Origin: Microcystis aeruginosa NIES-843
GTDB taxonomy: Bacteria > Cyanobacteriota > Cyanobacteriia > Cyanobacteriales > Microcystaceae
Length of the DNA: 32,000 bases
Assembly: GCF_000010625.1 (NCBI RefSeq)
Contig: NC_010296.1
Span: 1,920,001 to 1,952,000, forward strand
Direction of reading: 5' to 3'
Part shown: piece by piece, positions 1 through 32,000 of the stretch
How positions within the stretch are numbered: the first letter of the stretch is position 1
How the letters are laid out: each line of letters opens with the position of its first letter
The notes under the pieces: model-generated
What the model saw: only the letters and a program-made list of their open reading frames with translations
The model's database searches: none
What the model was told of the DNA's origin: nothing
Translations under genes and position numbers: made by a program

Positions 1-435
1 TTCGTTCCCTATAACCATTGGTTGAACCCTTAGGATGATACTGTCCACAACAGAGTAACGGGAATGCCTTACTGATAGTGGTATGAGCTATCAGCCCCAA
101 CTCTGTTAACTTTTGTTTCGAGCCTGTCAGCCTTTTGGCTCGTGGGTGTTGACGATGGTTAATTCGTATCTTCGCCCCAGGGCTATCCATAGGTTCTGGC
201 TCAACGGGTTTCTGATTTAGGCTATCAGATACCGCTTTTTTTTCCTCGCTCACTACCTCAGATGTACCAAGTCTAAAGCAGCAGGAAATGCCGTCACTCT
301 AGGCATCTAGAGGACAGGACTAAGGTTATTACTAACCCGCACCTGTAGGGTTATAAAGTTATCAAGGTACTACATTTACCAAGCGGCTAATCCTCTAAAC
401 GTCTTACTGTCTAGTTTCTAGCCAACGAATCGCAC
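1..435 (-). mobile_element. ORF-less group II intron, copy 1 (5' 435 nt only; continues past the left window edge)
   Basis: 1-435 is identical to 807-1241 and, apart from a T8/T10 run, to 1669-2105. On the minus strand the unit starts at 435 with GTGCGATTCG, matching the group II GUGYG 5' consensus. Confidence 0.85.
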
Positions 436-456
436 CACACCCCACACCCTACACCC
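436..456. repeat. Heptamer tract (YACACCC)x3 separating intron copies 1 and 2
   Basis: Plus strand reads cacaccc cacaccc tacaccc. The minus strand reads GGGTGTA GGGTGTG GGGTGTG directly 5' of the GTGCG of copy 1 and directly 3' of the ...CTGTAAC end of copy 2. Confidence 0.95.
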
Positions 457-1241
457 GTTACAGTAGAGCAGGAAGTCGCCTTCCCACCCCCTGCTTCAAA
501 ACCGGACTTACGACTTTCGCCGTATCCGGCTCCTGAGTAACTAGGCTACTGTCATTAGTAGAATAATAATGGGAATTATTATTTCCTTGTCTATTCAACC
601 CTCTTGGCTGTATCCCCACCAGACAAGATTGTTGGTTTTAGGGCGTATATGACCGTTGATTGTTGCTTAGACTTCCTAGTTACCCGTCCTTTGTCAGCAT
701 ATCTTTGATATTACTCAAAGCCTTGGCTTTTAAGGACATCCTCTCCCTCTATTGACTTGCGGATGGTTTCCTACTGCCCCGAACGGGCAGAGTCAATCAG
801 GGTTACTTCGTTCCCTATAACCATTGGTTGAACCCTTAGGATGATACTGTCCACAACAGAGTAACGGGAATGCCTTACTGATAGTGGTATGAGCTATCAG
901 CCCCAACTCTGTTAACTTTTGTTTCGAGCCTGTCAGCCTTTTGGCTCGTGGGTGTTGACGATGGTTAATTCGTATCTTCGCCCCAGGGCTATCCATAGGT
1001 TCTGGCTCAACGGGTTTCTGATTTAGGCTATCAGATACCGCTTTTTTTTCCTCGCTCACTACCTCAGATGTACCAAGTCTAAAGCAGCAGGAAATGCCGT
1101 CACTCTAGGCATCTAGAGGACAGGACTAAGGTTATTACTAACCCGCACCTGTAGGGTTATAAAGTTATCAAGGTACTACATTTACCAAGCGGCTAATCCT
1201 CTAAACGTCTTACTGTCTAGTTTCTAGCCAACGAATCGCAC
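457..1241 (-). mobile_element. ORF-less group II intron, copy 2 (complete, 785 nt)
   Basis: On the minus strand the 5' GTGCG is at 1241-1237 and domain V is at 532-499. Domain VI is a ~15-bp helix (GCAGGGGGUGGGAAG / CUUCCUGCUCU-A-CUGU) with a GCGA loop and a bulged A 8 nt from the 3' end. The 3' end ...CUACUGUAAC lies at 457. The position expected for domain IV holds only a small AU hairpin (562-583), and no RT/maturase ORF is present. Confidence 0.88.
499..532 (-). other. Group II intron domain V (copy 2)
   Basis: Minus strand reads GAGCCGGAU-ACGGC-GAAA-GUCGU-AA-GUCCGGUUU. It has a 9-bp lower helix containing the AGC triad, a 2-nt bulge, a 5-bp upper helix and a GNRA tetraloop. The architecture matches the canonical 34-nt DV. 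Confidence 0.9.
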
Positions 1242-1318
1242 CACACCCCACACCCTACACCCCACACCCTACACCCTACACCCCACACCCCACACCCTAC
1301 ACCCCACACCCTACACCC
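1242..1318. repeat. Heptamer tract (YACACCC)x11 separating intron copies 2 and 3
   Basis: 77 nt parse exactly into 11 heptamers: cacaccc cacaccc tacaccc cacaccc tacaccc tacaccc cacaccc cacaccc tacaccc cacaccc tacaccc. Confidence 0.95.
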
Positions 1319-2105
1319 GTTACAGTAGAGCAGGAAGTCGCCTTCCCACCCCCTGCTTCAAAACCGGACTTACGACTTTCGCCGTATCCGGCTCCTGAGT
1401 AACTAGGCTACTGTCATTAGTAGAATAATAATGGGAATTATTATTTCCTTGTCTATTCAACCCTCTTGGCTGTATCCCCACCAGACAAGATTGTTGGTTT
1501 TAGGGCGTATATGACCGTTGATTGTTGCTTAGACTTCCTAGTTACCCGTCCTTTGTCAGCATATCTTTGATATTACTCAAAGCCTTGGCTTTTAAGGACA
1601 TCCTCTCCCTCTATTGACTTGCGGATGGTTTCCTACTGCCCCGAACGGGCAGAGTCAATCAGGGTTACTTCGTTCCCTATAACCATTGGTTGAACCCTTA
1701 GGATGATACTGTCCACAACAGAGTAACGGGAATGCCTTACTGATAGTGGTATGAGCTATCAGCCCCAACTCTGTTAACTTTTGTTTCGAGCCTGTCAGCC
1801 TTTTGGCTCGTGGGTGTTGACGATGGTTAATTCGTATCTTCGCCCCAGGGCTATCCATAGGTTCTGGCTCAACGGGTTTCTGATTTAGGCTATCAGATAC
1901 CGCTTTTTTTTTTCCTCGCTCACTACCTCAGATGTACCAAGTCTAAAGCAGCAGGAAATGCCGTCACTCTAGGCATCTAGAGGACAGGACTAAGGTTATT
2001 ACTAACCCGCACCTGTAGGGTTATAAAGTTATCAAGGTACTACATTTACCAAGCGGCTAATCCTCTAAACGTCTTACTGTCTAGTTTCTAGCCAACGAAT
2101 CGCAC
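1319..2105 (-). mobile_element. ORF-less group II intron, copy 3 (complete, 787 nt)
   Basis: Same sequence as copy 2 except T10 instead of T8 at about 1904-1913. The 5' GTGCG is at 2105-2101, DV at 1394-1361 and the 3' end at 1319. Confidence 0.88.
1361..1394 (-). other. Group II intron domain V (copy 3)
   Basis: Identical 34-nt DV sequence to 499-532. Confidence 0.9.
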
Positions 2106-2158
2106 CACACCCCACACCCTACACCCAAGAAAAACTTTTTGCCTTTTGCCGCAAACCC
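2106..2158 (+). mobile_element. Right-arm fragment of the ~214-bp MITE family, host of the intron array
   Basis: Three heptamers are followed by aagaaaaactttttgccttttgccgcaaaccc. This matches the heptamer-proximal arm of the copies at 4224-4437 and 31766-31866. It is followed by TAATTA (2159-2164), which fits the TAWNTA flank seen at intact copies. Confidence 0.75.
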
Positions 2159-2161
2159 TAA

Positions 2162-2839
2162 TTAGGGCAGCCATTCCAGTAAAATTCCTAGGGAGCTATC
2201 TTTACGGGCGCGGGAATTTTGGGCTTGAATATCGGCGGCTAAACGTAAATTAGAGGTAATCGCATAACCAACCGAAAGAGTAGTCAATCCCACCTCGTTA
2301 GCACCCCCCGGTGAGATAAAACTCTGACTGACGGTGATATCTGCTGCCCCCGTGCGAGAAAGGGCTAATTTGAGCTTTAATCCTAAGTTAAGCCCATCGG
2401 TGCTGTAATTTCCTGTCTGAATGTAACGATAGCCCACCATGGGAGCCAGATTGACATAATCACCCAAAGGGAGGAGATAGTATTGTAAATTTGCTCCTAT
2501 TGCCGTCCTTTTGCCGTTAAAAGCCGTCTGATAATCGCCGCTTAGGGTTAAACTGGTTTGACCGAAAAACACATCTTCTACCCCCAAAATCACGCCACTG
2601 GAATTATCGGTAGAAGGAAACTCTGCATATCCTAAACGGATACGAGTGCGAAAACTAGGATCGCGGCGAATATCTTCGGCGATATCGGGTATTTTTTCTA
2701 ACCAACGCTCTAAAACTGGGCTTTCTTGCCGAATTTTCGGGTCTAAGTCTAACTCCGTTTCTGCCCACACCGGACCAATCGCCCCCCATAATAAACCAAG
2801 AGCGATCGCATTTACAGAACAGCAAGAGAGCTTAAACAT
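2162..2839 (-). CDS. Hypothetical secreted protein, possibly an outer-membrane beta-barrel
   Basis: ORF track 2162..2857. The start is moved to the ATG at 2839, giving MFKLSCCSVNAIALGLLWGAIGPVWA-ETE, a signal-peptide-like N-terminus. The body has alternating hydrophobic/polar beta-strand-like segments (LGLKLKLALS, LTTLSVGYAITSNLRLAADIQ). No family was recognised. Confidence 0.6.
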   Translation of the reverse strand: MFKLSCCSVNAIALGLLWGAIGPVWAETELDLDPKIRQESPVLERWLEKIPDIAEDIRRDPSFRTRIRLGYAEFPSTDNSSGVILGVEDVFFGQTSLTLSGDYQTAFNGKRTAIGANLQYYLLPLGDYVNLAPMVGYRYIQTGNYSTDGLNLGLKLKLALSRTGAADITVSQSFISPGGANEVGLTTLSVGYAITSNLRLAADIQAQNSRARKDSSLGILLEWLP

Positions 2840-2915
2840 GATCTGCATTATAATCAAAAAAGATTCAGATTCCCCGCTATTCTTGAGAGGACGGGGGGCA
2901 GTAGGAGCAGCAATA

Positions 2916-4220
2916 GTGGTTAGAATATTAAAACTTTCGCAATTAAGTAGCGCAGAACGGGCAAAACTTCAGAAAAGAGCCGAGTTAGATATTGATAACG
3001 CCCTCAAAGTCGCTCAAACGGTCATAGAAACCATCCGCGAACGGGGGGATGCCGGCGTTGTGGACTATGTGCGGCGTTTTGACTACGAAGGTGCGACGGT
3101 AGAAAATATCAAAGTCAGCGAGGCAGAATTTGAGCGGGCTTTTCATTTAATTGAACCGGAAGTAAAAACTGCCATTGAACAGGCTTTCCGGAATATTCAA
3201 GAGGTACATCGTCGCCAAATGCCAGAAGAAACACTACTGGCAGAAATTGAAACCGGTGTCTTTGCCGGCGAAAAAATCTCTCCTATCCCCAATGTGGGTT
3301 TATACGTTCCCCGGGGCCGCGGTGCTTTTCCCTCGATGATGTTAATGTTAGCCATCCCGGCAATGGTGGCAGGAGTGGAAAGAGTTGTCGTTTGCACTCC
3401 CCCCGATAAACAGGGCAACGTGGAACCCGTTTCTCTGGTGGCGGCGCAGATGGCTGGAGTCAGAGAAATTTATAAATTAGGGGGCGTACAAGCGATCGCC
3501 GCTTTGGCTTTGGGAACAAAAAATATCAAAAGGGTTGACAAAATTACCGGTCCGTGCAGCGTCTATGGGGCGGCGGCCAAGCGGTTACTGTTCGGTACTG
3601 TGGATGTGGGTTTGCCGGCCGGTCCAAGTGAGTCGATAGTTTTGGCCGATGAGTCCACCGATGCCCGTTTAGCGGCCTTGGATTTATTAATTGAAGCGGA
3701 ACACGGGGCGGATTCGGCGGCTTTATTAGTCACCCACTGTGAAGATTTGGCGATCGCTGCTAGTGAATATGCACAGGAATACCTGCAAAAACTCCCGGAT
3801 TGGCGACGGGAATTCTGTGAGGCGGGTTTAGCCGCCTATGGGGGCATAATTTTAACCGATAGTTTGCAGCAATCCCTCGATTTTGTCAATGAGTACGCCC
3901 CGGAACATCTAGAGGTTTTAGTTAGTAATCCTTTTGCCATTCTGGGCAAGATTAAAAATGCTGGCGAAATTCTCCTGGGAAATCATACTCCTTCCTCTAT
4001 GGCTACCTACGCCATCGGAGTCAATGCTGTGCTGCCGACGGGAAGTTTTGCCCGTTCCTATTCGGCGGTTTCGGTTTATGATTTTCTCAAGCGCTCCACT
4101 TTGGCTTATGTCACCCCTGAAGGCTTTGAAAAGTTAAAAGAAACCACGAAAACTTTAGCCGAGTACGAAGGTTTTCCCGCCCATAAATTAGCAATTCAAC
4201 ACAGGGAAATTTTACTCTAA
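2916..4220 (+). CDS. hisD: Histidinol dehydrogenase
   Basis: Frame of ORF 2646..4220. Family-typical motifs are GGVQAIAALALGT, PAGPSESIVLADE, LIEAEHGADSAA and NEYAPEHLEV. The start is set to the in-frame GTG at 2916 (VVRILKLSQ...), giving ~434 aa. The upstream part of the ORF overlaps the divergent gene and has no HisD-like sequence. Confidence 0.85.
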   Translation: MVRILKLSQLSSAERAKLQKRAELDIDNALKVAQTVIETIRERGDAGVVDYVRRFDYEGATVENIKVSEAEFERAFHLIEPEVKTAIEQAFRNIQEVHRRQMPEETLLAEIETGVFAGEKISPIPNVGLYVPRGRGAFPSMMLMLAIPAMVAGVERVVVCTPPDKQGNVEPVSLVAAQMAGVREIYKLGGVQAIAALALGTKNIKRVDKITGPCSVYGAAAKRLLFGTVDVGLPAGPSESIVLADESTDARLAALDLLIEAEHGADSAALLVTHCEDLAIAASEYAQEYLQKLPDWRREFCEAGLAAYGGIILTDSLQQSLDFVNEYAPEHLEVLVSNPFAILGKIKNAGEILLGNHTPSSMATYAIGVNAVLPTGSFARSYSAVSVYDFLKRSTLAYVTPEGFEKLKETTKTLAEYEGFPAHKLAIQHREILL

Positions 4221-4223
4221 ATA

Positions 4224-4437
4224 GGGTTTGCGGCAAAAAGTTTTTCGTGGGGGCAGGGTGTGGGGTGTGGGGTGTGGGGTGTAGGGTTTTACCGATTTTC
4301 ATCTGGTCAATTACCTAATTTTCAGGGAAAAAGTACCTGAATTTTCCCCCCGCTCACTCCCACGGCCGGTACTTTTGGATTGACAAAAAGTCTAAAAGTC
4401 TTATCCAGCAAGGTTTTTAGATTTATTCAGCAAGCCC
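4224..4437 (-). mobile_element. MITE-like element, intact copy A (214 bp)
   Basis: Ends are GGGTTTGCGG... and ...CAAGCCC (imperfect TIR). It is flanked by the direct repeat TAAATA at 4218-4223 and 4438-4443; the left copy contains the hisD TAA stop. The internal heptamer tract lies at 4256-4290, G-rich on the plus strand. Confidence 0.85.
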
Positions 4438-4763
4438 TAAATACAGGGAATAGGAAACGGGGAATAACTTAGATATGTAGGCAAGCTTATTTTTTAAATT
4501 CAGTACAGCTGGTTCTTCGTTACTTGGTATGGTTCGATAGGGGGGCATAAATCGACTAAATCCTTATCTGGCAAGAGACTTAATTGATTAGTTCGCTCTA
4601 GATAAAAAACAATTGACAAAAATCGCTAAATGCCTTTCTATATAAGGGTTCCATCCCTTACAACCCCCCTCTATTGCATAACACAAACCGAAGAGCCATC
4701 CTCCTCCTGTTGCGGAAAAATTAAGAAAGTTAAGGCAACAAAGAAAAGCAGTCAAACAAGTAA

Positions 4764-4871
4764 ATGAGTCTGAAATATCTCTTAGATGAAAATGTTGATC
4801 CTCTCTATGGGACTCAACTAAGAAGACTCAAGCCTGATTTAGTTATTAGAGTCATTAAATCTGTTGAGTAA
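4764..4871 (+). pseudogene. Truncated toxin-like ORF (35 aa, N-terminus MSLKYLLDENVDP resembles DUF5615/Mut7-C-type PIN-like proteins)
   Basis: Manual translation gives MSLKYLLDENVDPLYGTQLRRLKPDLVIRVIKSVE*. The LLDEN motif is typical of that family, but full-length members are about 110 aa. An upstream short frame ends in an ATGA overlap at 4764-4767. It looks like a decayed TA pair. Confidence 0.3.
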
Positions 4872-4876
4872 CGCAC

Positions 4877-4909
4877 AGAAAACGGGTTTCTCCGAGAAAC
4901 CCGTTTTCT
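4877..4909. terminator. Perfect 16-bp palindrome, probable bidirectional terminator
   Basis: AGAAAACGGGTTTCTC-c-GAGAAACCCGTTTTCT lies between the convergent 4764-4871 (+) and 4949-5200 (-) ORFs. Confidence 0.55.
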
Positions 4910-4948
4910 ACTCATGCAAGAGGCAAAGGGGGAATAAATAATCAGTCT

Positions 4949-5200
4949 TTAATAACCGGATTTAGTATCACGGGTCGCTTGCATGATGTCGTTGGTTGTT
5001 AGACGGCTAGTTGCTTTGCCACGGATAGCGGCAATCAGTTGCTTTCCCCGGCTTAGGGTTCTAGGCTTGCGAATTTGCAAGATATCCCCAATCACTTCCA
5101 GCTGGATTTCTGTACCGGGTAACAACCCAAGCTTTTCTTGAATATCAGGGGGAATAGTGATTTGTCCGTTAGGGCTAATTTTCATGGTGTTTTTCTGCAT
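4949..5200 (-). CDS. AbrB/MazE/SpoVT-family antitoxin-like DNA-binding protein (orphan)
   Basis: ORF track. MKISPNGQITIPPDIQEKLGLLPGTEIQLEV is the typical swapped-hairpin AbrB-domain signature. An alternative ATG start exists at 5185. No toxin ORF follows it on the minus strand. Confidence 0.7.
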   Translation of the reverse strand: MQKNTMKISPNGQITIPPDIQEKLGLLPGTEIQLEVIGDILQIRKPRTLSRGKQLIAAIRGKATSRLTTNDIMQATRDTKSGY

Positions 5201-5338
5201 ATACTAACAAATAATCGGAAGATTCAGTGCCACTGGCTGCTTGACCCCCCCCAAACGTTTACCTGGGAATAACTCTGATTTATTATCCTGTATCCTATCT
5301 GGTACTATGATAAGAGCAGAGAATCAGGCAAGCATTTT

Positions 5339-5674
5339 ATGAAAAAAGTAATTGTTATTTTAATTCTGGGTTTTCTGAGCGAACAAATATCAATAAAATC
5401 ACCAATTTCTGGCAATCAAACCCTCAATAATTTAGCCGTAGCTAACAACAATAATCGTCCCACTCCCCAGAAAAAACCTAGTCCTTCTCCACAGTTTCGG
5501 TGCGATGGTAGAACTCACTGTTCCCAGATGACCTCCTGTGCAGAAGCGACTTTTTTCTTGAGAAATTGCCCCAATGTCAAAATGGATGGAGACGGTGATG
5601 GAGTTCCCTGTGAAAGTCAATGGTGTGGAAAAAAATCCTCAGAAAAATGTTTGGAAAGTTCTCAAAATAACTAA
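5339..5674 (+). CDS. Excalibur calcium-binding domain protein, secreted
   Basis: ORF track. It has an N-terminal hydrophobic signal. CSQMTSCAEATFFLRNCPNVKMDGDGDGVPCESQWC matches the Excalibur pattern (C..C.EA...L.....LDGDGDG.PCE..C). Confidence 0.7.
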   Translation: MKKVIVILILGFLSEQISIKSPISGNQTLNNLAVANNNNRPTPQKKPSPSPQFRCDGRTHCSQMTSCAEATFFLRNCPNVKMDGDGDGVPCESQWCGKKSSEKCLESSQNN

Positions 5675-5687
5675 TTTTGGTTCCTCA

Positions 5688-5716
5688 CCCCAATTCTCTC
5701 ATTTAAAGAATCGGGG
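5688..5716. terminator. Hairpin between convergent genes
   Basis: CCCCAATTCT-ctcatttaa-AGAATCGGGG (9/10 bp) lies between the stops at 5674 (+) and 5726 (-). Confidence 0.45.
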
Positions 5717-5725
5717 TAGAAACAA

Positions 5726-6799
5726 TTAAGAAGCAGTAATCACGGGAGAATTAAGATATTGATAATTCCAGTCCGATTGTTGCCAAACGCGACCATCAAG
5801 GGCAATTTGTTCGATTAAACTAGCTAATCGTAAAGCTTTTAAAGCTTGTTCCCCACCGACAGAAGGTTGGTCCCCACCGCGCACACAATGAACAAAATGT
5901 TCTAATTCCGCGTGTAGAGGTTCAATATTGCTGGTATAAACTTTTTCAATTAAACCATCTTGACGGTAGAGAACTTGACCGTAATCGGTGCTATAGTTAG
6001 CGGTGGTTTGCCGGTGAATGAGGATTTCATTATTGAGAAAATCCGCTTCCGTGAGAGAATTTTTACAGTGGGCTGCTAAACGGCGAATCTTGCGATGAGT
6101 CACCTTACTAGCGGTTAAATTAGCCACTACTCCATTACTAAAACCAAGGGTTGCAGTGACATAATCGAGATAACCGGAATCAGTGGCAGCGCGACTACCA
6201 CTAGCGGTTAATTTCACCACGGGAGCGGAGACTAATTCTAAAATTAAATCTATATCGTGGATCATTAAATCTAACACCACCGACACATCATTAGCGCGTT
6301 GGGAATAGGGACTCATGCGATGGGATTCAATCGCTAAAATCTCCTCGGTTTTCAAGACCTTCGATAACTCTTGGAAAGCGGGATTAAAACGCTCGATATG
6401 ACCCACTTGCAGAATACAATCGTGATCGGCTGCCGCATTGACTAAAGATTCCGCTTCACTAATACTAGCGGCGATCGGTTTCTCGATCAAGGTATGTACT
6501 CCCCCTTGCAGACAGTCCATCCCGACTCGATGGTGTAACCGCGTGGGGACAGCGATACAAACCGCATCTACCCTAGGTAAGAGATCTAAATAATTTTCAA
6601 AAAAACGGACTCGGTATTTACTGGCAGTTTCCAGTCCCTTTTCGACGTTGACATCGGCCACCCCGACGAATTCCACGTCTTTTAATAAACTCAGGATGCG
6701 ACTATGGTGTTGTCCCATGTTACCGACCCCGATAATCCCGACTTTAATCGGTTTGAGTTGATTTCTGTTACCCGGAAAGTTTGCTGGTTGATTGGACAT
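5726..6799 (-). CDS. Gfo/Idh/MocA family NAD(P)-dependent oxidoreductase
   Basis: ORF track 5726..6853. KVGIIGVGNMGQHHSRIL is a Rossmann motif, and an EKP motif (LIEKPIA) is present. The start is moved to the ATG at 6799 (MSNQPANF...), preceded by AGGAG. The track start is a TTG 18 codons upstream. Confidence 0.8.
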   Translation of the reverse strand: MSNQPANFPGNRNQLKPIKVGIIGVGNMGQHHSRILSLLKDVEFVGVADVNVEKGLETASKYRVRFFENYLDLLPRVDAVCIAVPTRLHHRVGMDCLQGGVHTLIEKPIAASISEAESLVNAAADHDCILQVGHIERFNPAFQELSKVLKTEEILAIESHRMSPYSQRANDVSVVLDLMIHDIDLILELVSAPVVKLTASGSRAATDSGYLDYVTATLGFSNGVVANLTASKVTHRKIRRLAAHCKNSLTEADFLNNEILIHRQTTANYSTDYGQVLYRQDGLIEKVYTSNIEPLHAELEHFVHCVRGGDQPSVGGEQALKALRLASLIEQIALDGRVWQQSDWNYQYLNSPVITAS

Positions 6800-7032
6800 G
6801 AATTTTAGACTCCTGTGTTCACACTCCCCACACCACTTGATTAGATTAATCAAGCTGATTTTGTCGATTAATTACCAAGATGGTATCATGGTTATCCAGA
6901 TTCTGACACGATGTCGGTGTCAATGGGAGTTCTGAGAAGATTTTCTGATTTCATCTCGCGGTTTTTACTCCCACATGCTTATCAAAACATCGTCCCTTAG
7001 TAGCGAGGACTACATTCAGCTAAATTTTAACT

Positions 7033-7605
7033 ATGGACAATTCAACGGATTTTAACTCCTTACGGGGATTAAGTGTTTTTTTGCTAGGAATGATGGGATC
7101 TGGCAAATCCACCCTGGGAGAGTTGCTTTCCCGACGGTTACAATATCGTTTTTTTGATACAGATATATTAATAGAAAGGGTCGCGGGAAAGAAAATCAGG
7201 GAAATTTTTGTCGACGAGGGAGAAGCGACTTTTCGGGAGTTAGAAACCCAAGTTTTAGCCGAATTATCCTCTCTGACTAAAACTGTGATTGCCACCGGGG
7301 GAGGGATGGTTTTAAAACCGATGAATTGGAGTTATCTTCGTCACGGTTTAATGATTTGGTTAGATGTTCCCCTAGAAATCTTGGTTAAACGTTTAAAACA
7401 AGATACCTCTCGTCCCTTGCTTCAGTCCACTGATTTAGACAGTAAACTGGAATTATTATTAGAACAAAGACGAGGACTTTATGCAGAAGCAGATCTTCGG
7501 ATTGTTGTTTCTGACCTAGATACACCTACTGATATCGTTGAGAAAATTTTAACAGCAATACCGACGGTGATTAAAGATTTTCATCCAGAAAGGGATCATA
7601 ACTAA
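7033..7605 (+). CDS. aroK: Shikimate kinase
   Basis: ORF track. It has the P-loop GMMGSGKST, DTD, REIF..GE..FRELE and TGGG motifs, and the size (190 aa) is typical. Confidence 0.9.
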   Translation: MDNSTDFNSLRGLSVFLLGMMGSGKSTLGELLSRRLQYRFFDTDILIERVAGKKIREIFVDEGEATFRELETQVLAELSSLTKTVIATGGGMVLKPMNWSYLRHGLMIWLDVPLEILVKRLKQDTSRPLLQSTDLDSKLELLLEQRRGLYAEADLRIVVSDLDTPTDIVEKILTAIPTVIKDFHPERDHN

Positions 7606-7925
7606 TGATAGCAGCTTCAATTTTTGATTTACCTGAACTAATTCCTGACCGAGAAATTCTGGAAATTTTGGCCCAAAGTCAGGCTATTCGTCTGGAAAGA
7701 ATTATTTCCACCGGTCAAACCACTCCCAGGGGTCAATGGTACGATCAATCTGAGTTTGAATGGGTGATTTTATTACAGGGATTCGCTGAGATTAGTTATG
7801 AGGATGGCAGCCAAGTTAATCTGCAAGCAGGGGATTATCTGCTGATTCTTCCTCACCAAAAACATCGCGTCGAATTTACTAGCAATAATCCCCCTTGTAT
7901 TTGGTTAGCTATCCATTATCGCTAG
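7605..7925 (+). CDS. Cupin domain protein
   Basis: ORF track. The small beta-barrel pattern is G.W...SEFEWVILLQG.A.I....G..V.L.AGDYLLI....HRVE. The start codon overlaps the aroK stop (TAATG at 7603-7607). Confidence 0.65.
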   Translation: MIAASIFDLPELIPDREILEILAQSQAIRLERIISTGQTTPRGQWYDQSEFEWVILLQGFAEISYEDGSQVNLQAGDYLLILPHQKHRVEFTSNNPPCIWLAIHYR

Positions 7926-7945
7926 TAAAATATAGTTTCTAACTA

Positions 7946-8159
7946 GGGTCTGCTGAATAAATCTAAAAACCTTGTTGGATAAGACTTTTGGACTTTTTTC
8001 CCCTCAAAAAGTGCCAGCCATTGGAGTGATCGGGGGTAAAATTCAGGTACTTTTTCCCTGAAAATTAGGTAACTGACTACCTCAAAATCGGTAAAACCCT
8101 ACACCCTACACCCTACACCCCACACCCTGCCCCCACCAACAAACTTTTTCAGCAGACCC
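7946..8159 (+). mobile_element. MITE-like element, intact copy B (214 bp)
   Basis: The TIR is GGGTCTGCTGAA at both ends (12/12). It is flanked by TAACTA at 7940-7945 and 8160-8165; the right copy contains the hemW stop codon (CTA at 8163-8165, i.e. TAG on the minus strand). The heptamer tract lies at 8093-8127. Confidence 0.88.
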
Positions 8160-8162
8160 TAA

Positions 8163-9335
8163 CTATTGCCAGCGATCGAATAAATCGGTTAAAACTAGAT
8201 TAGAAAACAAAAAACCTTCGGGGTCGCTTAATCTTACCCTGCTATCCCCCTCAATTATTACTAAATTACGCTGTTTATGCGGCTCTAAGACCTCTAAAAT
8301 TGCTTTTTTGATTTCCGAGCCAAAATTAGCTTCAATTGCGGGCAAACTCACACCTTCTGCTAACCTTAACCCTAGCATTAAGGTTTCGAGAAGATCATCA
8401 ATCAAGCTATTTTTCTCCACGTCAATCTGACAGCCTTCTTTTACCCAAGCGAAATAGTCGCGACTTTTGCGCGGACGGGTAAAACGTTGTTGATGAAGAT
8501 AACTAGCAGCCCCCATACCAAAGCCGTAATAGGGACGATTTTCCCAGTAAACCCGATTATGTCGGCATTGATAACCCGGTTTGGCATAGTTAGAAATCTC
8601 GTAATGTTGATAACCGGCTAAAGCTAGTTTTTCACCGGCTAAAACATACATTTTTGCCGTGGTTTCATCATCGGGTAAGGGTTTTTTCCCCGGTTGATAC
8701 TGTTTACCGAAAGGAGTAACCGCCTCTAAGACCAAATCGTAACAGGAAAGATGGGCCGGTTGCAGTTTGATCGCTTTTTCTAGGGAATTTTCCCAATCTG
8801 TCAGGGTTTGTTGTGGCAATCCTGAAATCAAATCCAAACTATAGTTAACTATTCCCAATCCCTGAATTAATTCCACTGCCTGATAGATATCCTTAACAGT
8901 ATGCGATCGACCGGAAACCTGTAATAATGGTTCTTGAAAAGCCTGTACTCCTAAACTAACCCGATTGACTCCTGCGCTAAGATAACCCTGTAATTGTTCT
9001 AAACTAAAGGTAGCCGGATCAATCTCCATAGAAATCTCTATATCGGCCGCAAAATCAAACTTTTTAGCTAAAGTATCCAGAATCGATCCTAATAATTCCA
9101 CCGGTAATAGGGAAGGAGTCCCCCCCCCAAAAAAAATTGTTTCTAGGGGTTTCCCCGTCCCCTGACTAAGGCTAATTTCTTCCTGTAATATTTCCACATA
9201 CTCCACCACAGGGGGAAAAGTCGCCGGATTGGTGCGATTACCAAGGACAAAAATCGGGAAATCGCAGTAAAAACAGCGCCGACGACAAAAGGGAATATGA
9301 ATATAAACCGAGGTTACGGGGTGAAAATAGGACAT
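8163..9335 (-). CDS. hemW: Radical SAM heme chaperone / coproporphyrinogen III oxidase-like protein
   Basis: ORF track. It has the radical SAM cluster motif CRRRCFYCDF near the N-terminus, plus GGGTPS. Its 390-aa length fits the HemW/HemN-like group. Confidence 0.8.
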   Translation of the reverse strand: MSYFHPVTSVYIHIPFCRRRCFYCDFPIFVLGNRTNPATFPPVVEYVEILQEEISLSQGTGKPLETIFFGGGTPSLLPVELLGSILDTLAKKFDFAADIEISMEIDPATFSLEQLQGYLSAGVNRVSLGVQAFQEPLLQVSGRSHTVKDIYQAVELIQGLGIVNYSLDLISGLPQQTLTDWENSLEKAIKLQPAHLSCYDLVLEAVTPFGKQYQPGKKPLPDDETTAKMYVLAGEKLALAGYQHYEISNYAKPGYQCRHNRVYWENRPYYGFGMGAASYLHQQRFTRPRKSRDYFAWVKEGCQIDVEKNSLIDDLLETLMLGLRLAEGVSLPAIEANFGSEIKKAILEVLEPHKQRNLVIIEGDSRVRLSDPEGFLFSNLVLTDLFDRWQ

Positions 9336-9483
9336 TAAAGCGCAGGGAATAGAACTGGACGTTGACCTACTTCAGGGTGATGGTCTGCATGACTAATCTC
9401 GATTGTCAACCGCGTCCCCTGCGAAAGCGGTGTAATTATTACCAGAGTTCGCAGTGAGGACGATCTAAATACGGTTTTCGGTT

Positions 9484-10071
9484 CTACTGTTTTCTCAAGG
9501 ATATAGCCCCTAAGCCGACAACCGCTAACAAACCCACAATTGATGAGGGTTCGGGAACCGTGGGGACAGCGAATACAGTAAACACGGGTGGCCCGTCACT
9601 GTTCGTGTCAGTAGCCGCACGAAAACCGAAGACATCCCCGATATTGACATTAAGGGATACGGGTGCGGCACTGAAGTCCCCGTCTTGAGTCGCTAGGGGA
9701 GTATAGGTCCCGTTGAGAAGATAACCCGCCGAGTCAAATCCAGGAGTATCTAGGGTAAAGTAGCTCCAGTTAAAGAGAATATTACCGGCCCTAGAAGCGT
9801 TGATGGGGATAGTCCAATCGGTTGTACCGGCTGAATTGCTCCCGTTATTGCCACCAGCTAGGACAATTGTACCAGTAGCGGCATTGGTGGTGTCCACTGA
9901 CCCATCGGCATTGGTATTAGTTAATGTCCAATTACTCGGGGCGAAAGGACCGGTAAAGCTAAAGGCGATGGCTTTGTTCGGAAGTGTGGACAATATCCCC
10001 AGAGTAATGGACGTGGCTAGGCCGAGGCTCAGAACGGGATGATAGTTCGCAGGTTGACTTTTATCTCGCAT
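9484..10071 (-). CDS. PEP-CTERM sorting-domain protein
   Basis: ORF track. It has an N-terminal signal-like segment. The C-terminus VPEPSSIVGLLAVVGLGAISLRKQ shows the PEP motif, a TM helix and a basic tail. Confidence 0.8.
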   Translation of the reverse strand: MRDKSQPANYHPVLSLGLATSITLGILSTLPNKAIAFSFTGPFAPSNWTLTNTNADGSVDTTNAATGTIVLAGGNNGSNSAGTTDWTIPINASRAGNILFNWSYFTLDTPGFDSAGYLLNGTYTPLATQDGDFSAAPVSLNVNIGDVFGFRAATDTNSDGPPVFTVFAVPTVPEPSSIVGLLAVVGLGAISLRKQ

Positions 10072-10109
10072 ATTCCAAAGAGGTTGTTTATTGGGAATGC
10101 GATCTCTTC

Positions 10110-13100
10110 TTAACCAAGAGCGTCGAAGAAATAGTTATTGGAGACCAATAATCCTGTGGATAAGGTTCCGACCATTCCTGTCACTTCAATGAAAAGATCG
10201 CTTGCCGCATTATAGCCGGAAATATTGTCATTGACAGCGAGATAACTGCGACGGGTTGTAGTAGTGGCACCAAAGCTAAAGAAGACCGCCTGATTTACCC
10301 CTAACGTTTGCATTCCGGGGGTGTTGGGATCGGCATCGGCGTAGGCGAGGTTTACCGCTTCGGTTAGATTGGCGGCGCTGATAATCCCCGCGTTGAAGGT
10401 AGCGTCTGGAGTCGTGACTAGGTAGATGCGATCGCCTTCATCGGGGTTAAAACTCCGCAGGCGATCGGGATTGGCAAACAGAGAGTCGGTAAAGTTCTGG
10501 TAAACAAAGGTATCGGCCCCCGTGCCACCAGTAAGGACATCTTTGCCGGGGCCACCGTTCAGGATATCATCGCCGGCACCGCCATTTAGGTTGTCATCGC
10601 CTTCCCGCCCGTTGATAATGTCATTATCGTCACCCCCGGCAAAAACATCATTACCGCTAGTACCGACAAAAGTGGGCAGTGCATTTACATCATCATTTAG
10701 GATCGTGACATTACCTCGATCGGTTCCGAGAATCGCTCCGTTTGGGTTAGTGAGGTTAACCGAGAAACTTTCATCGAATTCGAGACCCGTATCCCCCACA
10801 ATCGGGATATCTAGGGTTAGGGCCGTAGTACCGGGATGGAAAGTTAAAGTACCATTGGTGGCGGTATAGTCGGAACCAGCGATCGCTGGATGATTTCCCG
10901 TACCATCTTGGGTAGCGTAATCTACGGTTACGATGCGCGTGCTAGGAATCGAAAGATTGACTGTTAGACGCACCGCGTGACTATCACTATTTTCTTCGGC
11001 AACAGAGGAGCTTGTGATACTGAATCTCGGTGAGAACTGGTTAGCTGCACCGTCGAGGAAGCCTTGATCTTGGGTAATCACAGAGTCTAAGGCAACAGCA
11101 TCCAAGGCCTCATCCGGGATACCTACTCGAATGGCGGCATCGATAGCGGCTTGAACTTGATCGGGGGGTAAATCGTCTAGGGTGATTCGAGGGGGAGAAG
11201 GAGCGTCAGGCGAGGGGGTATCGAACAGGGATTCGCTCTGACGCACCCGCCAGCTATCAGCCCATACTCCGTGCAATTGCTCCCAACTGGGATCAGCTGG
11301 TAATAAAGTCCCATCCCGCAGAGCGAAGTCATTAGAGCGATTACCATCTCCATTCCCCAGAAATCCTTGCATCAGACCTACTCGTTCGTAGGAAGGAAGA
11401 ACAGTTATGTTGATATGATTGCCATTGTCCCAAGCGATAAGTCTATCATCGTCAGCCGTATAGAGCCTCCTGTCTGCTCCAGCATAAATTAAGGTATAGA
11501 CATTATCTTGTCGCTGGATTAGAGAGTTACCAACGGTGAGGAATTGGCCACTGGTTAATGTCATTTTAGCCCCGTCAATTTTGAGTTTTTTGTCTGGCTC
11601 AAAATCTTGATCGAATATAATTTTGTAACCTTCGGTTTGTGTCGAAAAAGCGGTGTTTACAGAAACTCTAGAATCGTAGAACCAAGGTTCTTGACGAGTT
11701 TGAATTTGCCAACCATCAACAGTGGACTTAACGAGAATAAAGTCGCCTACGGATTGCTGATGAAACCAAGAATCAACGCCAGGTTTTTGATCGACTCGGC
11801 GATCAAAATTGAGAAAATGTACATCTCCCCAAGCATCACCTATAAGGCTCCGAATGGGTATTATTTCCTCATAAGATAAACCCCCTAGATCTGTAGTTCT
11901 GACTCGAATACTAAAGTCAAACGGATCTTGGGTGTTTAAGAGTGCGTTAGTTTTGAGTTGATTTCCCACAAGAATAAATCGGCTGTTATCCCTGTCACCC
12001 AGTCCAGATATTAAGCTATAAGTAAAGGCATCACCAACATCAGGATCTACAGTGCTAAAGTTCCCTAATAGTGTGCCAATTGGGAGATTCCCAACAGCAG
12101 GTATTTTGGTGAGAAGAATATCTGTAGGATAGTCGTTATTGAGGATAGTGCCAGTAACCGCGGTGGTTGTACCAATATTATAATCTGTTCCTGTTACTAA
12201 CGTCAAAGCCACGGTCTCATCGCCCTCAGTGATATTAGTATCTATCGTTGGGCTAACAGTTAAAGTCGCCGTTGGGGAATTAGCGGCAAAAGTGACCGTT
12301 CCAGATGTCCCCGTAAAACTGGTAGCACCCACTTGAGTATAATCAGTGTTAAAGGTTGCTGATCCACCGACAAGATAATTAACCGTAAGAGGATTCGTTT
12401 TTGTACCTGTACGAGTAAAGGTGTAAACTAGGTTTCCGCTTGCATTTTCACTAATGCTACTAGGTGAAACACTCAAGGAAATAGTAGGTTTCGGTGGCTG
12501 AATAAAAGTCGCTCCGTAAATTCCCCATCGTTTACCACTGCTGATCTGGGAGAAATCAAACCACCGAACTGCCGCACCATCCCAGGTATCATGACAGGCA
12601 TATTGCCTGGTAGTTGCATCATAACCAATAGCAGTTACAAAATGATCTGTGCCACCATTACCATCCGTATCCACCAAAAATACCATGGGACGCGCATTAT
12701 TGATTTCATTCACGAAGTCATCCCAAGTAAAACCCCCCCAGACTTCATTCCATGAATTAAACTGAGCATAACCTTGATAGTTTGTATACCCGATGATGGC
12801 ATCATCCACATCGTCAAACCAAGACCATCCATAGTAATTACTGATACTACTCCAAGATGTTCTCATAAAGTCGGCTAGAGAATCACTAGAGTGAGCCCCA
12901 CCGAAGACAGATCGATCCTGTAAAAGACCGGTATGTTCATCATCTCTTGGTAGAGAATAATCATTATAGTGGCCACTACTTGCAATAGCTTCGTTTACTT
13001 CATTTGTCTGAGTTGTACTATCTCCTGGAATTAAATTCGGAAAACCATTTCTGTCCCAGTAACCAATCACCATACCTGCTGCAGTTGGACCACAGCCATG

Positions 13101-13787
13101 ATGCCAAATATACTCATATACACCTTGAATTAAAGTGGGTGTTCCTAGAGAAACTTCTCGCACCGTATTAGATAAGGACTGCTGGTTAGGGAAAGGACCA
13201 CCAGCAGGCCCTATTGTGCCGGCATCATTATATATATAGGGGGTACCGCTGATAGGCATTACAAATTGTATGTCATCAGCCAAAGAATCCGGATAAGGCC
13301 CAGAAATAGAAATGAGCGGCAGTGGCGGTGGCGGTTCAATAATCGTTCCTGTTGCTGAATAATTGATGCCGATACCATAACCAGAATTATCAGGAGTCTC
13401 CAAAATTCTTAAGGTTACGGTTTCATCGGATTCTGCATTATTATCAGCATAAGGGTTGACGGTGACGGTAGTTGTTTCTGACCATTCCCCAAAGTGAACA
13501 TAAAAAGCATCACCGTATTGAGGATGACCAAAGTTGATCCCTGTTTGTGAGTAATCACTATAATTAGATGCCGTCCCTTCAATACTTATTAAAACATCTA
13601 AAGCATTAGTGATATTCCCAGTTCGGCTGAAGGTAAACACTAGCTTATCTGCGCCATTTTCGGTAACACTTTCAGGAGATACAGCAACAGAAATAATCGG
13701 TTGTTCATCTGAGAGCGGATTGAACGATAAATTATTGCTTAAATCATCCGATAAACTATAAACAGGAAACAAAGAGATAGTATTCAT
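10110..13787 (-). CDS. Large multidomain surface/secreted protein: Calx-beta-like x3, C39-like cysteine peptidase, cadherin-like, VWD-like, RTX repeats, C-terminal domain
   Basis: ORF track, 1225 aa. Calx-beta-like segments lie at about aa 31-150, 435-552 and 922-1033 (AGSDYTATNGTLTFHPG..., DESFSVNL). A papain-like/C39-like region lies at about aa 220-430 (HHGCGPTAAGMVIGYW, Cys232 codon 13092-13094; TDHFVTAIGYD, His382 codon 12642-12644). A VWD-like region lies at about aa 650-830 (GDVHFLNFD ... GFLGNGDGNRSNDF). RTX nonapeptides lie at aa ~1040-1096 (GGDDNDIINGREGDDNLNGGAGDDILNGGPGKDVLTGGTGADTF; nt ~10500-10670). No N-terminal signal peptide is evident. Confidence 0.85.
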   Translation of the reverse strand: MNTISLFPVYSLSDDLSNNLSFNPLSDEQPIISVAVSPESVTENGADKLVFTFSRTGNITNALDVLISIEGTASNYSDYSQTGINFGHPQYGDAFYVHFGEWSETTTVTVNPYADNNAESDETVTLRILETPDNSGYGIGINYSATGTIIEPPPPLPLISISGPYPDSLADDIQFVMPISGTPYIYNDAGTIGPAGGPFPNQQSLSNTVREVSLGTPTLIQGVYEYIWHHGCGPTAAGMVIGYWDRNGFPNLIPGDSTTQTNEVNEAIASSGHYNDYSLPRDDEHTGLLQDRSVFGGAHSSDSLADFMRTSWSSISNYYGWSWFDDVDDAIIGYTNYQGYAQFNSWNEVWGGFTWDDFVNEINNARPMVFLVDTDGNGGTDHFVTAIGYDATTRQYACHDTWDGAAVRWFDFSQISSGKRWGIYGATFIQPPKPTISLSVSPSSISENASGNLVYTFTRTGTKTNPLTVNYLVGGSATFNTDYTQVGATSFTGTSGTVTFAANSPTATLTVSPTIDTNITEGDETVALTLVTGTDYNIGTTTAVTGTILNNDYPTDILLTKIPAVGNLPIGTLLGNFSTVDPDVGDAFTYSLISGLGDRDNSRFILVGNQLKTNALLNTQDPFDFSIRVRTTDLGGLSYEEIIPIRSLIGDAWGDVHFLNFDRRVDQKPGVDSWFHQQSVGDFILVKSTVDGWQIQTRQEPWFYDSRVSVNTAFSTQTEGYKIIFDQDFEPDKKLKIDGAKMTLTSGQFLTVGNSLIQRQDNVYTLIYAGADRRLYTADDDRLIAWDNGNHINITVLPSYERVGLMQGFLGNGDGNRSNDFALRDGTLLPADPSWEQLHGVWADSWRVRQSESLFDTPSPDAPSPPRITLDDLPPDQVQAAIDAAIRVGIPDEALDAVALDSVITQDQGFLDGAANQFSPRFSITSSSVAEENSDSHAVRLTVNLSIPSTRIVTVDYATQDGTGNHPAIAGSDYTATNGTLTFHPGTTALTLDIPIVGDTGLEFDESFSVNLTNPNGAILGTDRGNVTILNDDVNALPTFVGTSGNDVFAGGDDNDIINGREGDDNLNGGAGDDILNGGPGKDVLTGGTGADTFVYQNFTDSLFANPDRLRSFNPDEGDRIYLVTTPDATFNAGIISAANLTEAVNLAYADADPNTPGMQTLGVNQAVFFSFGATTTTRRSYLAVNDNISGYNAASDLFIEVTGMVGTLSTGLLVSNNYFFDALG

Positions 13788-14667
13788 AATTTCCCCCGTC
13801 TTTCTTCTCGAAAAAAATACCGATAGCGGTTTTCCCGTGAACGAGGCATCTATAAAAGGTTAAAAAATCCCCCCGACGAGAATCGGGTTGTCCCCATTCT
13901 TATTGGCAACCACTATTCCTAACTGACTGCGGAAGCTCAAAAACACTTCAACCGCAATCCCACCCCACAAGGAAGGCTCTAGAAAACTCCACTACCCGTG
14001 ACTAGCATCATCGAGCTTTCGCCTATCTATTCTCTCACCATAAAACTCTCATCTACCGATGGCTTAACCGTGACTCGATCCACCATCTCGAATTTATCGT
14101 AGAATCGCCCTCAGTAGGCAGACCTGAGGGAGGTCAACGGGACACAAAGGGTTAGAAGTCAGAAATCAAAAGGGTTTCAAGATGTCCGACATTCCACACT
14201 TGATCGCGTTTGACACTCGATCGCATCGACCTACCTATGTACAATTTCATTGTAATGAGCCAATGAGTAATTATACTGCATTGTTTACAAAAATTCTTAT
14301 CAGGAAAATCAAGAAGGATGCCCTACAAATCGAACTTGGTTGAGATGAAAAACCCTGTAATAACTATTCTGCCTATCTAGACTAGACAACCAAGGCTAAA
14401 AACTCAAATTAATGCTATTTTACCCTAATTTCTGCCTTTTTATGGGCTAAGAGCGACATATATGCTTTTTGCCGCCAAACCACTCCCTTATCCTACTGTG
14501 ATTTCGTTTATCTTCGTTAAGATGTATTATGGCTGGGGAGAACATCTCCTAGAATGAAGGCAACTTTCCCTACACAAATTAGGAGAACCCCACAGATATA
14601 ATATAAAAGCATCCATACTCATTATTTTCTACCGTCATTCCCCTCTATCCCCTCTGGTATTATCCCC

Positions 14668-15747
14668 ATGCTTGATGCAGTCATAATTTTACTATTCGTC
14701 TTCGCTATTGCCAGTATTGGTTATAGTGGTGTGGACTTGCTGCCGGTTGCTGTCCAGTCGCAAATCAGCAATATTGAAGCTTTACGCTGGTTATCGGCGG
14801 GTTTTGCCTCAATTATTGGTTTAGCTCTTGGTTTAGTTGCCCAAACTACCTATCGTCGTCTAGAAACCCAAGTAAGACAAACTCCGATCGAAGTTATTTT
14901 AACCCGTTCCGTCGGTCTAGTTATCGGTTTGTTAATTGCTAATCTGATCCTAGCTCCGATTTTCTTCCTACCGATTCCCAGAGAATTCTCGTTTGTTAAG
15001 CCGATAATCGCCATTTTAGGCAGTGTTATGTTTTCCTATCTGGGGGTTAGTTTAGCAGATACCCACGGTCGCACTTTTTTGCGTCTGATTAACCCCAATA
15101 GTATGGAATCAATTCTAGTGGCAGAGGGAACCCTGCAAGCTGCCGCCACCAAAGTTGTTGACACCAGTTGTATTATCGATGGTCGTATCGAACAATTGTT
15201 AGACACGGGATTTATCGAAGGACAGATACTAATCCCCCAATTTATCCTTCAGGAATTGCAACAGTTAGCGGATGGCAGTAACGACCAAAAACGAGTCAGA
15301 GGAAGACGAGGATTAGATATCCTAAACCGGATGCAGCAAGAATTCCCCGAGCGTATTATCATTCATCCGGCCGATTATGAGGATATTAGCACCGTAGATG
15401 CTAAATTAGTCCATCTTGCCCAAGAAATTAACGCCACCTTGCTCACTAACGATTATAATCTCAGTAAAGTGGCCAATCTGCAAAAAGTCACCATCTTGAA
15501 TGTCAACGATCTCGCCCAAGCAGTACGCCCGATCTACTTGCCCGGGGATACTTTGGATCTAAAAATTCTCAAAGCAGGAAAAGAACCCACCCAAGGCATT
15601 GGTTATCTAGAAGATGGCACGATGGTGGTGGTAGAAGAAGGAAAAGATTATCTAGGGGGAGAATTGCGGGTAGTGGTGACATCTGCACTGCAAACCTCGG
15701 CCGGACGGATGATTTTTGCTAAACCCCAAAATTCCCTAATTGCCTAA
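14668..15747 (+). CDS. Membrane-anchored PIN/TRAM domain protein (YacL-like)
   Basis: ORF track. It has N-terminal TM helices, a PIN-like core (VVDTSCIIDGR ... LLTNDYNL) and a C-terminal TRAM-like beta domain (GIGYLEDGTMVVVEEG...). Confidence 0.75.
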   Translation: MLDAVIILLFVFAIASIGYSGVDLLPVAVQSQISNIEALRWLSAGFASIIGLALGLVAQTTYRRLETQVRQTPIEVILTRSVGLVIGLLIANLILAPIFFLPIPREFSFVKPIIAILGSVMFSYLGVSLADTHGRTFLRLINPNSMESILVAEGTLQAAATKVVDTSCIIDGRIEQLLDTGFIEGQILIPQFILQELQQLADGSNDQKRVRGRRGLDILNRMQQEFPERIIIHPADYEDISTVDAKLVHLAQEINATLLTNDYNLSKVANLQKVTILNVNDLAQAVRPIYLPGDTLDLKILKAGKEPTQGIGYLEDGTMVVVEEGKDYLGGELRVVVTSALQTSAGRMIFAKPQNSLIA

Positions 15748-15768
15748 AGGTAATAAAACCCAAAAAAG

Positions 15769-15817
15769 CCTCAAATACAGAGCCAGAGGGGATTGTATTT
15801 GAGGAATTTCATTTTTT
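15769..15817 (+). terminator. Rho-independent terminator candidate
   Basis: CCTCAAATACA-(14 nt)-TGTATTTGAGG is followed by aatttcatttttt, 22 nt after the 15747 stop. Confidence 0.6.
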
Positions 15818-15849
15818 AAGGGAAGTTAAGTCACCAATCGAACTATCTA

Positions 15850-16062
15850 GGGTTTGCTAAAAAAGTTTTTCCTGGTGGCAGGGTGTGGGGTGTAGGGTGT
15901 GGGGTGTGGGGTTTTACCCATTTTCAGGTGGTCAATTACCTAATTTTCAGGGAAAAAGTCCAGGAATTTTCCCCCCAATCACTCCAAAGGTCGGCACTTT
16001 TTGAGGGAAAAAAAGTCTAAAAACCTTGTTGGACAAGGTTTTTAGATTTATTCAGCAAACCC
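15850..16062 (-). mobile_element. MITE-like element, intact copy C (213 bp)
   Basis: Ends are GGGTTTGCT... and ...GCAAACCC. It is flanked by TATCTA at 15844-15849 and 16063-16068. The heptamer tract lies at 15881-15915. An internal perfect 13-bp hairpin TCTAAAAACCTTG/CAAGGTTTTTAGA lies at about 16015-16045. Confidence 0.88.
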
Positions 16063-16084
16063 TATCTAGCCAATTTATATCTAA

Positions 16085-16372
16085 TTAGGCTGGTTTATTG
16101 ATTACAGCCATGGACTGACGAGCAAAACCGAAATAACTATCCCAGAATTGTTTCTGACTATCGAGGGCAACTTTGGTGGCGGTTTCTTGGGCGGTTAGAT
16201 AGGATTTCACCCATTCTTGTTGATATTCGAGGGATTTAACCAAAGTTTCTGGAAACTCAAACACTGGTGTAGTCGTGGGAAGACCATTACCCCAAGCGGA
16301 CAGAAGCATTTTCTGCCATTCGGCTAGGTATTTTTGGTATTCTTCAAGATAATTGGTGTTCATAGAAGTCAA
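16085..16372 (-). CDS. Hypothetical protein (95 aa)
   Basis: ORF track only. It is helical-looking with W/Q/E-rich heptads. No family was recognised. Confidence 0.45.
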   Translation of the reverse strand: MTSMNTNYLEEYQKYLAEWQKMLLSAWGNGLPTTTPVFEFPETLVKSLEYQQEWVKSYLTAQETATKVALDSQKQFWDSYFGFARQSMAVINKPA

Positions 16373-16604
16373 ACCGCTAACTAGCCCATCTGGAAGGAGA
16401 TGGTGAGAAAGTGGGGCGGTGTTGCCACCTTCTCGAAAGCAAAAACCGTGACGAGATAAAATATAATATTCTATCCCTTCCTTGATTATAACCTGAGTTT
16501 GCGATCAGCCCCAATCTTTATGCGATCGCCCTAGGCTGGCCCTATTTTTTGGTGACTCGGAACTGACGCTAAAATAATCCTACTCTAGCCATTTTCTCCC
16601 AACT

Positions 16605-17942
16605 ATGATCGATCGCCCTATTCATGTAATTGGTGGAGGATTAGCGGGGACTGAGGCGGCGTGGCAGATAGCCCAAGCAGGTATTCCCGTGATCCTGCAC
16701 GAAATGCGCCCAATTCGCTCTAGTCCCGCCCACCATAGCCAATTTTTAGCCGAATTAGTCTGTAGTAACTCCTTTGGTGCCATGGCGGTGGATCGCGCCA
16801 CCGGGTTACTCCATGAAGAATTACGACGCTTAAATTCTCTAGTTATTGCCCAGGCCGATCAGCACAGTGTCCCCGCAGGAGGGGCTTTAGCGGTCGATCG
16901 AGGGGTCTTTAGTCGAAATTTGACGGAAATCTTGGCTAACCACCCTCTAGTCACCTTAAAACGTCAGGAGATCACGGAAATTCCCCGGGATGGTATCGTC
17001 GTTTTAACCACTGGACCGTTAACCAGTGCTGCTTTGGCCGCAGATCTGCAAAATTTTGCCGGCCTGGACTATCTGAGCTTTTTTGATGCCGCTAGTCCGA
17101 TTATTCTAGGGGAATCGATCGATCGATCGATCGCTTTTCTGGCCTCCCGTTACGATAAAGGTGAGGCCGCCTATCTCAATTGTCCTATGGATCGGGAACA
17201 ATACCTGCACTTCTGGCAAGAACTAAAACAGGCAGAACAAGCAGAATTAAAGGATTTTGAGCGAGAAAATGCCAAATTTTTCGAGGCTTGTCTGCCAATC
17301 GAAGAATTAGCCAGTCGGGGAGAGGATACCATGCGTTTTGGTCCCCTGAAACCGGTGGGATTAGCGGATCCCAGATATCCGGATCAACGTCCCTACGCAG
17401 TTATACAGTTGCGAATGGAAGATAAAGCGGGGCAATTGTGGAATATGGTGGGATTTCAAACTAATTTAAAATGGGGTGAACAAACACGGGTTTTCCGTCT
17501 GATTCCGGGGTTAGAAAAGGCCGAATTTGTCCGCATGGGGGTGATGCACAAAAACACCTTTATTAATTCTCCCCAGTTATTATCCTCCAGTCTCCAGTTT
17601 AAATCGCGACCGACGCTATTAGCGGCAGGACAGTTAATCGGCACGGAAGGCTATACGGCTGCGGCTGCTGGGGGATGGTTAGCGGGAACTAATGCCGCTC
17701 GTTTAGCTTTAGGATTAGAAACGGTGACATTGCCAACCACAACGATGATGGGGTCATTATTTGAGTTTATCAGCAGTGCCGAACCGAAACATTTTCAACC
17801 GATGCCACCAAATTTTGGCATTTTGCCGAATTTTACCAGAAAAATCCGCAATAAACGGGAACGTTACGGTCAATATGCCGATCGCTCTTTGCAGGATTTA
17901 GAAGCATGGATGAATCAGTTAAAAACTCCCTGTCTCGTCTAA
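16605..17942 (+). CDS. trmFO: Methylenetetrahydrofolate--tRNA-(uracil-5-)-methyltransferase
   Basis: ORF track. It has the FAD motif [27 protein letters not shown] and typical length (445 aa). Confidence 0.9.
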
Positions 17943-18003
17943 CTGTCAATCGCTAAATCGATCGCCCATAATAGAGAAGGAAACTATTTCTTTCTCTATC
18001 GCT

Positions 18004-18501
18004 ATGCCAAACCCCGATTTTTTCCCTCCCCAATCCTACAGTCAAGAGGATGTGCAGGAAATTCTCTATTTGGCTATCTCCCGTCAAGGGGATAAGGGAG
18101 AAATTACCCGTCAACAGTTGTTAGAAATTGCCGACGATTTAGCTATTGAAGTTAAAGACTTAGAAGCGGCGGAAAAGGACTGGCAAGAGTCAAAAATGGT
18201 CAGTTATAAACGGCAAGAATTCGATCGCTTTCGTCGCGAGGAGCTAAAAAATAAAACCGTTCGCTATCTGATTATTAATAGTTTTTTTATTATCATTAAT
18301 TTAATTAGTGCGGGAACAATTTCTTGGGCAATTTATCTGCTTTTGCTGATGGGTTTACCTCTTTCTCTCTCGGCTTGGAAAACTTTTCAAAATCAAGGAA
18401 TTGCCTACGAAGAGGCATTTAAACGCTGGAAAATTAAAGAGGAAATGAAAGAGTCTTTTACCAATCTTTGGACACAAGTTAAAAAGTTTTTACAGTTTTA
18501 A
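18004..18501 (+). CDS. 2TM-domain-like small membrane protein
   Basis: ORF track. A soluble acidic N-terminal half is followed by two adjacent TM helices (YLIINSFFIIINLISAG, ISWAIYLLLLMGLPLSL). Confidence 0.5.
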   Translation: MPNPDFFPPQSYSQEDVQEILYLAISRQGDKGEITRQQLLEIADDLAIEVKDLEAAEKDWQESKMVSYKRQEFDRFRREELKNKTVRYLIINSFFIIINLISAGTISWAIYLLLLMGLPLSLSAWKTFQNQGIAYEEAFKRWKIKEEMKESFTNLWTQVKKFLQF

Positions 18502-18626
18502 TAGTGTTGCCAAATTAAGCCTTTTTTGTTTTTGTGAACCACAGAGACACAAAGGACACAAAGTTGGGCTTTTCACAACTACTTAAGTAGCTGGTTATAA
18601 TTAAATTAAAAATGAATTTTAGGTTC

Positions 18627-18772
18627 GATCCCCCCTGCCCCCCTTGATAAGGGGGGTGCCGATAGGCGGGGGGATCTACCCTTGATAAGGGGGGTGCCTG
18701 ATCCCCCCTGCCCCCCTTGATAAGGGGGGTGCCGATAGGCGGGGGGATCTACCCTTGATAAGGGGGGTTTCT
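18627..18772. repeat. 2 x 73-bp tandem repeat built from nested G6/C6 palindromes
   Basis: The unit is GATCCCCCCTGCCCCCCTTGATAAGGGGGGTGCCGATAGGCGGGGGGATCTACCCTTGATAAGGGGGGTGCCT. It starts at 18627 and again at 18700. It contains the inner hairpin CCCCCC-TTGATAA-GGGGGG and the outer pairing GATCCCCCC/GGGGGGATC. Confidence 0.9.
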
Positions 18773-18791
18773 GATAATTTTTAACACATAC

Positions 18792-21440
18792 CTACTTACT
18801 GTCATCAAAAATATCTAACTGCTGCAGAGAGGGGGAATTATCCGACTTAACTGGTTTAATTTTCTTAATTCCCTGACGCAAACCGATCGCAATTTTACTA
18901 TGTTTTTCGATTTGACCCATCACCTGCATGGCACGATCGATCACAGAAGTTGGTAAACCGGCTAATCTCCCCGCTTCGATACCATAGGATTTATCCGCAC
19001 CTCCCGGTCGTACTTGGTGCAAAAATACTATCTCATGGGGTAATTCTTTGACTGTTACCTGATAATTAGCCACATTCTCTAAAATTGAAGCTAATTCGTT
19101 TAGTTCGTGGTAGTGAGTGGCGAAAATCGTCCGCGATTGCAGTACCGTGGCTAAATACTCCGCCACAGACCAAGCTATGGATAAACCGTCAAAGGTGGCT
19201 GTCCCCCGGCCAATTTCGTCTAGTAATACTAATGATCTGTCCGTGGCGTGATTGAGAATATTGGCGGTTTCGTTCATTTCCACCATAAAGGTGGATTGGC
19301 CCGTAGCGAGGTCATCCACAGCCCCCACCCGGGTGAAAATGCGATCGCAGATGGAGATTTTGGCCGACTTTGCTGGGACAAAACTGCCGGTTTGGGCCAA
19401 CAATTGAATTAATCCCACCTGTCGCAGATAACAACTTTTGCCACTAGCATTGGGACCGGTGAGAATAATCAAGTCGGGGTATTCTAAACCCTCCTGATTG
19501 CCCAAATTAATCGAATTCGGCACAAAAAAGCCAGCCCCAAGGGATTGTTCCACCACGGGATGACGACCATCTTTAATATCGATAAGACGACCATCGGCGA
19601 TTTCTGGGCGACAATATCCCTGATAAACGGCGATTTCTGCCAATGCTGCCAACACATCTAAAGCGGCGACTTTTGTGGCCACTTCCCGAATTTCTGGGGA
19701 AAATTCGGCCACTTGACGGCGTAAATCGCTAAAAATCTCGTATTCTAACTTATTTAATTCATCTACTGCCGTCAGAATTATATTTTCTTTCTCCTTTAAC
19801 TCGGTGGTGATATAACGTTCCTCATTGACTAAAGTTTGCTTACGCACATAATCTTTTGGGGCGAAATCAGCTTTACTGCGGGGTAAACTGATATAATAAC
19901 CGAAAGTTTTGTTATAACTAACCTTAAGATTACTAATACCCGTTCTTTCTTTCTCTGTCGTCTCCAGATTCTTAAACCAATCGATTACTTCCTGATAGTC
20001 GCGCCGTAGGGCATCCAATTGGGCATCAATTCCCTCGCGAATCACCCCCCCTTCCTTCAGATGCAGCGGGGGAGATTCCACCAGATGCGCTATCACCTGC
20101 TGGCCTAATTTTTCTAAATCGGCGGGAATTTGCTGTAAAGCTTTCAAATAGGGCGAATTTCCCGAAGCGACCAAAGCCGCTAAATCGGCTAATTTGACTA
20201 AAGATGCCGCTAGGGAAAGTAAATCGCGGGCGTTAGCCGTTCCTGCGCCAACGCGACCGCTTAAACGTTCTATATCGTAGATTTCCCTTAATTTTTGCCG
20301 AATATCTTGGCGCAGGGCGGGATTATCCTTTAACTCTTGGATAGTATCTTGACGGGCGCGAATACCGCGAGAATCTAAGAGAGGTTGCAATAACCAACGA
20401 CGTAAAGCGCGACTACCCATGGCTGTACAAGTGCGATCAATCGCCCATAATAGAGAACCATAGAAGCTACCATCGCGCACCGTTTGGGTAATTTCAAGGT
20501 TACGACGGGTTTGCCCATCTAAAATCAAAAATTCGGAGATAGAGTAGGTTTTTAAAGGTTGTAGGGGGACTTGATTGGCTTTTTGGGTATCTTCAATGTA
20601 TTCTAAGAGGCCTCCGGCTGCGCGAATAGCGAGGGGTAAATGTTCGCAGCCCATACCCTCTAGGGAACGCATTTTATAGGTGATTAGGAGACGATTTTTC
20701 GCCTCTGTGAGAGTAAAGATAGTTTGGGGACGGAGAGAATAACAAAAACTATCGGGTAAACAGGGGGGGAGATGGTCAGATTTTTCCCCAGGGCGCAAAA
20801 TACGGTTTAAATCGGGGGCATTGATGGGAAAAAGGATTTCTGAGGGCTGTAAACGGCTTAATTCTAGGCTTAAAGCCGTTAAATCGCTGGCTTGGGTGGT
20901 GTAGAATTCTCCGGTGGAGATATCTGAATATGCTAATCCCCAATTTTCTCCGGTGATCACCACAGCGGCCAGAAAATTATTCTTTTTTGCGTTTAACATT
21001 CCCTCATCGGTGAGGGTTCCGGGGGTGAGCAGTTTGGTGATAGCGCGTTCTACGAGTCGTTTTTCGGCGGCTGCTTCCGTTGAATCCTCTACTTGGTCAC
21101 AAATCGCCACTGCATAGCCTTTTTCCACCAATAAACGACTATAACGCTCTAGGGCGTGGTGGGGAACTCCAGTCATGGCGACTCTCCCAATACCTTTACC
21201 CCCTTCCTTGCTGGTGAGAACTAATTCTAATTCTCTGGAGATAATCACCGCATCCTGAAAGAAACACTCGAAAAAATCGCCCACACGATAGAGTAAAAGA
21301 GCATTGGGATAGGTTTCTTTTACCTCCACATAATGCTGATACATGGGGGTGAGTTTACTGCGATCGAGTCCGCGATAATCACGATGGGGATCTTTATTGG
21401 TAGCCGGTGGTTCTAGGGGAAAATCCGAGGGGAGAGTCAT
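18792..21440 (-). CDS. mutS: DNA mismatch repair protein MutS
   Basis: ORF track, 882 aa. It has the N-terminal mismatch-binding motif (TPMYQHY...GDFFE), the Walker A motif GPNASGKS, and DEIGRGT and TH.HEL motifs. Confidence 0.95.
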
Positions 21441-21635
21441 GGGTCAAAGAAAGCTGGACAATGTTTTAATCAACTGTTCCCCACCCCTTGGCTGAGTGGG
21501 AAGTTTCTGACGCTTCTTCGTCGATGGCGGTTGCCTCAGACTTCCGCACCAGGAGAACCACTTAATGGTTCCCCTTCCTGTACCTTCCCCACTCCCCTAG
21601 GCTGAGAGTGGGGACTGACGCAGGTTCGTTCAATA

Positions 21636-22145
21636 TTAGATAGACACTTCGCTTAATTCGCGAGTGAGATGATCAAAGGGTTCAGCGATCAAAGAGGTGT
21701 CGGCAATACCCGCCTCAGTAGCCATGGTTTGAATCATTTCGCTCATGATTTGGATACCGCGCACCGTCGGACCGATGGGAACACCGAGGGAATTATAGGT
21801 TTCCCGTAGTCCTTGCAGTACCCGTTCATCTAGAACATTAGTATCGGCAGCCACCAGCGCATAACTGGCATAGCGGAGATAGTAATCCATATCCCGCAGA
21901 CAGGCAGAATAACGACGGGTGGTGTAGGCATTACCCCCGGCGCGGATCAATTCGGGAACTTCTTCAAATAGACGAATCGCCGCCCCACGCACGAGCGCCG
22001 CCGAATTAGCGTTAATGAGGGCGGCGGCAGCTAGACGGGCAGTTCCCGAGGCAAAATATTGTTTAAGATTATCGATCGCATCTCGATCGAGATAACGTCC
22101 GGTGACATCGTATTTTCTAATCAGGCTAGTTACCGCGTCTCGCAT
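21636..22145 (-). CDS. apcF: Phycobilisome core component, allophycocyanin beta-18 subunit
   Basis: ORF track 21636..22229. The start is set to the ATG at 22145, giving MRDAVTSLIRKYDVTGRYLDR..., the characteristic ApcF N-terminus. Other matches are NAYTTRRYSACLRDMDYYLRYASYAL and 169 aa length. Confidence 0.85.
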   Translation of the reverse strand: MRDAVTSLIRKYDVTGRYLDRDAIDNLKQYFASGTARLAAAALINANSAALVRGAAIRLFEEVPELIRAGGNAYTTRRYSACLRDMDYYLRYASYALVAADTNVLDERVLQGLRETYNSLGVPIGPTVRGIQIMSEMIQTMATEAGIADTSLIAEPFDHLTRELSEVSI

Positions 22146-22327
22146 TATTAAGTTTCTCCCAACAGCAATAAAGACATTTTTGAGTTTCGCTTTATTTATA
22201 ATCTCACAGGGTTGAACTTCGGGGGACATCCCTAGTCTAACTCTCTTGCTTGTCTAACAATTTGTTGTTTTTTTGAGACATTTCTTTACATTTAAGGCAT
22301 TGGCTGGACCGGCGCTGGGTGGCGGAA

Positions 22328-23473
22328 TTATCCTTTATTAGTCGAGGTGGTGGACGAGGCACTCAAAATGACGAGATTATCCCGATGAATGATGGTTTCT
22401 GCGGCCATATAACCTAATAAACTGGCAATACGCTCGGAATGTTGACCTTTCACTCGATCGATCTCCTCACTACTATAATTAACAATTCCCCTGGCCAATT
22501 CCCGGCCTTCTTGATCGCACAATTGCACCGATTCCGAGGCGCTAAATTCCCCCTCCACTTTGGTGATTCCGGCCGCAAGGAGAGATTTTCCCCCCTGACA
22601 AATGGCTTGAATCGCCCCAGCATCGAGATAGATTTTACCCATGGGCAGTAGTCCGTAGGCGATCCAGCGTTTGCGGGCGTTATCACTGCGTTTTTGGGCC
22701 TCAAAACGGGTTCCGATCGCCTCTCCTGCCATAATTTTTAAGATATTACCGGGCTGCCGTCCCCTAGTAATCGCCATTTCTACCCCGGCGCTGGTGGCAA
22801 TCCGGGCCGCCGCCAATTTAGTCGCCATACCCCCGGTCCCCCACTGACTGCCACTACTACCGGCATCGATCGATAGTTGCGCTAATTCCGCGGGACTAAC
22901 TCGGGCAATAGCCGCCGCTTCGGGAAATAGCCGCGGATCGGCACTGTAGAGGCGATCCACATCGGTGAGGATAAATAACCAGTCAGCCTCGATTAAACTG
23001 GCTACAAGGGCTGATAAAGTGTCATTATCGCCGAATTTTAACTCATCGATCGCCACCGTATCATTTTCGTTGACAATGGCAATCACCCCTAATTCAAACA
23101 AAGCCTGAAAGGTATTATAGGCGTTGACATAACAGGTGCGTTCCATCAATTCGGGACGGGTCAGCAAAATTTGGGCGATCGGTTGACCAAGACTGGTAAA
23201 GAGGTCATCATAGATCCGCATCAGACGACCTTGACCGACGGCGGCGATCGCTTGTTTGAGGGCGATTTTTTTCGGTCTTTCCTGTATTCCCAGACGACGG
23301 CAGCCCACCCCCACGGCCCCGGAAGATACTAATACCACCCGATGACCGGCAGCGCGCAACCGGGTGAGGACTTCCACTAAAGCGGCGATCGTGGAGAGGG
23401 ATAATTGGCCGGTTTCATTATCGGTCAAACTGGAAGTACCGATTTTGATCACTATGGTTTGGTTCATCGTCAA
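22328..23473 (-). CDS. proB: Glutamate 5-kinase (with C-terminal PUA domain)
   Basis: ORF track. It has [20 protein letters not shown] and ENDTVA..LKFGDND motifs. The C-terminal PUA-like segment is GKIYLDAGA...L..GI. Confidence 0.9.
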
Positions 23474-23494
23474 GGTGCTTTTGGGGAGGTGTTG

Positions 23495-25459
23495 CTAGAT
23501 AGCCAAAGCTTTGATGGCAACTTTAATTAAAGTATAAAAACGGGGTTCAGTCACGTTGACTTCTCTAGCTTGTTGCCGATTTTTGCCTAATAAACCAATG
23601 CGCTGCCCTTTCTGCACGACTAAAATATCGCCCTGTTCATTTTTGATGCGAATCTCGTTTACATCACCCCAAAAACTACATTGATACATTTTTTCGGCGT
23701 GCATAAAAATTGCTTTTTTAATATTATTATTTTCTTGGGGTAATCGCACTCCCACTAATTCAATTTCTATGGTTGTATTGCCATTCCAGGTATTTTCTTT
23801 GAGTTTATAGGCAATATCTAAACGCGTTGGTAAAGGACAATATTCGCCCCAACGCCAAGCTAGGGCTTTAATTCTGGTATTATCGCTTTGAGCCAGCAAT
23901 AATTTTAAATGATTTTTTCCGATAGTTTTCTGTTCCACTACCCGCACGTTAGGAGTCCAAAAAACGGGTAATTCATTGCCAATTCCCCAGGGTTGTAAAC
24001 TATCAATTTGTTGAAAAAGTTGCAGGTTTATTTGTTTAAAGTCGAGGATAGTATCAATTTTAATTAAAGGTTTTAATTGTTCTATTTGTAAAATTTTGTG
24101 AGAAAATTGACTTAATCTTTGTTTAAATGCTAGTAAATTAGCTGTGGGTAAACTAAAACCCCCCGCCATTTTATGACCGCCAAATTTTCCTAGTAAATCT
24201 TGGCAAAATTGCAGGGCTTCAAAAACGTGAAATTCTTCAATTCCTCTGGCAGATCCGCGAATTTTACCCGTATCTTCTTCCTCGTAAGTACCAATAAAAA
24301 CCGGCACTCCGTACCGTTCCACTAAACGGGAAGCTACAATACCAATTACCCCATGATGCCAATCTTTTTCGACTAATACTAAAACTCGATCTTGTTGCCA
24401 AAAAATCGGCGTTTCTTCCACTAATTTAATCGCTTCTTCTTCAATTTTTTCGCACAATTCTTGACGAGTACGATTAATTTGTTCGCACTGCATCGCTCTT
24501 TCTAAGGCAATTCCCGCCTCATCGGTGGTTAATAATTCAATAACTATCTGGGGATCACCGATTCTGCCAATGGCATTAATTCTCGGTCCCAATTTAAAGC
24601 CAATATCATCCGGTTGTAATTGCTTTTGTTCCTCGCTAATTCCCGCTATTTGCATGAGGGATTGAATCCCGACTAATTGGGATTTGGGTAATTTTCTTAA
24701 ACCCCGTTTTAACCAGCGACGATTTACCCCAATTAATGGAGCTAAATCTGCTATAGTGCCTAGGGTAAATAATGCTAATAATGACTCGGTTAATCCCTGT
24801 AATTTACCCATTTTTTGGGCAGTTGTCACCGCTAAAATGTAGGCGACTCCCACCCCCGCTAATCCCTGATAGGGAGAGTTCGGTGTTAATAATTTTGGGT
24901 TGAGAATAGCGGAGGCATTTGGTAAAATTGGCGGCAGATCGTGATGATCGGTGATAATAACTTTTAATCCTAATTCTATCGCTAGGGCGATCGGTTCGTG
25001 AGCGGAAATACCATTATCAACGGTGAGAATCAATCCGACTCCCGACTCGGCAAATTCTTCGACAATGCGCTGATTAATTCCGTATCCCTCTTTCATGCGA
25101 CTGGGTATGGCATGATTTACCCTAGCACCGAGATGTCTCAAGGCTCTTAACAGTAAAGATGTACTGGTCATGCCATCGGCATCGTAGTCCCCACAGATAG
25201 CAATTTTATCGCCCCTAGCGATCGCTTTTACTAATAAATTGACACTTTTTTCTAAGTCGGGAAATTCTCCCAGGGGAGAGGGTAAGGTATCCGCTTCAGG
25301 ATCTATATAAGTTTTAGCTAATTCGGGGGTATCAATACCGCGATTAATTAAGATAGTTGCTAATAAAGATGATAGTCCCATTTCTCGCGCTAACCCCGCA
25401 ATTTTTTCGGGATTAGTCGCGGCAATATACCAGCGTTGGATGGGATATTTGTAGGTCAT
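23495..25459 (-). CDS. recJ: Single-stranded-DNA-specific exonuclease RecJ
   Basis: ORF track. It has the DHH family motifs ICGDYDADGMTS, TVDNG and ITDHH, plus the DHHA1 motif GGHKMAGG. Confidence 0.9.
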   Translation of the reverse strand: MTYKYPIQRWYIAATNPEKIAGLAREMGLSSLLATILINRGIDTPELAKTYIDPEADTLPSPLGEFPDLEKSVNLLVKAIARGDKIAICGDYDADGMTSTSLLLRALRHLGARVNHAIPSRMKEGYGINQRIVEEFAESGVGLILTVDNGISAHEPIALAIELGLKVIITDHHDLPPILPNASAILNPKLLTPNSPYQGLAGVGVAYILAVTTAQKMGKLQGLTESLLALFTLGTIADLAPLIGVNRRWLKRGLRKLPKSQLVGIQSLMQIAGISEEQKQLQPDDIGFKLGPRINAIGRIGDPQIVIELLTTDEAGIALERAMQCEQINRTRQELCEKIEEEAIKLVEETPIFWQQDRVLVLVEKDWHHGVIGIVASRLVERYGVPVFIGTYEEEDTGKIRGSARGIEEFHVFEALQFCQDLLGKFGGHKMAGGFSLPTANLLAFKQRLSQFSHKILQIEQLKPLIKIDTILDFKQINLQLFQQIDSLQPWGIGNELPVFWTPNVRVVEQKTIGKNHLKLLLAQSDNTRIKALAWRWGEYCPLPTRLDIAYKLKENTWNGNTTIEIELVGVRLPQENNNIKKAIFMHAEKMYQCSFWGDVNEIRIKNEQGDILVVQKGQRIGLLGKNRQQAREVNVTEPRFYTLIKVAIKALAI

Positions 25460-25481
25460 TTTTTCTCAAACAAAAAGGTAG

Positions 25482-25507
25482 GGTGCGTTACGCTGTGCTA
25501 ACGCACC
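25482..25507 (-). terminator. Hairpin with T-run between the 213-aa gene and recJ (terminator or attenuator candidate)
   Basis: GGTGCGTTA-(8 nt)-TAACGCACC. On the minus strand it is followed after 5 nt by TTTTTGTTT. It lies only about 22 nt upstream of the recJ ATG, so its function is uncertain. Confidence 0.4.
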
Positions 25508-25517
25508 AAAAACAAGG

Positions 25518-26159
25518 TTAAAAGCGGATTTGGATGGCCCCAGCAGGAGGTTGAAAGGGGAGATTATTATTATTAATTCTCAGGGGAGAACTGGGTATTA
25601 CCTGCACATTTGGGGTGGTGGGTTGACTTTCGTTGGTACTCAGTAAAGTCAATTGATTAATACTAGAATTAATCGCAAATTGTTGGGTAATGACTCCCGA
25701 CGGACAACAGGAAGGATCCCGGGGGAGAAATCTTCTCATGTTGACGGTGATCATACCATCTTTAGCACTCAGATTATCGACAATTACTCGATCGGCTAAC
25801 AGGACAGTATCGGTGTTAGTGGCAGTACCGTTATTATCGATCACTAGGGCTAAGTAATGTAATTGCTGTTGATCTCTGGTAATCACTCTTAACACGACAA
25901 TACCATCAGTCCTTTGATCATTATTATAGTCCCCCATCAAAGCTTCTCGACTGACTTGCACTCCTAAAATCTCTCCCTCATTGGATTGAAAAATACCATC
26001 GCTGACAATTACGGAACCCCGATTGGGAATGTTATAGACGGTATTCCTTAAATTATCCACGCTCAGGGGTGTAGATTGGGCAAGTAAGGGCAGAGAATTA
26101 TTTAATAGTAAACTGATACCTAGGAGGATAGATTGAGGCAAAATTGCTAATTTAATCAT
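25518..26159 (-). CDS. Hypothetical secreted protein (213 aa)
   Basis: ORF track. It has a signal-like N-terminus (ILLGISLLLNNSLPLLAQS). Its start overlaps the upstream stop (ATGA at 26159-26156). No family was recognised. Confidence 0.6.
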   Translation of the reverse strand: MIKLAILPQSILLGISLLLNNSLPLLAQSTPLSVDNLRNTVYNIPNRGSVIVSDGIFQSNEGEILGVQVSREALMGDYNNDQRTDGIVVLRVITRDQQQLHYLALVIDNNGTATNTDTVLLADRVIVDNLSAKDGMITVNMRRFLPRDPSCCPSGVITQQFAINSSINQLTLLSTNESQPTTPNVQVIPSSPLRINNNNLPFQPPAGAIQIRF

Positions 26160-26617
26160 GGTTTTGATGGGTTGGGTATATTTTCTTGAGTATCGAATAA
26201 CTGCACGTTATTAATGGTACAAACCATCCCCTGTTGTGCTGCTAATTTATCTCGCCATTGGCTTAATTGTTGTTGACCATTACTACCATTTAACCAGTAA
26301 ACTGTCAAGAGGCCGAGGGTTTGTTCTGGTTCACAGGAAAAGCCGAGAGTTTTATCGGGTATGTCGGTATTTCCCTCACGACATTGCCAACCTTGTTTTT
26401 CAATTAATTCTTTCCAACCTTTCTCTTCTTTGGCAGCCACGGCAATGCGTTGATCTCCTTGGGTACAAAGCCAATTTTTCTGCTGGGTGGGATCATTGGG
26501 TAGATCACCAAGATTGGGGGAATTTTGCTTAATTGGGGGAAGCGAGGGGACTTGAGCATGAACGGAAAAAATCGGTAGTATTAACCAAGTACCGATGAGC
26601 ATTTTTAACAGTTTCAT
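26156..26617 (-). CDS. Hypothetical secreted cysteine-containing protein (153 aa)
   Basis: ORF track. It has the signal peptide MKLLKMLIGTWLILPIFSVHAQ and four Cys in the mature part. No family was recognised. Confidence 0.6.
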   Translation of the reverse strand: MKLLKMLIGTWLILPIFSVHAQVPSLPPIKQNSPNLGDLPNDPTQQKNWLCTQGDQRIAVAAKEEKGWKELIEKQGWQCREGNTDIPDKTLGFSCEPEQTLGLLTVYWLNGSNGQQQLSQWRDKLAAQQGMVCTINNVQLFDTQENIPNPSKP

Positions 26618-26691
26618 CCTTTAAAATTGTCATATTTAGGGATTTATGCCTTTAGAATATCACGTTTTTGAGATCTAGATAAAATACTCTC

Positions 26692-28701
26692 TTAAGATAT
26701 GTTTAAATCTCTAATGATGGTTTCGATCGCATCAAAGGAAAATTCTCTGGCTAACTGTTGTAAACCTTGGGCAAGGGTAGCATAATCGGGGGGAATTTCT
26801 GCGGTTAGGGCGATAATTTTTTCATCATCACATTCTCGCGCCGCTTGTTGCAATTGTCTAATCCAGTCGGGACTGATTAATTTTAATAGGGATTGCAGGG
26901 AATCGAGGAAAACTGGCGAATAATTGGGTTGATTTGGCTCATTATCGGCATAAATATATTTTAATCCTAGATATTCGCTCATTTTTTGCCAGATAACTTC
27001 CTCTCGGAAAGGTTTACGCACGAAATCATCACAACCGGCGGCAATAACCAAGGCGCGATCCTCTTCAAAAGCACTGGCAGTTAGGGCAATTATCACCGTT
27101 TTTCCGCGATTATCAGCCTCTAACTGCCGAATTTCCCTAGTTGCTTCGTAACCGTCCTTCACCGGCATTCTCATGTCCATCCAGATAAGATGAGGTTGCC
27201 ATGCTTGCCAAATTGCGATCGCTTCTTGACCATTAGCGGCCTCTTGCACGGATAATCCTAGGGTAGTCAGGAGTTTCAGCAACAGCAAACGGCTTTCCGG
27301 TCGATCATCGACGACTAATATGCGATATTTAGGCTGATTTTCCGCTAAAGCGATAACTTTTGCCCTATTGGTTTCGGTTTTAATCTCATTTTCTCCCACC
27401 AAACCCACCTGAATATCAAAACTAAAAATACTTCCTTGACCCAGAATACTACTAACTCCGATCGCACCTCCCATCAACTCAACAAATTTTTTACTGATAG
27501 GTAAACCCAATCCTGTCCCCTGTTGGGATTTTCGTCCCGTTTCCGTTTGGTTAAAGGGTTGAAATAGCTTATAAATCTCCTCTGGAGCGATTCCTAGTCC
27601 TGTATCTTCAATTTCCCAGAGCAATCGCTGATCATCTTCTCTTTTCTCCCCTAATTTTACCCGGAGAGTCACCCCTCCCGACTCAGTAAACTTCAATCCG
27701 TTACCCAAGAGATTGATTAACACCTGTCGCAATTTACTTTCATCAGTACATATATATTGAGGCAGATCGGAGCTGCGATCAAAAATTAAGCTTAAAGCTT
27801 TTGCCTGCGCTTGTGAGCGTAGCATTTCGGCAATATTATCTAAAAGAGCGTATAAATCGAAATTACTAGGATTAAAAACCGTTCTTCCCGCTTCTATCTT
27901 CGACATTTCTAGAATATCGTTGATTAACTCTAATAAATGTTCTCCGCTACGATTGACAATTTCCAAATATTGCCGATATTCACTGCTGATGCTGCTATCC
28001 CGGGATATTAAGCGAGTAAAACCCAAGATAGCATTAAGAGGAGTGCGTAATTCGTGGCTCATGTTAGCTAGAAACTCACTTTTAGCTTTATTTGCCTTAA
28101 CTGCCGCTTCTTTAGCCTCTTTTAATTCTTTTTCCGCTTCATATCTACTTTCTGCGATCGCAATTAATTCTCCCACCAACCGCACAAAGGTGACATCTTC
28201 CCTTGTCCATTGCTTTTCTGCACTTGCATCCAATCCCAGATAACCCACCGTTACCCCACAACTATCCCACATGGGAACGATTAAGAGACAGGGAGTAGAA
28301 CTATTAGCGAGAATAGCTCTTTCAGGGATAGCAGTAGCGGGTAAATCGTCTAAAGAGTTCAGTTTAACTGGAATACCGTTTAATAATTGTTCAGAAAACC
28401 AAGGAAAGGTTTCCGTTGAGAGATTTTGTGATTGTTCCCGAATCGGGATAACCTGCGGATAGTCGGGGTGACAGTATTCATAAACCATACTCCACTGCTG
28501 ACGACAGGTGGAATATTGAATAATGTAACAGCGCGCACTCTGGGTAAATTGACAGAGCAGTTCTAGGGTATGATCGATCGCCAAGTGGATATCTTGAGAA
28601 ATTAGTAATCTTGTCACCCGTGAGAGCAAATTATCGCGATGGGCCTGCATTTCTAGGGCTTTTTCCCGTTTTTTAGACTCTAGTTCCTCAAAATCACTCA
28701 T
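26692..28701 (-). CDS. Hybrid sensor histidine kinase / response regulator (GAF - HisKA - HATPase - REC)
   Basis: ORF track, 669 aa. It has an N-terminal GAF-like region and the H-box FLANMSHELRTPLNAILGF. ATPase boxes are LINLLGNGLKFT, EDTGLGI and GTGLGL. Receiver motifs are ILVVDD and MDMRMPVKDG. Confidence 0.9.
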   Translation of the reverse strand: MSDFEELESKKREKALEMQAHRDNLLSRVTRLLISQDIHLAIDHTLELLCQFTQSARCYIIQYSTCRQQWSMVYEYCHPDYPQVIPIREQSQNLSTETFPWFSEQLLNGIPVKLNSLDDLPATAIPERAILANSSTPCLLIVPMWDSCGVTVGYLGLDASAEKQWTREDVTFVRLVGELIAIAESRYEAEKELKEAKEAAVKANKAKSEFLANMSHELRTPLNAILGFTRLISRDSSISSEYRQYLEIVNRSGEHLLELINDILEMSKIEAGRTVFNPSNFDLYALLDNIAEMLRSQAQAKALSLIFDRSSDLPQYICTDESKLRQVLINLLGNGLKFTESGGVTLRVKLGEKREDDQRLLWEIEDTGLGIAPEEIYKLFQPFNQTETGRKSQQGTGLGLPISKKFVELMGGAIGVSSILGQGSIFSFDIQVGLVGENEIKTETNRAKVIALAENQPKYRILVVDDRPESRLLLLKLLTTLGLSVQEAANGQEAIAIWQAWQPHLIWMDMRMPVKDGYEATREIRQLEADNRGKTVIIALTASAFEEDRALVIAAGCDDFVRKPFREEVIWQKMSEYLGLKYIYADNEPNQPNYSPVFLDSLQSLLKLISPDWIRQLQQAARECDDEKIIALTAEIPPDYATLAQGLQQLAREFSFDAIETIIRDLNIS

Positions 28702-28702
28702 A

Positions 28703-28854
28703 ATCAGTTATCAGTTATCAGTTATCAGTTAAAAGGGTTTGGGTGTTGGGGTTGTAGGGTTGTAGGGTTTTAGGGTTTTAGGGTTTTAGTTGAATTTCCC
28801 CATCACCCCACTTCCCCACTTCCCCATCACCCCGTCTCCCGTCTCCCGTCTCCC
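28703..28854. repeat. Compound short-tandem-repeat block filling a divergent promoter region
   Basis: It contains (ATCAGTT)x4 at 28703-28730 and G-rich 8-mers (TAGGGTTG x2, TAGGGTTT x3) within 28735-28790. It also contains CCCCATCA/CCCCACTT 8-mers at 28798-28833 and (GTCTCCC)x3 at 28834-28854. Confidence 0.95.
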
Positions 28855-28914
28855 GACTCAAAAAACAGTAAACTTTTCCCCTATTATGTTCTATAGGAAT
28901 TTTACCGAATCAAT

Positions 28915-29598
28915 ATGCTCAAATTATTAGCTTCTCTCCTTCTCTCCTGCTGTATAGCCTTGGGTGTTTCCCTGTCACCGGCTGCTGCCATGGGAGTCTA
29001 TGACCTCCCTATTTTAAGCCCCGGAGCGCCCACTTATGTAGTCGATCCCGTTGCGGCCATTAGTGCCGCTAACGAGGGAAAATTAAATAAAGACCTGAAA
29101 AATCTCGCCGAAAAAACCGGCCAGGAAGTGAGAATGGTAGTAGTCCGGCGCTTGGATTACGGTCAAAAAATTGACAATTTAGCCGATGATATCCTGAGAG
29201 AATGGTATCCTAACTCCGAAGATCGTGCCAATCAAACTATCATCGTCCTTGATACTTTAACCAATAAAACTGCTATTCGGGTTGGGGAGGAAGCAAAACC
29301 CCTATTAACCGATGCTATTGCTGATAGTATCCTCTCGGAAACTATGGCAGTTCCCCTCAAAGATGGGGGAAAATATAATCAAGCTTTACTCGATGCTAGT
29401 CGTCGTCTAACGGCGGTACTTTCTGGAGAAGCGGATACCGGACCGCCGGAAGTAGCGACAATTAATATCGAAAGTACCTTTACTACCGCAGAAGAAACTG
29501 ACGATAAAAATGCCACGATTTGGGTGATAGTTTTACTGGTTTTAGCCACAGTAATCCCCATGGTTACCTATTTTTGGTACGCTGGTTTTGGTCGCTAA
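28915..29598 (+). CDS. psb32: TPM-domain protein, photosystem II repair protein Psb32-like
   Basis: ORF track. It has a signal peptide, a TPM-like core (V.D....S......L...L..L...TG.EV..V.V..L) and a C-terminal TM helix (IWVIVLLVLATVIPMVTYFWY). This is the same layout as Psb32/TLP18.3. Confidence 0.65.
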   Translation: MLKLLASLLLSCCIALGVSLSPAAAMGVYDLPILSPGAPTYVVDPVAAISAANEGKLNKDLKNLAEKTGQEVRMVVVRRLDYGQKIDNLADDILREWYPNSEDRANQTIIVLDTLTNKTAIRVGEEAKPLLTDAIADSILSETMAVPLKDGGKYNQALLDASRRLTAVLSGEADTGPPEVATINIESTFTTAEETDDKNATIWVIVLLVLATVIPMVTYFWYAGFGR

Positions 29599-29618
29599 AT
29601 TAAATTAATGATCTGGGA

Positions 29619-29800
29619 CTGATACAGCTAAAATATTCCCACAGATAGCTCAATTCTCAGCCTGTATGAGCAAGATGAAGTAACTTCTAAGTGGGTGGGT
29701 GGAATTAAATATAAGATGAACGTAGGTTGGGTTGAAGCATGAAACCCAACGCCCTACAAATAATTGTGCCTACCTACTTAGTAGATTTTAGTTGTGTCAG
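29619..29800 (+). other. Long imperfect hairpin element (MITE or structured RNA)
   Basis: The outer arms CTGATACAGCTAAAAT (29619-29634) and ATTTTAGTTGTGTCAG (29785-29800) pair 16/16 if two G.U pairs are allowed on the plus strand. The middle arms are 29684-29702 and 29768-29784. The central hairpin is GTTGGGTT-(9 nt)-AACCCAAC (29726-29750). Confidence 0.6.
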
Positions 29801-29830
29801 TTCACCACATTTGCTTAACCTTAATAACTA

Positions 29831-30430
29831 ATGTCTAGACTGGTAAATAAATTACAATCCTATTATCGAGAGGAGGAAGGAACTTACTTAATTGAAATTA
29901 AACTTAATCAGTTACAGCAAGTCTTTAATTCTCTCGATCCTTCGCCATTTTTAGATAGAGATTTAGACGATAACGCCGAAAACTATATTATTAACTCTGT
30001 GGATGAATTCCCCCTAAATACCCCCCTTAAATTAGTCTTTTATCTTCCCAGTAACGAACAGAATACCGCCCGACATCTGTTACCCTCAGCTTTACATAAT
30101 TATTTTGACTATCGCCAACAGGGAGAACAAAGAAAATTACGCACAATTTGGCGACAGGGACGCATATCTTTGCTAATTGGTCTCTCCTTTCTTTTTGTTT
30201 GTTTGAGTCTCAGCGAATTAATTGGTCGTTTTGGCACCGATACATTTATTCACTTCTTAGAAGAAGGATTATTAATTAGTGGTTGGGTGGCCCTCTGGCG
30301 ACCTTTAGAAATTTTTCTTTACGAATGGTGGCCTGTCAGTTATCAACAAAAGATTTTTGCTAAACTGGCCTACATCCCCATTGAAATCCGTCTATTAGAG
30401 GAACCATCCACCCCAGACTCTTTTCGATAG
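29831..30430 (+). CDS. Hypothetical membrane protein (199 aa)
   Basis: ORF track. It has two hydrophobic helices in the C-terminal third (ISLLIGLSFLFVCLSL, LLISGWVALWRPLEIFL). No family was recognised. Confidence 0.55.
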   Translation: MSRLVNKLQSYYREEEGTYLIEIKLNQLQQVFNSLDPSPFLDRDLDDNAENYIINSVDEFPLNTPLKLVFYLPSNEQNTARHLLPSALHNYFDYRQQGEQRKLRTIWRQGRISLLIGLSFLFVCLSLSELIGRFGTDTFIHFLEEGLLISGWVALWRPLEIFLYEWWPVSYQQKIFAKLAYIPIEIRLLEEPSTPDSFR

Positions 30431-30566
30431 AGCTAATCCTCCCGATGGCTTGTCTTCAAAGTTACAAAGCTTTTATTTGAAGCAGTTTATAATAAAAGTA
30501 ACTCTGTACAAAGCTTATCGGGTTTCAGCTTGGCTATTACTTTATTCTCAAACTTTTAACTAAGTA

Positions 30567-30779
30567 GGGTTTGCTGAATAAATCTAAAAACCTTGTTGGA
30601 TAAGGCTTTTAGACTTTTTTTCCCTGAAAAAGTGCCTACCATTGGAGTGATTGGGGGGAAAATTTAGGGATTTTTTCCCTGAAAATTAGGTAATTGACCA
30701 CCTGAAAATGGGTAAAACCCCACACCCCACACCCCACACCCCACACCCTGCCCCCACGAAAAACTTTTTCAGCAGCCCC
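30567..30779 (+). mobile_element. MITE-like element, intact copy D (213 bp)
   Basis: Ends are GGGTTTGCTGAA... and ...TTCAGCAGCCCC. It is flanked by TAAGTA at 30561-30566 and 30780-30785. The heptamer tract lies at 30714-30748. Confidence 0.88.
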
Positions 30780-30872
30780 TAAGTAGTCGGGCCTAACTTT
30801 TTTCAGTCTGGCGATTATTGGCGTTTCATCCCGACAAATCCCGACAAAATTGCTATCTAGATAGGAGTCCTA

Positions 30873-31691
30873 ATGTTAATCCGTGTTGGTTATGAATTTG
30901 GCTTTGATGCCCCCTTACCCGTGGTTATGTTGTTAAAACTTTATCTACACCCCTCAATTTTAGCTCAAGTTAGACAATCGGAAAACTTGCAGGTGGAACC
31001 GGCAACAAAAATAGAAGAATTTTTAGATAGCTTCGGTAATCGAACCAGTCGTCTAATTTTACCCGCGGGACAGATCCGCATTCACAATGAAGCAGTTATC
31101 GAGAATGAATGGAAACCCGATATCGTTAATTGGAATGCCCAAGAAATTCCTTTAGCAGAGTTACCAACCCAAGTTTTTCCCTACCTAATGAGTAGCCGTT
31201 ATTGCGAAGTAGATTTGCTTGCGGAAATTGCCTGGGAACTTTTCGGACAAACTCCCCCCGGTTGGGCAAGGGTACAAGCGGTTTGTGATTGGGTTCATAG
31301 TCACATTCGTTTTGGTTACGAATACGCGCGGGTGACGAAAACCGCCTATGATGTCTATCGGGAAAGAACGGGGGTTTGTCGCGATTTTAACCATCTAGCT
31401 TTGACTTTTTGCCGTTGCCTAAATATTCCTGCCCGTTATGCCTCCGGCTATCTCGGAGATATCGGTATTTCTCCCCAACCTCTACCGATGGATTTTAGTG
31501 CTTGGTTTGAAGTTTATTTAGACCATCAATGGTACACCTTTGATGCTCGTCATAACACCCCCAGAATCGGGCGGATTTTAATGACTCGCGGCTTAGATGC
31601 CGTCGATGCTTCCCTAACAACTTCTTTTGGTCAAGTAAATTTAACAAAATTTAAAGTATGGACGAGCGATGTTTCCCACCTCTATGCTTAA
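30873..31691 (+). CDS. Transglutaminase-like family protein
   Basis: ORF track. The transglutaminase core is RTGVCRDFNHLALTFCR (catalytic Cys), followed by ARYASGYL and a later FDARH segment (His/Asp candidates). Confidence 0.8.
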   Translation: MLIRVGYEFGFDAPLPVVMLLKLYLHPSILAQVRQSENLQVEPATKIEEFLDSFGNRTSRLILPAGQIRIHNEAVIENEWKPDIVNWNAQEIPLAELPTQVFPYLMSSRYCEVDLLAEIAWELFGQTPPGWARVQAVCDWVHSHIRFGYEYARVTKTAYDVYRERTGVCRDFNHLALTFCRCLNIPARYASGYLGDIGISPQPLPMDFSAWFEVYLDHQWYTFDARHNTPRIGRILMTRGLDAVDASLTTSFGQVNLTKFKVWTSDVSHLYA

Positions 31692-31765
31692 TCAGAGTAT
31701 TTATTAAACCTCTTGCATAATTAATTTTTGAGGGTTCAAAAACGGCAAAAATAAGGATTAAATTG

Positions 31766-31866
31766 CCTGAAAGTGCCAGCCATTGGAGTGAACGGGGGGA
31801 ATAAAACCCTACACCCCACACCCTACACCCCACACCCCACCAACAAGCTTTTTGCCGCAACACCCA
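31766..31866 (+). mobile_element. MITE-like element, truncated and internally deleted copy E
   Basis: cctgaaagtgccagccattggagtga... matches the interior of copies B and D. A 5-unit heptamer tract follows at 31803-31837, then the arm ccaacaagctttttgccgcaacaccc. It lacks the left end, about 60 internal bp and a recognisable TSD. Confidence 0.65.
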
Positions 31867-31874
31867 GATAAAAA

Positions 31875-32000
31875 TTACTTTTCTACCTTAACCCGTTGAG
31901 TAACGACAACAATCCCATCGCCTTGAATTAAAATCGCCGATAACCAGCGATTTTCCGGTGTTGCCGGCGCTTTTACCCGCTTAAATAAACCGCCGGACTG
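31875..32000 (-). CDS. 3' end of an unidentified CDS running off the right window edge
   Basis: Manual translation of the minus strand from 32000 gives QSGGLFKRVKAPATPENRWLSAILIQGDGIVVVTQRVKVEK*, with the stop at 31877-31875. It is open to the window edge. No family was recognised. Confidence 0.4.
   Translation of the reverse strand, partial: QSGGLFKRVKAPATPENRWLSAILIQGDGIVVVTQRVKVEK

Follow-up and report, generated by a model that had tools for sequence, protein, structure and literature searches.

Several group II introns use repeated or mobile DNA as homing sites, among them the attC-associated introns of integrons and RmInt1, which resides in ISRm2011-2. Class C group II introns home behind terminators (PMC12584367), and two of the nine copies of the P. 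putida KT2440 intron are associated with REP sequences (PMC1525189). Group II introns without an open reading frame (ORF) are well known to proliferate by means of the reverse transcriptases (RTs) of other introns (PMC2882425). For example, the ORF-less copies among the TeI3 introns of T. elongatus are mobilized by "driver" RTs of other introns (Mohr, Ghanem & Lambowitz 2010, PMC2882425). Tandem integration of the intron EcKTE56.groEL is more frequent with the ORF-deleted form (PMC12584367). The first-pass annotation of the locus described here had presented its tandem ORF-less introns as novel, which was overstated, because tandem integration, especially of an ORF-deleted intron, has been demonstrated experimentally (PMC12584367). 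In the literature that we searched, no description was found of a heptanucleotide microsatellite as a group II homing target.

The locus lies at one end of the window, by which we mean the whole stretch of 32,000 nucleotides of Microcystis aeruginosa NIES-843 DNA that was analyzed. Within positions 1-2164, an ORF-less group II intron lies head to tail on the minus strand, with two copies complete and a third cut by the window. The features of the array are as follows:

1-435, minus strand: intron copy A, of which the window edge leaves the 5' 435 nt, with GTGCG at 431-435; 100% identity with the corresponding stretch of copy B
436-456, minus strand: spacer of three heptamers (GGGTGTA GGGTGTG GGGTGTG), being the 3' exon of copy B and the 5' exon of copy A
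457-1241, minus strand: intron copy B, complete and ORF-less, 785 nt, with the RF00029 match at 457-534 and the D1D4-2 match at 1028-1095
1242-1318, minus strand: spacer of 11 GGGTGTR heptamers, 77 nt, being the 3' exon of copy C and the 5' exon of copy B
1319-2105, minus strand: intron copy C, complete, 787 nt, aligned to copy B, with the RF00029 match at 1319-1396
2106-2126, minus strand: 5' exon of copy C, three heptamers (A-G-G types), part of the MITE's own heptamer tract
1904-1913 (copy C, A10), 1042-1049 (copy B, A8) and 236-243 (copy A, A8), minus strand: A-run, located by alignment

The tandem repeat reported in the first-pass annotation is thus present, with start-to-start spacings of 806 and 862 bp and with units of 785 and 787 nt that differ in one homopolymer. 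The minus-strand coordinates also agree with its count of at least three head-to-tail copies parted by heptamers alone. The two intercopy spacers are pure GGGTGTR, of 21 nt (3 units) and 77 nt (11 units). Length of the A-run is the sole difference among copies A, B and C; the dispersed copies described below have A7 or A8, and copy B is 100% identical to copies from other loci. A twintron was rejected as a description of the array, because the copies lie side by side, each with exon heptamers of its own.

The same annotation had called the units group II introns and had named two kinds of Rfam search by which the assignment could be checked. Both complete 3' ends match the full model (1-77) of RF00029 (Intron_gpII) at 55 bits (E 2e-8), where the gathering score is 40, and on this point the assignment is confirmed. 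The second model, RF01999 (group-II-D1D4-2), matches each of the three copies at one corresponding place in domain I, but its scores (26.7, 26.7 and 23.2 bits) fall below the gathering score of 36. Domains I-IV were placed solely from sub-threshold model matches and a thermodynamic fold; the minimum free energy of the whole intron has a z-score of -5.1. The following parts bear on the assignment:

499-532 (copy B) and 1361-1394 (copy C), minus strand: domain V, GAGCCGGATACGGCGAAAGTCGTAAGTCCGGTTT, with AGC triad, bulge and GAAA loop
457-494 (copy B) and 1319-1356 (copy C), minus strand: domain VI, with GCGA loop and bulged branch-point A at 464 or 1326
562-583 (copy B) and 1424-1445 (copy C), minus strand: domain IV, 22 nt, a 9-bp AU hairpin with UCCC loop and no ORF

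The 5' ends read GTGCG at 431-435, 1237-1241 and 2101-2105 of the minus strand, the 3' end reads ...CUACUGUAAC, and the bulged A (464, 1326) lies eight nucleotides from the intron 3' end. Given the RF00029 match above threshold, the GUGCG 5' end, domain V and the branch-point A, the array units are, as judged from these sequence features, ORF-less group II introns. Their ORF-less character, also claimed earlier, was upheld by the AU hairpin of domain IV and by the longest internal ORFs (88 and 53 aa), in which no Pfam domain was found. An autonomous mobile group II intron was considered and rejected, because the 22-nt hairpin of domain IV holds no RT/maturase ORF. Compensatory changes were sought among the copies and not found, the family being too uniform; its lone variable block (nt 385-407) shows no clear covariation. 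The first 86-96 nt of the intron share 75-77% identity with RT-encoding introns of Nostocales. A search of a plasmid collection returned only short similarities to Nostocales introns, which are of value as an outgroup.

Of the 5' exons, 13 could be read, and each of them has GGGTGTR-GGGTGTR at its end; the +1 base is G at every junction. Two segments of domain I are proposed to recognize these exons:

886-891 (copy B; 80-85 in copy A, 1748-1753 in copy C), minus strand: proposed EBS1, CAUACC, in a 9-nt terminal loop, intron nt 351-356
948-955 (copy B; 142-149 in copy A, 1810-1817 in copy C), minus strand: proposed EBS2, ACACCC(AC), intron nt 287-294

CAUACC is complementary to GGUGUG, the last six exon bases. 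This IBS1 pairing is complete (6/6, one G-U included) in 11 of the 13 exons, and the other two have A at -1, which mismatches C351. The CAUACC loop is homologous to the EBS1 loop of an RT-encoding relative, L017, whose loop complements the exon of L017 itself. IBS2 (GGGUGU) forms six Watson-Crick pairs with ACACCC in every one of the 13 exons, and ACACCC is the only 6-mer within the intron that is perfectly Watson-Crick complementary to the heptamer. The pairing is drawn with GGGUGU at -14 to -9; an alternative register, CCCAC with -10 to -6, leaves it ambiguous, since the target repeats. An A occupies position -15 in 12 of 13 sites. In IIB1 and IIB2 introns, EBS2a lies two nucleotides upstream of EBS2, with A on its 3' side, and IBS2a is immediately 5' of IBS2 (PMC8643678). 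Fitting this rule to the conserved A at -15 failed, in that the candidates C285 and A286 would not pair, with the EBS2 register uncertain. EBS3 was not located within the intron. The 3' exons of L010, L029 and L031 are not heptamers, as is expected if recognition lies mainly in the 5' exon.

The target motif GGGTGTRGGGTGTRG occurs 29 times in the window and not once in 100 shuffles, so chance is excluded. Five other heptamer tracts in the 32-kb window, with 15 target motifs, are all empty. Within the array, the 11-heptamer spacer (1242-1318) holds one preferred site (A-G-G|A) that is empty, and a zero-spacer site (heptamers followed by intron G1) is present and unoccupied. Tract density in the fetched loci is about 1.7 per 10 kb. 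Because all 13 exon ends are heptameric and two domain I loops are complementary to them, the survey of loci identifies the G-rich (GGGTGTR)n microsatellite as the homing site of the intron.

The outer flank of the array belongs to a MITE that adjoins a gene:

2127-2159, minus strand: terminal inverted repeat region forming the left arm of a MaeMITEa-like MITE that is truncated here, identified by aligning it to the four full copies and to empty alleles
2160-2163, minus strand: AATT, target (TSD) of the MITE, overlapping the TAA stop codon at 2162-2164
2162-2839, minus strand: gene for a 225-aa product in which no Pfam domain was found; the array lies downstream in sense orientation
4223-4438 (plus), 7945-8160 (minus), 15849-16063 (plus) and 30566-30780 (minus): full MITE copies, with unoccupied homing sites

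The four full MITEs in the window are 215-216 bp long, have ends AGGG...CCCT and terminal inverted repeats of about 16 nt, and are flanked by 4-bp TSDs of the form ANNT (AAAT, AGTT, ATCT and ACTT). The copy at 4223-4438 contains an empty tract of four heptamers. MaeMITEa is 219 bp long and has 240 copies (PMC2779907); by size, the window MITE fits a MaeMITEa-like element. The left arm at 2127-2159 has a 7-nt internal duplication, GGCAAAA. At the array locus, the right end of the MITE is absent, and all that remains of the element in intron-free alleles is its left arm, the heptamers and GGGTTTTACCGAT (13 nt), which is adjoined by unrelated CTGATAA-type repeats. The sequences indicate that the MITE here is a truncated copy in all strains compared. 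Thus, the earlier proposal that the array is nested in a MITE on the stop codon of a gene stands as regards the arm and the stop-codon overlap, but not as regards a whole element. The proposed sense orientation relative to gene 2162-2839 is correct: the array starts 56 nt downstream of the stop codon, and no terminator-like site is predicted between the two.

The intron-free locus was found in at least 15 contigs, and when exact protein matches to the 225-aa gene product and to hisD were sought, they led to intron-free alleles only. In these alleles, the exon sequences join as an unbroken heptamer tract, which points to precise insertion without target duplication. L041, which shares flank variants with the array allele, has A-G-G|A at the exact copy C site, reading A-G-G-A and then GGGTTTTACC. 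Because intron-free strains carry from 2 to 36 heptamers (the long alleles have 17 and 36), the locus is, on this comparison of alleles, a hypervariable microsatellite with a clean insertion polymorphism.

The same intron is found at about 20 other loci in Microcystis contigs, at 98.6-100% identity. Full copies are present at seven other sites (six at 100% identity, one at 99.7%); further copies are those of L026 (99.7%), L027 (98.6%) and M. aeruginosa PCC 9443 (98.7%), and eight additional 3' junctions were detected. Among species-representative genomes, exact domain V matches are confined to the M. aeruginosa metagenome-assembled genome M131, which has nine, all at contig ends. Dispersed copies lie in both orientations relative to neighboring genes, and decayed and IS-disrupted copies are represented by L036 and L028. 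L028 is one contig from a search of metagenomes with a domain IV/domain V pattern. Its foreign upstream sequence was considered as the end of an intron ORF, which was rejected: a chimeric probe that joined an HNH motif to the 22-aa tail showed this tail to be the C terminus of an IS605-family TnpB, and L028 therefore has an IS inside domain IV. Together, some 20 near-identical loci, both orientations, decayed copies and intron-free alleles bear the signature of recent selfish spread.

Several searches were directed at an RT that could mobilize the intron. No RT-encoding sibling with the same domains V and VI was found. In species-representative genomes, the domain V pattern yielded contig-end fragments only and no RT-encoding parent. 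The 53-aa frame across domains V and VI, compared with 5.8 billion proteins, matched two short Microcystis ORFs and no long protein, and the 88-aa frame of domain I occurs only in ORF-less copies. None of the best 120 matches to a Tolypothrix intron RT was named Microcystis. When all 447 kb of fetched loci were searched by tblastn, one RT intron of Microcystis was detected (L043), and its domain I has no BLAST similarity to the ORF-less intron. The syntenic genome AP019314.1 encodes a group II intron protein (RVT_N/RVT_1/GIIM(/HNH)) 8.6 kb from hisD, and the domain I of this intron is not similar by BLAST. RT-encoding group II introns thus do occur in Microcystis, and seven group II RTs have been reported for NIES-843 (PMC8934634).

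We propose, with a probability of roughly 0.8, that a non-autonomous intron homes to the heptamer microsatellite, founded this array by retrohoming, and then increased to at least three copies. In brief, the ACACCC(AC) and CAUACC loops of domain I would base-pair with the two heptamers that close the 5' exon. As a result of this pairing and of the constant G at +1, the intron would enter exactly between two heptamers and duplicate none of its target. Heptamer tracts, either within the abundant 216-bp MITE or free-standing in intergenic regions, would offer roughly 10^3 neutral landing sites per genome. The founding copy presumably arrived by retrohoming, with RT/maturase supplied in trans. The heptamers on both sides of each copy would then serve as recombination substrates and as fresh targets, and thereby could allow copy number to rise to at least three. 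If transcription reads through from the upstream gene, splicing of each copy could join the heptamer mini-exons to one another. A host function for the array is improbable.

Two routes for the multiplication of the copies are close in likelihood. Amplification by unequal exchange or slippage between flanking tracts has about an even chance, and is slightly likelier than successive retrohoming, in which all three copies would have inserted independently into a long pre-existing tract with no duplication at the DNA level. The latter course is a credible one that falls somewhat short of even odds. All three copies have the favored bases around their insertion points (A at -15, G at -8 and -1, and G at +1), alleles as long as 17 and 36 heptamers offer many sites, copy C has an A-run different from that of A and B, and re-insertion beside an existing copy occurs in 4-22% of integrants in an experimental system (PMC12584367). 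However, the perfect A-G-G|A in the 77-nt spacer is unused, and because the five other tracts in 32 kb are empty, three independent insertions in one tract are unlikely unless that tract was already long. With about 10^3 tracts per genome, a triple insertion in one of them is improbable by a rough estimate. In addition, a single unequal crossover within an L041-like allele (A-G-G|A) would give exactly the 21-nt A-G-G spacer.

It is very improbable that mis-assembly of a repeat inflated a single insertion into an artefactual tandem array. A multi-copy repeat of 100% identity does break short-read assemblies, as the nine M131 junctions at contig ends (9/9) illustrate, and two copies were seen in no other fetched contig. 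Nevertheless, collapse or duplication artefacts rarely give unequal spacers (21 and 77 nt) and a copy C with its own A-run, and the neighboring genes, which are intact, do not differ from those of other strains, as in a polished assembly. We give the least weight of all to the idea that the introns are no active selfish retroelement but relics that have lost mobility, or a structured element of the 3' UTR domesticated for a host function such as transcript stabilization or regulation of the 225-aa gene or of the convergent metH. The position of the array would suit such an element, being in sense orientation within a 3' untranslated region and having no terminator predicted ahead of it, and the cognate RT was not found by the searches described above. 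At least 15 contigs of the locus lack the intron, though, and about 20 unrelated loci at 98.6-100% identity, in both orientations, with decayed or disrupted copies such as L036 and L028, are at odds with it.

Within the favored reading of homing followed by array growth, we advance more tentatively, and regard as somewhat doubtful, the view that the family is a currently active retroelement specialized on the G-rich heptanucleotide microsatellite of the MITE that is most abundant in Microcystis. Because no sibling RT intron is detectable, the RT that drives it would be non-cognate or free-standing. If this view is correct, new homing sites arise whenever the DNA transposon spreads or the microsatellite expands, and natural arrays with 21-nt mini-exons provide a prokaryotic model of intron proliferation into repeats. 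More generally, a stripped-down group II intron may reach high copy number without harm to its host by using a short tandem repeat that is neutral and abundant, expands by itself and is in part carried to new places by a MITE. The locus offers a natural system, in an ecologically important bloom-forming cyanobacterium, for studies of trans-mobilization, of target rules at repeated sites (including the A at -15) and of the interplay between retrohoming and microsatellite recombination. On a practical level, short-read assemblies of Microcystis break at the 785-nt unit, which can also give rise to chimeric contigs, and the intron is a strain-level insertion-polymorphism marker.

The T. elongatus TeI3 introns (PMC2882425) resemble those described here as cyanobacterial ORF-less introns derived from RT-encoding ones, and the TeI3-like trait of near-identical copies at EBS-matching sites recurs at about 20 Microcystis loci. 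TeI3 has clearly related RT siblings in its genome and ORF remnants at the deletion, whereas the Microcystis intron has a 22-nt domain IV hairpin and no sibling found. Moreover, the T. elongatus families diversified their EBS for new sites, whereas the Microcystis intron has one specificity and a site repeated hundreds of times. The IIB1 intron EcKTE56.groEL (Mob DNA 2025, PMC12584367) is similar in forming head-to-tail copies at one locus, where a usable target persists after the first insertion. In E. coli, however, the second copy abuts the first with no spacer and uses the first intron's G as IBS3, whereas 3 and 11 target repeats separate the Microcystis copies. Evidence for the former comes from over-expression assays and about 3% of reads (PMC12584367), and the Microcystis array resides in a natural genome. 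In Trichodesmium, which has multi-intron genes and a twintron (PMC4649490; dnaN introns via PMC12584367), introns occupy conserved coding genes or are nested, and splicing has been shown. In contrast, the Microcystis introns stand side by side in noncoding repeats. Like the class C, KT2440, attC and RmInt1 introns, the Microcystis intron has a homing site that is a multi-copy, selectively neutral sequence. Unlike theirs, its target is a tandem heptanucleotide microsatellite, partly MITE-borne, which thus can provide dozens of sites at one locus and promote unequal recombination. The array is an explicable variation on the known behavior of ORF-less, proliferating group II introns.

A direct repeat whose units are spaced 806 and 862 bp from start to start fills the window's first 2.1 kb; in it, the first-pass annotation had recognized at least three head-to-tail, ORF-less group II introns separated by GGGTGTR heptamers. 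This description was accurate, and order, copies and heptamer spacers were all recovered on the minus strand.

Features of the array locus
2162-2839, minus strand: 225-aa gene (TAA stop at 2162-2164)
2127-2159, minus strand: MITE arm, 33 nt
2106-2126, minus strand: three GGGTGTR heptamers
1319-2105, minus strand: intron copy C, 787 nt
1242-1318, minus strand: eleven heptamers (77-nt spacer)
457-1241, minus strand: intron copy B, 785 nt
436-456, minus strand: three heptamers
1-435, minus strand: intron copy A, cut by the window edge

The sole difference between copies B and C is an A-run (A8 versus A10), and copy A is identical to copy B across their common 435 nt. The group II assignment is borne out by the covariance model Rfam Intron_gpII, which matches at full length at both complete 3' ends with 55 bits (gathering score 40); group-II-D1D4-2 gives sub-threshold matches in each of the three copies, always in one position of domain I. 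Every copy starts with GUGCG. Domain V (DV) has 34 nt with an AGC triad and a GAAA loop, and in domain VI (DVI) the helix has a GCGA loop, with an A bulging out eight nucleotides from the 3' end. The whole unit folds far better than shuffled sequences (z = -5.1). The introns are indeed ORF-less, because domain IV (DIV) is only a 9-bp AU hairpin and the longest ORFs (88 and 53 aa) contain no Pfam domain.

In a scan of one genome per species, exact DV matches were found only in the M. aeruginosa MAG M131, where every one of the nine is at the end of a contig, the position to be expected if a repeat has collapsed. Gene callers annotate an 88-aa ORF within the intron that is spurious, so that further copies could be retrieved by exact-protein look-up; this yielded seven contigs, each with one complete copy at another locus (six 100% identical, one 99.7%). 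Scanning metagenomes and querying with the 53-aa frame brought in three other complete copies, two of them 99.7% and 98.6% identical and the third, in M. aeruginosa PCC 9443, 98.7% identical, together with eight additional 3' junctions and a copy with an internal deletion. In total, approximately 20 distinct loci carry the intron, in either orientation relative to neighboring genes.

Some of these loci show additional variation. Four contigs (L023, L024, L025 and L026) have one common 3' exon and four different 5' exons, which indicates that either dispersed copies recombined or short-read assemblies became chimeric across the 785-nt repeat. Strains also differ at what is apparently one and the same locus, with one heptamer after the intron or with none (L015 versus L034; L008 versus L021), a pattern that suggests either slippage once the intron was in place or separate insertion events. 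In L030, a GC-rich palindromic element with runs of C7/G7 is inserted precisely where the intron meets its 3' exon, and in L031 it lies close to this junction; the window contains a comparable GC-rich unit of 73 nt, duplicated in tandem upstream of mutS (18627-18775).

All 13 readable 5' exons end in GGGTGTR-GGGTGTR, and the first base of every 3' exon is G, usually as GGG, in some cases without further heptamers. Judging from these junctions, the heptamer tract is the homing site of the intron. Within domain I, ACACCC (nt 287-292) is the intron's only perfect Watson-Crick 6-mer complement to the heptamer and pairs with positions -14 to -9, counted back from the 5' splice site, while CAUACC (nt 351-356), within a 9-nt terminal loop, pairs with -6 to -1. 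Assignment of CAUACC as EBS1 is supported by the nearest RT-encoding relative found, a 2.4-kb intron on a Tolypothrix plasmid, because its homologous loop UUCUG complements its own exon CAGAA. For EBS2, proposed at ACACCC(AC), an alternative register (CCCAC with -10 to -6) may apply instead; the register is ambiguous because the target repeats. An A occupies -15 in 12 of the 13 sites, which the published EBS2a-IBS2a rule does not explain (PMC8643678), and two sites have an A at -1 that mismatches C351. A decayed copy in M. aeruginosa MAG S20 (contig L036, 1-290), without nt 426-579 and DV, has UAUACC rather than CAUACC in the EBS1 loop; this loop would be complementary to a 5' exon with A as its last base, and the copy's own 5' exon is off the contig.

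The MITE whose arm borders the array occurs elsewhere in the window.

Other MITE copies in the window
4223-4438, plus strand: full copy, 215-216 bp
7945-8160, minus strand: full copy, 215-216 bp
15849-16063, plus strand: full copy, 215-216 bp
30566-30780, minus strand: full copy, 215-216 bp
about 31770-31860: partial copy

The full copies have ends of the form AGGG...CCCT, terminal inverted repeats of approximately 16 nt, 4-bp target duplications (AAAT, AGTT, ATCT and ACTT; form ANNT) and, in each, a run of four internal GGGTGTR heptamers. By size and abundance, this MITE is a candidate for MaeMITEa of strain NIES-843 (219 bp, 240 copies; PMC2779907). The copy at the array locus is truncated, because only the left arm, heptamers and 13 nt survive in every strain examined, and its target AATT overlaps the TAA stop of the 225-aa gene. 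Owing to a T-ANNT-A target preference, the duplication overlaps a stop codon in three of five MITE copies, the other two being those at hisD (TAA, 4218-4220) and a HemN-like gene (TAG, 8163-8165). Runs of a second heptamer, CTGATAA/ATCAGTT (TAACTGA), adjoin G-rich heptamers at window 28703-28731 and in the flanks of many loci (for example, contig L002, 2395-2430); intergenic repeats of the TAACTGA type are known from Beggiatoaceae and from some cyanobacteria, Microcystis among them (PMC4679880).

At least 15 contigs of other strains carry the 225-aa gene and then metH without an intron, and their tracts contain 2-3, 4, 5, 7, 9, about 11, 17 or 36 heptamers. The array locus is thus a hypervariable microsatellite with an insertion polymorphism. 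One intron-free allele (L041) shares both flank variants of the window, a duplication of 7 nt in the arm and a tract preceded by TCTT, and its tract reads A-G-G-A by the last base of each heptamer, then GGGTTTTACC. The insertion point of copy C falls precisely after the third of these units and before the fourth, with no duplication and no loss. The duplication, GGCAAAA at window 2135-2148, is common to L039, L041 and L044 and absent in L002, L007, L042 and L043, and serves as a lineage marker for the window's allele. Syntenic genomes also vary in content at window 10110-13787 (minus strand), which encodes a 1225-aa protein with Peptidase_C39-like, VWD, Calx-beta and RTX repeat domains.

Retrohoming is the best explanation for the founding insertion, by which the intron would have entered a heptamer tract. 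For the subsequent amplification, we favor unequal exchange or slippage between the heptamer tracts flanking every copy, with a probability of roughly one half. A single crossover in an L041-like allele gives exactly the observed A-G-G spacer. Moreover, a perfect site within the 77-nt spacer is unoccupied, and five other tracts with 15 target motifs are empty in the same 32 kb. The fetched loci hold approximately 1.7 tracts per 10 kb, or roughly 10^3 per genome; therefore, three independent insertions in one tract would be unlikely, unless that tract was already long. In other strains, this locus does carry long tracts free of introns, all three copies have the preferred sequence context, and experimental tandem integration is frequent for another group II intron (PMC12584367), so that repeated retrohoming into one tract is only slightly less likely. 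That the tandem array is an assembly artefact is very improbable, given that the spacers are unequal and the A-run of copy C is private to that copy.

The mobilizing enzyme is the weakest link of the explanation. The first-pass annotation had envisaged a related RT-encoding intron or a trans-acting maturase, and searches with both frames failed to find an RT-encoding sibling: the 88-aa frame occurs only in ORF-less copies, and for the 53-aa frame, which runs through DV/DVI, the only matches in a set of 5.8 billion proteins are two short ORFs of Microcystis. Extra sequence in DIV of one copy (L028, 1-130; VYLL01000380.1), an apparent intron ORF, proved to be an IS605-family element inside the DIV hairpin loop; its TnpB C-terminus reads ...EQSKSVKAGAKNPSGKKQKPKS, and a subterminal hairpin is present. 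The 3' exon of this copy has diverged, and its DVI is changed (CCACTGTAAC).

Intron proteins with RT, maturase and HNH domains are present in Microcystis. In AP019314.1 (L043, 1-2100), a complete syntenic genome of 5.87 Mb, hisD and a group II intron that encodes an RT are 8.6 kb apart. The intron's 614-aa protein (RVT_N + RVT_1 + GIIM + HNH) is 56% identical to Nostocales-type proteins. The intron begins with GTGCGAAACG, its 5' exon is not a heptamer, and its domain I has no BLAST similarity to the array intron; it is found neither in the window nor at that position in other strains. Seven group II RTs have been reported for NIES-843 (PMC8934634). We infer that a driver RT with relaxed specificity may mobilize the array intron in trans, by analogy with the introns of T. 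elongatus, which are mobilized in this manner (PMC2882425).

Because the array lies 56 nt past the stop codon of the 225-aa gene, in sense orientation, and a simple scan of window 1-3000 detected no terminator-like hairpin, read-through transcription and splicing of the array may be possible.

The array intron is one of the ORF-less group II introns that proliferate, a class already known. Homing sites of group II introns are also known in attC and IS elements. Other multi-copy neutral DNA used in this way includes terminators (PMC12584367) and REP elements (PMC1525189). In the literature searched, we found no description of a tandem heptanucleotide microsatellite, partly MITE-borne, as a homing site, or of the array that results from it, in which introns naturally alternate with repeats of their own target. 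The first-pass annotation nevertheless overstated the degree of surprise, as tandem integration of a group II intron has been demonstrated experimentally (PMC12584367), and the known targeting rules predict such an arrangement once the target is itself a repeat.

Follow-up and report, generated by a model that had tools for sequence, protein, structure and literature searches.

An ORF-less group II intron with exon-binding sites matching a heptanucleotide repeat in Microcystis aeruginosa NIES-843

Results

Three intron copies in a heptamer tract

A 32,000-nucleotide stretch of the genome of Microcystis aeruginosa NIES-843, a bloom-forming cyanobacterium (NC_010296.1:1920001-1952000), hereafter the window, was analyzed. 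Its first 2.1 kb contain three near-identical group II intron copies on the minus strand, each of ~785 nt and without an ORF. The copies are spaced by 21 nt and 77 nt of GGGTGTR heptamers, and a further 21 nt of heptamers lie upstream of copy 3. The features of this array are listed below, with window coordinates and intron nucleotides (nt).

1-435, minus strand: intron copy 1, 5' part (intron nt 1-435), the remainder lying past the window start; from the three-copy alignment and the sequence
80-85, 145-149 and 151, minus strand: EBS1, EBS2 and EBS2a of copy 1
436-456, minus strand: micro-exon GGGTGTAGGGTGTGGGGTGTG, 21 nt, serving copy 2 as 3' exon and copy 1 as 5' exon
1241 to 457, minus strand: intron copy 2, complete, 785 nt, no ORF, GUGCG start and AAC end
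457-534, minus strand: domains V-VI of copy 2, with AGC triad, GAAA loop and a bulged A in domain VI (Rfam RF00029)
1242-1318, minus strand: heptamer spacer between copies 3 and 2, eleven heptamers with one more empty full target
2105 to 1319, minus strand: intron copy 3, 787 nt, with two additional A
1748-1753, 1813-1817 and 1819, minus strand: EBS1, EBS2 and EBS2a of copy 3
2106-2126, minus strand: 5' exon of copy 3, GGGTGTAGGGTGTGGGGTGTG, with A-15 at 2120 and G-14 at 2119

Domains V-VI were recognized by Rfam model RF00029 at 457-534 and 1319-1396, with full-length matches (1-77) of 55 bits against a gathering score of 40. The ends of the intron carried the 5' GUGYG and 3' AY signatures, with GUGCG at 1241-1237 and ...UAAC at 457, and both boundaries were confirmed by the empty alleles described below. 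The intron RNA fold had a z-score of -5.1 versus shuffled controls. The Rfam models for domains I-IV returned a single partial match (RF01999, 26.7 bits, under the gathering score of 36), which reflects the coverage of Rfam. Assignment to class IIB is based on the layout of the EBS2 loop and on the proteins of related introns. On these grounds the three elements are taken as copies of one group IIB intron of Microcystis aeruginosa that lacks an ORF and whose ribozyme is nearest to the CL1/IIB1 type. Among the matches listed, six contig ends of a Microcystis aeruginosa MAG showed 100% identity to the last 102-117 nt of the intron. A search of the plasmid collection found no copy of the Microcystis intron.

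The array is located just downstream of a same-strand ORF of 231 aa (2162-2857), so that read-through transcription of the introns is plausible. The orthologous position in other strains is the intergenic space between the gene of this 231-aa ORF and metH; the gene order is conserved, and the product of the neighbouring hisD was residue-for-residue identical in many Microcystis assemblies. Five other Microcystis genomes had an uninterrupted tract and no intron at this locus. L135-L138 have the target uninterrupted there. The empty allele in other strains reads ...GGGTGTAGGGTGTGGGGTGTG^GGGTGTAGGGTTTTACC without target duplication, one example being L135 (...TTCTT GGGTGTA GGGTGTG GGGTGTG^GGGTGTA GGGTTTTACC). 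Such a clean empty site without target duplication is as expected for group II insertion. Loci that are otherwise ~99% identical differ in whether they carry the insertion, which is therefore recent. The tract ranged from 4 to about 17 units among strains and is therefore a hypervariable microsatellite, with long intron-free tracts in L133 and L136.

EBS1 pairs with the exon end in Microcystis and in related introns

An earlier note on this DNA had assigned EBS1 to the loop of the hairpin CTGATAG-CTCATACCA-CTATCAG at 900-878 and EBS2 to ACACCC at 955-950, and both elements were present as claimed (intron nt 342-364 and 287-292). The corresponding features of copy 2 are as follows.

878-900, minus strand: EBS1 hairpin, stem CUGAUAG/CUAUCAG, loop CUCAUACCA, intron nt 342-364; compensatory changes preserve the stem across 7 related introns
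886-891, minus strand: EBS1 CAUACC, nt 351-356, predicted to pair with exon -6 to -1 GGUGUG with one G.U
951-955, minus strand: EBS2 ACACC, nt 287-291, predicted to pair with exon -13 to -9 GGUGU; C292 (window 950) could extend this to 6 bp
957, minus strand: EBS2a C285, predicted to pair with IBS2a G-14; Watson-Crick in 7/7 distinct introns
959-964, minus strand: 5' branch of helix ID(iv), CCAUCG, nt 278-283, with its partner at 851-856
925-948, minus strand: small hairpin CGAGCC...GGCUCG, nt 294-317, directly 3' of EBS2; five different compensating sequence pairs among relatives

Complementarity to the repeat was by itself no more than chance. Sixteen six-mers of the intron could pair with the tract in one register or another when no more than one G.U was allowed, compared with 10.5 +/- 4.1 in shuffles (P=0.115), so the test had to be structural and comparative. 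The placement of the EBS matches is nevertheless non-random: CAUACC is the intron's sole six-mer that can pair with GGTGTG at the exon end, and the one perfect match to GGGTGT sits in the EBS2 loop.

To collect related introns, metagenomes were scanned with the 5'-terminal 25 nt of the intron as query; the scan returned further Microcystis copies as well as divergent introns. L126, L131, L132 and the short pieces L123 and L127 had these first 25 nt in common, differed downstream, and occupied non-heptamer sites. A domain I profile yielded, among the matches listed, relatives from Ktedonobacter (L049, L120) and Hormoscilla (L001, L100, L071). A degenerate domain-V pattern scan of genome contigs was too general, with introns of many phyla among the matches listed, but it supplied the loci of the Ktedonobacter and Hormoscilla relatives. 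RNAalifold on a MAFFT alignment gave structure fragments only, and the helices were then checked strand by strand.

The homologous hairpin was found in L126, L132, L049/L120, L001, L100 and L071, with a different loop sequence each time. A segment of the loop could pair with the last 5-7 nt of the intron's own 5' exon, ending exactly at -1, in all introns compared.

Microcystis: loop CAUACC, exon end GGUGUG
L132: loop CAAGCA, exon end UGCUUG
L100: loop UGCUCU, exon end AGAGCA
L071: loop CUGCUA, exon end UAGUAG
L126: loop GCAGU, exon end ACUGU
L049: loop AUCCA, exon end UGGAU
L001: loop AGUGUCU, exon end AGAUGUU

The cognate EBS1 sum was 38.0, compared with 18.7 +/- 2.2 (maximum 25.5) for non-cognate combinations, and none of the 1854 derangements scored as high. 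The loops of the six related introns thus each match their own exon end, which upholds CAUACC as EBS1.

EBS2 and EBS2a follow the published IIB layout

Introns of types IIB1 and IIB2 have three nucleotides between the ID(iv) helix and a 5-nt EBS2 (Monachello et al. 2021, PMC8643678). The middle one of the three is EBS2a, which is followed by an A and pairs on its own, in Watson-Crick fashion, with the exon base immediately 5' of IBS2, usually -14 (PMC8643678). The EBS2 region of the Microcystis intron reads CCAUCG-U-C-A-ACACC, and the published layout fitted 7/7 distinct introns. The EBS2a-IBS2a pair was Watson-Crick in all seven and used three of the four base combinations (C-G in three introns, A-U in one, U-A in three). 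For EBS2 itself, the cognate sum was 33.0 versus 21.3 +/- 2.2 for mismatched combinations, with 0/1854 derangements as high; the pairing was weak, only 3 bp, in two Hormoscilla relatives. The ACACCC position falls in a 9-nt variable stretch between the conserved CAUCGU and the small covarying hairpin. As to the proposed pairing of ACACCC with GGGUGU at -14 to -9, its place therefore stood and its extent was nearly right: a 5-bp ACACC/GGUGU helix together with a separate C285-G-14 pair fits the IIB layout better, and by the published rule G-14 would be read by C285, not by C292.

Compensatory changes kept the four helices around the EBS sites in every intron compared. Two inner pairs of ID(iv) were weakened in the window copies, where C.U and G.U replace C-G and G-C, and both were restored in the Microcystis variant L125. 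As regards EBS3, which in IIB introns lies in the coordination loop and pairs with +1 of the 3' exon, an internal loop (nt 271-277 / 392-394) lies between two covarying helices and the +1 base was G in all eleven 3' exons; variation was too slight, and the 3' ends of the relatives too uncertain, to single out a base. For the exon base A-15 discussed below, an extended EBS2 helix or a bulged pairing was considered and rejected, as the next A and C on the EBS2 side had no consistent pairing to A-15, T-16 or -17.

The structural comparison with six related introns placed EBS1 and EBS2 where the earlier note had put them, and the order of EBS2 then EBS1, with EBS1 in a terminal loop of domain I, agreed with the published IIB architecture and with the relatives. 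A merely coincidental complementarity between intron and repeat, with the true EBS sites elsewhere, would be in keeping with the number of tract-pairable six-mers given above. Both segments, however, stand at positions that covary with the exon in the six related introns, the subdomain helices are backed by compensatory changes, the IIB architecture is matched, and no six-mer other than CAUACC could pair with GGTGTG at the exon end. We regard coincidence as extremely improbable.

Occupied sites reveal a target rule beyond base pairing

The Microcystis junctions comprised the three window copies, L121, L122, L124 (L129 being the same locus), L125, L128 and L130. All 5' junctions from the window and the metagenomes (10/10) followed GGGTGTR GGGTGT(G/A). 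The 5' exon of L128 ends in A, a mismatch to the first base of EBS1, and has A-15 present. The relatives, with other EBS sequences, were found in unrelated sites that match these, so that the survey of flanks bore out a dependence of the site on the EBS sequences; the insertions recovered were confined to sites that fit the pairings. On the 3' side, all eleven exons began with GG and nine with GGG, some continuing as heptamers and others as MITE body (GGGTTTTACC...) or unrelated sequence. The earlier note had described an identical 5' exon GGGTGTAGGGTGTGGGGTGTG for all three window copies, which is correct, and a 3' exon starting GGGTGTA, which is checkable in copies 2 and 3 only; as a feature shared by sites in general, GGGTGTA did not hold up, GG alone being common to the 3' exons.

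A search of the window for the 14-mer gave 29 matches against 0 expected. Among these were the unoccupied copies noted previously at 4256-4276 (plus strand), 15895-15908 (plus strand) and 30721-30748 (minus strand). When 61 GGGTGTN GGGTGTG sites in Microcystis DNA were compared, A-15 was present in 8/8 occupied and 17/53 empty sites (Fisher p=0.0004, or 0.002 with the window counted once), a result that is indicative only, as the sites are few and partly non-independent and come from loci chosen because they carry the intron. All 8 occupied sites had T-16 together with A-15, and apart from these two bases and GG at +1/+2 the sites showed no bias. A-15 is thus indicated as an extra target determinant besides base pairing. 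If A-15 is needed, insertion would be limited to registers that follow a unit ending in A at a distance of two units. In the 77-nt spacer, such an empty full target reads GGGTGTA GGGTGTG GGGTGTG^GGGTGTA, with the cut between window positions 1284 and 1283. The heptamer tract was therefore retained as the target, but not the idea that every tract is a multi-register site, given A-15 in all occupied sites and the fact that 2/5 empty window tracts lack a full site (3/5 contain one). In 142 kb from eight other strains, 71 14-mer sites and 24 full sites were found, of which 0 were occupied. Full sites thus occur about once per 6 kb of genome, and few are filled.

EcI5 and Th.e.I3 / TeI3c-4c depend critically on A-15 in the target, and RT residue 173 has been proposed to contact -15 in CL1/IIB1 introns, with Glu 173 going with G-15 (PMC8643678). 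Residue 173 of the related introns' proteins follows that pattern: E173 in L132 goes with a G-15 site, and L049 combines an A-15 site with G173, the residue of T.el4h. E173 is found in L131 as well, for which the L123 site, a possible target, shows G-15. The L123 exon fits EBS1, EBS2 and EBS2a of L131 and was left out of the counts since the own exon of L131 is missing.

The heptamers are carried by a MITE and by other tracts

The repeat that carries the heptamers in the window proved to be a MITE, as the earlier note had held, with terminal inverted repeats and 6-bp target duplications.

2127-2166, minus strand: 5' end of a MITE-derived element, TAATTA duplication-like hexamer and inverted repeat GGGTTTGCGG...
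4222-4439, plus strand: empty MITE copy, full candidate target ending at 4269
7944-8161, minus strand: empty MITE copy, tract without an IBS2-IBS1 14-mer ending in G
15848-16064, plus strand: empty MITE copy, full candidate target ending at 15908, then GGGTTTTACC
30565-30781, minus strand: empty MITE copy, three 14-mer registers, one with A at -15
31806-31840, minus strand: heptamer tract of a partial or variant element, 14-mer present, -15 = G

The four complete copies are 217-218 bp long, have inverted ends (GGGTTTGCTGAA.../...TTCAGCAAACCC) and are flanked by the 6-bp direct repeats TAAATA, TAGTTA, TATCTA and TACTTA, of the form TANNTA. Each contains four heptamers near one end. The intron-bearing tract starts with the MITE inverted repeat (2127-2166) but runs on in other strains into a different repeat (CTGATAA type), and so is a MITE remnant. 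MaeMITEa of NIES-843 has 219 bp and 240 copies, and the genome paper lists MITEs without mention of group II introns (PMC2779907). The window MITE, which likewise has inverted repeats, is a candidate MaeMITEa on length and abundance.

Of thirteen occupied sites, about five fall within the MITE; the others are in different G-rich tracts or have unrelated sequence on one side. Hence the proposal of an intron specialised on the repeat of another mobile element holds as far as the nature of that element is concerned, whereas exclusiveness does not, non-MITE tracts being occupied as well. It is the heptamer string that serves as target, rather than the MITE itself. These sites also bear on whether a single insertion into the MITE was followed by passive carriage through MITE transposition, with no homing into tracts. 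The MITE is a genuine transposable element with target duplications, and MITE sites occur at the window locus, L125 and the 3' exons of L034, L084 and L110. Passive carriage is nonetheless very unlikely in our judgment, because non-MITE flanks were present on one or both sides at L121, L122, L124/L129, L128, L074 and L027, the registers differ within MITEs (3' exon GGGTTTTACC, GGGTGTGGGGTTTTACC or GGGTGTGGGGTGTGGGGTTTTACC), and the IBS string is the only feature common to all sites.

Reverse transcriptases of related introns and the state of the copies

RT-X-D-En proteins are encoded by L131, L132 and L049. The closest solved structure to the RTs of L132, L131 and L049 was the T.el4h RT (6ME0 chain C, E=4e-113), and L131 and L132, both with E at RT residue 173, were the nearest ORF-containing relatives of the ribozyme. 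Since E173 goes with G-15 and not with A-15, this speaks against a helper RT of their kind acting at the Microcystis sites. A tblastn search with the intron-encoded protein of a relative detected no helper RT, either in the window or in those Microcystis loci that bear the intron. Seven group II RTs have been described for NIES-843 (PMC8934634), and L137 contributes one Microcystis gene for an intron-encoded protein (1-1403), with S at residue 173; the ribozyme of L137 is clearly different (nhmmer E=1.6e-13 over part of domain I).

The result of this search, along with the lack of an ORF, would suit immobile relics whose EBS-flank match records past insertions, as would the weakened ID(iv) helix of the window copies, the interruption of other copies by IS630-like (L124) and ISL3-like (L122) insertions, and the many perfect sites that are empty. 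Against this, copies across strains and metagenomes differ by at most 1.3% and have intact catalytic domains, and the insertion is polymorphic at ~99% identical loci. We consider it unlikely that the copies are relics.

Origin of the three-copy array

Dispersed copies may have arisen by EBS-guided homing while the array itself formed by unequal crossing-over or slippage between the tracts flanking one insertion. This is a serious alternative, to which we give slightly less than an even chance. The three copies are identical but for the poly-A length, and 0/24 full sites were occupied elsewhere (142 kb, eight strains). With occupancy elsewhere so low, three independent hits in one tract are improbable, and the hits are strongly clustered. 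Moreover, the hypervariable length of the tract implies that slippage or recombination occurs at the locus, and each of the spacers (77 and 21 nt) is readable as the beginning of the downstream tract joined to the end of the upstream one. Yet the flank of every copy conforms to the full target rule (A-15, G-14, IBS2, IBS1, GG), and the 21-nt spacer equals a single minimal target, which repeated homing would predict. Furthermore, the long intron-free tracts of L133 and L136 suggest that a long landing pad could precede insertion, and 21 bp of homology recombines inefficiently. The flanks of the array are compatible both with repeated, locally biased homing and with duplication of an [intron + spacer] unit.

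Discussion

The element in the first 2.1 kb of the window is probably an ORF-less IIB intron whose EBS1, EBS2 and EBS2a all read GGGUGUR and which spreads by retrohoming with an RT supplied in trans. Sequence and comparison show a IIB ribozyme, three RNA-target pairings, precise polymorphic insertion and sites that fit the pairings. GGGTGTN GGGTGTG constitutes an IBS2a-IBS2-IBS1 site, with insertion exactly after the second unit. The intron would spread by reverse splicing into DNA, followed by reverse transcription by an RT from an ORF-containing intron elsewhere in the genome. The protein acting in trans would add the A-15 requirement, and G at +1 would also be needed, presumably as IBS3. 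The registers would accordingly be limited to those that a GGGTGTA (or other ...TA) unit precedes by two units, and the multicopy MITE of ~218 bp and other G-rich tracts may supply many candidate sites.

Bacterial group II introns are known to home into other mobile or repeated DNA, such as RmInt1 in ISRm2011-2 and IIC introns at terminators and attC sites. A multicopy target spares host genes and gives many sites. The targets of RmInt1 and IIC introns are a unique site within a repeat or DNA stem-loops read by shape, whereas the Microcystis target is a tandem repeat read by base pairing. Since every position read by the RNA lies within a 7-nt tandem repeat, there are multiple in-phase sites, and tandem introns with micro-exons of 21 nt and 77 nt can result. 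Homing into other mobile or repeated DNA is already known, and no new mechanism is involved here. Our literature search found no paper on this intron or on group II introns in heptanucleotide repeats.

A close parallel in the literature is the IIB1 family of Thermosynechococcus elongatus (Th.e.I3 = T.el4h, TeI3c/4c), which is likewise cyanobacterial and IIB, with EBS2a two nt upstream of a 5-nt EBS2 and a critical A-15. Most of its members lack an ORF and owe their mobility to an RT encoded at another place in the genome (PMC8643678). They are described as occupying various unique sites and other introns, whereas the Microcystis intron reads one 7-nt tandem repeat. EcI5 of E. coli pO157 (IIB1, CL1 RT) recognizes its target by EBS1, EBS2, an EBS2a-IBS2a pair at -14 and an RT contact to A-15 (PMC8643678), and the occupied Microcystis sites all show the corresponding pattern. 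However, EcI5 carries an RT gene of its own and has further requirements for C-18/C-17 and T+5, while the Microcystis intron has no ORF.

A more speculative extension, which we offer tentatively and hold to be doubtful, is that tuning EBS1, EBS2 and EBS2a to one hypervariable 7-nt microsatellite provides an expandable landing pad. The GGGTGTA unit would supply A-15 and gate the registers as a phase marker, and arrays would grow by locally biased retrohoming, coupling tract length to intron copy number.

The presence of copies inside heptamer repeats is accounted for by a short ORF-less intron carrying repeat-matching guides. The intron also accounts for a group of repeat structures and assembly breaks in Microcystis genomes that are not listed as introns in published mobilome descriptions. 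The compact 785-nt ribozyme could seed a Microcystis targetron once the helper RT is found. For the IIB family, the EBS2a rule and the A-15 contact appear to hold for an ORF-less intron outside laboratory systems, and the full target code (EBS1, EBS2, EBS2a and -15) can be read from occupied versus empty sites in wild genomes.

Variant and interrupted copies of the intron

Further copies of the ORF-less group IIB intron were compared with the three in the window. The copy at L125, another Microcystis locus, carries CG in place of the UU of the window copies (intron nt ~385-387 and 405-410), and this CG restores two base pairs of ID(iv), the domain-I helix near EBS2. A slight loss of function in the window copies is therefore possible. 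At Microcystis locus L128, the unit before the 5' junction of the intron (11283) is GGGTGTA, where the other copies have GGGTGTG. Against an EBS1 like that of the window copies, this would make a C-A mismatch at position -1; the contig holds only 107 nt of this intron and stops short of EBS1. Two further copies were split by insertion sequences, at L124 3296-4590 and L122 12471-14652. One of these contains an IS630-like element at intron nt ~113, with a TA target and a frameshifted DDE gene, and the other an ISL3-like element after intron nt ~140, with the end GGCTCTTC and a transposase of 400 aa. Two ORF-less relatives in Hormoscilla (L100 and L071) showed good EBS1 and EBS2a pairings and an EBS2-IBS2 pairing of only 3 bp; they may be ectopic or decaying insertions.

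Heptamer tracts, MITEs and other repeats

The GGGTGTR repeat was also followed at an orthologous Microcystis locus.

L133, L135-L138: heptamer tract between a 228-aa gene and metH, orthologous to window 2106-2166 plus sequence beyond the window start

This tract is a hypervariable microsatellite, containing 4, 5, 11 and 17 heptamer units in four Microcystis genomes that are elsewhere ~99% identical. A second heptamer repeat, of the CTGATAA/CTGATCA type, comes next after it.

Insertion of the heptamer-carrying MITE generated a 6-bp duplication with the consensus TANNTA (TAAATA, TAGTTA, TATCTA and TACTTA) at its four window copies.

4222-4439: MITE
7944-8161: MITE
15848-16064: MITE
30565-30781: MITE

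Elsewhere in the window, different short tandem repeats lie side by side at 28687-28860 (ATCAGTT x4, GGGTTTTA x6, CCCCACTT and CCCGTCT x4). At 18627-18775, a 73-nt unit occurs twice, rich in C6/G6 runs and with internal dyad symmetry (GATCCCCCCTGCCCCCCTTGATAAGGGGGGTGCC...), and is possibly another small repeat element.

A candidate helper intron

An ORF-containing intron was found in Microcystis genome AP019314.

L137 1-2100, minus strand: group II intron with an ORF and a ribozyme unlike that of the window's intron

Its 5' end is GUGCGAAACG, preceded by ...AAGTATATG, and the target is AT-rich. The ORF product is an RT-X-En protein of 614 aa, in which Ser occupies the site corresponding to residue 173 of the RT of the Thermosynechococcus IIB1 intron T.el4h, the proposed contact for target position -15. 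This protein is a possible helper for the ORF-less intron.
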